Of a stretch of DNA of 64,000 nucleotides, positions 1-64,000 are shown piece by piece (positions within the stretch are counted from its first letter, which is position 1; the number at the start of each line of letters is the position of its first letter). Origin of the DNA: Octopus sinensis (Eukaryota). The stretch is from assembly GCF_006345805.1 (NCBI RefSeq), contig NC_043000.1:75702001-75766000 (forward strand), in the 5' to 3' direction. Position numbers and translations under genes: made by a program. A model generated the notes under the pieces. The model was not told where the DNA came from and ran no database searches. It worked only from the letters and a program-made list of their open reading frames with translations.

Positions 1-296
1 AAATATTATATACACGTGTGTATTCAGCAGTATTCCGATTCAATATATTGTTCTTGGTTTATTATTATTTGAATTCCTTTATGTTTTTCAATTTTCTTTT
101 AGTATTTTATCTGTTTTTCGTAGCTATAAATAAGATATTACAAATCGCAACATCCGGAAACAATTTAATAAGCGAAGAGAAGTTGTGTTATATGGTCATT
201 CCAGGAATGGGGCGGGATGTGGTCGAGAAACATGGTTCGTCGTCGTGGTTATTATCTGATGACCTCGTGAGACTGAAAGCGACAGACTTTTGACAC

Positions 297-396
297 NNNN
301 NNNNNNNNNNNNNNNNNNNNNNNNNNNNNNNNNNNNNNNNNNNNNNNNNNNNNNNNNNNNNNNNNNNNNNNNNNNNNNNNNNNNNNNNNNNNNNNN
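297..396. other. Assembly gap (100 N)
   Basis: Run of 100 N. Confidence 0.99.
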
Positions 397-537
397 GTAT
401 GTAGATATACACGTAATATCTATATATATACATACATGTGTATGTATATATATGTGAATGTATATAGGTATCTATAGGTTTATGCTTATAAATGTCTGTG
501 TATATGCATGTATATATGCGTATATATGTGTGTATAT
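397..537. repeat. (TA)n/(TATG)n compound microsatellite
   Basis: Directly visible, between the gap and the RTE tail. Confidence 0.9.
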
Positions 538-3500
538 CATCATCATCATCATCATCTTTTAACGTCAGCTTTCCATGCTAGCATGGATTGGACGATTTTG
601 ACTGAGGGCTGGCGAACCAGATGGCTGCACCAGGCTCCAATCTTGGTCTGGCAGAGTTTCTACAGCTGGATGCCCTTCCTAACGCCAACCACTCCGAGAG
701 TGTAATGTGTGCTTTTCACGTGTCACCGGCACGGGGCCAGTCAGGCAGTACTGGCAACGACCTTGCTCGAATCTTTTAATACATGCCACCAGCATCGGTG
801 CCAATAAGGCACGTGCAGATGGTGCTCTTGGCACCCTACTAGCATGAGCACAAGTACCAGTAAGGCAAGGCTGGTAACGATCACACTCACTCAAATAGTG
901 CCTTTTATGTGCCGCTGGCACGGAAGCCGGTTCGCCGCTCTGTCAACAATCACACTCGTATGGTGCTCATTGCACTCAACTAGCACGGATGCCAGTCATC
1001 GAATTTGATTTTGATTCTGATTTCACTTGCCTCAATAGGTCTTTGCAAGCAGAGTTTAGAGTCTAAAGAAGGAAAAGGTACGCATATGTGGGCTGGTTAT
1101 TCTCCTTACATAGGCCATGATGTTCTGGTCTCATTTGGCTTGCCAGATATTCTCGCAAAAGTCTCTACAAAAGTCTTGGTCACTAGTCATTTCCTTGGTG
1201 AGACCTAAAGTTTGAAGGTCGTGCTTCACCACTTTAGCCCAGGTCTTCCACAGGTTCCCTCAACTGCTAGGGTGTGGCACTTTTTCACATGGCTATCCTC
1301 ATCCATTCTTGCCACATGTCCATACCAGCACAGTCGTCTCTCTTGCACACCACATCTGATGCTTCTTAGGTCCAACTTTTCTCTCAAGGTACTTACACTC
1401 TGTTGAGTATGCACACTAACATTACACATCCATTGGATCATACTGGTTTTATTTGTTGCAAGCTTATACATGTCCTCAGCAGTCACAGTCCATGTTTCAC
1501 TGCCATGTAGCATGGCTGTTCGTACACATGCGTCATACAGTCTACCTTTTACTCTGAGCAAGAGGCCCTTTGTCACCAGCAGAGGTAAGAGCTCTGTGAA
1601 CTTTACCCAAGCTATTCTTATTCTAGCAACTACACTTTCAGCGCACCCTCCCCCGCTACTGACTTGGTCACCTAGGTAACAGAAGCTATAAACTACTTCT
1701 AGTTTTTCCCCTGGAATGTGGCGAAAGTTGTTCTCTGCGCATTTTCAGTGTTTATTGCTCTTGAGCATCTGCCACATACAAAACTATCTTCCCAGTTAGC
1801 CTTCCTTTGATATTACTGCACCTCTTATGTGTCCATAGCTTACACTGGGCACATTTTATAGAGTTTCTACCTATGCCTCTACTACAGATTGAGCAGGGCC
1901 ATCAAGCTGAAGGGATTTGTGGTTTGCCTGCCTTCCTACTTATTAGGACCTTGGTTTTAACTAGGTTGATTCTAAGGCCCTTCGATTCTAATCCTTGTTT
2001 CCACACTTGTAACTTCTCCTCTATTCCTGATAGTGACTCAGCAATTAGAGCAAGGTCATCAGCATAAAGGAGCTCCCAGGAGCATCCTGTCTTGAATTCC
2101 TCCGTTATTGCCTGGAGGACTATGATAAATTGGAGGGGGCAGAGGACTGAACCTTGGTGGACCCCTACCTCTACCCTGAATTCTTCTTTGTAGTCATTGC
2201 CAACCCTCACCTTACTGACAGCATCCCTGTACATGGCTTGCACAGCTCTCACTAACCATTCATCTATCCCTAGTTTCCTCATTGACCACCAGATTAGGGA
2301 TTGGGGGACCCTGTCAAAGGCTTTCTCCATGGCAACGAAAGCCAGGTACAGGGGCTTATCTTTGGCTAGGTATTTCTCCTGCAGCTGTCTTACCAGAAAT
2401 ATAACATCAGTGGTGCTTTTCCCTGGCACGAAACCAAACTGCATCTCTCTCCCTAATCAGTTGGGCTATGACCTTCTCCGTGACCCTCATTACCTATCCA
2501 ACAGCTTTATACTTCTATAATTATTTGTATCTAAAGTGTCACCTTTACCTTTGTAAAGCAGTTGACTATTATGCTGCTACACCAGTCATTGGGTATAACT
2601 CCTTCATGTATCACCTGGTTAACTATACGGGTGACTTGGCTATAGCCGACACTGCCAGATATTTTGAGCATCTCTGCAGTAATTCCTGTTTGGCCGGGGG
2701 CTTTCCCTGTCTTCATACTTTTAATTGCTTTATCTACCAAGGTACTGTCAACTCAGATAGCTGGTTCCTCTGTTGGGTCGACATTCAGCAGACTCTCTTT
2801 CTCCCATTCATTTTCTTTATTCAGCAACCTTTCATAGTGGCGTCTCCAAACCTCTCTCTTTTCAGCCTCATTTAGCGAAAGTGAACCATCATCCATGCGA
2901 ACACATTTCTCTCCTACAACATCACGTTTCTCTCACGAAATACCTCAAGTCTTTGGTCCTCATGGCACAGAACATTGGCAAATTTTTTCTTATCTGTCTC
3001 CCCTCTGGCTAAATAAACCTGCCTCCTAGCTTCCCTTCTGGCAGTCTGATACAATTCCCTGCTACCACCGTTCTTCCAGTCCTTCCAAGCCTGTTTCTTT
3101 CGTCTACTAGCCCTGTCAATAACATTGTTCCACCACCACGTTATTTTGGGTCGACAGGGGACTTTGCACCATCCACAGATCTGGTCGGTGGCCCTTAGCA
3201 GGTTGTCCCGTAGAAATCTCCAGTTGTCTTCTACACCATGTGAAGCTATATCCCCTTCTATTTCGTCAAAGGCTCCGAGTAATATGTCTCTAAATCTCTG
3301 TCCATTTGCAGAATCTTTAAGTTCCAGACCCTTCTTCTCCTTGCTGATCGTCTTCTGGGCATCATTTAGCCCTGATTCTAAAGTTACTTACTACCAGTCT
3401 ATGTTGTGGGGTACATTCTTCACCTGGGAAGGTTTTGGCATTTATAAGCAGCCATCTTCCCCTTTTTCTGGTGAGGATGTAGTCAATTTGACTAGTGTCT

Positions 3501-4525
3501 GCCAGAGTGGTAGGTGACTAGGTGACTGGCTGGTTTTCTGAAGTTAGTATTGCAAACCATAAGATCATTGGCATCACAGAACTCCAGCAGCCTGGTTCCC
3601 TCCTCATTGTGAGAGCCAAGACCGTAGCCTCCATGTATGCCATGGAAGCCCCTGACATGTTGTCCAACATGTCCATTGAAGTCACCAGCCACAAAGAGAA
3701 GGTCCCTATCATTCGTCAATGCGGTAGTCTGCAAGAGGGTATCATAGAGGGTATCTTTCTGTCCATCGGGTAGCCCTGGCTGAGGGGCATAGGCCGAGAT
3801 AATGGTTGCTAACCCATGATGGAGCACTAATCTAATCTTAAGTATTCTGTCGCATACTCTGACTACCTCAATTACTTTATCTACCTATTTCTCGGCAAGA
3901 AGTATACCCTCACCCCCAACCCCGTCAGTGTTCCCCGCCCAGAAAATCTTGTACCTGTGTTCTTTGCCTGTGAGAAACCTAGCAGAACCTCCTCTCCACC
4001 TTTCTTCTTGGATGCAACACATATCGACACATCTCCATTCAAGCATCCCAACAATCTCACCAGACCTACCTTTCAGTAGAGTTCCAACCCCGAGGGTGTG
4101 GGAGGTATGGGCCTAGAGACCCCTGGGAGGTATGGCTCTAGAGACCCTGGGATGGGGGACAGTGGCGTCATGTACCTGAAAAGAGAGCTCGCATTTGGCA
4201 GAATTCATAAGCAAACAATAGTTCAACCTGCGTACACTACACTATCATATTTTGCACCGTATGGTCACTACCTTATATAGTAGGGGTGGGGATGGTGTAA
4301 GGTCTTTAGAGGGACAACCAAAGGATGACAAAATAGGGACTTCCGGTACAAGTGGAGAGGGTGGGAGGGCGTACTGCAAACTAGCAAACGTGGGCAAGTT
4401 CTAGGTATTAAGAGAGACAGACAGACAGAGTGAAGGCCGCGAAACAGATAGATAGACACATGGTGGGCCAGAGAGGTGGGGGCACAACACGCAGGAGGAA
4501 TGGTTTCGGGATTGAGTGGCATAGT
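538..4525 (-). mobile_element. Near full-length degraded RTE-clade LINE (PHD-containing family)
   Basis: Minus-strand APE pieces (3492-3827: YAPQ, GDFNGHVG; the VDMCCIQE region near 4000), RT 1902-2444 (QFGFVPGKSTTD, EKAFD, GVHQGS, YADD), C-terminus 1226-1576 (LRWYGHV-like), and a 3' UTR ending in (GAT)n, seen as (CAT)n at 538. Stops and frameshifts present. Homologous to 8129-12668. Confidence 0.93.
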
Positions 4526-4689
4526 TAATTAACGAGACAGCAGATGTTGATAATAGTAAATAGAATTTGAGAATCTGAGAGCCAGTCTAAGACAAAATTA
4601 GAGATGATAATTAACGAGACAGCAGATGTTAATAATAGTAAATAGAATTGGAGAATCTGAGAGCCAGTCTAAGACAAAATTAGAGATGA
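4526..4689. repeat. Tandem duplication, 2 x 82 bp
   Basis: TAATTAACGAGACAGCAGATGTT...AATTAGAGATGA at 4526-4607 and 4608-4689 with few mismatches. Confidence 0.92.
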
Positions 4690-5559
4690 ATAACTGTGTG
4701 ATTGTGTGATAAATTTCCATAGATGAGTGAAAGAATATGTTGCAGATTAAGGAAATGCATGTCTTAGACATCAACAAGTAAGACAAAACTATAGAACTAT
4801 ATTTACATGATGCTGAAATAGACAGAATAAGACAGAATAGAGAGAAACTAATAAGGGTTTATAAGGGTGTATGATATGCGCAGAAATATAATGTAAGTAA
4901 CAGTTGAAAGTTTTAAAAATTCTCTCGTCTGAAATTTTGCATCCTCTGAGATTCGAATTTTACAGCCAAGGTGTGTATATGTGCATGTGTGTGTGTATAT
5001 ATACATGTATATTTTTTACTGGGTAAGGTCGATTATGGAATTACCTTTGTTTTCCCATCCTAAAAGAGTTTAACTTTATTGCATATCGTCAGACCCCAAA
5101 ACTTCTTCAAAATATGGAGAGGAAGGCCAAAACCTTTTCAAAATATGAAGGAGGAGGGCCTTGTTATGAATGCAATCAAGGGGATTATCTCCCATTGCCA
5201 TTGGCTATCGACTTCTGGCTGTGCCACCATCTTGCAGATTCCAAAATACCAGCAAACATTTTCTAAAATGCAAACATGGCACAAAAATCTCCTTTCTGCA
5301 GTTAAGGATGCTCTCTGGCTCAAACCAGTGGTGTAGCATATAAGACCATAGCGGGTCTTCTTCTAGCACAATGGATGTCCAGTTACAGTTCATCTGTGTT
5401 ATATAATAGTTTCACTTTAATAGTTTCAGTATTAAAGTGAAAGCATGTTGTTTTTGTTTCACTTTTGACACGTAATACTGAAATAGTGGAGAAGATATGA
5501 CATTGCTGTGGGCTCGCACTAGACAAGAAGTTTAAAAAATTTTTTGCCTTGGGTAAGGC

Positions 5560-8100
5560 ACGTTCTCCATACTTTCAGAGCCCAGGTATTTAGCTTAGCC
5601 AAGGACTTAGAATTTCTGGGAAGATGCTGCAAAAAAAGAAAAAAAGAAAGAGCATATGGAGAGGACACTTCATTCTTGCTGTAACAGGTAAGGGAAACAA
5701 CATGGGAGTGGCAGATTACAGGTTATAAGGCATCCTTATTTGGTGAAGAGGGAAGTTGCCACAGGTCATCTTAGATGATGGGAGTGATTATTCAATTGCA
5801 CTGATCAGCTTACCACCCGTCTTAAACTGGGCAGTCCCCAATCAGTAAGGTGCTAATCCACCACGTCTATCCACTGCTAAGGGTGTATGGAGCTAGGACA
5901 AAAGCCAAAAAGCAGACGTAAAGCCCAGCACCTGGCAAAAGAGGAAGAAAATTGAAATTGACCCCATTGAAACTGGGGATCTGGAATGTCAGAACAATGA
6001 CAACCGGAATGGATATTACTGACCTAGACAAAACAGAGGACATCAGAAAAACGGCAATCATTGACAAGGACTTCACACGGCTGAATGTAGACATCACTGC
6101 CCTGCAAGAGACAAGTCTTGCTGACTCTGGTTCCATTAGGGAAAGAAATCACACATTTTTCTGGAAGGGTCTTGGGGAAGATAAGAGGAGAATCCATGGT
6201 GTGGGGTTCGCAGTCCACAACAGATTGCTGAACAAGATCAGTACTCCTCAAGGCATATCTGAGCGCATCACTATCATGGAAGTGAAGACTAAAACTGGAA
6301 GGGCCCATCTCATTAGTGCCTATGCCCGGATTCTAACAGCAGAAAATGAGAAGAAAGATCAGTTCTATGAGGAACTTCAGGATGTGATCAACAGTGTCTC
6401 AAGGGCAGACCAACTCTTTCTCATGGATGATTTCAATGCAAAGTAGGTGCTGATCACCAAGCATGGCCCAACTGCCTTGGACAGTTTGGACTACATTGCA
6501 AACACCTTCTACAATGGCAAAGACCAGCATAAAGTTTTTTGGTGTCATCCAAGATCAGGTCATTGGCACCAGATTGACTTCATCATCGTTAGAAAGAATG
6601 ATGTCAACACTGTGAAGTAAACAAGCTCCTTTCACAGTGCAGACTGTAACACAGATCATCTGTTGGTTATAGCCAAGGTAAAGATGGTCACAAAGAAAAT
6701 ACCAAGAGCCGAAAAACCAAAGAAACCTAAGATCAACACAAAAAACACCCAAGATCCAGCAATGAGAACCAAATTTCAAGAATATGTTGAAGAACAGCTC
6801 CTAAACTTAGATAGCTCATTCCCTGATGACATGTGGAACACGAAATCAGCAATATATGATTTTCTGACTAAGGCATTTGATACAGTCAGCAGATCAGGAC
6901 TGTACAGGGTGCTTGGAAAATGTGGCACTCCCCCAATACTGCTGCAGCTTATTGTTTCATTCCATGATGACATGAAGGCCACCATTCAGTTTGATGGTTT
7001 AATATCAGATAGCTTCAACATCAACAGCAGAGTAAAACAAGGTTGTGTCTTAGCACCAATCCTTTTCAGCATTTACTTTGCTGTATTGCTGCAGTATGCA
7101 TTTCAAGAGTTGCCAGGAGCTGTCTACCTTTGTTGGAGAACTGATGGGGCACTCTTTGATCTTTCTAGACTTCAGGCCAAGACCAAGATCAATAAAGCAA
7201 CAATAAGAGACTTTCTCTTTACCGACAATGCAGCACTTGTTGCTCACAGTGAATTAATTCTACAAATAATGATGGACCACCTATCATCAGCATGCAAGGC
7301 CTTTGGTTTGGTCATCAGTGTAAAGAAGACAGTCATCCTCACTCAAGAGGGTGCAGTGAAAGGCCATATCAAACTTGATGACAAAGAGCTTGATACAGTG
7401 GACAGGTTCTGCTATCTAGGATCTACCATTTCCTCTACTGCTTCACTTGATGATGAGATTAACGTCAGGATAAGGAAGGCTGACAAAACAAGCATGGAAG
7501 AACAAGAGATTAGACATTAAGAAAAAGATCAGGATTTATGAGGCATGTGTTCTCAGCACACTCCTCTATGGATCTGAAAGATGGACCTTGTACAGCAGAT
7601 AGGAAAGGTGCTTTGCCATTTTCCATCTCAGATGCCTCCACAAGATCTTAGGCCTAACATGGCACGATTAGGTCACCAATGTTGAAGTGCTGGCCCAGGT
7701 GAATCTTCAGAGCATGACAGCTCTCTTGTGTATGAGAAAACTGAGGTGGCTGGGGCATGTCAGGAGAATGGATGACCATCAAATCCTGAAGCAACTGCTC
7801 TATGGAGAACTGGCTCAGGGTAAGAGACCAAGACCAAAACTGAGGTACACGGACACTTGCAAAACTAGTTTGTCCAAGTGTGAGGTGGATGTTGGCACCT
7901 GGGAAGAGAGAGCTGAGGACAGAACAACATGGAGGACTGTGGTGAAGGAAGGAACTGCTTCCCTACAGAGCAGCTACAGAAACAAACAAGTTGAGAAGCG
8001 TCAGCAGCGAAAGGAAAACAATAGAAATGCAAAGCGCCAAGCCACCCTCTTGGTATGCAAGTACTGTAGCAGAAGCTGCAATAAAAGGAGCCTCTAATAT
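5560..8100 (+). mobile_element. Degraded RTE/BovB-like LINE with internal deletion
   Basis: APE ORF 5952-6446 (LGIWNVRT, ALQET, AYA, DFNAK); RT 6663-7520 (KAFDTV, VKQGCVLAPILF, FTDN for FADD, FCYLGS); C-terminus 7687-8097 (LRWLGHV, QLLYGEL, CKYC). 5' boundary approximate. Confidence 0.9.
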
Positions 8101-8550
8101 GTTTGATTAAGTGACCTCTAACTAAATTGACCGCCATCGGCGGTCTTTCCTCCTCTTCTTCTTCTTATGCTAAAACTTGAAAATCGCCATTACCATTACG
8201 ATTCTACAATTTAAATTCCCAATTCAACTTACTTTCTTCTTCAATTTCAACTCCCGGTCGATGCCCGCAGCAAGTTCTTAAAAATTTATCTTACTATTTT
8301 TATTTTTCCATACATAACGCGACATACATTCATTCGTTGTTACTACGTTTATTCATACATTGATAACTTGATTCGTCTTACCCATCTCTCTCACTACGAA
8401 AATTTAACCTTTTAGGCTACTTTCAAGCCTTCGCCATAACTTGATTTATCTTTCCTATCTCTCTCTCTACGAAATTTAACCTTAGGCTACCTCAAGCCGT
8501 AATCCCATCTTTCCCCATCTTTCCGCCATCGGCGGTGCGCCCGCCCCCCA

Positions 8551-8720
8551 CCCCCACCACCAATACCGATGAACACTGTTCTCACCCCCACCACCAATAC
8601 CGATGAACACTGTTCTCACCCCCACCACCAATACCGGTGAACACTGTTCTCACCGCCACCACCAATACCGGTGAACACTGTTCTCACCCCCACCACCAAT
8701 ACCAGTATACCCTGTTCTCA
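8551..8720 (+). repeat. Five tandem 34-bp repeats in the LINE 5' UTR
   Basis: Unit CCCCCACCACCAATACCGATGAACACTGTTCTCA starts at 8551, 8585, 8619, 8653 and 8687; no spacers. Confidence 0.95.
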
Positions 8721-9137
8721 CCATCTACACCGGATACGCCCTACTCCCTCCTCCTCCCCCCACTACCCCTTCTCCTCATATGCTTTCACTGTGAAAAGAC
8801 AAGCTGCTAGCGCCATAGCTCATCAACTGCCCACCGATCTTACGCTTCCTCCTGACACTGCCTCAATCCGACCATCCCCTTTTAGTACCCTCCCGCCTCG
8901 TAATATCCTACGTTTTTATTTCTTACGAACCTACACCAACCCTTCCTGCCATCGTTCCTCCTTACCCCAACCTTCCCCACTGGTTGCTCCCCTATATTAC
9001 CCGAACCCTCTACTATCTCTCCCTCTCTTTCACTGGTGAAACCTTTCTCAACTGGACCCCCCCCCCTCCCCAACTCAACTCTAGAATATCTGTATTTCTT
9101 TCCTCTACCTAATTACCTTACTCAGTGACGATAACGA

Positions 9138-12100
9138 ATGTCCACTGCTAACACCAGCTCCTGCCCACGGCGTGGTCAGGTTGGAAGAGAGATCAAAAGA
9201 AAAATACCACGAAAACTATCACCACCACAACAACCCTCCTCTTCTCAGGCGCCGAATCCCCCCCGTCCCCCCCACATCTCCTTCCCAGTTTTCAGAGTTG
9301 GCACTATCAATGTTGGTACATTGACAGGCAAGTCTAGTGAGATTGTAGAGATGCTAGAGAGAAGACAGGTTGATGTATGCTGCATACAAGAGGTAAGATG
9401 GAGAGATGCTTCGGCTAGGGTCCTCACGGGCAAGGCACTTAGGTACAAACTCTACTGGCAAGGTAACGCGGAAGGTGTAGGGGGTGTAGGCATTCTCCTT
9501 GCGGAGGAATGGGTGGATAAGGTCATAGAGGTTGTCAGGGTTTGTGATAGAGTGCTTAAGCTCAGGTTGGTCCTACAGAGTGGCACAGCTATGATTATCT
9601 CAGCCTATGCCCCACAAGCGGGACTACCAAATGATCAGAAGGACAACTTTTATGATACCCTTCTGCAGGCTACTTCAAAGACTAGTAACAAGGACCTCAT
9701 CTTTGTAGGTGGAGATTTTAATGGGCATGTTGGGCGGGAATCGGGTATCTTCACTGGGGTACATGGTGGCTATGGTATTGGCACCAGAAATGATGAGGGA
9801 ACTAGACTGCTGGAATTCTGTGATGCATGTAACCTTTCAATCTGCAACACTAACTTCAAGAAGCCAGTCTGCCACCTTATAACTTATCAGTCAGGAGACT
9901 CCGCTAGCCAAATAGACTTCATCCTCACCAGACAACGGGATGCAGGGTTGCTCTTGAATACAAAGACCCTCCCGGGTGAAGAATGTATCCCTCAGCATAG
10001 ACTAATCATCAGTGACTTTAAGCTTGAGGCCAGAAGGACTCCAAGAAACAAACCAATCCAGAAAAGAAGGATTTGGAGGCTAAAGAACCCTTCGCATGGT
10101 CAGAAATTTAGGGACATACTCATCAAGAAATTTGATGAGAGGGAGGAGGAGCTTCAGACGTCAGACATAGAAGGTAGCTGGGAATTCCTACGGGACAGCT
10201 TGCTGAGTGCCACAGACCAAGTCTGTGGATGGTGCAAAGTCCCTTCCAGACCTAGAATTACGTGGTGGTGGAATAGTGCAGTAGATAAAGCCATCTGTGA
10301 AAAGAGACGGGCCTGGAAAGCCTGGAAGGATGGGGGGGCAGCAGGGAACTGTACCAGATAGCCAAAAGGGAGGCTGGGCGGCAGGTATACATTGCCAAAG
10401 ATGTAGCAGAAAAGAAGAAGTTTGCCAATGTCCAGCATCGCGAGGATCAAAGAGCTGAAGTATTTCGGATTGCCAGACAGTGTGTCAGAGAAAATAGCGA
10501 TGTTATAGGAGAGAAATGTGTCCGCATGGATGATGGGGCACTTGCTTTTACTACTAGTGAAAAGAAAGAGGCTTGGAGAAGCCATTATGAAAGACTGCTG
10601 AATGAGGAGAATGAATGGGAGGAGGAGAGCCTGCCAAATGTTGACCCAGTAGAGGAACCAGCTACCCGAATAGACAGCTCCCTTGTAGATAAGGCAATTA
10701 AGGATATGAAACCAGGCAAAGCCCCTGGCCTGTCAGGAATCACTGCTGAGATGCTTAAAACAGCTGGCTATGTGGGCTATGCCATAGTCACCCGCATTGT
10801 AAACCAGGTAGTTCACAATGGAGTCATACCCAATGACTGGTGCAGCAGCACCATAGTCAACTGCTACAAGGGTAAGGGTGATGCTCTAGATAGAAATAAC
10901 TACAGAGGTATCAAACTGTTGGACCAGGTGATGAAGGTCTCAGAAAAGGTCATAACCAATCTCATTAGGGAGAGAATTTGTTTAGATGAAATGCAGTTCG
11001 GTTTTGTACCAGGTAGAAGCACCACTGATGCTATATTCCTGGTCCGACAACTGCAGGAGAAGTACCTAGCTAAAGATAAACCCCTCTACATAGCTTTTGT
11101 AGACTTGGAGAAAGCCTTTGACAGGGTTCCCCGTTCCCTTATCTGGTGGTCGATGCGGAAACTGGAGATTGAAGAATGGCTAATAAGGGCTGTACAGGCT
11201 CTATACAGAGAGGCTGTCAGCAAGGTTAGGATTGGCAACGAATATAGTGAAGAATTCCGGGTAGAAGTAGGTGTGCACCAGGCTCAGCCCTCAGTCCCCT
11301 TTTATTCATCATAGTCCTTCAGGCAATAACAGAGGAATTCAAAACGGGATGCCCCTGGGAGCTCCTCTATGCCGATGACCTAGCTCTCATAGCAGAATCA
11401 CTACCGGAACTAGAAGAGAAATTTCGGGTGTGGAAGCAAGGGTTGGAATCAAAGGGCCTTAGAATAAATGTAGCAAAGACCAAAGTATTAGTAAGCAGCA
11501 GAAGAGGTACTCAGCACACACCCCCTCGGGTAGGTGGCCCTGCTCAACCTGTAGGAAAGGTACAGGTAGAAACTCCATAAGATGCACCCAATGTAAGTTA
11601 TGGACACATAAGAGGTGCAGCAACATTAAAGGGAAATTAACAGATAAGATAGCTTTCATGTGCGGCAGATGCACAGGGACAATAGACACAACAGACACTC
11701 AGAAAACAGATTCCATCACACTCCAGGGAGAGAAACTAGAAGTAGTTGATAGTTTCCGCTACCTGGGTGACCAAGTTAGTAGCGGAGGTGGATGCACAGA
11801 GAGTATCACCACTAGAATACGAATAGCCTGGGCAAAGTTCAGAAAGCTCCTACCCCTACTGGCAACAAAAGGTCTCTCCCTCAGAGCAAAAGGTAGATTG
11901 TATGATGCATGTGTGCGAACTGCCATGCTTCACGGTAATGAAACATGGGCTGTGACTGCAGAAGACATGCGTAGACTTGAAAGAAATGAAGCTAGCATGA
12001 TCCGCTGGATGTGTAGTGTCAGTGTGCACGCAAGACAGAGTGTAAGCATCCTGAGAGAAATGCTGGATATAAGAAGCATCAGATGTGGTGTGCAAGAGCG

Positions 12101-12310
12101 ACGCTTGCGATGGTATGGTCATGTGCTGCGGATGGATGAAGAGAGATGTGTGAAGAAGTGCCACTCCCAAACAGTTGAAGGTATCAGGGGGAGAGGTAGA
12201 CCCAGGAAGACATGGGATGAGGTAGTCAAGCATGACCTCAGAGCATTGGGCCTCACTGAGGCAATGGCGAAGGACCGAGATCTCTGGAGATATGCTGTGA
12301 CTACAAAGAC
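9138..12310 (+). pseudogene. APE-RT-PHD polyprotein ORF, broken by about 3 frameshifts
   Basis: Frame changes at the G7 run 10332-10338, near 11281 (GVHQ(G)S motif) and near 11500-11520. The frames otherwise join into one RTE ORF. Confidence 0.88.
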
Positions 12311-12824
12311 CCGGGCTGCTTTCTGCAGCAATTCCACATACCCCCTACCCATTCTAAGTACCCCGGATCCCCAAAGTACCCCGATCCCCAAAGTACCCCG
12401 GACCTCGTTGCCCCCGTGCCGCTGACACGTTAAAAGCTCGAACCGATCGTGACCGATGCCGGACCCTCCGGCCCCTGTGCAGGTGGCACGTAAAAAGCAC
12501 CCAATCCACTCACGGAGTGGTTGGCGTTAGGAAGGGCATCCAGCCGTAGAAACTCTGCCAGATTCAGACTGGAGCCTGGAGCGGCCCCTGGCTTCCCAGA
12601 CCCGGTCGAACCGTCCAACACGTGCTAGCGGACGTTAAACGATGATGATGATGATGATGATGATGATGTGTATATATATATATAATATTAGGGAGTATAA
12701 CTCCAAACTTAGAGGGAAGAATTCAATTTAGTATTAAATCAAATTTCACAATATAAATATATAATATATGAATTAGAGAAAAACCACTATTATGCAATTC
12801 AAACAATGATAGACATAAACCAAA

Positions 12825-13404
12825 TCTATATATATATAAAACTCAACTTGTGTGTCTGTGTGTGTGTCTGCGTGTTTAACTTCCCGGCACATCTCCTCCT
12901 AGCCAACAAATCGTAGAACCACAAAAATGGGTCACTTAAAGTTTAGGCGAATGAAAATTGAACTGCGCTATTTCTGTTCCGAAATTCATCTCGCAAATGC
13001 AAAAATCGATAATGTGTTTGTTTAGGCCTTATCCCATGCATTGAATAGTGAACTTTACTCAGTCAGCTGTTTGACGTGAACTGTGTTCACCACACGTGCA
13101 AGCATGCATAAATTGCATGAAAAATTAAAAAATCAAGATATAAAAACAAATCGCTGTAAACATTGTAGAAATTCGGCAAAGAAATGAATTTTCGGGATGT
13201 AGCCTGGAGGGTTTTTTCGTATTAATCGTTTGGACTTTGTGAACACATACCAATTGTTTTCATAACATTTTTAACGCTTTGAATTAAATGTGACCATTTT
13301 GCGTTGAGTCTGCAGTTTGAATCACATTAACCAAATTTTACCAGGCCGGATTTTTGATCATCACGATACATCGCCAGCGACTCCCTGAAATCCCCGTTGA
13401 GAAA
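12825..13404 (+). mobile_element. Non-autonomous Helitron-like element (5' head, no clear 3' end)
   Basis: A|TCTATATATATATAAAACTCAACTTG head followed by a (GT/CT) microsatellite; same head repeated at 13405. Confidence 0.6.
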
Positions 13405-13524
13405 TCTATATATATAAAACTCAACTTGTGTGCCTGTGTGTGTATCTGTGTGTGTGTGTCCGTGTGTTTAACTTTTGGATCTACCAAGTTTCATTATTAA
13501 GGATGGAAAATAGTGTGTAGCAAA
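13405..13524 (+). mobile_element. Second truncated Helitron-like head
   Basis: TCTATATATATAAAACTCAACTTGTGTG...GTTTAACTT, near-identical to the 12825 head. Confidence 0.6.
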
Positions 13525-13913
13525 TCTATATATATAACGCTGAAGTTGTCTGTGTGTGGCAGGTTTGGTAGCCTTCAACTAACACTATCTCCTTTGAGAC
13601 CCTGCAGCGCAAGTTGACCAAAATTGAGAGTATGATAGAAGAAGGCTTGCTCTTCATTCTGTAGAATATAAAATTCAAATCGGACCATGTTAACACCAAA
13701 AATTATTTACATCAAAAAGGTGCTTTTTTTCTATGAAAATCCTTATCTTTTACGATTTTTGACTGCTGTGTCACCATTTTTCGGTGTATTTCAACTGGAA
13801 AAATGTTCACTTGAAGAGAATAACAAGTTGCATAATGCAAAATTTTTACTTTTCAAAAATTCCAATTCTAAAGGGTCGAAACAAACCCAAGCAACACCGG
13901 GTGATACTGCAAG
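13525..13913 (+). mobile_element. Complete non-autonomous Helitron
   Basis: Sits between A and T; 5' TCTATATATATAA; 3' subterminal hairpin-like ACCCAAGCAACACCGGGT, then CTGCAAG|T (degenerate CTAG end). Confidence 0.75.
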
Positions 13914-14914
13914 TCATAAATAAAAAATAAGATATATTTATATTTTTAAAAACATATAATTAGATCATAAAAAGTACAAAAATGAATAAACAATATATAA
14001 TAAGTAAAAAAATTATGTTTCATGGCTATAATTTAAATTCAAATTACAATTAAATTTAAATTTAATCGAAAAACAATTCAATTTAAAATTATAGTCACTC
14101 TTCAGGTTTACAATAATAACAATAATAGTTAAACAAAATCATATTTCTTATAGAAGAAACTCCATTAACTAAATATGAAACTTAAAACATTAGGACCAGT
14201 TGCCTATAATACATTTATCATGTTAAATATTTAAGGTAAAAAAATAGAGTAAATAGATAGAAAAATGTATTTATCTGTGAAGATATAATTTAGCTTAATA
14301 AAAAAACATTAAAAAACTATAGAATATCTTTAACCTAGCTATACTCTAATATTTAATTACCAAACTATTTTACAAAACAATCACTCTAAATATTTTTAGA
14401 TTTTAGTTCACATATAATAATTAGATTTTAGTTCACATATAATAATTATAAAATAATAAAATTATATAAAAGTACGATTTAAATTATAATCAACAAATAC
14501 AATAATTAAAAATCCATGTTTTTCAATCAATAAACATATAAATAAATAAATTACTCCATTATTACTTAAATAAATATTATAGATATCATTCCGAAAATAA
14601 TTATGAAATAAAAAATACGAAATGAAAACTTCCAAAGTAAAAACGTATAACTCATCGTTTATAAAATTATTTGCATAAAAAGTAATTATTATTATTATTA
14701 TTATTAAATTAATAGTACTAGAAATATAATAAGAACTTTTAGTTATACTAAAGCATTTTTACAATCTAAATCACAAAGTGACAAACTAATATTTTACAAT
14801 TTACATTCAGATATAATAATTATAAAACAATAATAATTAAATAAATGTATGCATCTAAATTATCATTAACAAATAAAAAATTAGAAATTTATATCTAACA
14901 ATCAATACTTTATT

Positions 14915-14928
14915 TATGTATGTGTGTT

Positions 14929-14967
<39 letters not shown>

Positions 14968-15067
14968 ATGTATGTATGTATATGTATGTATGTATATGTA
15001 TGTATGTATGTATATATATGAATATATATGTATATATATATGTGTATATATATATATATGTATATAA
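14915..15067. repeat. (TA)n/(TATG)n microsatellite
   Basis: Directly visible. Confidence 0.92.
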
Positions 15068-16350
15068 ATCATCATCATTTAGCATGGGTTGGACGGTTCA
15101 ACTGGGGTCTGGGAGGCCAGAAGGCTGCACCAGGCCCAGTCTGATCTGGCAATGTTTCTACGGCTGGATGCTATTCCTAACGCCAACCACTCCGTGAGTG
15201 TAGTGGGTGCTTTTTACGTGCCACCGGCACAGGTGCCAGTCGGGGCTGGCAATGGCCACGTTCGGACAGTTCGCTTACATGCCACCGGTATCACAGCTAC
15301 AATTTCCATTGATGTTGATCGATTTCGATTTTGATTCTGATTCTCACTTGCCTCAACAGGTCTTCACAAGTAGAGTTTTGTGTCCCAAGAATAAATATTA
15401 AGGTATGCATAAGTGGACTGGCTACATCCTAGGTAGAGGCCATGGGTTATGGCCTCACTTGTCCTGCCGGGTCTTCTCATGCGCAGCATACTTCCATAGG
15501 TTTCGGCCTCTAGTCATTTCCTCGGTGAGACCTAAAGTTCAAAGGTCCTGCTTCACCGCCTCGTCCCAGGTTTTCCTGGGTCTACCTCTTCCACAGGTTC
15601 CCTCAACTGCTAGGGTGTGGCACTTTTGCACACAACTATCTTCATCCATTCTCGTCACATGACCATACCAGCGCAATCGTCTTTCTTGCACACCACAACT
15701 GATGCTTCTTAGATCCAACTTTTCTCTCAAGGTACTTACACTCTGTCGAGCATGAACACTGACATTACACATCCAACGGAGCATACTGGCTTCATTTCTT
15801 GCGAGCTTACGCATATCCTCAGCAGTCACAGCCCATGTTTCACTACCATGTAGCATGGCTGTTCGTACACATGCATCATACAGTCTGCCTTTTACTTTGA
15901 GCGAGAGGCCTTTTGTCACCAGCAGGGGTAAGAGCTCTCTGAACTTTGCCCAGGCTATTCTTACTCTAGCAGTTACACTTTCAGCACACCCACCCCCGCT
16001 ACTGACTTGGTCACCTAGGTAACGGAAGCTATCAACTATTTCTAGTTTTTCTCTCTGAAATGTAGTGGAAGTTGGTCTCTGCGCATTTTCAGTGTTGATT
16101 GCTCCTGAGCATCTGCCATACAAAAACTATTTTCCTAGTTAGCCTTCTTTTGACATTGCTGCACCTCTTATGTGTCCATAGCTTACACTTGGTGCATCTT
16201 ATAGAGTTTCTACCTATGCCTTTTCTACAGATCGAGCAGGGCCATCTACCTGAAGGCGTTTGTGATTTGTCTACCTTCCTACTTATTATGACTTTGGTTT
16301 TAGCTAGGTTGACTCTAAGGCCCTTCGATTCTAATCCTTGCTTCCACACC
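15068..16350 (-). mobile_element. 5'-truncated RTE LINE (PHD family), 3' portion
   Basis: ORFs 16089-16391 (VWKQGLES, PHD) and 15539-16123 (FRYLGD, LRWYGHV, GRPRKTW); 3' UTR and (CAT)n tail at 15068. Confidence 0.93.
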
Positions 16351-17407
16351 TGATAGTTCTGATTAGAGCAGACTGTTTGTAGACCAGTCAACCCCAGGGA
16401 GGTTGAAGTCCCCCATCATTAAGATGTTGTCAGGTTGACACTGCTGGATGAAACACTTTATGTTGTTGAAGCATTCCTTGAAGCAAGATAGGGGCATTTG
16501 GGGTGGTCTGTAGAGCCCAACTACTATTAAGTTGTTGGTTTGACTGAATACAGCGACTGCTTTGCAGTATCCATTAGAAAATATGTTCATAGCCTCTGTT
16601 GAGAAATAATTATGAACATAAATGGCAGTCCCACCCTTTCTTCTGCCAGCATGATCAGCACAAATGGCTTTGAAATTTTTCACTTTCCCCTCAGCTTCCA
16701 AGTGGAGGTTACTGAGATGGGTTTCAGTGAGGACAAAGAAAGGGATGTGGTTTGGATTGTTATCAACCCAGTCCTTCAGGAATTTTATCTTCCATTTTTG
16801 AGTATTGGTGGAAGGGCTGATGCCTTGGGTGTTAAGCAAAAAAGGGTGATAGCTCGAATGTTTGTTTCCAGTTTTTTGGCTAGATTCATAATAGCTAAAA
16901 AATCGGAAGACGTTTCCTGTCTAGGGAACTGTAGGTGACTGGTTGTGGTTATTTTTATGAGTCATAGGTTTTTTTTGCTTTTATTTCTATTATCATTTGT
17001 CCGATGAGTCCCTGGGAGATGGGTAAAGGGACAATCCCTGTGAAAACACAATCTGTCTCGCTGGGAATAGCAGCAGATTTGGGGGTTCCTTGTTTGAGAT
17101 ATTGGTGGTTGTGGTGGTGTTGTAATAGAGTATGTATTATGGTGGTGGCTGTTGTTGTTTGTGGGGATAGAGCGTTTTGTCCCAGGTAAATGGGTGAATT
17201 TGCAGTCTCTATCAGTGCATAATCTATAGCAGAGAGAATAGCAGAATAGCGGCAAATGATGGGGTTTTGAGTGAGTGTATAGGTGCGTGTGTGAGTTGTG
17301 AGAGTGTAGATGATAGTTTGTTGAGGTTTTGGCAAACTTTGTGACCTGTGGGATGTAGAGTTCTTGAACTAGTAGTAGGAGGTAGATTTCTTGAGGTAGC
17401 AGTAGTG

Positions 17408-17438
<31 letters not shown>

Positions 17439-17950
17439 GCAGAGGAGATGTTGACAGTGATGATGATTGAGGTGTATTCCATGAGATAGCAGTAGACAAT
17501 GATATTTTTGGATTGATAGTCGTTGTAGTACTAGTAGTAGTAGACAGAGGAGATAATGTTGACAGTGATGATGATTGAGCTACTGGAGCAGTGAAGGGAA
17601 GGGGTGATGCTTCCTGCTGTGAGACCCTAATGACTGGTGGGGTGGGGGTCAATCGTTTCCTTTAGATGAGTGGTTCATACTGTTGTTGTTGATGCTGCTG
17701 AAGTTGTTGTAAAATGGAAAAAAATACTACTGGCCTATGGTATGCCTGAAGAAACAACAGCAGCAACTATGATACTCTATAACAACACCAAACCAATGGT
17801 AAGATCCCCAGATGAAGATACAAGCTTCTTTGATATCAAAGCTGGAGTACTCCAAGGGGTCACATTGGGATTTAGAGGTTGTGAGTCCAACCAACTAAGG
17901 AATAGTACCTATCCAATATACTGCTGATAGTGTACCTAGTTATTAATACC
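16351..17950 (-). mobile_element. CR1/Jockey-group LINE 5' fragment (ORF1-like region + APE endonuclease)
   Basis: 16363-16839: LTETHL, GGTAIYV, GLYRPP, GDFNLPGVDW (CR1/Jockey-type APE). Upstream S/T-rich and CCCH-like ORF1 pieces (16962-17652). Clade assignment tentative. Confidence 0.75.
17709..17868 (+). repeat. 160-bp copy of 20262-20421 (RT fragment) inserted in the LINE ORF1 region
   Basis: 159/160 identical by eye to 20262-20421. Confidence 0.93.
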
Positions 17951-18267
17951 TAAGTACTGGTTATTGCATGGCAATTTCACTATTGAGTGTAATAAATGGG
18001 TGAGGGTAAAAAGCGGTTTACCCTTATATGGCAAGAAGAAAATTTTATCTACCAATCACTACAGAACACTGAAGAGATGGAAATAACATGTAGGGTATTG
18101 GGACCTCTTGGCAGAAACAGCTGTAAGAAACTGTTCTTTTTCTATTATATGAATTACTGGTACGTATGTAGTAATACACAGTCTTTACATATGTATATAT
18201 TCTCATAAATGTTTTAGAATAAATGACATAATATAATGTCTAACAGTTGATGTATACTATTTCTGTA

Positions 18268-18700
18268 TCATCATCATCATCATCGTTTAACTTTCCATGC
18301 TAGCATGGGTTGGACGATTTGACTGAGGACTGGCAAACCAGAGGGCTGCGTCAGGCTCCAATATGATCTGGCAGAGTTTCTACAGCTGGATGCCCTTCCT
18401 AACGCCAACCACTCCGAGAGTGTAGTGGGTGCTTTTAAAGTGCCACCAGCACGAGGGCCAGTCTGACAGTACTAGCAACGGCCATGCTCGAAAATGGTTT
18501 TTTTTCCATGCCACCTGCACAGGAGTCAGTCACTGGCAATGACCTCGCTCGAATGTTTTGTTCATGTGCCACCGGCTCAAATGGTGCACTTTACGTGCCA
18601 GACAGCTGCTCTGGCAGTGATCCCATTTGGATGGAGCTGTTAGCGCTCCACTGTCATCGAATTTGGTTCAATTTCGATTTCACTTGCCCCAACAGATCTT
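18268..18700 (-). mobile_element. RTE 3' UTR/tail fragment (SINE-like)
   Basis: (CAT)n-CGTTTAAC...CCATGCTAGCATGGGTTGGACG...GGATGCCCTTCCTAACGCCAACC, as in the other RTE tails. Confidence 0.88.
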
Positions 18701-18870
18701 CGTAAGCATATATATATTAGAAATATTGCATTTCTAAATCTTTCAGAGAGACTTATACAGTAGCAGTATGATAAAGTGATGGTTTGTTGCCAACTTAATT
18801 TGGCAGTCCCAGCAAAGGGGAAAATGCTACGTTTCCAGTTGGCTATGTGACACAAGTGCCCTTAAGTTTG

Positions 18871-19188
18871 ATTGGAGCCAGACACAGCCCTCTGGTTTGC
18901 CAGTCCTCAGTCAAATCGTCCAACCCATGCTAGCATGGAAAGTTAAACGATGATGATGATGATACAGAAATAGTATACATCAACTGTTAGACATTATATT
19001 ATGTCATTTATTCTAAAACATTTATGAGAATATATACATATGTAAAGACTGTGTATTACATACATACGTACCAGTAATTCATATAATAGAAAAAGAACAG
19101 TTTCTTACAGCTGTTTCTGCCAAGAGGTCACAATACCCTACATGTTATTTCCATCTCTTCAGTGTTCTGTAGTGATTGGTAGATAAAA
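18871..19188 (+). repeat. Inverted copy of 18043-18362, flanked by 16-bp direct repeats
   Basis: Reverse complement of 18043-18362 with only a few differences; AAGTGCCCTTAAGTTT at 18854-18869 and 19188-19203. Confidence 0.92.
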
Positions 19189-19230
19189 AGTGCCCTTAAG
19201 TTTTCAAACAGGGGAGATAAGTACCTCTAC

Positions 19231-19304
19231 CCAGCAAGCCAACATCCAGAAACTAGTTTCAGAGTCATTGCTCTTCATCAGTCTGGAGTAGCTTGGCTTG
19301 CTGG
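19231..19304 (-). ncRNA. Type I hammerhead ribozyme motif
   Basis: Minus strand: ccagcaagccaa-gctac-TCCAGA-CTGATGA-AGAG caatga CTCT-GAAA-C ta G-T-T-TCTGGA-tg-ttggcttgctgg. Intact core, 6-bp stem I extended by 12 bp, 4-bp stem II, palindromic minimal stem III, GUU triplet. Confidence 0.85.
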
Positions 19305-19659
19305 CTGTCGATGCTTATTCACCTTTGAAAGCATATAGAATTTCAAGTGAAATAAATTCACTGATGTACAAAATTAGAAATATTGCATTTCTAAATCTCC
19401 CAGCAAAGGGAAGAATGCTACTGCTATTTAGTCCCAAGAAATACCGTTTCCAGTTGGCAATGTGACACAAGCATACTGTGTCCTTAAATTGGCAACAAAC
19501 AATCACTTCATCATGCTGCTACTGTATAAGTCTCTCTGAGAGATTTAGAAATGTAGTATTTCTAATTTTGTAGATCAGTGAATTTATTTCACTTGAAATT
19601 CTATGTCTTCAAAGGTGAATAAGCATCGACAGCTAGCAAGACAAGCTACAAGCTTTGTC

Positions 19660-20550
19660 CATTCACTGGCCTAGTAAATGAAATAAGCAGACATAAAATC
19701 TCCAACAAGTTAAAAATTAAAGCTAAAAATCCACAGGAAGGCTTAGAAAAGTGGAGGGATCGTTTTCAAAAGTTGCTTGGGAATATACCCTCATTTTCTG
19801 ATCTAGATGTAACATCAGTTATTGACCACACTCTTGATATTATACTAGCATTGATGAATTGACAGAAATCCTTAAAAAACACCAAAAACATTGGATAACT
19901 GGATAACATTCTGCCTAAAGTTTGGAAAACAAGAGAATTCAACAATATTCTGTTTGGCTTCTGCAATACAGTCTACAATGGAGGCAACATTGACAAATGG
20001 ACAGAAGGCTGCTTACTCCCATTTCCAAAGAAAGGTGATTTGGGTCTCACAAAGAACTCATACAGCCACTGCTGCAAAAATTTATAATTCACTCCTACTC
20101 AACAGGATACAACCAGAAATTAAGAAAGTTTTGAGAAGAAATCAAAATAGATCAGGTGATGGACAAATACTTACAGTTCATCTACAAGGAGTAGAAGCCA
20201 GAAATTTTGAAGCAGTATTAGTTTGTTGATTTCTCAAAGGCTTTTGACTCTATCCACTGTGGTAAAATGGAAAAAAATACTACTGGCCTATGGTATGCCT
20301 GAAGAAACAACAGCAGCAACTATGATACTCTATAACAACACCAAACCAATGGTAAGATTCCCAGATGAAGATACAAGCTTCTTTGATATCAAAGCTGGAG
20401 TACTCCAAGGGGTCACATTGGCACCTTTTTATTTGTGATCACTGGATTATGTCCTCAGAACATCACTTGACAATCTAAACAGCCTCTGTTTCACACACAT
20501 GAAAAGAAGATCAACTGGACATCCGACTCAAAAAATAACCAATGCAAACA
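19660..20550 (+). mobile_element. Degraded RTE LINE RT fragment
   Basis: Frameshifted LPFPKKGDLG, AAKIYNSLLLNRI, DFSKAFDSI and GVLQGVTLAPF motifs. Confidence 0.82.
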
Positions 20551-20559
20551 CAGGAAATG

Positions 20560-21100
20560 GATTCTCTCAAATGACTGGGAGGCTCCCTAGAAGTAGTTAG
20601 TAACTTCTTTTATGTGAATGGCATAATTAGCAGTGGTGATGGATTTTCTGAGAACAGAGTGAGAACAGGTTAGGAAAAGTTTAAGGGTCTACTACTTCTA
20701 CTGGCAACAAAGATCTTTTCTCTTAAATTGAAGGGCAGATTGTACAATGCTTGTGTTCAAAATGCATGGCAGTGAGATGTAGGTCTTGAATGAAGATGTG
20801 CAAAGGCAGGAAAGACATGAACTAAGAAAATAACTGAATATAAGAGGATCATCTATAGTGTGCAAGAGAAAAGACTGTGCTGGTACAAGTATGTGGTGTA
20901 CGTGGAGGATGATTGTTACATAAGGAAATGTTGTGTGCTCCAAGTTAGTAGAATCTGGGGAAGGAGGAGACTAAGGACGATTTAGGACAAAGTGGTGAAG
21001 ACTGATATGAAAATGCTGCATCTTGGAACGGAGATAACCCCAAATGACCATTTATACCACCACACTACCCCAGGTGACATCATACCAACCATGGCTGTAA
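20560..21100 (+). mobile_element. Degraded 3' fragment of the PHD-family RTE
   Basis: Similar to 11735-12300 (LEVV, LKGRLYNACV, WYKYVV, GRRRL). Confidence 0.65.
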
Positions 21101-22605
21101 ATCAATAAATCAAAAAACAAATATGAATCTTATATCATTGATCTTTATTAAAATTAATAATTTTCTTTCTTCACAAAAAAAAAGAAGAGATAGCAAGATA
21201 CAGAGAGAGAGAGGGGGGAGGAAGATAGGGAGAGACAGCAAGAAAGAGAAAGAGAGAGAGAGATTTATACAATATCGAAAGGGGATGGGGGGATTTACAA
21301 AATCTGGTCAAGGAATCAGATAATGGAAGGCTATTTACACGCAGTAATAAAATACAAATTGTTGGGAATCCAGAAAATGTCTTTGGTTGTTCCTGAATTA
21401 AACATTTTTTGATCTTTAAGTCATCTAGAAGGGAAGGAGAGTGGGGCCTTTTGTCCTCTTTAAGTCATCTGAAAGGGAAGGAAGTGGAAGGGGGAATTTT
21501 CGTTAAATCAGCTGATTTCAAATTTGTTTTTTAATAACTTTTTAAACTTCAATTTTAATAATTTCTTTCTCATTTGTCAATTAAGCATTCAATAACTTTG
21601 ACAAATATGCAAACAGTTCAACAAAATCATTTCTTTTATTTGAGAGAGAGAGAGAGAGAGAGAGAAGCAGTAACCATTTTATATGTAGGTTTTATGTTGG
21701 CAGACATGAAACGTTAGCAGCATGCTTATTTTTTAAAAGGTATTTAATTTACATAGACAAAATATTTAACATGTACAACATATTTCATTAATATGTCCAA
21801 CATATCTCACAGAAATTATTAAACCAGGCAGAAAACTATAGGTGTTTATATTTAATTATTCTAATTTAGATGCTATTACAAGTTTCATGTGAGAAAGAAT
21901 AATTTTTGAAACAATCCAACTTCAAGACACTCAGAGAGGAAACAGTTAAATCATTTGTAACTACAGCAAAATATGAAGTTAGAAATGACTGGCCAGCGCA
22001 CAGCATATCAGACATACAAGACATTGATAACCATAAGGTGTTGCATAAAACAGCAAAATCATCCACACATGAATTTCCAGCAACAAAAGATTAGTCAAGC
22101 ACTGACATAAATCAATGTTCACAAATATGCAAGCACATACACACAATACATACACTAATAGAAACATCACCAGTCACTTGATACACACACTGCAGTGTAT
22201 CCAAAGGTTGCATGAATCTTCAAATTACACTCACAATTGCAAGATGATAAAATATTTTGAATTTTACAGTGCTACCAGTACTTAGAGGTGTAAGTTGTAG
22301 TTGCACTATGGTACCTATTTATAACTAGACAGATATTAGACACATCACAGCACCAGTGATAAAATATACACCATTGCTATCATCTCTTCAACTATCTGTC
22401 CAGAAACCTAGAAGTTAAGTCAGCTAGAACAATTTTAACACACATTTACATGTTCAGATATATCCATATATATATATATATATAAATAAATATATGTAGG
22501 CTCAAAACGTAAAAGACTTTTTCTATTCCTGAGCATAATACTAATACATCTGTTTGTTTTGTACACCACCTGTCTTAGCCTTTTGTTTTTTTCATAAACT
22601 CTCCC

Positions 22606-22637
<32 letters not shown>

Positions 22638-23546
22638 TACATATATGCATAAATACGTACACAGGAACATACATGCATGCATCTATGTAGCCACTAGCAG
22701 TGGGCACTTCCTACAAGTTTATAGTATATATTTAAACCTAATTCACAATCACAAAACATTTAATTAATTGAATCCACTACAAATGTCTAAGTGAAGAAGC
22801 TGATCAAAATAAGAATTTTTAAAAGATCTTTCTGGGAGCAAAATGCCTCTTAATTTGAGCAAAGGCCAAAACATGTGCCAACGAAGATTCATTTGAACAT
22901 CTATTCCCACAGCACGTTGTTGAATGGCCATAGCAAAAACTATATGCCTCACAACAACATTTGAGATTACAGTTTTCTGCCAAACAGCTGCCTCACTGAT
23001 ATTTAGTAGCAATATACAGAAAGACATGGAATATGGACAGTATATATTTATACTATATATGTTTGTTATGTATATCATATCGTATATAACTTGTTACAGA
23101 TTTCAATGGTAGATTTGGTTTTCAGGTTCCAACAAGCAACTGTCAATGTTATGGAGATAACATTGGAGAAATTTTAACCTGATTTGTCAAGAAGAAGGAA
23201 TTTATTTGTTTGAGAATATGAAAGGTGTAGATAAAATGATAAGAAGTGTGATGTAGCATAACACAGCAAGATTAACCAGTACTTCACTGTCTGTCATTTC
23301 TTCTACCATTTAGGTCAAGTAATGACAACATTTCATCTTATGATAATCTGGAATGAATGTTATCTCATCTTTCAAGATGGAAGTGTGATAGGAGATGCAA
23401 GACATCTCTTCATACACTTACATATACGAGTGCAAACATGCATGTAAGTATGATGTGAGTGTGTACATACACACACACACACACACACATATATAAGCAA
23501 AATAACTAGTTATAAAATCTCAAGAAGAGATAGAGTAGTAACATAT

Positions 23547-23919
23547 ACTAAACAGTAAAGCCAGTCGCCACATCCAAGTGGTTGTTGAATGTTACTGCTA
23601 GTTTAACCCCAAGCAGATTCTCTGCCAGCTGGTTATCAGTGCAACATTCTGCACTCTTTATATACAATATGTCATTAGCACGGGGAGCAAACCCTTACTA
23701 CTTTCCAGCAGCTAACAGGATTGTGAGACTGACTCAGTTTCGAGATCCTGTTAGCTGCCGGAGGGTAGTAAGGGTTTGTTCCGTCTGCTAACGACATACT
23801 GTATATAAAGGGTGCAGAGTGTTGCACAGATAACCAGCTGGCGGAGAATCTGCTTAAGGTTAAACTAGTAGTAACATTCAACAGCCACTTGGATGTAGCA
23901 ACTGGCTTTACTGTTTAGT
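23547..23919. mobile_element. Fold-back MITE (near-complete palindrome, about 170-bp arms), TA-flanked, Tc1/mariner-like
   Basis: AACAGTAAAGCCAGT... at left, ...ACTGGCTTTACTGTT at right; arms pair up to a roughly 25-nt loop near 23722-23744. Confidence 0.85.
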
Positions 23920-24679
23920 TAGTTAGCTACATAGATAGATAGATAGATAGATTTTAGCTTCTTCATTCCAAAGCTGACAATAATAAATTACTATTATTTT
24001 CTTCAACTCTACACTGACACTAGACAACCAAAATAGCAGTAAATTGCAACAAAAATTTCAAAAGAAAAGAAAAAGGGAAAAAATGCATTTTTGTTTAATT
24101 TTTAGATTTGTTTAAAGTTTAGCACCGCTGTTGCTTGTAATGTGGTTGTGTTTTACTGAACAATGTTTGCATAGCAGTCACCGGAACAAGTCAATGATAC
24201 AACAGTACACTAGCACATCACAACATGACAATGAGGTGAATATAATAGCTAGGCTTCAGTGGAAATGAATTATAACTAAGAGTGATTATAACTATCTAGT
24301 TTGGTCATATCTATCTGTGATAGAGATAGGTTTCTGTGACGGTTTTGTTTTTATAAGTGAACAAATGAGAAATGTCATATGCATCAATATTAGAGAAGTG
24401 ACATTGGTAAGGAGTTCCCTGCTAATTCTTCCACAATGGAATTTAGAAGGAAAATGGAACAAAAAGTACCAAATTGTAACAATTATTCCAGTATGTGAAA
24501 TATCAAAGAGCAGAAATTACAAAGGTTATGCATACTGGCATAACCTTGTATGTGCATGCACATATATGCATGTATGTGTACAGACATGAGAGAATTCTGA
24601 CAGTAGATGAAATTAAAAGTCAAAATAAAACCAGTTTTGTACAATAGTTCTCACACAGAACATTTTAATAAAAATAATA

Positions 24680-24892
24680 ACATTGGTATCTGATTTAGGT
24701 ACAAGGCCAACGATTTTGAGGTGAAGGGAAATTAGTTAATACAGTCAACACCAATACTTTATTGGTACTTTATTTTATTGACCCCCAAATAGAGGAAAGG
24801 CAAAGTTGACCTGTGGGAGTTGAACTGAGACTGTAGAGTCAGCACAAATACTACAAAGCACTTTTACTGATACTAACAATTCTGCCAGCTCA
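24680..24892 (-). mobile_element. tRNA-type SINE
   Basis: Reverse-complement match to the SINE at 58281-58500 (GGCAAAGTTGACC, AATTCTGCCAGCTCA). Confidence 0.7.
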
Positions 24893-26127
24893 AAAGAATG
24901 GGGAAGAGGAAAATAAATAGAAATTAACACCGTATACATCAAATGTTTACAGAGATAAAAAGAGCAAAACAAAGAAATACATGTGCAAATTGTAAGCAAG
25001 CACATTTTAGTGTTGCATATATGCACACATGTAAATATAAATGGTTGCCATCATTTCTGCAACTTAAGTAGACTAGTAGGTTAATGTAAAGTTAATTGGT
25101 GTCTGGTAAAGGATGAAAGCACTGCAGATGTGAAAACACTTCAAGTGTGACCATACTGCAGGTATGACCAAAAGGAACAATTTATTAAAACAATATACTT
25201 TAATCAAATAATAGTTAGACAGCTAAATAGTGTGTATGATAAAGAACAGACTGACCATCTGTAAAAGCCATTCATTCAAGTATGGCATTTTTTTTTCTTT
25301 GAACAGGGGAAGACAGTAAAAGATATTTGAAGGAGAAACTGACAGGAGGTTGAGGGTTCTAATGGAGCAGTATTTTCAAGATGGAACCATATTCCAAATG
25401 GAAAGCAAGTTACACTACCAAACTTACCCAAGGCACTGTTCCCATGGCCAAGTTCTCCTCAGAAGTTTCAAATCTTATGTTAAATTGAGCTGAAGCCATT
25501 CTGGTATCTCAGCTCAAAATTACAACACTGAACTTCTGTTAGGGCAACCACAACAAGAGGTTGAGCATTAATAAGTTGTGATGATGTGTTGTTTCTATCA
25601 AGGAACCAAGAACACATGCAGACAGAGGGTGAATAGACAAGGGACATGCATTGAACATTGTGTGTGTGAGAGAGGGGGGAGGGAAGGAGAGAGGAAGAAG
25701 TGAGAAAAGCGAGTATGATACCTATGCCAAGAATTTATATACACATATACACACATTCACACAGTACCCATAAATGTATGCACATCTAAATAAAAAGACT
25801 AAAAAGGCACACAGACACACACACAGGCAACAAATGGCAGAGCCAATCATATACATACACAAACAATATTTCAGCTTTGCATACTGCACATACATATTAG
25901 AATGTTGAGTGTATAAGCTACAAGATTAAAGAATAACAAAACAAAGTATAGTAATTAATTACTAAATTAATTCTAATGAGAGAGAGAAGGGAAGAAAGAG
26001 AGTAAAAGAGAAAAACAGTTGCAGAAAGCAAAAGATGGAAAATTTATCATAAGATGAGGAAGGCAGTCTCAGCACAGAACACCAATCAATCTGTAGAAAG
26101 ATCACAGGCAGGAAACATCACTTCAAT

Positions 26128-26270
26128 TCATTCATCTTTGTTAACAGCAATACCATTGAGCACCTGATGGTCAGTACCATTCTCAGTCTTGGAGGCCAAC
26201 ATCTTTTGCCGCACTTCAAACACTTCTTGGATAGCTTTGCGGAAGCAGAGAAAGTTGTAGTTAATTATAC
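26128..26270 (-). CDS. RRAGC/D: Rag C/D GTPase, coding exon 8 (last): [23 protein letters not shown]...KDE*
   Basis: TTTTGAACAG acceptor, phase 1 matches exon 7; homologous to GLIDYNFHCFRKAIHEVF; TGA at 26128-26130. Confidence 0.93.
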
Positions 26271-28125
26271 CTGTTCAAAAATTAAATTAAACACAGTTCA
26301 GGCATTTATTATGAGTAAATATATTGAATAAAATAACTGAAAATTTAGTCAGTATTGTATGATGATCAGTTTAGAATGGCATCACACAGCAGGCTGGATT
26401 ATTGCTGCAGTCTATTTTAAACACTTGCCTTTCAGCTCACTTTGCCCTCAGCACATTACATAAAACTGAAGTCTTCAGTAGTGCTTCTCCCCAATAGGTT
26501 CTTATGCATTTATAATTTTCCCCAGGTACTAAAAAGGCTTCCTACTCTTGATGTAGAGGCAATTTGATGGATCATGAATTGCTCAATAATCTGCCAAGCA
26601 GAAAACATTATGGTAACAGTGACAATAATAATGATGACAAAAAGAGGAGTTGGCAGCAGCAGTAGAATGTCCCAACTGTAAAGCACTTGCCCTTAATAAG
26701 CAAATATCCAGATTTAGAGTCATCCTATAAAAAGGTGGCACTCTTTGTTTTAAACATTTTCTCTAAAGTACAAGAACCAAAGAGATAATCTACTTTATGG
26801 TTTCTACCAAAAGGAATGGGTTGTGCCTAAAAAATTTCTACTGGCCCTTAACATTGATGTGATTAATGTGGTTGATGTTGAGCATTTGCAAATTGATGTC
26901 AGTGAGAAGGGATTTCTAGAGAGTTGACATTCTGAGAAGACAGGATTGAACAGAGAATGGGAGGAGGAGAGATATATATGATGTGGGTAGGAGAGATATA
27001 AGTATGAAGCTGAGTGAAAGTGATATTACAGCCCACTAGTTGAGGAGTAGAATCCATTATAGTAGCAATAGAGTGAAGAGACAGCACATCAATTGTTTAC
27101 ATATTGGAAAATGTTGGTCTTAGAGTCCTTCTTAATAAGCTGGATGACTTTCTTTTGGATGTTCTATTTGATGTACAACAACAATAACACCATTCCAGAT
27201 GAGGGAACTCCATTGCTATGTATCTATATGTAGCATGAACAACATCATTCCAGAAGCAGCAATACCATTCTAAATGTGTGATTAATACACTACTGTAGCC
27301 CCCGTTTTAACTCTGTAGGTTTTGCATAACTGAAGTATTTTAAAATTCAGATGGAGTTGTCTTACCTTCTTCGGTCATAGAAAATCATATGTGATTGTTA
27401 TGTCAAGCATTTACAGTGAGATGAAAAATATAAGTTTCATGTTGTGTAAAACTTGAGAAGCTGGAGCACAAGATTATTTTTTCATGGATAGCAGTTGTGT
27501 CTTTGTACAGTTAAGAAACAAGATTATTCAGACTCTACTGCTGAACATTTTATGTAGATTATGTAAGGATGATGCTTGTACATTAGATTAGGACAACACC
27601 TGTACTGTAGATTAGGAAGATGCAAAGAGGGTATCAGCATAGGAATAATGGGAGTCATAACCAAGCCATAAGACATACCAAAATTCATAGAATGCAGGTC
27701 AGAGGGAGCCCCATTTGTGCACACAGTGATGATACAATCTGACAAAAAGCTTCAAATCCAAGAAACTAGAATCAGGTGGATCCTATCAGTAATCAGTTTA
27801 GCCAGGAGATTTTCCTGACATAATCTAGCTGATGTCAAGTATAAGACATTGCTTTCAGTGAAATTCTCGAGAAGAAAGGACCACTTAAGTCTTGAGAATT
27901 TACTATGAGTGAAAAATTAGAGCAAGTCCCAATTGCTGAGTTAAAAGCTTAATCAGCTAATATACAATCAACCTTTACTGCTCACTGGTTTGCTTGATGT
28001 TGGAAGACATTAAAGAGTACAATATAAAACAAACGTATTCATAACAACAAAGAACTAAATACTTTTCATAATTTGTTTACTCAGTGAAGTGTTCACCAAT
28101 AAAAAAAAACATGTTTCAGTCTTAC

Positions 28126-28274
28126 CTTGTTTAATGAAGTTATCCTCACGTAAAATGCAAACAAGAGCCAAATATCTATTGACTTCCCGAAGGTATAAGA
28201 CTGTTGTGTTGTTTAGTTTGATGATTGATGCAGACTCATCATCAAATGCATTCAGTTCATTATCATCCTGTAAC
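28126..28274 (-). CDS. RRAGC/D: Rag C/D exon 7: (G)LQDDNELNAFDDESASIIKLNNTTVLYLREVNRYLALVCILREDNFIKQ
   Basis: AG acceptor, GTAAGA donor, 149 bp; roadblock-domain motif IIKLNNTTVLYL..V...LALVCILRE. Confidence 0.96.
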
Positions 28275-28860
28275 CTACATATAATATACACATGATATAA
28301 GTGGCAGTGAAACAGACAGTGTTAACACAATAATAAGATAATCTTCAACTGTGGTCAAAGATTTATAAAATCTTTAAATGACTTTAAATTATATTGAAAT
28401 GCATTAGAAGAAATTGATCTTTTACATAAAGTATGTGTGAGTGAATTTGTTTTTATTTAGCACCAAATGAGTAGTCTTTGATCAAAAGGCATTCCAGCCA
28501 TGACTATCTTATCTCTTTTTTTGTTTTTTTTGAGATATAATGTAACCACAGTTACTTTATCCAATGTGTCCTTTCTTTTTGTTTAAATGGTTGTGCAGTT
28601 TGAGAGGAATTTGGCTGCTACTTCTAGCAGTTTAACCAATCATGACAAGATGTCATCTTCAGAAGAAAAAGCAGCAACCATTACCATAGTAAACCATCCT
28701 ACAGTGGGAAAACTGATTCAATTCATGTTCAGCTTGAACAGCTGTGGGTCAATATTCAATAAGAAAAATGTAATGCATGCACACATGCATGTCATAACTG
28801 GCAGACAACAGTATTGTTGGTTCCAACAGGCTAATCACTTAGTCACTGATTTTCTGGTGG

Positions 28861-29132
28861 TAAGAGTTGCAAAGAATTATCTACAACATGAGGTAGAAAA
28901 TATTACAAAGGGCTTTACTCAAAAAGTATTGTTTTTTAAGTTTTCTTCCCCTTGGTTACATCATTTGCCAATATACATTGGCAAGGGACATTACACACAA
29001 AATGTTCCTTGCCAATGTATATTGGCAAATGATGTAACCAAGGGGAAGAAAACTTAAAAAACAATGCTTTTTGAGTAAAGCCCTTTGTACTATTTTCTAC
29101 CCCATGTTGTAGATAATTCTTTGCAACTCTTA
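28861..29132. mobile_element. Fold-back MITE (about 125-bp arms), TA-flanked, in Rag intron
   Basis: TAAGAGTTGCAAAGAATTATC... pairs with ...GATAATTCTTTGCAACTCTTA; small central loop near 28985-29005. Confidence 0.88.
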
Positions 29133-29569
29133 TATATATATATATATATATATTTCTATCTCGTGTGTCTCCTTTTGTCCTGCCTATTCCATTTGGGAAA
29201 ATAGAATAGGCAGGATGAGACACAAGACACATAGGACAGAAAGTTGCTGAAAAGGTCACAATGTATGACAAAAGAATTTGGACAACTAAACTAAAAATAA
29301 TAATAATAATAAAGCTAAAGTGGAGATCAAATAAATAGTCCATGTGTTTAATTGGCAAATGATGACCATCTCCAAGTATTTATGCTTTCCTACATAAACT
29401 TGCACTTAATTTTAGAAGCTCTAAGGAAACAATAAAGTGAAGCACAAGCACTCAGCTTTGAGTATACTGCATCTTATAACAGAAACAGTTGTAAACTAAT
29501 GAAATTGATTCTAACATACCTGTTCTCTTGTCATTTATTTTATTCAAACATACATACATAATGAACTAC

Positions 29570-29720
29570 TGCATTGTTTCTACCTACCAAATTTCACTCA
29601 CACAGTAATAATCTACCTGAGGCTACTATAAAGACATTTTCCCAAAGTGCCATGCTGCAGGGTTGAACTCAGAACCTTGCAGTTATGAGGCAGCTTCTTA
29701 AACTACATGGTCATACCTTC
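29570..29720 (-). mobile_element. SINE fragment (family of 62278-62440)
   Basis: CTACCAAATTTCACTCAC...GTTGAACTCAGAACC...CTTCTTAAACTACA, degenerate reverse complement. Confidence 0.55.
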
Positions 29721-29908
29721 ACATATGTATGAATGAAAACATGAAATGGAGATATACATGTGTTACTTGTTACACCATGTTAGAAAATATTTTAATAGAA
29801 AATAGATATAACAAGACAGTGTGTGTGCGTGTGTGTGCGCACAGCTCTGTACATTAATATGTGGACAGATTGGCAAATATGTTAAAACAGTGAGTGCTAC
29901 TAACTTAC

Positions 29909-30051
29909 CCATAGATACAGGAGATATCTAAGACCACATCTATCATATCACAACACAATTCATAGGACTGCATGTCAACAGGTGAGCTGTCGGTGGCAAT
30001 GTAAATTTTGCTGACAACATCAAACAAGAAGGCTTTTTCAATACCAGAATT
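29909..30051 (-). CDS. RRAGC/D: Rag C/D exon 6: [47 protein letters not shown](G)
   Basis: TTTTCAG acceptor, GTAAGT donor, 143 bp; near-identical to vertebrate RagC/D. Confidence 0.97.
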
Positions 30052-30809
30052 CTGAAAATAACAATTTCTGTCTGTTAATTTGCTTGCTGTATATTGTTCT
30101 ATCTTATAATTTTATGTAACTACTTTGACACTTTATTTCAATTTTTGTTTGTTTAGTGACTAACTTAAAAGCATTTCTCTAATTATAATAATTGAGTTGC
30201 CCCAGTCACCAGACTAACCTCTCCCTGTTACCCCAATCTAACTCAGTAATTGTAACCCAGTGATTCCAGTCTATCACATGTTATAGATGATCTGATATCC
30301 ATCAGTAGCAAATTTGTTAACAGAAGCACTCAATATAGTGTCTGCCAACATGTAGTATCCCAATCCATGACATTAACAACTTGTTACAATTATTTCAGTC
30401 AACACACAAGTGCAAACATAATAACTGAATTTAAATAATGATGATGATTTCTTTTTTAGCCACAAGAACTTCAAGAAAAGCAATGACAGTACAAAAGGAC
30501 AAAATACAAATGTGTTATTACTTTCTTGTTACAAGCTTAAGTCCATTAACACTATCTCCCTATAATGTTTTGCCAAAAATTTTGACATTATGCTTTGATA
30601 TTTGCTTTTTGTTTTTTTCAAATGAGTAGGTTCCAGAAAAAAATTAACGTATAATGCCCCAAAGGGTATAAACAAAAGCAGAACTGACTACTTTCTCAGG
30701 ATTAAGAGCAGTTTAGCAACAAATTAATATATGTTTTTAACAATCAACTTTATGAGCAATCTGAAGGGACAGAAAATAAAATAATGATGATGATGATGAT
30801 GATGATAAT

Positions 30810-31030
30810 AATAGCTGTTTCAAATTTTGGTACAAAGCCAGTAATTTTAGTGGGATGGAAGCAAGTCAATTACATTAACCCCATTTTTCAACTGGTATTC
30901 ATTTTACTGACACTGAAAGGATGAACGGCAAAGTGGACCTCAGCAGGATTTGAATTCAGTGTGTAAAAATCCAGAAGAGATGGTGCAAAGAAAATTTCCA
31001 ATGAGCTAATCATTCAGCCAGCTCACTTCC
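30810..31030 (-). mobile_element. tRNA-type SINE
   Basis: GGCAAAGTGGACCTCAGCAGGATTTGAATTC...CAGCCAGCTCAC, reverse complement of the 58281 family. Confidence 0.7.
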
Positions 31031-31349
31031 CCATAGCTCCAATTTTTGGCACAAGTCTATTTTTCTTTGGGGTTTGAATAATTCACCTCTGGAGATATAA
31101 GTATTTAATTGACCACCCTTAAACAAATCTTATTCAGGAACATTTTGAGTGGGATGGACTACTCAACCTGAAGAAAATTCTAACTGGCCCCCATCTGAAA
31201 GGTCATGTGCTGTTTATCGTGATATGGGATCACCATGTTGTGTACATATGGTTGAGAAGCATATGCCTGGTGTACCCTTATCAGCTAGGTAGTCATCTTC
31301 ATATATCTGTACCCCAGTGTCACTTTGATGGCATGTGCTGCTCTTTCAC

Positions 31350-31710
31350 TCAATAATAATAATTTTGGCACATGGGCAGGAGTTTTCAGGGGAGAGTACC
31401 CCAGCACTCAACCAGTACTTTATTGATTGTGAAACAATAAAAAGCTAAGTCAACTTTGGCAACATTTTAACTCAGAACACGGAACTGAAAGAAATCTCAC
31501 TAAGCATTTTTTGTGGCACCCTAATTCTGCCAGTTCACATAATGATGATGACTGTTTCTAATTTAGGCACCTGATATGCACAAGGCCAGTAATTTTGAAA
31601 GAAAAGTGTTAATACCATTGACCTCAGCATCTGAATGGTACTTTATCAACTTCAATGGGATTTGAATTCAGAGAATAAAGAGCCAAAACAAATACTACAA
31701 AGCATTCCTT
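31350..31710 (-). mobile_element. Two adjacent degraded tRNA-type SINE copies
   Basis: TTTTAACTCAGAAC...AATTCTGCCAGTTCA and GGATTTGAATTCAGAG motifs. Confidence 0.55.
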
Positions 31711-33319
31711 CCCAACGTGTGTGGGTGGGAGAGGATATATTTGTATTCAGATAGACCTTTTAATCCCTTCTGAACAAAATATTACATGGAAGGATGTTAA
31801 GAAAATGTCAAAATATAAGATACTAGAATAGAAAACTAAGCTGGATAAAGGATGTGAAACTAGTATCAATAATAAATGAAACACAAGGTATAAGGAAAAT
31901 ATGAACAAAATATTGATTAAGAAAATCATGCCAGGGCTCACAACCCTACACACAGTCCAAAGAATGTTTAAGTTGTGCTATAAAATTGAAAGGCTCTCGA
32001 AGAGAGCTATTGGTAAGAGTGAGAGTCAATGATGAGTGGTTGTAAGAGAGTGCATAGATGTCAATAGACCATCACCCTCTTTTAGGAGGGTCTAAAAATA
32101 CAGAAAAGAAATAATAGCTTGTAGAGAGAGAGACTCTGGTTGATGATTACTCAAGATAGTAATGGTAAAAGAGTAATGGATGTCAATAAAAGAAAGGCCT
32201 GGGAATAAGGAAGTGATAGTGACAGCACAGGAGGGCAAATGAAGATATGTATTGGATACCAAGAGATCCAATGCAATCCCTCATTACTCAAGAATTGTGA
32301 CGAGGGAAAAAAGGGTAGAGAGCTAGTGATGGTGGTAGGAGAGATAAATTGTGGACAGCATAAGAGAGAAGGCAAGAGAAAATGTTAAGACAAATTAGAT
32401 GATGACACTTCATTGCTCCCCACACAACTTGCCCACTGTCACATAGCTCTTACACATCATGCTCTCAGTCACACCCCCACTCTACACATGTCCATACAGT
32501 CACACACACACACACAACATCCAACAACACATGCAGCAGGTTGTATGCTGTGGAAGAAGAGGATAATGACCTTTCCTCTCAGACAAAAATAATTATTTTC
32601 TCTTTGAGTTTGTCGAGTGTCAGATGTTCTTCTCCTCATCACATGCAGTAGCAGTTCAACTATTTCTACTATACTATACATATGAGTCACTCTTAAATAT
32701 TCAGACACTTACAAGCCTTAGTACTGTTGGAGTACTTGTTTACTCAGTAGTAGTAATTGATATTAAATATTTCAAGATGACAATAAAGCTTTTCATAACA
32801 AATCTCGAGGATTTTTATATCTATTTTTTCCATACTTACATAGATATGAGGTTTCTTTCCATTACTAACTCCTCAACTACAAAGTAGGGAGTAGAATCAG
32901 TTTTATGTCAGCCAGGTAAACAGAAATATGAACATCTGTATCACCACAATAGTTGAATTAGTTTGAACTCCTGACCATATACTTAGTAATCCAGGACAAT
33001 TTATGTCACAAACATTGTGGCTTCATTGAAATTTAGTGATGGAGAAGGAAAGGTGTTTGAAAAGTCACCACTTCAAGACACCTTGCCTCATATTGTATAC
33101 CTGAGCAAGGAACATAACACAGTAGAGAGACTGAAGAAGTAAGAATGACATTAAGCTGTAAAAACAGTTGCTCCATCAAAAAAACTGGTCTACCATAAAC
33201 AGCATTAAAAAATGAAAAATTTAAAGACTATTATATAATTTCTTTACTTGTCTAGTAGTAAGATGGATATTGCAAAGTGTTTGTTCTAGGTTAGAATAAG
33301 TGTTTTTCAAGTTACTTAC

Positions 33320-33434
33320 AGAGATGAGCATGTTCAGAAGGTTTTCCAATGTAGGTAGCTGAGGTATCAGTTTCTGGACCACTTTGCTGAATGCTTCAAA
33401 TATAGAGTGGTCATAGATACTGGTCAGATAGAAA
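33320..33434 (-). CDS. RRAGC/D: Rag C/D exon 5: (S)[38 protein letters not shown]
   Basis: CATACAG acceptor, GTAAGT donor, 115 bp; G5 motif TSIYD. Confidence 0.97.
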
Positions 33435-33926
33435 CTGTATGAAGGTAAAAAAAAAAATGATCATATTAAAGTGGTTATAGACAGACAATAAGATAAGAAT
33501 CTAAGGAAGTCTCACATCTTTCAAAACAGCTGTAGACTTCTTACATCTGCTTTATGTCATCTATGCAATATCAAAGGCTATGCTGACATTGCAGGTCTCT
33601 TTCATTGAATTTGTAAAAGAGCTGAAAGTCAAATGATGCCACATTACACAAAAATACTATTTTAATGGGGAAATTATTTGATAATTAACTTAGTACATGC
33701 AAACTTTGGTAAATCATCTCAAATAACCAACATAGAAATATATCCCAATAGATATGAGGTAACTAACAATAGAAGTAACTTAATAGGTCATACTAAAAAT
33801 TAAATTCTTCAAAATATTTTACTATAAAGTAGAAAAAAATAGCTTTGAAGTTAAATATTAAAAAAAGACTGTTTGATATAAAATCTGAAGCAATTCATTT
33901 TAAATTTATCAAAGCATATTTCTCAC

Positions 33927-34126
33927 CTCAGGTAGATCCCTTCAAATCCAGCATCAACAAGATCATCATTAGCCCTCTGGTGAATATCTCGCTGAGATTC
34001 TATCTTTTGATCATCAGACAAGCTATCCACTTTATGAATGAATACCTCAAACTTGATTTCAGGGTTAATTTTATGTGCTCGGGTCACTGTCATATTTAGT
34101 TTGTCTAGCGCCTCCACATATTCATC
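33927..34126 (-). CDS. RRAGC/D: Rag C/D exon 4: [10 protein letters not shown]...[31 protein letters not shown]...GIYL
   Basis: TTTCCTAG acceptor, GTGAGA donor, 200 bp; G4 motif HKVD. Confidence 0.97.
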
Positions 34127-37100
34127 CTAGGAAAGAAATACAAATATTAAGCTAAAGGAGGACAACACAACTCAAACAATAGGAGAAACCAAATAACATG
34201 AAACCAGTAAAAAAAAATCATTGCCAAACCCTAAGGAGGTTTATAAGGATCATTACTTAATTCTGATTTCAAGGTATTAAAAGAATCACAGAGATTTACC
34301 ACTGGTCACAATACTAATTTATCTTGGTCAACATTCACATGTGACCAACTACTTACTGCTAACAACCAAGTTGCTATGTAAAATTTAGTGTACTGCTCAA
34401 ATGAACATTTGAGCTAATAAAAAAAAAAGGTACAACTAGATTGTTGTAAAAGGAGAAAATATTTCATATTTTAGTCAGATTTTTTTTTTTCAAGGTAAGT
34501 TGGTAGATCACTATTTGCAACAACATATGTCAATAAACAAGGAAAAGAGGTTCAGAAGAATAGTGGTAAGGGCTTCCATGAAGTCAATAAGGTATAGATT
34601 TAAGATAAATAAATTAGTCGACAATTTTATTTTCAGACAACATTTGTGTTTCAGTGAAAATACTGAAACACAGATGTTTTAGATGATTCAAGGCTTATTT
34701 AGTCAATAGGAGTAAGCACTTTGTAAAAATGTTAGATTCCAAAGAAAGTAGTGATGTTCTGTGTCAGCAAAACGTAATACAAATAATTCAGAGAGGAAGA
34801 TGTTTAAGCTGTGAGATAAAAAGAAACTAAGTATTTTAGTTCATCAGAAAAAATAGAGATGTCAACAGGATGAAAAGATAGTAGATGGCAAAAAAGAGAA
34901 GAAAATAAAAAGAATATCAGACTGTAAGACAGTGTGCAAGAGAAAATCAAGATGTCATTGAGAAGTGTATTCAGAATATCAACTTTTACTGTTACCAAAA
35001 AGAAAATGGCATGAAAGGCTGCTGATTGAAGAGGATGCATGGAGAGAGATAGAGTCTATCGAAAAATGTAATAATAGATAATAGTTAATAGCAAGAGATT
35101 GTGATGGCTGTCAATAATGGAATGACCTGAGAAAGAGGGAGGTATAGAGTAGTAAATGGATGGGTGTATCAGAGAACAAAAGATTTGATGCAATTCCTTG
35201 TTACTCAAGTACTATAATGGGAGAGTGAGAGAAGTAGAGGGTTACAGATGGTAGTAAAAGGTGGAACTTAAGCATGGACAGATATCACATTGCACTGGTG
35301 GTGCAGTACAATGAATGAGACAGCAATAGAAGGTATCAAATAAGCAAAAAAGGCAACAAATGAAGATAGAGCTAGTACAAAATGGGTAAAAGGCTTACAT
35401 GTACATATATATTATGTTCTCTTCAGTCTCCATCACTACCCTATTTTAAAGTGTATTCTGCCATTCTTACCTATGTCATCATATCTTCTCCTACCACTCA
35501 ACATTGTCCTTTGTCATATCCTTCATGAGAAGCAATATCTTAAGATCAGTCTTTACATTTTGTCCCAAGTCTTCCATTCAGCCAACATTTGTAATGATTC
35601 AACCCCATTAGTGCAAATATTCAGACTTAGCAAGAACTAGGCAGCCAATGAGGTTTCATTGTACTGGTTGTTTAGTCAGCATTTGATGTTAACACTGCTT
35701 TTACTATTTTATTTTTGCAGTTGTTTGGGACTAATACAGCAAGTATTAAACCAGTTACTTTTAGCTCCGAGCTTTTGAGCCACTGTTAGCTTTCACTGTG
35801 ATTTACATCGCTCTCTGATGAAGATGGTTAGATGTTGGCCACAGAGTCGGCAGTTTTCCTCCATTCTTTTATATCTTCGATTTTTCTAAACTTTTCAGTT
35901 GCTCTGTCCTTACCTAAATCTATATTATTTCAGTGTAGATCATTTTCTGTTTGCATTTTACTATTTCTTTACATACATAAAGTTTACTGTCCTGATTTTC
36001 ATGTTTCCTACTTACATTTATCAGCTTCGCTTTGTTTGTATTTTTTTTTTAGTCTTACAGTTGTTATTTTTGTAGATGTTTTCAGCCTATACAAGTCCCA
36101 CTCTTCTTGTGTCTGTATATATTTTATTTTATACTAGCTTTGATATGGTAGATTCAGAATGCAATTAGTAGTTTCCTGGTTCTTCTGTTCAAGCTTTTCA
36201 ATTTATTTAACTTCCTGTCTATTATGGTGAAGTTGTAATTTATGATAATGGCTAGCATATTTACACCTAATATCTTACAACAGCATTGCATTCAGTTTTT
36301 AATAACCTGACATTCTTTTTTAGTTAATTAATAAATCAATTATTATTGCTGTTATTATAACAGGATTGACAGAATTTTTAGAGTGTCAAAATTAAAATTC
36401 TGTTATGGTCAACTTTGCCACTCATCCTTCCAGAGTCAATATAATAAAATACCAGCCAAGTACTGGAACAATATTATAAACCACATTACCGTGTGCCACA
36501 TTAAATGACTGGGTGACAGCATTTTTCAAGCACAACATATCTAATGGTGACAGTATTCTCAAAAATAATTTTTGGTATTAATAAGTTCCCTACCCTTCCC
36601 TTCTTGTCCTAAACGCTGTTAGTTGCCTGTTTCTAAGTATGTAAGTGTGAGTATATATATATATATTTATGTTAAGGCACTTTCGAGTGCCACTAGTAAC
36701 ATGTAACTCAGTACAACCTGTTGCATGGTCAGGCAGTTGGCAACTAAACCGGCAATCCCACCAAGCTTGCTTGGTGAGGAGGGTGTTTTTTGCATACCTT
36801 GTGGGATGAAAAACAAAACCCATCAAAGGGCGTAGTAACTCGAGAGTCAACGGCCATCCAATATGTGTGTAATTATGTATTTACTGTATATCCCCTTTTT
36901 CTCACTAATTTTATACATTGTATATTTTTACAGTTTGCTCATTATATATATTTTAATGTATTCCATATCGTATATTTTATGTATATATTGTAAATCAATA
37001 TTTTTTATATCGTACTTTTTTTTGTTTTTAATCTATTTTATCCAGCTTATGGCTGTATCTTGCACGGAGCGATAGAAATAATTTGACTGAATACCTGATC

Positions 37101-37149
37101 ACGCAATTAAACCATTGGGAGTGAAGGACCCCTAGCCCTTGTTAGGGCA

Positions 37150-40100
37150 TCCTTCGAGGAGAAGGCAGCTCAGGTAACTGGGATAACTCTGACATAAAAC
37201 CTGCAGCTCAGTGGTTACAGATAATGTTGACTTGCTCTTTTCGGGTTATGGCTGCTGTCGCTTAGCGAGAGGGATTGACTCAGTGACAGTCTTTCCTCAC
37301 TTTAAAAAAATTCTTCTTGCACAGGCACTGCACAATAACAACATTGATTAATTTATTGATTGATTGATTAACTAACTAATTGATGATTGTTGATAGTGCT
37401 ATGGGTCTCAACTGAATGGCTGGCTGTAGCTTTAAAAAGCAAACAATCAATGATGTACCAAAATAAAATAAATGGCAGTAAGGACTCAGGAACCACCTCA
37501 GATGAAAGAGTCTGGCCCAGCAGGGGCTCCAAAGCATCACAGTCTGAACCTGGCCGTCATTGTGCTACTGTGATAAAACTAAATAAAATATTGAATATTG
37601 GCTGTTGGAATGTACAGACACTGCTTGACCGCAAATTCTCAGAATGTCCTGAACAAAGGAGCTTCAACACTATGATCTTGACATCGTTACTTTATCTGAG
37701 ACGAGATTAGCTGGAGACGGTCATCTTACAGAATCTTGTGGAAAATATACATTTTTTTGGAAAGGGAGAGATGAAGAGTTTTGAGGAGAGGCTAGAGTGG
37801 CATTTGCTGTTAAGACTATTCTTGTGGACAGGTTGGAAGAATTCTCAGTCGGGATTAACGAGCGTCTTATGTCCATGAAAATTCCTTTGGCTAATGGAAA
37901 TTATGTGACCTTGGTGAGTGTGTATGCTCCTACTTTGTGCTCTACTGATGATGAAAAAGTTTCTTTCTACCATGCTTTGAAGGGCATTATAAGAAATATT
38001 CCTTGGGTAGACAAAGTCATCGTACTGGGTGACTTTAATGCTAGAGTAGGTAGGGATTTTAACATATGGACTGTAATTGGAAAGCATGGGGTGGGAGAGT
38101 ATAATAGTAATGGTATGCTTCTGCAGCAGATGTGCGAGGAGCTGCGTCTGTGTTACCAATACCATGTTTCAACAAAAGGATAAGTTTAAGACTACATGGT
38201 TGCACCCAGCATCTAACGAATGGCATATTCTGGATTACATCCTTGTTAGGATGCATGGCAGATGAGAAGTGCAGTGTGTTCGTGTTCTTCGTGGGGCTGA
38301 GTGTTGGACTGACCACCGCCTGGTATGTGCAAAAGTGAAATTAATCACAAAATGTAAAATCTGGGCTGAATGTGGCTCGTCTTAGGAGTAATAGTGTGAA
38401 GAGAACTTTACAAGAGGAAATGAATGTTGCAGATATTGGGTAGGATTGGCAGACCCTTAAAAAGTCAGTTTATGATATAGGCAGGAAAGTTCTGGGATTG
38501 ACACTAAGAAAGCATCAAGATTAGTTTAAATGATGAACACATAGATGATTTATTGGCTGATAAAAGACATACTTTGTCACACTATTTGTCAACAAAGCCA
38601 CAGGAGAGAGATGTGCTGCATAGGGAATTCAAGGATGTGAAATCACATGTGAGGCAGAGGCTCTCTCAGATGAGGGATATATGGTGGAGTAAGAAGGCTG
38701 ATGAGATACAGATGGCATCGGATTCCAATAACACAAAGCTGTTGTATGGACTGACTTCTTCTCTGATGACACCACTTCAAAGCAGGGATGGTAAAGAATT
38801 CTGCAAAGGTAGCAAGAACACTTTGATGAACTTTTGAATCAGCAGTCTGCAGTTAGTGAGGATGTTCTCAATCTCATCCCTGAGTTACCTATGAGGGCGG
38901 CTCTCATGGAATCACCAATGTTGGAAGAAGTTGCGGTGGCTATCTCAAGGATGAATAATGAGAGGTCTCCAGATATGGATGGCATACATGCAGAGTTGTT
39001 ACAGCATGGTGGTGAGAAACTTCTGCAGCAACTTCACTCCTTGTTTGGCAGGATATGGGCAACTGAATCTGTACCTGAGGACTGGAGAGATACAGTAATT
39101 GTGGTCTTATATAAGGGAAAGGGCAACAAGAATGATTGTGGTAACTATAGGGGAATATCATTGCTTTCTGTTGTAGGAAAGGTTTTATGCAGGGTACTTC
39201 TGGATCATCTGCTGAAACACGCTGCAGATTGTAGTCTTCCAGAAAGTCAATCTGGCTTTCGTGTGGAATGCGGCACTGCTGATGTAATCTTCTCAGCTAG
39301 ATAGCTTCAGAAGTGTGTGGAACAGGGTCTGGATTTATATCAGGTTTTTGTCAATCTGACAAAAGCCTTTGATACAGTTAATAGAAATACACTGTGGAAA
39401 GTCCTCTAGAAACTTAGTTGTCCCGAAAAGTTCCTTGTTTGGTTAGGTCTTTTCATGAAGACATGAAGGGTAGGGTTAATGTTAGAAGTAAAATGTCGGA
39501 GTCCATCTTAATACAAAATGGAGTGAAATGGAGATATTCTGGCACCGACCCTATATGTCATATATTTTGCAATGGTTTTCTGTATTGTGTTCAGAAATTG
39601 CAGATATGGTGTTTACATCCATTATTGAACCTCTGGCAGCATATTTAATATCAGGCGCTTTGCTGCAAAAACAAGGGTATTTACTTCTATCATAAGAGAC
39701 GTTTTGTATGCAGATGATTGTGATCTAGTGACACACACAGAGATTGACAGTCAGTCTCAAGAAAACTGTTGTCATGTACCAACCTGCCCCTGGTAAGCAG
39801 TATAGTGAACCAAATACCTATGTGCATGGTAAATGACTTGGTTCGTTTGTCTACCTGGGAAGCACTGGATAATGAAATTCCATACAGAATTAGGAAAAAC
39901 AAGTGATGCTTTCAGAAGGCTAGAAAAGCACCTCTGGAGTTGGCAAGACAAAGATAAAGGTGAACAAGGCATGTGTGCTCTCTTCTCTTCTTTATGACTG
40001 CGAGACCTGGGCCACATATCGATACCACCTTAAACAACTGGAATGTTTCCATCAGATGTGTCTCAGACGGATCTATAGCATTAAGTGGGAGGACCACATC

Positions 40101-40840
40101 AGTGATCTTGAGATATTGGAAAGCTCTTGGTGTGAAAGTACAGAAGCTCTTGTGTTGAGGCAAAGTCTCAGATGGGGTGGTCATCTGGTCAGGATGAAAA
40201 ATTCAAGGATGCCAAAACAACTCTTTTATGGAGAGTTAGCTAAAGGAGAACAACCTCCACATAAACCAAAAAAGAGGTATAAAGACTTGCTGTAGACTTC
40301 CTTGAGAAATGCTAGCATCTCTCCTGACACATGGGGGGGGGAGCACAGCTAGTGACCGTAGCAGGTAGAGAAGGATTGTGCATGAGGGGACAGCTACTTT
40401 TGAGAAATCTCGAGTTGCAAATGAGAAAGTAAGGAGGGTTGTCAAGAAAGGTGTCGCTGTTGCATTTCCAGACGGTAAGGGTTTTCCTATCACGCTGACA
40501 TGCAGTGTCTGTGCAAGACCCTGCCTCAGTAAAGCTGGATTCAAGAGTCATCTTCGTAGTCATAAAGCGAGACCGATGATCGACTACCAGGCCACTGGTG
40601 GTGGTGCTACACACCATACTAATCATATCTGTCAGGCATGTGGAAGGGAGTGTGATTCAGCGGGAGGACTTAAACGACATGCAAAGGTACATGAAGCCCA
40701 ATTACAACTACAGCCAGTTATTGCCAGTAAAGGTTTTAGCTGTCAATTCTGTACAAGACATTGTAGATTTTTGACTGGGCTAAAAAGTCAACATTTGATC
40801 ACAGCACCATTAACAGTTGGGAATATTTGGATGTTATGAA
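37150..40840 (+). mobile_element. Degraded full-length RTE/BovB-like LINE in Rag intron 3 (antisense), with three C-terminal C2H2 fingers
   Basis: IGCWNVQTL near 37600; YAPT and GDFNARVG (37797-38183); NYRGISLL and QSGFR (38834-39304); YADD near 39710; LRWGGHL and QLFYGEL (39960-40295); zinc fingers in 40378-40839. 5' boundary approximate. Confidence 0.9.
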
Positions 40841-41683
40841 CACCATGAATGTATTTGCAAAAGCAGGCACCTAAATAGCATCTAGTTCCACCTATTATGA
40901 AGTTATGAAGTTTACATTTAATACCATACACAACGTTGGTGGTAGAGATGCAATCAAAATTATCAGAAACTACCTGGTTTGGAGTTCAAAGCAAATGCTA
41001 AGTTTAAAGAATAATGTACCATTCTATTTGGTTATTTTATTATTGACAGTAATCAATTTGAATATAAATAAGAATAAAAATCCTTACAAATATAAATATT
41101 TACAGAATTAGAAAATATATGTAAATCTAAAACAGAAACAAAAAAGCAAATTTTGACCAGGGTTACATTAAAAAATATATATCAAAATCAAATAGAATTT
41201 TAAAAATTGGTTGTAATATAACTTGAATAATTTTCTTATGATGTACTTAAATCCAGATGGAAAAAAATTATCCTAAATATGGCAAGTAAGGAAAATATCT
41301 TTCCATAATACTAGGTTAACAGGAAAATTAAAATTCTGAAGTGGAAGATATCTGAAGAAACCTTAACCCCTTAGCATTCAGATTACTTTGTCAAATGTAA
41401 TGCTTATTTATTCATATTTTTTTAAAAATTAATCATGTACTATCTTGTAGCTTTCAGATTTCAATGATGTTATTGTTTGTTTTTAGAATTACATTGCAGG
41501 TAAGCCTGAGAAGTTTGATCTAACCAGTTTGAACATAAAATGGGTAGAATATTTGATCATACTTTTCATGTAATAATTTAATTTAAATATCAACTGAAAA
41601 AGAAGCTGAAAAAGGCTATAGGAACTTAACTTTCTCACACTAACAACTACATTAAAATAAATCAATAAAAATAGAATACTCAC

Positions 41684-41817
41684 TTGTGCATCAATGACAA
41701 AAATCAAGGCACCACAACCACGAAATATTTTGTCGACATCAAATAGAGTATCAAAGAAATCTATGTGACCAGGCAAATCCCATACTTGGAATTGGACAAA
41801 TGAACTGTTAGAAATAT
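41684..41817 (-). CDS. RRAGC/D: Rag C/D exon 3: (D)[44 protein letters not shown]
   Basis: CACACAG acceptor, GTGAGT donor, 134 bp; G3 motif WDLPGH. Confidence 0.97.
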
Positions 41818-42249
41818 CTGTGTGAAAGTAATATAGATTGGAAAAGAATGACAACAGTGACAATAATCATCATCATGATCTCAATTATCATAAAACTGTT
41901 GGTAGTATATCATATTGTGTTAACTATGTCAGTTGATAGAAATAAACATAATATAATATACAACCAGGAGTTGAAAATTGATGAGCTATGCTCATGGAAG
42001 ACAGACACTACATGGTCATACTAGCACATACTGATGCAAGTTGCAAACTGGATATTGCTGGTGAACATAAGACAAACTACTTGATAAGATCTCCCCCACT
42101 TGGATCACTCAGTCATTAGTCTATTACAAATTAAACAATTAAGCTATACAATATTGTACTATGTACAATACTACACAATAGCATACAATATTACAATAGA
42201 TTCTATTTCATCAATCCCAGACTGTTCATTGATACCAATGACATAATCT

Positions 42250-43410
42250 CAAACTCTGTAGGTTTCTATCCTAGATTATTGTGATCCAGCTGTATGTATC
42301 AATGTTCAATCCCCTTGAGTTGTCTTTAACCATATCCTTGGTCTGCTCCGATTTCTTGTACAGCTAGCCAGTTATGAATATAGCATTTGTCTTGAAAACT
42401 GAGTTTTCTTCATTGTTTGGACATGCAGAGCTACCTGAGGTTTCACTGTACCGATATCTCTGTCATATTAGGAAAAGCCCTAGAATAAAAGTGTTCCTGA
42501 CTTGTCTTGAGTAATATTCATGATTTACCTCAGAAGTCTCATTTTGAATACATACAGTTTTATTTACCTGTTTGAAGTGTAACATCCATGATTCCAATCT
42601 AGAGTAGATAATACAATTGCTTAGCCCTTCACTCAGACAACTGCATGCTAGTTGTTCCACGGTGACCCTCTCAATCTTCCAAATACCAACTTGGCCCTGT
42701 TCATCCTGCAATCTAGTTCTTCACTGATTTTATCATTACAACTGATTGCAATGTCCAGATAGGTAAAGTAACTTGGCTTCGTAAACTTCTATTTAATGTT
42801 GATAAGCTCAGTTTATGCAACTTTGCTTAGCTGACAGAGAATTTCAGTCTTCAGGATGTTAATTTTCCAGTCAAGTTTTGTGGCTGCACTGCCAAAAGCA
42901 TCCACCAGTCTCTGCGTGTCCTCTGCATGATAAGAGACCAAGGCTCAATCATCAGCAAACAAACATTTCTCACATTAAGATTTATGTAAATTTAGTTTCA
43001 AGGTCTTGACTATATACATATAACTTCAATGGAGTTGTAGAATACCTCCTTGAGTGCTGCTGTCAGACAAAGTGAGAATAACATTAGCATAGCAGAGTCA
43101 GTTCTGCTTGAATTCCACAATAATATTAAATTGTGCAGAGCTGGTGTTCAGGGACATAATTAGACAAGTGAATTTTCTACCTTCCACAGGCTCAACTGGT
43201 TTACTGTGTTGAATACCTTCATGAAGTCAATTAAAATCAAAGCTGTTAGTCCCAGCAGAAGTATGGAAAATGGTGGACACTATACCATTAGATGTCTCCA
43301 CCAGATGATGCTGGTGATGTCCCATATGACTGGAAGGATGCTAGCATCATCCTCATATTTAAGAAGCACAACAAGAATGACTGCAGGAACTACTGAAGGA
43401 TTTCATTACT
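42250..43410 (-). mobile_element. Degraded RTE/BovB-like LINE with an inverted 5' segment
   Basis: Minus 42280-43170 encodes LFSLCL...LFADD*AL...INILKT; plus 43170-43410 encodes PAEVWK...DWKDASIILIFKK...CRNY*RISLL. Confidence 0.72.
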
Positions 43411-46400
43411 TGCTATAATTTAGGAACACCATAACATGATACCCATCTTGATACCAGGGCTCGCACTACAGGTTCAGCAGAAATATCACTTAGCGGAATG
43501 GCTTCAGGCAATATGAATGTGGCAGAAACGCACATCAGGAGTACTAAAAGTGCCAAAAGGGGCACAGATGTGCTTATGCACCTTCGACTTCTGGCATTGA
43601 AGGCAAGATTGGGTCCATTCAGTAATGTCGTGTTTCATATTTAGCTAAAAGAATCTATCCATTATGAGCTTTACTGAGACCAAGACTCCAGGTCTCAGTA
43701 AGACTGTCCAAAGCTTCCAATACAGCTCAACGATGGGTTCCTGGGATGAATGGATTATGCGAATCCATTGACACATCACACAAGATCTGCATGTCAACAG
43801 TTGGTAGAGGCAGTATTTGAATTTGCATGTTACAAATTCAGAAGATGTGTCGAGTCCAGAGGATAAAACAGTCAGGTCAATCTCAGAAGTAGATAACAAA
43901 GAATTCACTGGAAGGTGGGAAAATGCATCTGCAGCAATGTTCTGAGCTCCAGAGATATGCTGGATGTCACTGGTAAATTGAGATATGAAATCCAGGTGTC
44001 TAGTCTACCTCAGTGAATACTTTTTAGGCTTGGATCATAAGGCAAAAGTAAGAGGCTTATGATCAGTATAGATGATAAAGTTCCTCCCTTCGAGGATATG
44101 CTGGAAATGCTTCACCGAAAGGTAGATCACTAACAAATTTACGACCAAAGATGCTGTAATGAGTCTTGGCAGGTTTCAGCTGCTGAAAGAAAAAGGCAAG
44201 AGGTTGCAGGTGTCCTTCATGAAACTGTTGTAAAATGGCACCAACAGCTGTGTTCAACGCATCAACCACAAGCAAAAGCTTTGCATTGAAGACAGGGTGT
44301 ATGAGGAAAGATGCTTTAGCAAGTTCATGTTTAACAGTATCAAAAGCTTCCATCTGGACCAGAGTCAATGCAATAACTTCATTCTTCTTATGACAATACT
44401 TTAAGAGCTCAATAAGATGAGACAGAGGCTCAGCATAGCAAGGAATGAAACGGCTATAAAAATTTAGCAATCCAAGGCAGGCGAAGTGAAGGAGAAGGAG
44501 GAAGGTCCTCAATAGCCCACACTTTTTCTAGAAAAGGTTGAATACCCTCTTTGTCAATAATATGGCCAAGAAACACAAGAGAAGATGTGTCAGAAACACA
44601 TTTAGCAGGGTTAATCTGAACTTGAAATTGGTTTAGATGCTGGAAGAGCAGCTTTAAATGATGAACATGCTCTGCAGCTGAAGAACTGGCAATCAAGAGA
44701 TCATCGATATATGCATAGACAAAGTCCAGTCCACAAATGATTTCATCTATGCACCACTGAAATGTGCTGGCAACATTGTGAAGGCCAAATGGCAAAATTA
44801 AGAATTCAAAGGAGCCAAATGGGATTGTAACTGAGGTCTTCAGAACATCCTCAGGGTGAACAGGCATTTGGTGATAAGCCCTCATGAGATTGAGCTTGGA
44901 AAACACAGTACATCCAAGCGGTAGGGAAGCAAAATCCTGGAGAAGAGAAATTGAATACCTATCAGGAGTGGTGATAGCATTAAGACGTCTAACATTTACT
45001 GTAGGCCTAATCACCAGAGCACTTGGAGACCATGTGCAGGGGTGAGGCCCATTGGCTTGTGGAAGGGCGGATAATCTCGCACTCCAGCATGTGATCAAAT
45101 TCTGCCTTTGCTGCTTTGAGCATCTTCAGAGGCAGATGATGAGGACATGAAAACATTAGAGCACCATCCATAGAAATGAAATGTTTCATTGAGTCGGTAG
45201 AATTACCTAGCTGGAAACTCAGATTGGTGAGCTCTGGGTAAGAGTTTAAAAGCAATGTAAGTTTCCAGACACCGCAACAAAGAACGTTGGGATAACCAAT
45301 GAAATACTCAATTTTTGCCCCAAGATAGAAAAGTCCATAGTGCTGTCCGACAGCCACTGCTTATGAACATCAAGTATAAGAGAATAGTGGTGGAGAAAAT
45401 ACGCACCAAGGGTTTTGGGTAAGGCAGGTCAGCTATGATGGAAATCCATTTAAAATCACAAAGCAGAGCCAAATCCGAAAAAAGAGAGATTTGGCAGTAT
45501 GTCAGGATAGGTGAGTTGTTCACTGCTTGCAAGGTAATAGCAGAAAGAGGAGGTTTATCTTTAATGAATTTTACTGGCCAAATACTGCAAGCAGCACCAG
45601 AATTGACAAGGAAAAGTTTGTGCGATAATAAATCCTCAACAAAAAATACATGAGTATGATGGTACAAACTGGGAGTAGCTGTCATGCTCAGTGTCCTATG
45701 GTAGTGTTTACCTGACTCACATGAGAACACGGTTGAATGCATTTATGAGTAGCATCACCAAAACGTTTATGATACAAGCAGAATATTGAAGAAGCAAGAG
45801 AAAAAGAATGCCATGTAGGAGAGGACGAATGACTGAATGATCTTCGGTGTGTAAAATTCTGCGCAGCACATAATCTCTTCACCTCTTTAGTTAAATCAAG
45901 AATGGCTTGTAGAGTCGTCGATTGCACTGAATCAGCCTCAGAAGTAGCTGCTACTGTAGAAGGAGAAGAAAAAACAGCAGCATCTCTTGCCAGTATATTT
46001 TAATATCTTATTGGCTGAAGAAACCAACTGATCTACTGAACTGACCTCCATCATAGGAGCAAGGTTGGCCTGCACATTTGATGGCAAACAAGAGAAGAAA
46101 AACAGTTTAATCATGGAGTTGTCCTCAGATGATCCCTCAGTAATTTCCTGCATCCTGTGTAGGTGTTGGCTTGATATCCAGTCATCCATGTGTTCCTCGT
46201 TAACCAACATACGAAAGTATTTCCCTGCTGAAAGAGACATTCTATAGAGAACTCTATTCTTTATTGAAAAATAAGATGCATCCTTAAGTGGGTCTGTTAT
46301 AAGATCCTTCAAATGAACAGCTAATGAAGAAGGGATGGCACTCAGTAAAATATGTAGCTGTTGCTGCACCAAGTTAATATTATTTGCAGTAAAGTATCAC

Positions 46401-46870
46401 TATTTGCGCCAACCTAACTTTTACATAACCACTGAACGCTGGTAACAAAGTGATTCATGCTGGCGAAAAAATGTAATATGTATGAATTAATAAAATGTTG
46501 TGAGCACAATTCTCAAAGAAAAGAAATATTAATCCTCAGTGATTTGTTCTATTTTCTTCTTAATTGACTGTAAAACAAATCCAAAATGAAGCAGAATCAA
46601 AATTTTTTTACAAATGGCGGTGAGTGGGAAAAATCAAGCCAAAATGAGGTGAAACATGCGCTTAGACACCATGAAGAAAATGAGGCAACAAGACAGGTAG
46701 CCATCTTGTAAAACAGGTAAATGTATACATAAAGTAGAATGCAGCAAATGAAGTTTTACAGAGTCTGATTTGTGAGCATAATTCTTTAATTGTTTTTTTG
46801 GTGGGGGGAGTTTATTTCCAAAAGAAATATTCCAACGTCGGGGTCACCAATTTTAGTGAGTTGGTTACCA
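43410..46870 (-). mobile_element. Degraded Gypsy/Ty3 LTR retrotransposon internal region (gag-PR-RT-RH-IN)
   Basis: gag 45938-46372; CLYHKRFGDATHKCIQPC; protease FLVNSGA (45308-45742); RT PFGL and YIDDLLIAS (44454-45098); RNase H (44063-44512); integrase HHCC CLQCQKSK and PEAIPL...WVSCYGVP down to about 43410. LTRs not confidently delimited. Confidence 0.9.
46835..46849 (-). promoter_or_regulatory. Primer binding site complementary to the tRNA-Trp 3' end
   Basis: Minus strand TGGTGACCCCGACGT: a 15-nt match to metazoan tRNA-Trp(CCA) 3' end ...ACGTCGGGGTCACCA; about 0.4 kb upstream of gag. Confidence 0.8.
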
Positions 46871-48369
46871 ATGTTGTATGTTGTCATCAAAGTAACAGGT
46901 TCAAAGTTGTAACATGTCTGAAGGCAATGTGTTGTTTAGATGTCACAATATAATGTGGAATAAAGTGTGTGTAGAAATAAATGTCAGAAAGCATGTTTTG
47001 TTTATGAAGCAACTAATTTAGCTCTTTGAAAAACACATATAGGCAGAAGTTGCCACATGTATCCTTCCGCAGCCAGCTCAAAATGGATGAAATGGGCATA
47101 GCATGACTGAGCTAATCCACCACAACAAAATAGTGCTTTCATGTCTCACTACAGTTTCTTATTCCAAGAGAATGTGTACTCATGTCACAAAGGACAACTA
47201 TATCAATGTTGTGTGTTTCCAGCTAGTGCCACAATTGCATTTTTGGTTGATCTTTATTTCCTCTATTTAGTAGTCTCCTATCATTCCATTGGGCTAGATA
47301 AAGGCTCATTTTCTTGCATCCTACTAAATTGTTTGCTACTCCTCAGATCCTTGGCAACTCAAGGAGCAATCAATCAGATATCATTTTGAATAGTTGATAT
47401 TATTTCAGAGGGATGTTTGCAAGTGTTAACAGCTTTTGGAATTATTAGTAAATTTTTTTCAATATGATGATGTAAACATAGTGAGCAAGAACATGCCAAA
47501 ACATACTGTTCCTACAACTATTGTGGTGGTTGACCAGAAAACAATCACAGTGTGACATGTCACCACACATCTAAGAGAATGCCATAGAGAACTTAGTCAG
47601 TAGGTTGTTAACTATTGAATCATTTGGTCCATCTTGACAGAGTTTGCTTTCCATTCCAATGATCACCTTCCTTACCAAGCAAGCTTTCTGAGGGTTGCTA
47701 GTTTAGTCACTGAAGGCCTGACTATACGAAGATTGAAATGTTTTATACGAACATCAGTAGATGTCTACAATATTATACCATGAAATATTATATTCAAGAC
47801 TAAGCACAATAATACAAAACATGAGACTATTATAGAATACTATAAATGATAGTATTCAATGCGAAACAATATAGTTGGTAGCCAACTCACTAAAATTGGT
47901 GACCCTGACACTGGAATATTTCTTTCAGAAATATTCCCCTCCCCCCAAAATACAATATAGTTTTTTTTATTATAGATCTAGTCTAGAGAAAGAGAGTGTG
48001 CCCATGGCTTTCACAGACATCATCAGTGATAGTGAGGCCCACCATATGTAGCAGCAGAGGCTTATAGTTTGCACGTGAATGATGCTCAGATACAGCAGGT
48101 TAAGGATGAATGAAGGGTGGTGTCATCTGTGTAGGAGTGGGAGTTGCAGGAACTGATGGAAAGTAGTTAATTGATATACAGGGTAAAGAGTCTAGGGGAC
48201 AAAATCAAACTTTGGAGCACATTAAAGCTCTAAATGGAACTAATGACTACAAACAAAATGGCCAGTTTCAGAAATGTGTGTATACAATAAGAAGGAAATA
48301 CAAAATCACATGAAGCAATCAAAACTATACCTCTGCCCTCACTGAAACTAATAAACTTATCAGACTCAC

Positions 48370-48464
48370 CATCTTTGACTATTTTGTTAGTGCTTTCAAG
48401 GAACAGGGTTTCATTTGGGGATACTTTATGAAACACAACTTTTTGTATGGAGGACTTGCCACTT
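48370..48464 (-). CDS. RRAGC/D: Rag C/D exon 2: (R)[31 protein letters not shown]
   Basis: TTTTCAG acceptor, GTGAGT donor, 95 bp; P-loop GLRRSGKS completed across the intron. Confidence 0.97.
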
Positions 48465-50005
48465 CTGAAAAGAAAGATAAAGGCAGTAAATTACAAATGG
48501 AACATACCCTACCACATACAATAGAGTTCACCTTCAGCTAGAAACTCCAAACTACTTTCACAATATCAGATATGTACCCTCCTTCAATCTGCAATTGAGA
48601 AGTGCTTCTTTCTTCAATAGTGTCAAGGTATATATGTGCACAGATGTGCATGCTAATTGATGCATGTGTAGGAACCTGTGCATGCATGTACACATTTGTA
48701 GATTGTGTGTGTTTTTTCACTGAAAAGCTATACTGGGTATATTTACTATTTATTGCAATGTTTTGAGGAGCATCCAAAATATTGCTACTCTCAAAAGGAC
48801 TCCTCTTTACCTATCACCAGATTCAAACAAGAACCTAACAGTATGGAGTGATTTGACAACTGCCATGAGCAAGTCTCTATGTGGTCACTTGACTTGCAAC
48901 AAATAATAGCCAAATTGCTCTCATATCATAGCCTATAATATTAAAAAAAGGAATAGACACACTGGATAATGTAGTCCCAAATGTACTCTGTTTGAAAAAC
49001 ACAGACGAGTTAACCATAACTGGAATGCTTTGGATCAGGTCTGCCTATATGGGTCCATCAGGAACTGAAAAACAATAATGTCAATCATCATCATAATCCT
49101 TAGTTCCACTGGTTTAACATCCAAAGGATACATTTCTATGATGTCACTAAGATTCACACAAACTTTTGACTTGCATACAAAGCCTAGAATACTTTTCCAC
49201 ACAGTAAGTTTCTCAAGGTCATGCAGCAGATTCAGAATAACCATACTTAGCTATTCCCCTACTCTAACTGAAGCTCCTCTTTTTTTTACACCTTATATTT
49301 TACAAACATTATACAACACTACATTAAGTTCTATGTTACCTGTCACAAAATATTTCCAGTTACTAGAGAGAGTCTTCACTACACCACTATACATCAAACA
49401 TCAATTTCAGGTACCTAAAACCCAATGTCCACTGACCTTATTTTCATTGTTATATAACATTCTCAAATACTCTATCACACCCTGTCTTCAGATGAAAAAG
49501 CGAAGGGATGAAGATAACTATATTGAGATAGAAATGTGCTCTACATGGCACATCTTAAATGTGAAAAATGAGGCATTTATTACAAAAATGTTCAATAAGA
49601 AATTAAAATTTATTGCAACTTTGGTAATGTCTATGTTACTATAGAAACTGAAGAATCATCAATATAAGGCACCAAGTTCATCATCTTATGTCCACTTTTC
49701 ACGCTGGCTTTTCACTTGATCATACTGAACTCAGTACTCATTTTGGAGTGGAACATATTTTATCAAACTCTATTTACCAAATGACTTAACTTTTGATGCA
49801 GTGTTTTATATATGTAAACAAATTCTGATACATGTATTTACCTAGCTTTAAAACAGTTTCTGTCAACAAGATTCCACACACAAAACATTGTTTGACCCAA
49901 AGCTGCAGAATCCCCTTGCCCAAGATAATTTTTTTTAAAAACCATAAAATTAGTATGTTCAACTTCAATCTGATCTTTACACCTTTTAAAAATGGTAAGA
50001 CTGAC

Positions 50006-50145
50006 CTTCGAAGGCCCATCAACAGAATCCGTGGTTTTTCATCTGAACTTGAAGCTGTAGCTTCATTCTCCTGATCAACTGTACCATATCCAAAATCTTG
50101 GAATGAGCCAACCATAAAATCCCCACCAGCATCATCTTCATAGGA
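50006..50145 (-). CDS. RRAGC/D: Rag C/D exon 1 (first identified coding exon): SYEDDAGGDFMVGSFQDFGYG...EKPRILLMGLR
   Basis: CTTGCAG acceptor (phase 0), GTCAGT donor, 140 bp; DFGYG and KPRILLMGLRR are diagnostic of RagC/D. Start ATG must lie in an upstream exon. Confidence 0.95.
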
Positions 50146-52847
50146 CTGCAAGGTAAAAAGGAATCAAATATTTTGTAATATTGAATACAGAGAGTTTTCA
50201 AACAGGATTCAATTAGCAAAGGATAGATGTTTAATGAGGAGAGACAACACCAACAGGAGTGAAAAAGCTGGTGGTAAGTTAGATAAATTAGGTTAAATTA
50301 TTTAGTAAAATATGTATATAAGTCAAAATTAGTATCAGGTTTCAGTGTTTATGCTTCTAAGTTGTCCATTGTGTATCTGAGAACATCAAAGGACACAAGA
50401 AAGCAATGCTTACCTCTTGTTTCATAGAGTTAAGAGGACAAGTCACTTAATAAAATGCCAGACTATTAGAAGTTACTTTCCAGGTTTGGTAGCTATCCTA
50501 GAGAGCTAGGTAAATGTGGTTATGTAAAATTTTACTTAAAAGCAAAAACACTGCTGTGCATTTGATGCACTCAGTCTATCTCCACCAGTAGTAGACAGAT
50601 TGACTAGCATGAACACATTGAGTTTTGTGTTGTAAGTAACATCAAATGTCTGCAAGCAGAAGTATCTGTAAAACAATACTAGTAGATTAACTAGTTATAC
50701 ACTAAACAGCATATATTAGATATCAGAACCAATAATTGCTTATCTTACATGTAACACTATCAGTTCTACACTGTCGAATAAGCAGACAGAGCACATTAAC
50801 TTCAAGTGTGATTGGAAGCTTCATTTGGATATTTTTCTCAAAAATATCTTCTCCAATGTGTTAGGGAATTATTAATGTAAGGCCATAGTGTGCAAGTATC
50901 ACTAAAGCAGATGTATTAACATAATATACATTATGAATAAAAAAGATAGTCGAGGTAGTTGTTTAAATCAAAAGACAAAAAGGAACTTAGTTTTACTGTT
51001 AGTCTGAAGAGTTAATACTCAGTCTCTTCAGTTGAAGGAGAGAGATAATCAAATATTGTTAGTATGGTTAAGTGTTCTTGTACAGGTTTTTAGTGAGTAT
51101 GGAAACAACTCTACAAGGATTGGATAAATGTTAAAGAGCCTGAGAAGACACCTTAGATATAACAATGAATGAAGAGTCATAGAAATTGGGTGAACGTTAA
51201 ACAAGAGTGGTATAGAGTTTATAAGCTTAAAAGAGCAGTTGCTGCTGAAGTAGTTGGAAAGTTTGAGAAAGAATAGAGCTTAGAAATGGGTCAATGATTG
51301 TTAGTGAATTTGATTTGCCTGTTTATTCATTGGATTTTTTCCTTGGTTGTGGTTGAGACAATTTACATATTTTGAATCCAATAACTCAAATATATGTGGC
51401 CCGTATTTAAGTATGAGGAAGAGAGTTAGCAGTTAATCAAGGCCAACAACATTTTTTTTTTATCCTAAAGAAAATACTTAGTCTTTATGATGCAGTTTTG
51501 GCTATATAAGACATGGGATGGGAAGCGAGTGCTGAATTTGTCAGAGAATGTGCAAGATACTTTTTGTGTATGGTATTCCAGAAAGAATCAAACTAATGGT
51601 AAATTTCTGGAATTGTGAGATTATCTTGATAATGCTGATGTTATTTAACAGAGATGAATATTAATTCCAAAGTGACATTGTTCTAGGAAGTAGATTCTAG
51701 CCAAAATTTAATATAAGCAGAAACAAAATGAGATATACAACAAAGTGGCTTGATTAGGTGGAAATGTACATATAATTCCAAAGAAGAGGTGATTATGGCA
51801 ATGATAGGACACAATATATGGAGAGAAGATATTCCAATTAATCAAAAATGCTTGATATTTCAATATGCTGTCAAGGAGGCTGGTGACCAAAAGGAGTATA
51901 TCACTCTAGACTTGGTCTATTCTACCAATAATCTATGTTTTACCTGATAAACTAAGTGTGCTCAGAAAAAGACTGCAGAACCAATAAAAAAACATGGAAA
52001 TAGAGAACCAAAATAATTATCATCAACTAACTGTTCATATGATAAATGACTTCAACTTGAGATGCAACAGATTGATGGAGGGAACACAGGAATAATGATT
52101 AAATACCAGGCGCATTCTATTTTGTATTTTAAGTTCTATTCTATCAAGATACATTTACAAATAATGTTACAGACATAGCTTACCAGATATTCTAAATTAA
52201 AATCAACAAATTATATAACTTAGTACATCTATTGAAAAGATTTCAGAAATCAGTGGGGTCCCCAGCCAGTAACTGACAAAAGGAATAACTATCGGTATAA
52301 GCTACAAGTATTAGTAGTACTACTAGATATAGGCAAGTATGATAAATCAATACAAAACAAAACACACAGATTTAAATACTTTAGAGTACACTGTTATCAG
52401 AAGACAGCTGTTTATTCACAAACATCTTACCTTATTGAGAGCAAAAAAACAGTAACACTTGTTATTCATATTCAAAATTGAAATTAATAAGTCTACCATG
52501 TTGAGAGGAACTCACAACAAAATAGTGTTGCTGTGAGTATGCTTTAAAGGAGTGGGTTATATTTACAAATAAAGCACTGCAGACTAAAATAAACATCACA
52601 TTTTACTGAAAGGTTATAAAATCTCATGAGAAATATTTCAAAAAATCAAACAAAAACGATAAAACAAAAAAATAGCTCCAGAAGACCTGCTAAGATATCA
52701 TCCAGTGAAACAGTTGTCACACATATATAAGATGATCTACAATACTGAATTTTTTAAAAAACAAACTTACAGACAAACAAAAAAAGAACTCATAAGCAGA
52801 ACAAACAAGTTAGAGAACTGTGAACACAGTCTGCTAACTATTTACAA

Positions 52848-54640
52848 AGCAAGTCAAAAGGTTTGCAACATTCGCATGTGCTAGTTTGCAGTGTGTATAT
52901 TATGTGACCAAAGCAGTTCAAAACCATGGAAGGTGCCCACTGAGGTTGGTAGTATCGTGACAGTTGGTGAGCTGTCATGTACATTGCTTCACTCCACATG
53001 TGATTGCAAAGCCACACAGATGAACGCACAATGTAGTCTGATTTGGGAATTTATGCTTTATGAGTTTGATTTGGGCCATAACACTGTGGAAGCAACCAGA
53101 ACCCTTTGTTGTGTGAAAGGTGAAGGCACAGTTGATCACAGTACAGTAGTCAGATGGTTTGAGAAATTTTACTTGAGTTGTAAAAACCTTGACAATCAAA
53201 TAAGGCCATATAGACCTAAAACCATGGATTCCAAGGTCATGCTCCAAGCCATAGAGGCAAATCTAGCAAGTAGCATTTGGAGAGTATCAGGTGAGCTTGG
53301 CATCTCACAGTCCAGTGTGACTTGTCACCTTCAACGGCCTCAGTAAAAGCACCAGCTCAAGCACAAAGGTGAATGGATGTTTACAATGAGGTCCTGGAAA
53401 ATCTGCATGAGCTGCATTTCCTGAAGAGGATAATAACGTGATGAGAATTGGATATTTTTGCACAAAATGGAGAAAATGAAACAAATATGGACGACTTGTT
53501 CAGAAACACCCATTAGTGGGGAACAATTCTCAAAGATAGCCTCCAATTGTTTTCCCCCAAAATTCGCATGTCCTTGGAATCTACATAGTCTGAGGTATAT
53601 TTGTAGAGAATTTCATTAAAAAATATCCAGTTTCATGAAAGTTAAGACGAATTGAAGTGGACTCCGGTGAAATTTCCGAAATTACCCACTCCAACCCCGC
53701 CTACGCCCCCACCCAATTTTGTATATTCAAAATCTACATGTTATAACACATATTTGTAGACAATTTCATTAAAAATATCCATTTTTCTGAAAGTTATGAT
53801 CATCCAAAGTTGGGAGCACAGAAATCTGTAGTTATACCAATTCAAAAATACAGCAGTACAAGTAAAAGAAGTTCATCAATATTTGGAGGAATATTTCAAA
53901 TTTGGATTTATACCTGCAATCCATGATAAACTGTCATCAAGTTATAGGCAAAAAACTTGGATCTTGTGAATTTTCTGAAATCCTCTTCCTGTCCCTCGTA
54001 AAAGATTTTACCACAAATTTCTTGACAATCGTAATCTATGCTGGTTGAAAGATTTTTATTTAAAATCTCATATAAAAAAAAAAAAAACATTTTCCTAAAA
54101 GTTACGAGGGAAAAACTTGGATTTTGTGAATTTTCTGAAGCCCTTCCCACCGCCGTTGATTTCTGTACATTTTTTTTTTCATATTTGCTTCCTACACATT
54201 TTTTTTTTTTACATCCATTGCACTATTTTTAAAAATTTTGTTTCCATTGTAAACATTAACCAAATTTTGAATAACAAAAATTAAGTATCACAAGGGGGCA
54301 TCAAGATTTTAGAAATGATTTAGTGGGGCATGGCCAAAAATCAGTTGGGAATCACTGGTCTAGACCCAGGTTCCTTGAATTGTTACTTGTTCCAATTAAT
54401 GGCTCACTTCCTGCACTTGCAACACTTCATCAACCAAGATGAGGTAGAAGCTTCAGTGAAGGAGTTCTTCACCTCAAAGGACAAGAACTGATATCAGCAT
54501 AGGATCAAAGAACTAGCAGAAAGGTGGCTTCAGACAGTCCAACACAATGGCCTCTACTTTGAATACTAGGCTGCTTTTGTGGAACCTTGACAAATAAAGC
54601 AAGTAAGTTACCAAAAGACTGCAAAACTTCTAGCTTAATC
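52848..54640 (+). mobile_element. Mariner transposon remnant, centre replaced by another insertion
   Basis: N-terminal HTH 52891-53346 (LYEF..G, VRWFEKF, ELGISQSSV); C-terminal part 54362-54570 (FFTSKDKN, IKELAERW, NGLYFE); degenerate TIR-like ends. Confidence 0.75.
53546..54361. mobile_element. Non-autonomous DNA element(s) interrupting the mariner
   Basis: Internal direct repeats (CATATTTGTAGA..ATTTCATTAAAAA.ATCCA at about 53597 and 53750; AAAACTTGGAT.TTGTGAATTTTCTGAA at about 53953 and 54113); hAT-like end GGGAATCACTG near 54347. Confidence 0.5.
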
Positions 54641-55164
54641 TTTACGCTACCGGTCAGGTACCTAAATAATATATACATAGAATTGGTTCTGTGAGTAAGA
54701 ACTTTTACAGGTCTGAAGAGATTGAACAGGAATAAAAATGACTGGCCATCAAAGACATTGGGAAAATATATAGCAGGCTCAACTAGGGAGGATGATAACT
54801 GCTACAAACTGATAGAAGACACAACCATAATACAAGTAGAATAAATATGACACAAAAACGATGAGGTTTGAAAATATTAAGTGTTATAGATGAGATAATG
54901 CAAGGGAATATGACAGAGATATGCCATACTGCAGACTTCCAAATCTATACCAGAAAGGAAAATAGAAGCTATGAAAATGTTGATGATTATGATTAAGACA
55001 ATATTTAGAAAGTGTGAGGGTGAATAAAAAGCACTGGTATATAAATAAATCAATTCATTCTTTCTTTTCCAAACATAAGATATATAATTAAAAAATTCCA
55101 TGGGTTAAATAAAATAAACTTTAATTTCATGTGGTGTTTTGTAACATAATTTAACAAAAGATAT

Positions 55165-55562
55165 TTTTCATTTGTTCTTTTACTTGTTTCAGTCATTTGA
55201 CTGTGGCCATGTTGGAGCACCACCTTTAGTCGAACAAATCAACCCGAAGACATTCTTTGTAAGCCTAGTAATTATTCTCTCGGTCTCTTTTGCCAAACTG
55301 CTAAGTTACATGGACGTAAACACACCAACATCAGCATCAAGCGATGATGAGGGAGACAAACACAAGACACACAAATACATACATATATATATATACAACA
55401 GGTTTCTTTTAGTTTCCATCTACCAAATCCACTCACAAGGCTTTGGTCAGCGCAAGGCTATAGTAGAAGACACTTTTGCCCAAGGTGTCAAGCAGTGGAA
55501 CTGAACCCAGAACCATGGGGTTGGGAAGCAAGCTTCTTACCACACAGCCACTCCTGCACCTA
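55165..55562 (-). mobile_element. SINE pair/composite
   Basis: 55375-55562 is the reverse complement of 62278-62440; 55165-55375 contains TTCAGTCATTTGACTGTGGCCATG, also seen in reverse at 63740-63785. Confidence 0.7.
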
Positions 55563-57692
55563 TGTCGAACTTTACAAAACATTTTTTATTGTATATTAAA
55601 AAAAAATCAATACAATTTTTTAACAATCTACATCACATAAACAAAATGGCAAAACTGCCATCATAAAGAACAACCAGCAATATTCACTGTATCAGCCATA
55701 ATGACGCCATTCCAATTTGTAAAGCAGTAGTCTAGAGACTGAGAACACCAGAGGTCTCAACAACAACTGTATGAAAAGGAAACTTCCCATTAATGACTGC
55801 ACTTAGTTATCTACCACTTGCAGAGTGAAAAGGTTAAGATTGGAGAATGAGTTACACAAGTAGCCTCTCAGATAAGCAACTTTCTTCCCTTGAATGGAAA
55901 AAGTTTATGTTATCCAGATGCCTTCCATCATTGCCATCAAAGCCAAAGCCAACAGGCTCAAGTTGTGATAGAAAACTGGCAGCATTGATGCTTTTTTTTT
56001 TAATAACACTGTTCAGTGTCACATAGCAAAGGAATCATATCCCATAGTGTAATGACAAGAATGTTGGAGCAATCTGAACTTGTCAGCAATGGTGGAGGAC
56101 AAATCTGATGTGTGTGCACTCATTGTCAAGAAGGGTCCAAGTCAAAGAAAGTAAGTGACAAATGGATTCTTGTGTTGGTGGAACTAGAATTGAGATTGTT
56201 CCAGTTGTGTTTATTGGCTATACCCTAGAGACATTGAAGCAACTGTGAATTATGAAAAGGTTGTAAGTATAATGAAGAAGTTGGCTTGGAGCAAGCTATT
56301 TTTTAGAGGAGTGTTTGACTGAAGCAGACCTTCATCAGCTACAGCAGAGTGCAACAAAGTTAGGTTTTTAAGGTAATCTGGTCACAAGTCATCCACACAA
56401 CTGCTACAACTACCTTTAGAAGCAGTTACAAAAATATGATAAGCAGGAACAAGGACTGTTTTGATATCAGTCAGGAGGATGTGGCTGCTTCAATTAGAGT
56501 GGACTTAAAAACTCAGCTATGCATTGGAGAATGTCATTCAATGTCATTATTCACAATGGTAGAAATAACTTTCTCAATTTTGTTTTGATGCAAATGTAGC
56601 CATGAATTTATTGTATACATGAAGTATGGAGAGTGACTGTGAAAAGTTTTCCAAATTTAAACCTAACACAGCAAAGAGACCATAGCAAGGAGATAAAATA
56701 ATACTCAAAGACAGATATAAGAAAATATTCTATAATTTTCTCTCAATGTGTAATCAGAAAATGGATAGGCTTGTGCAAGTTACATCAACAGTAACTAAAT
56801 GACAATAATGTGTTGGTTTATTGTGTATTATAGAATATCAAAGCAGTGTTAGTATTATATTAAATGGAAACATTTCTGCTAACTAAATGACTTAAATTAT
56901 TCATGTTGCATTACAATCTGAGAACTACAAAAAAGCCTACAGCTAATATAAAGTTATTGAAAGTAGTTATGTCAGCAATCAGCCCTAATATATAGCTAAT
57001 GTATGTTATTGAATTTACTAGAAATAGCAAATTCATCTCCCTCAAATCACTGTCTGCTGTCTAACAAAAAGAGAAAATAATAGATAATGTAATCCTAGAC
57101 AAACTATTTGTGTCTGAAAATAAGACATGATGGTCACAGCTAGGAAATCTCTGATCATAGGTCTACTAAATCAGAGTTGAGCAGAAGCTACACAACAAGA
57201 TAGAACTGAACTGAAACATTGGATGTACAGAATAGATTTTCCCTAAGATATTGCAGTGAACACTTTGATAGTTTAAAATATTAAACAACAAAGTAAATGA
57301 TACCAAGCTTCTTACTGAACACACTCACCAGGCAAAATATACTGATTTACTTTGAATGGTCAAATGGCCATTTTTCAAAGAGGAGTATCATCAACTGAAT
57401 TCCACATTATTAACAGAAATACTAATTTTGTCAGTTACAGAGTGATGAACATGAAGTTAAACCAGAAGAGATTTGATCTCAAAAGCTGAAAGTGAGTAAA
57501 ACAAATACTGTAATGAATGGAATACAACACTGCTGTCTCAGCCATGCTGCACTTCAGGGGATAAAATATTGTGCAATAAAGATCAAACAGTTACTCAAGG
57601 TACTTCTTAAATTGATAATCAATTCTCACATTAATTACAGCTTCTCTCAACCTAGAGTACCCAAACAACTAAATATTTCTAAGCTACCAATT

Positions 57693-58272
57693 TTATTATT
57701 ATTATTTTACTTCTTAGAGCTCTCAGTTTTATTTGCTCTGGTTTATTCAATGGTAGCAGACAGCAACCTGTTATCAGAGGTTTCACTGGGTCTCTTTCCA
57801 CAAATTACAAGCTTTGGTACTTGGGTGTTGTGTGTTTTCCACAATAAGTTAACATCCAAGTACCAATCTTGAAATCCTAGCTGTCCCCAATAGCATAGTT
57901 TTTTTGGCCTGCTCTACCCATATGTCAATTCCAATTTCTCCAACATATTTCTCAAACCTGGTTGCTAGTGCTCCAAGCGCCTCTACAACTACTCTCCTCA
58001 TTGCCCACATTCTTGCAATTTCAACTTTTATTAGTCTGTATTTCTCCATCTTTTCAAGCTCTTAGTCATCTATATGTGCATCCCCAGATATGGCAATATC
58101 TATGATCTTGGCATCCTTTTCTCTTTTGTCTATCATAACATTGTCTGGTCTTCAAGTATCAATTAGGGAGCTACATTGGATTGTAAAATCCATTAGGATC
58201 TTACATTCATTGTTCTCAGCAACACCCTCTGGTTCATGCTTGTACCATTTCTATGTTCTGCCCAAACCATAC
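57693..58272 (-). mobile_element. R4/Dong-like non-LTR element 3' fragment (restriction-like endonuclease)
   Basis: KWYKHEPEGVAENNECKILMDFTIQ...RPDNVMIDKREK...IIDIAISGD...EKYRLIKVEIARMW...GAL...LLGTARI; both ends lie in TAA/ATT runs. Confidence 0.85.
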
Positions 58273-58280
58273 TTATTATT

Positions 58281-58500
58281 ATCATTATTAAGGCAGTGAG
58301 CTGCCAGAATCATTAGCATGTTGGACAAAATGCTTAGTGGTATTTCATTCATCCCTACATTCTTAGTTCAAATTCCACAATGGCTGACTTTGCCTTTTAT
58401 CCTTTCAAGGTTGATAAAATAAGTACCAGTTGTGCACTGGGGTCAATGTAAATGACTATCCTTCTACCCAAAATTTCAGGCCTTGTGCTTATAGTAGAAA
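58281..58500 (+). mobile_element. tRNA-type SINE
   Basis: A-box-like TGCCAGAATCATTAGC, B-box GTTCAAATTCC; several copies in the window. Confidence 0.75.
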
Positions 58501-58786
58501 GGGCCGTCGCCATCGTCGTCATCATTATTATGACTGCGATAGCGTAAAGTCACGGAAATTTGGTGCTCCATAAGTTGAAAACGTGTTTGTAATCTTTTCA
58601 ACCTTCTAAGGCCCTGTGTTTTCATTTTATTGTTACCATTGCATTTCTGAGATTGTCTGGACTACGCAGATAGTATCTTTGTGTAGAAATACCCCCTGCT
58701 TTGCAGGGGATGCACATAAATAGTTTTTGAATCTTAACAACTTTTGAAAAAAATAATATTTTGCTGTTTTGATTATTCAATTAAAG

Positions 58787-59227
58787 ATGGCTGATAAAGA
58801 AGCTATCATAATGTTCGACAACAACGCATTCCATGTAAAAAAAAAAAAAATTGAGAACAAAGATATAGAATGGCCTACACTTAATGACATCACTGAGGTG
58901 AATAATGTTTTGTCTCTCAGCAACGTCAAAACTACTAGTGTCATCGTCTACGAATCCAATGCTACCGCCAACATGAAAGAAATGAAACATAAAAACAGGA
59001 ATATTGCCTCTGCTTCTTTTGCGTTTGTGGCAAGAAATATGGAAGATTTCTGCCTAGATGAAGAAGATTTTAAAATGGCAAGGAAAATTGTAAAAAGGAA
59101 TGGGAGAAGGGTAGCTCTAAACCCCCCATCTGATGTGATAGAAAGTATCTTAAGATGTACGGTCACATACTGTTGCATCGGAGTTAAGTCACACCAGGTG
59201 GAAAATGCCACCTGCAACAATTTCTAG
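58787..59227 (+). CDS. Unassigned 146-aa ORF (MADKEAIIMF...), possible first exon or intronless gene
   Basis: Good Kozak context aagATGG, uninterrupted frame, locally CpG-rich. No recognisable domain. Confidence 0.35.
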   Translation: MADKEAIIMFDNNAFHVKKKKIENKDIEWPTLNDITEVNNVLSLSNVKTTSVIVYESNATANMKEMKHKNRNIASASFAFVARNMEDFCLDEEDFKMARKIVKRNGRRVALNPPSDVIESILRCTVTYCCIGVKSHQVENATCNNF

Positions 59228-59417
59228 AGGGTGAATGTGTGTGGGCTTTGTTTGTGAGACATGCCTTTTCACAATTCGCCTTCTTCACAGACCTGCAGTG
59301 CTGGGTAAAGGATAGGCTGAGACTGGGCACCCAGCACTTAGAATGTCATCAGGTCCTCCACAAGTCAAGCAACAGGAGTGGTGGATGTTCCATTTTAGCT
59401 AAATACAGAGGATTATT

Positions 59418-60817
59418 ATCATCATCACCATCGTTTAGAGTCCGCTTTCCATGCTAGCATGGGTTGGACGGTGCAACTGGGGTCTGGGAAGCCAGAAGGC
59501 TGCACCAGGCCCAGTCTGATCTGGCAATGTTTCTACAGCTGGATGCCCTTCCTAACGCCAACCACTCCATGAATGTAGTGTGTACTTTTTACGTGCCACC
59601 GGCACAGGTGCCAGATGAGGCTGGCAAACGGCCACGATCGGATGGTGCTTTTTACGTGCCACCGGCATGGAGGCCAGGCAAACGGCCAAGATCGGATGGT
59701 GCTTTTTACGTGCCACTGGCATGGAGGCCAGGTGAGGCTGGCAACGGCCACGATCGGATGGTGCTTTTTACGTGCCACCGGCACAGAAGCCAGTCGGAGC
59801 GGCGCTGGCAACGGCCACGTTCGGATGGTTCTCTTATGTGCCACCAGTACTGGTATCACAGCTACAATTTCCATTCATGTTGATCGATTTTGATTTTTGA
59901 TTTTGATTTTCACAAGTAGAGTTTTGTGTCCCAAGAAGGAAAGGTATGCATCAGTGGACTGAGGCCATGGGTTATGGTCTCACTTGTCCTGCCGGGTCTT
60001 CTCACGCACAGCATACTTTCAAAGATCTCTGTCTCTAGTCATTTCCTCAGTGAGACCTAAAGTACGAAGGTTGTGCTTCACCACCTCATCCCAGGTTTTC
60101 CTGGGTCTGCCTCTTCCACAGGTTCCCTCAACAGCTAGGGTGTGGCACTTTTTCACACAACTATCTTCATCCATTCTCGCCACATGGCCATACCAGCGCA
60201 AATGTCTCTCTTGCACACCGCAACTGATGCTTCTTAGGTCCGACTTCTCTCTCAAGGTACTTACACTCTGTCGAGCATGAACACTGACATTATACATCCA
60301 TCGGAGCATACTGGCTTCATTTCTTGCGAGCTTACGCATATCCTCAGCAGTCACGGCCCATGTTTCACTGCCATGTAGCATGGCTGTTCATACACATGCA
60401 TCATACAGTCTGCCTTTTACTCTGAGTGAGAGGCCTTTTGTCACCAGCAGAGGTAAGAGCTCTCTGAACTTTGCCCAAGCTATTCTTACTCTAGCAGTTA
60501 CACTTTCAACACACCTGCCCCCGCTACTGACTTGGTCACCTAGGTAACGGAAACTATCAACTATTTCTAGTTTTTCTCCCTGGAATGTGGCGGAAGTTGC
60601 TCTCTGCGCATTTTCAGTGTTTATTGCTCCTGAGCATCTGCCACATACAAAAACTATCTTCCTAGTTAGCCTTCCTTTGACGTTGCTGCACCTCTTATGT
60701 GTCCATAGCTTACACTTGGTGCATCTTATGGTGCATCTTATAGAGTTTCTACCTACGCCTTTCCTACAGATCGAGCAAGGCCATCTACCTGAAGGCGTTT
60801 GTGACTTGTCTACCTTC
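59418..60817 (-). mobile_element. 5'-truncated RTE LINE (PHD family), 3' portion
   Basis: ORFs 60388-60855 and 60019-60381; 3' UTR with repeated modules; (CAT)n tail at 59418; 12-bp duplication giving IRCTIRCT. Confidence 0.93.
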
Positions 60818-61300
60818 GGAAAGTGTGACAACTTCCTTGGGGAAACCCTAGGCATCGACGAAGATGAACTGACAAGTCTATTCCAGAGGACTTCCCAGTT
60901 AGGGACTGTTATGGATAATTTCCAGATGTCTTTGGTCTGGCAGTGCTACCGGGGTGTGCTACTGGTTCAAGATAAACTCTACAGGCTAGATGGGTTTGTC
61001 TGAGGTGATTGCAGAGTGACAAAACCATTCTGCATGCACTCGTTCAGTGTCTGAGCATTGTTGACTTGTGGAGTTATGTTGAACAGATGCTATTGCATGT
61101 GGGATGGATCCATCTGTCAGCCAAGTCCATAATGATGATTTCTCCACCGCCCTCCTTTAATCAAGCAGGAAAGGCAGTTTTCCTTTGTTCGGTAGCAGTG
61201 GTGAAAGAGGTTGTCTGATGGACGAGGCTGAAAGGAATGAGGACAGAAACATTCCTCTTTAGTAAAGCCCTCAACTTTTTCAAGTTTCACTTAAAAAGGA
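60818..61300 (-). mobile_element. Unassigned TE fragment with weak Penelope RT-like motifs
   Basis: Minus frame GGGEIIIMD and RVYLEPVAHPGSTARPKTSGNYP loosely resemble DKGG..V.MD and FY.LPK.HK.G.P.RP..SG. Confidence 0.35.
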
Positions 61301-61709
61301 AAGTGAGGGTGGAGAGAGAGGTGCTGTCTTCAAGTGAATTTATGAAAAGGTAGGTGAAAGTTGTGAAAATGGCAAGAGTGGATGGTACCACTCTCAGTGT
61401 AGACCTGTGAGTCAGAAGAAAGGAGTTAGAGAAAGTACTCGTCCTTGGCATTCAGGGTGACCTTGGACAGTGGGGTTCCTCGATTACCTTTGGAGGTCCT
61501 CCTGTATCAGGGGGATCCTATCACTTTCTCTTTTTCCCACACCTCTTCTTCTAGTGTTGTATACTATATATACTTCCCTTCATCTGATACATACCGTGTA
61601 TACCTTATTTTTTATCATTCCGTCATATGTAAACCCCCACACTTTATGTCTGTCTTTGTATTGTCACCCTTATCCCCTTGGTGGCAAATAAAAGAAATCA
61701 TTATTATTA

Positions 61710-61900
61710 AGCTGGTGAGCAGGCAGAATTGTGAACATCAGACAAAATACCTACGACTTATTCTCTGAGTTCAAACTATCATGGTCAACTTTACCTTTTA
61801 TCCTTCTAGGATCAATAAAATAAAGTACTAGTCAAATACTAGGGTCATGATATCAACTAATCCCTTTCCCTCAAAAACTGCTAGCCTTTTGCCAAAAGTA
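61710..61900 (+). mobile_element. tRNA-type SINE
   Basis: GAGCAGGCAGAATTGT...GAGTTCAAACT...GTCAACTTTACCTTTTATCC, same family as 58281. Confidence 0.65.
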
Positions 61901-62277
61901 TTACTATTATTTCAGTTATGCACAAGGTTAGACTGTTGGAAAAAATTCCTAACATTGGTCTACAACAAGTAACCTTAGATAAGAACCTTCCTAAGTATCC
62001 TAGCTGTCCCTAATATTACTGTTTTCTAAAACTGTACTAAACTAGGTTTTATGCCTATTTCCTCTATCCACCAGTTCAAATCTTTAGGAATAGCTCCTAA
62101 TGCACCTATTTTACAGGGATACATTTTAGCCACACTTTTCATGGTTGTTGTAACTCAATGGTTCAGTCCTGGTGCTTTGCTATTTTCTCTATATTATCTC
62201 TCATATTGACTTTTTTCATCATTTGGGACTATAAAGTCAATTACCTGGCACTTTCTATTTTCTTTGTCTACAGCTAT

Positions 62278-62440
62278 AGGTGCAGGCATGGCTGTGTGGT
62301 AAGAAGCTTGCTTCCCAACCAAATGGTTCTGGGTTCAGTGCCACTGCATGGCATGTTGGGCAAGTGTTTTCTGTTATAACCTTGGGCTAACCGAGGCCTT
62401 GTAAGTGGATTTGGTAGGCGGAAACCAAGAGAAGCCCATC
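62278..62440 (+). mobile_element. tRNA-type SINE (second family)
   Basis: TGGCTGTGTGGTAAGAAGC A-box-like, GGTTCAGTGCC B-box-like, ends in (AT)n. Confidence 0.7.
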
Positions 62441-62878
62441 ATATATATATAATTTAGAGACAAATCGCTATTTAGTTATTCCAGTAATAGTGAAAAGATA
62501 TTATCTATAATAACCACATAGAAATTAATTAAATACCTTATAATTATTATTCTAAAAATCTCATAACAAATCAAACATTAATGATAATAATAAATATAAT
62601 AAATAAAAGTAATGTTAACAATAAGAATTAAATTTGGTTAATTATTCCTTATGGAGTTAAAACAAACATTATTAAAGAGATATTAAAATTAATTGAATTA
62701 TTTATTGTAGATAATAAAAAATATAATATTTTTTTCTAGTAATAATTTTGGAGTTGGTTATTCTACTACTAATAATGTTGGTAACATTATTTTATCTTTT
62801 AATAGTTTTAAGCTGAATAAGTTTTATATTAAAAAATTATATAATAATTCCAATAATACTAGTGACCAGAATTTAATT

Positions 62879-63308
62879 AATTGTACGGGTAGAGATAAGA
62901 TGAAATGTAAATTTAAAAATAAATGTAACTTGGCTGATGTAGTATATAAATATTAATATTAATTAATAGGAATAGTTACAATATAAATGCGAAATACGTG
63001 GGGTCGATGTCTAATAAAATTACATTATGGGTGGCCCAACACATGCACCATTTAAGAATAAAACATTGATTAATTCTACAGGCCTTAGCAAATATATATG
63101 GAAATTAAAATCTAAAGGAATTAAGTATAATTTGAAATGGGAGATAGTTTGTAAAGCTAAATCTTATCAAATAGGTAATAACTTTTGTTTACTATGTACA
63201 AATGAATTTATGGAGATATTAAGATCTAAAAAACAATTGATTAATTCCCAAGATGAGAAGAAAATTAAATGTAGACATAAGTCGAATTATTTATATAAGT
63301 TTAGATAA
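62879..63308 (+). mobile_element. Penelope-like element GIY-YIG endonuclease remnant
   Basis: NCTGRDKMKCKFKNKCNLADVVYK...KYVG (frameshifted), then STGLSKYIWKLK...LKWEIVCKAKSY...CLLCTNE...KCRHK; embedded in very AT-rich DNA 62450-63750. Confidence 0.8.
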
Positions 63309-63842
63309 TTTGTGAATATATATATAACCTGATTTATGTTATTAATTTATGTAGTTATATTATGCAGTATTATAATTAGTATAAATAAGTTGTAGGTTAT
63401 GTAGTGTATGAGCATAACTAGAATAAGTTTTAAACCAAAGGATTAATAAAAATAATTGAAGAATATATATTAATTTATGGACATTTAATTAATTTTATAT
63501 TTCTATATATAAAGTCATAGTTTTAAATTATTGAGAATTTAGATTTTTTCCCTGTAAATTGTAGTCTTACATGATGTTTATTTGATTATTTTTATTTTTT
63601 ATCATTAAATACATATATCTATTCATTTATTTATTGTATATTTATTGTTTATGTCATGTTTAATGAGATAGGTTTTTTGACAATGCTAGATTGTAAGTTT
63701 AAAGTTTAAAATTTTTTTTAACTGGTTTTCATCAAGATTAATAGCAGTGCATCAGCATGGCCGCAGCTCTGAGCTGAAACTTAAAAAAAAAAGGATAAGT
63801 CATGTTTTCGCTTTACATTAATATTGTTTGAATTATTGACTG

Positions 63843-63845
<3 letters not shown>

Positions 63846-63922
<77 letters not shown>
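63846..63922. repeat. (TA)n microsatellite
   Basis: Directly visible. Confidence 0.95.
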
Positions 63923-63926
<4 letters not shown>

Positions 63927-64000
63927 ATCTTCAGGGAGGCTGATCTCCCTTTGCAGGCTGGCAAGGACACCGAGATGGTGTCAGCCCTTCTGGTGATGTT

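What the first reader, a model, noticed from the sequence alone, without database searches (positions are those of the whole stretch)
41765..41767. RagC/D switch-II catalytic Gln replaced by His (WDLPGH instead of WDFPGQ)
Seen: exon 3 reads TGG GAT TTG CCT GGT CAC. Established: this position is Gln in human RagC (Q120) and RagD (Q121), where Q-to-L is the standard GTP-locked mutant. RagC/D must be GDP-bound, via the FLCN-FNIP GAP, to activate mTORC1 and recruit TFEB-type substrates. His occupies the equivalent site in translational GTPases such as EF-Tu. A-to-I editing cannot restore Gln (CAC gives CGC, Arg). Neighbouring residues also diverge (DTLFDVDK vs DPTFDYEM). Inference: nutrient signalling through this Rag may be rewired in this lineage.
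Basis: partly seen in the sequence, partly recalled or inferred. Interest (0 to 1): 0.7.

Follow-up and report, generated by a model that had tools for sequence, protein, structure and literature searches.

The report
RagC/D GTPase with catalytic histidine
An intact nutrient-sensing RagC/D GTPase gene really does carry histidine where the textbook catalytic glutamine sits, but unrelated animal-type assemblies carry and conserve the same swap, so it is most likely a working variant and not lineage-specific rewiring.

Summary
Window 41765-41767 reads GTG on the + strand, which is CAC (His) on the minus strand, inside TGG GAT TTG CCT GGT CAC (WDLPGH). The exon belongs to an intact, canonically spliced RagC/D orthologue (minus strand 50145-26128, 8 coding exons found, 372 aa). 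It matches human RagC at E 1.7e-167, and the His aligns with Q120. Every other nucleotide-binding motif is intact, and the window holds no alternative Gln exon.

The His is rare but not unique. In two profile searches, 8 of 121 non-redundant RagC/D exon fragments carry His and 109 carry Gln. A third, His-seeded search added 11 more His fragments. They fall into at least six sequence groups with different intron architectures. The His codon (CAC/CAT) and the neighbouring Leu codon vary synonymously, and dS is saturated, so His is old and held by selection.

His is the native catalytic residue at this site in Sar1 (DLGGH), SRβ (DLPGH) and the translational GTPases. A working catalytic swap is therefore the best reading. 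However, KRAS Q61H is hydrolysis-impaired, so altered kinetics remain possible. "Rewired signalling" is untested. I could not identify the organism. Interest is modest.

The parts
41765..41767 (-). His codon CAC at the switch-II (G3) catalytic position, equivalent to human RagC Q120
41774..41776 (-). Leu codon TTG three residues before the His (human RagC has Phe here). Together they give DLPGH.
   Evidence: Leu accompanies His in 7 of the 8 His fragments from the first two searches.
50006..50145 (-). Coding exon (SYEDD...KPRILLMGLRR) with the start of the P-loop. The acceptor ttgcag|TCC is conserved in related loci. The ATG lies in an upstream exon that was not located.
48370..48464 (-). Coding exon with the P-loop GKS and switch I ([31 protein letters not shown])
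41684..41817 (-). Coding exon with the G3 motif and switch II ([45 protein letters not shown]). This is the exon of the finding.
33927..34126 (-). Coding exon with the G4 motif HKVD
33320..33434 (-). Coding exon ([11 protein letters not shown]...): G5 region and start of the C-terminal domain
28126..28274 (-). Coding exon of the C-terminal domain
26128..26270 (-). Last coding exon, ending in the stop codon TGA

Best explanation
The window holds a functional single-copy-type RagC/D (yeast Gtr2) orthologue. Its switch-II catalytic Gln has been replaced by His, and the Phe three residues upstream by Leu, giving DLPGH. The substitution is real, old and kept by purifying selection. It has arisen or been retained in several other lineages too. 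The most likely mechanism is inferred, not shown: His takes over the role of Gln. It would orient the attacking water and stabilise the transition state next to the FLCN Arg164 finger, as His does natively in Sar1 (DLGGH, with the Sec23 GAP), SRβ (DLPGH) and the translational GTPases (DxPGH). On this reading the GTP-to-GDP cycle that licenses mTORC1/TFEB signalling is retained, perhaps with shifted kinetics, and is not abolished or rewired.
For: Identity and integrity:
- Eight GT-AG exons give a 1119-nt in-frame CDS.
- The protein matches human RagC at E 1.7e-167, against about 1e-15 for RagA.
- Pfam Gtr1_RagA scores 273 bits.
- P-loop GLRRSGKSS, switch-I LESTNK, G3 Asp and G4 HKVD are all intact.
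- Only one exon-3-like sequence exists in the 64 kb: E 2.9e-29, with the next best at 0.65.

Not an error or a one-off:
- His occurs in P0001, P0043, P0054, P0088, P0097, P0108 and P0092.
- A His-seeded search added 11 more.
- These come from different samples and genome architectures. Introns are 6.5-7.5 kb in the window, 1-3 kb in L003-L005 and about 50-105 bp in L001 and L006. L007 has no intron between exons 2 and 3.

Selection:
- The His codon is CAC or CAT, and the Leu codon is TTG, TTA, CTA or CTT.
- L003 and L004 differ at 28 synonymous codons and 1 non-synonymous codon out of 63, and dS is saturated in all pairs.

Precedent:
- PDB sequences confirm FDLGGH in Sar1 and IDLPGH in SRβ.
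- Sar1 His79 corresponds to Ras Gln61, and H79G lowers GAP-stimulated hydrolysis (PMC2150902).
- FLCN supplies an Arg finger to RagC (PMC9473554).
- Changing L to F and H to Q in silico moves GTP_EFTU from 25.2 to 20.0 bits and Gtr1_RagA from 212 to 216 bits.
Against: There are no biochemical data for any His-type RagC/D. His is not generically tolerated at this site: KRAS Q61H impairs both intrinsic and GAP-mediated hydrolysis (PMC8560773). The window's switch-II helix carries further rare substitutions, which could mean relaxed or altered function of this region. One His-bearing clade also replaces the switch-I Thr (human T96) by Asn. This hints that in some lineages the RagC/D GTPase chemistry is being remodelled and not simply conserved. 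I could not exclude a second, Gln-bearing RagC/D gene elsewhere in the genome.
Confidence: 0.6

Rival explanations
1. His weakens GTP hydrolysis, as Q61H does in KRAS. RagC/D in this lineage would then be biased towards GTP or depend on another route to the GDP state, such as lower GTP affinity or a modified GAP. Nutrient signalling to mTORC1/TFEB would be re-tuned.
For: KRAS Q61H impairs intrinsic and GAP-mediated hydrolysis (PMC8560773). The window's switch-II helix has rare residues: Leu25 in 1/120, Val28 in 2/120, Thr24 in 8/120. In three groups (window, P0001/P0043, P0054/88/97/108) His comes with Leu at -3, and in the last two also with Tyr at +3. Fisher tests give p = 4e-7 and 1.5e-6, without correction for phylogeny. 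That pattern would fit compensatory remodelling. A separate His clade also changes the switch-I Thr.
Against: A GTP-locked RagC is dominant-inhibitory in the established model. Long-term retention of His in several old lineages, with every other G motif and the dimerisation domain conserved, argues for a working cycle. Sar1 and SRβ show that His works with an external GAP. His also occurs with Phe at -3 in 12 fragments, so the Leu is not obligatory.
Confidence: 0.25
2. The His copy is a diverged paralogue. A conventional Gln-bearing RagC/D elsewhere in the genome does the canonical job.
For: Only 64 kb of the genome was available. The window's G domain is somewhat faster-evolving than relatives: exon 4 is 64-76% identical to others. 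L003 shows extra partial copies of RagC/D exon pieces.
Against: The gene is intact, and its C-terminal domain is very close to human RagC (about 89% identity in one exon). Invertebrates typically have one RagC/D gene (background knowledge). No Gln exon 3 lies in the window. None of the 146 fragments retrieved is a close Gln-bearing relative of the window's exon; the best is P0003 at 84%, with 36 of 63 codons differing synonymously.
Confidence: 0.08
3. Sequencing or assembly error: the true codon is CAA or CAG.
For: It is a single-base difference, and reads were not available.
Against: The same His, with both CAC and CAT codons, is found at the homologous codon in independent assemblies from at least six samples. 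In the window it is accompanied by the Leu found in three of the other groups.
Confidence: 0.02

Closest known systems
Human RagC / RagD (RRAGC, RRAGD) and yeast Gtr2
   Same: Same family and domain order: a Gtr1_RagA G domain plus a C-terminal roadblock domain. The alignment to human RagC covers 315 residues at E 1.7e-167, and Gtr2 scores 1e-89 to 1e-124. The P-loop, switch-I Thr, G3 Asp and G4 HKVD are identical or conservative.
   Different: The switch-II catalytic Gln (Q120/Q121/Q66) is His, the preceding Phe is Leu, and the switch-II helix reads DTLFDVDK instead of DPTFDYEM.
Sar1 (COPII GTPase)
   Same: Native His at the same G3 position (DLGGH). His79 corresponds to Ras Gln61 and is needed for GAP (Sec23)-stimulated hydrolysis (PMC2150902). 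The GAP supplies an Arg finger (background knowledge), as FLCN does for RagC.
   Different: A different family: the window's protein scores only 25 bits against Pfam Arf. Sar1 has no roadblock domain or heterodimer, and has Gly-Gly where this protein has Pro-Gly.
SRβ (signal recognition particle receptor β)
   Same: An identical pentapeptide, DLPGH, at G3. The window's G domain gives a marginal Pfam SRPRB hit of 26.6 bits against a cut-off of 25.
   Different: The Gln revertant scores almost the same against SRPRB (25.7 bits). The resemblance is therefore general G-domain similarity plus a convergent motif, not membership.
Translational GTPases (EF-Tu family, DxPGH)
   Same: Same DxPGH G3 motif with a catalytic His (background knowledge). 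The Pfam GTP_EFTU score rises from 20.0 to 25.2 bits because of the Leu and His.
   Different: The score is below the family cut-off of 26.5 bits. In that family hydrolysis is triggered by the ribosome, not by an Arg-finger GAP.
KRAS Q61H (oncogenic mutant)
   Same: The same Gln-to-His change at the homologous residue.
   Different: In KRAS it is a somatic loss of hydrolysis (PMC8560773). Here it is a germline state conserved over saturated synonymous divergence.

Membership tests
RagC/D (Gtr2) subfamily of Rag GTPases | Gtr1/RagA-type G domain (Pfam PF04670) | tested here: met
   273.1 bits, E 2.2e-81, full-length match to profile positions 1-232
RagC/D (Gtr2) subfamily of Rag GTPases | Closer to RagC/D/Gtr2 than to RagA/B/Gtr1 | tested here: met
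   Human RagC 1.7e-167, RagD G domain 7e-94 and Gtr2 1e-89 to 3e-124, against RagA/Gtr1 at about 1e-15 to 1e-16
RagC/D (Gtr2) subfamily of Rag GTPases | C-terminal roadblock (dimerisation) domain | tested here: met
   The alignment runs through human RagC residue 370. The isolated RagC C-terminal-domain chains 6ehr_G and 5x6v_G match at about 1e-66.
RagC/D (Gtr2) subfamily of Rag GTPases | Intact P-loop, switch-I Thr, G3 Asp and Rag-type G4 (HKVD) | tested here: met
   GLRRSGKSS, LESTNK, WD and HKVD are all present in the spliced product
RagC/D (Gtr2) subfamily of Rag GTPases | Switch-II catalytic Gln (RagC Q120 / RagD Q121 / Gtr2 Q66; PMC5618229) | tested here: not met
   His (CAC) at this position. 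The residue is Gln in 109 of 121 fragments. This residue is a conserved feature and not what delimits the family, so orthology stands.
RagC/D (Gtr2) subfamily of Rag GTPases | Heterodimer with RagA/B, FLCN-FNIP GAP sensitivity and Ragulator binding | not testable with these tools
   Needs biochemistry. The partner genes are not in the window.
His-type G3 GTPases (Sar1, SRβ, EF-Tu-like) | DxxGH G3 motif with catalytic His | tested here: met
   The window has DLPGH. PDB chains show Sar1 FDLGGH and SRβ IDLPGH. This is a motif-level match only.
His-type G3 GTPases (Sar1, SRβ, EF-Tu-like) | Family-level sequence membership | tested here: not met
   SRPRB 26.6, Arf 25.2 and GTP_EFTU 25.0 bits, against 273 bits for Gtr1_RagA. 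The protein works like these families at one residue, by inference, but is not a member.

The most novel reading that the evidence does not exclude
Animal RagC/D has swapped its catalytic Gln for His repeatedly, in at least six sequence groups. In some the change comes with Phe-to-Leu at -3, and in one clade with loss of the switch-I Thr. These His forms might hydrolyse GTP by a changed mechanism, for example a protonation-dependent (pH-sensitive) or differently GAP-gated step at the lysosomal surface. The FLCN-RagC/D-TFEB branch would then be tuned differently in these lineages, including the one in the window.
Probability: 0.2. Interest if true: 0.6.

Novelty: new variant of a known kind. 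Interest (0 to 1): 0.35.

Why it matters
RagC/D Q120 is treated as an invariant catalytic residue, and Q120L is the field's standard 'GTP-locked' tool. Natural, selected His variants give a ready-made test of what that residue does in FLCN-stimulated hydrolysis. They also test whether the Rag cycle tolerates the Sar1/SRβ/EF-Tu solution. If the His forms are fully active, the finding is a curiosity that refines the family's motif definition to DxPG[QH]. If they are slow or differently gated, it points to lineage-specific tuning of the TFEB branch of mTORC1 signalling. Either way, the His alone is not evidence of rewiring.

Tried and rejected
- Organism identification failed. Rfam found nothing in the window. 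The other long ORFs are LINE-type endonuclease and reverse-transcriptase fragments. The protein collections carry no taxon labels, and the related contigs are ENA or Logan metagenome or run assemblies known only by accession.
- The ATG exon was not found. tblastx of the upstream 14 kb against upstream regions of five related loci gave only AT-repeat hits. Scans for ATG followed by a donor gave no convincing candidate. The conserved acceptor before 'SY(E/D)' suggests an exon carrying only the 5'UTR plus ATG, possibly beyond the window.
- An alternative, mutually exclusive Gln exon 3 in the long introns was rejected.
- Single versus multiple origin of His could not be resolved. Nearest-neighbour identities on the 45-aa exon, with the two sites masked, place each His group next to Gln sequences, but resolution is too low. 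dS is saturated, so dating is impossible.
- Literature searches for a prior report of a His-type RagC/D, or for the DLPGH motif, found nothing relevant.
- Leu-His covariation as an obligatory coupling was rejected: 12 His fragments have Phe.
- Structure prediction was not run. The tools return no inter-residue geometry, and orthology was already decisive.

Full report
**1. The observation**

On the + strand, window 41765-41767 is GTG. The gene is on the minus strand, where the codon is CAC. The surrounding minus-strand sequence reads TGG GAT TTG CCT GGT CAC, which is W-D-L-P-G-H. The exon spans 41817-41684, with acceptor cacacag| and donor |gtgagt.

**2. What the gene is**

Inspection of the splice sites followed. 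Together they gave eight minus-strand exons:

| Exon | Coordinates (minus strand) |
|---|---|
| 1 | 50145-50006 |
| 2 | 48464-48370 |
| 3 | 41817-41684 |
| 4 | 34126-33927 |
| 5 | 33434-33320 |
| 6 | 30051-29909 |
| 7 | 28274-28126 |
| 8 | 26270-26128 |

- All exons are flanked by AG/GT, and they join into a 1119-nt in-frame CDS of 372 aa ending in TGA.
- The first of these exons begins at a strong acceptor (ttgcag|TCC TAT GAA).
- The same acceptor before 'SY(E/D/G)' is present in five related loci. The ATG therefore lies in a small upstream exon, which I could not find.
- Against all PDB chains, the product matches human RagC at E 1.7e-167 over residues 56-370.
- It matches the RagD G domain at 7e-94 and yeast Gtr2 at 1e-89 to 3e-124. 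It matches RagA/Gtr1 only at about 1e-15.
- Pfam Gtr1_RagA scores 273 bits.
- The printed alignment puts the His opposite human Q120.
- A review lists Gtr2 Q66 = RagC Q120 = RagD Q121 as the residue that 'stabilizes the transition state' (PMC5618229).
- The P-loop (GLRRSGKSS), switch I ([11 protein letters not shown]), the G3 Asp, G4 (HKVD) and the whole C-terminal roadblock domain are conserved.
- An HMM of exon 3 run over all six frames found only this one exon (E 2.9e-29, next best 0.65). There is no alternative Gln-encoding exon in the window.
- The rest of the window consists mostly of LINE-type endonuclease and reverse-transcriptase fragments, one of them inside a RagC/D intron.

**3. 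How unusual the His is**

The large protein collection holds RagC/D only as exon-sized ORF fragments called on eukaryotic contigs. It carries no taxon labels.

- The window's exon peptide alone retrieved 28 fragments.
- A profile of those retrieved 140, of which 120 were listed.
- Counting the window, 109 of 121 have Gln and 8 have His.
- Of the remaining four, two have Asp and two are irregular.
- The His-bearing fragments from these two searches are P0001, P0043, P0054, P0088, P0097, P0108 and P0092.
- A third search was seeded with the His sequences, so it cannot be used for frequencies. It added P0128, P0139 and a diverse clade: P0129, P0130, P0131, P0133, P0134, P0138, P0140, P0141 and P0142. 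P0132 belongs to that clade and has Asn at the site.

By sequence, the His fragments fall into at least six groups:

| Group | Members | Motif |
|---|---|---|
| 1 | the window | WDLPGH |
| 2 | P0001, P0043 | WDLPGH |
| 3 | P0054, P0088, P0097, P0108 | WDLPGH |
| 4 | the P0092 clade | FPGH |
| 5 | P0128 | WDFPGH |
| 6 | P0139 | WDFPGH |

I fetched the contigs for six His fragments and four Gln fragments.

- The loci rebuilt over several exons (L002-L006, L008, L009) share the window's exon boundaries.
- Their genome architectures differ greatly. Introns are 6.5-7.5 kb in the window, 1-3 kb in L003-L005 and about 50-105 bp in L001 and L006.
- L007 has no intron between exons 2 and 3.

**4. Is it real and selected?**

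- Across the His loci the codon is CAC (window, L001, L003) or CAT (L004-L007).
- The neighbouring Leu is TTG, TTA, CTA or CTT.
- Over 63 aligned codons, L003 and L004 differ at 28 synonymous codons and 1 non-synonymous codon.
- dS is saturated or incalculable for every pair.

The His state is therefore old and is maintained by purifying selection in several lineages. This makes an assembly error in the window very unlikely, although reads were not available.

In the first two searches, 7 of the 8 His fragments have Leu at -3 and 6 of 8 have Tyr at +3. The Fisher p values are 4e-7 and 1.5e-6, not corrected for phylogeny. However, DLPGQ exists in seven Gln fragments, and 12 His fragments keep Phe. 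The coupling is lineage-bound, not obligatory.

The window's own switch-II helix is unusually diverged:

- Leu25 is seen in 1 of 120 other fragments.
- Val28 is seen in 2 of 120.
- Thr24 is seen in 8 of 120.

The closest exon in the collection is P0003 (WDIPGQ, 84% identity). Even there, 36 of 63 codons differ synonymously. No close relative of the source species was available, and the change cannot be dated.

**5. Mechanism**

Shown:

- FLCN-FNIP is the RagC GAP and supplies the Arg164 finger (PMC9473554).
- His is the native residue at the same G3 position in Sar1 (FDLGGH) and SRβ (IDLPGH), as read from PDB sequences.
- Sar1 His79 corresponds to Ras Gln61 and Arf1 Gln71, and H79G lowers Sec23/24-stimulated hydrolysis (PMC2150902).
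- Translational GTPases use DxPGH (background knowledge).
- Replacing Leu and His by Phe and Gln in silico drops the Pfam GTP_EFTU score from 25.2 to 20.0 bits. It raises Gtr1_RagA from 212 to 216 bits. SRPRB hardly changes (26.9 versus 25.7 bits).

The motif has therefore converged on the His-type G3, while the protein remains a RagC/D.

Inferred: His substitutes for Gln in positioning the attacking water and stabilising the transition state beside the FLCN Arg finger, so the GTPase cycle is retained.

The main counter-argument is that KRAS Q61H impairs both intrinsic and GAP-mediated hydrolysis (PMC8560773). I rate it at about 0.25.

Long-term conservation of His together with every other functional motif argues against a dead GTPase. 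In the established model a GTP-locked RagC would block the TFEB branch.

**6. Comparison and membership**

By every sequence criterion tested, the gene is a RagC/D orthologue. It fails only the 'catalytic Gln' feature. That feature is a conserved residue and not what delimits the family.

At one residue it resembles Sar1, SRβ and EF-Tu. It is not a member of those families. Their Pfam scores are 25-27 bits, at or below the cut-offs, against 273 bits for Gtr1_RagA.

**7. Novelty and verdict**

Full-text searches found no report of a natural His-type RagC/D. That is weak negative evidence.

I class this as a new variant of a known kind.

The identity and the rarity are right.
- Interest is modest (0.35). 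A specialist would be mildly surprised and would gain a natural experiment on the role of Q120. The simplest reading, though, is a conservative catalytic swap with good precedent.
- I could not identify the organism.

Noticed in passing
P0092, P0129-P0134, P0138, P0140-P0142 (L007 for P0092): A diverse, fast-evolving RagC/D clade with FPGH (one member has FPGN). In most members the switch-I Mg-coordinating Thr (human RagC T96, 'LESTNK') is also Asn ('IGSNNS'). Counts are 7 Asn+His, 1 Asn+Asn and 2 Thr+His. Two catalytic-site changes together suggest a more deeply remodelled RagC/D in an unidentified lineage.
   Followed up: partly
L003 12360-12440, 17792-17851, 17966-18025, 19928-19987: This His-bearing locus lies on a 1.69 Mb ENA contig. 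It carries extra partial copies of RagC/D exon pieces: the 3' half of exon 4, and three extra copies of 'KLIPQLSTLENLLNILIS'. They lie downstream of the genuine exons.
   Followed up: no
window 50146-50157 (minus strand) and L002, L003, L004, L008, L009: A conserved splice acceptor sits immediately before the 'SY(E/D/G)' codons. This implies a tiny upstream first coding exon, possibly just the ATG. It was not found in the window and may lie beyond position 64000.
   Followed up: partly
window 1902-2444 (-), 5952-7520 (+), 9138-11314 (+), 44454-45098 (-): Fragments of non-LTR retrotransposons (Exo_endo_phos endonuclease and RVT_1 reverse transcriptase). The one at 44454-45098 sits inside the intron between RagC/D exons 2 and 3. 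The higher-GC region 1-13 kb is largely made of such elements.
   Followed up: partly
window 8549-8722 and 59623-59845: Tandem repeats: a 34-bp unit in 5.1 copies (95% match), and a 54-62-bp GC-rich unit in about 2.7 copies. The second lies in the GC-richer block at 58-62 kb, upstream of the RagC/D exons.
   Followed up: no
window 60388-60855 (-): A 155-aa ORF with a weak, sub-threshold PHD-finger match (20 bits against a cut-off of 24). It could be an exon of a neighbouring gene, part of a mobile element, or chance.
   Followed up: no
L001 1-160: The first ~160 bases of this 565-bp metagenome contig are GC-rich, unlike the AT-richer RagC/D exon and intron that follow. The contig may be chimeric. 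The His exon itself is clean and has canonical splice sites.
   Followed up: no
P0025, P0110, P0144; P0107: Other non-Gln states occur at the same site in RagC/D fragments. Asp occurs as WDFPGD or WDCPGD with 'FDFxD' or 'IDFDD' after it. One fragment has an insertion (WDLPGSDHVN). The position is therefore not absolutely invariant across eukaryotes.
   Followed up: no
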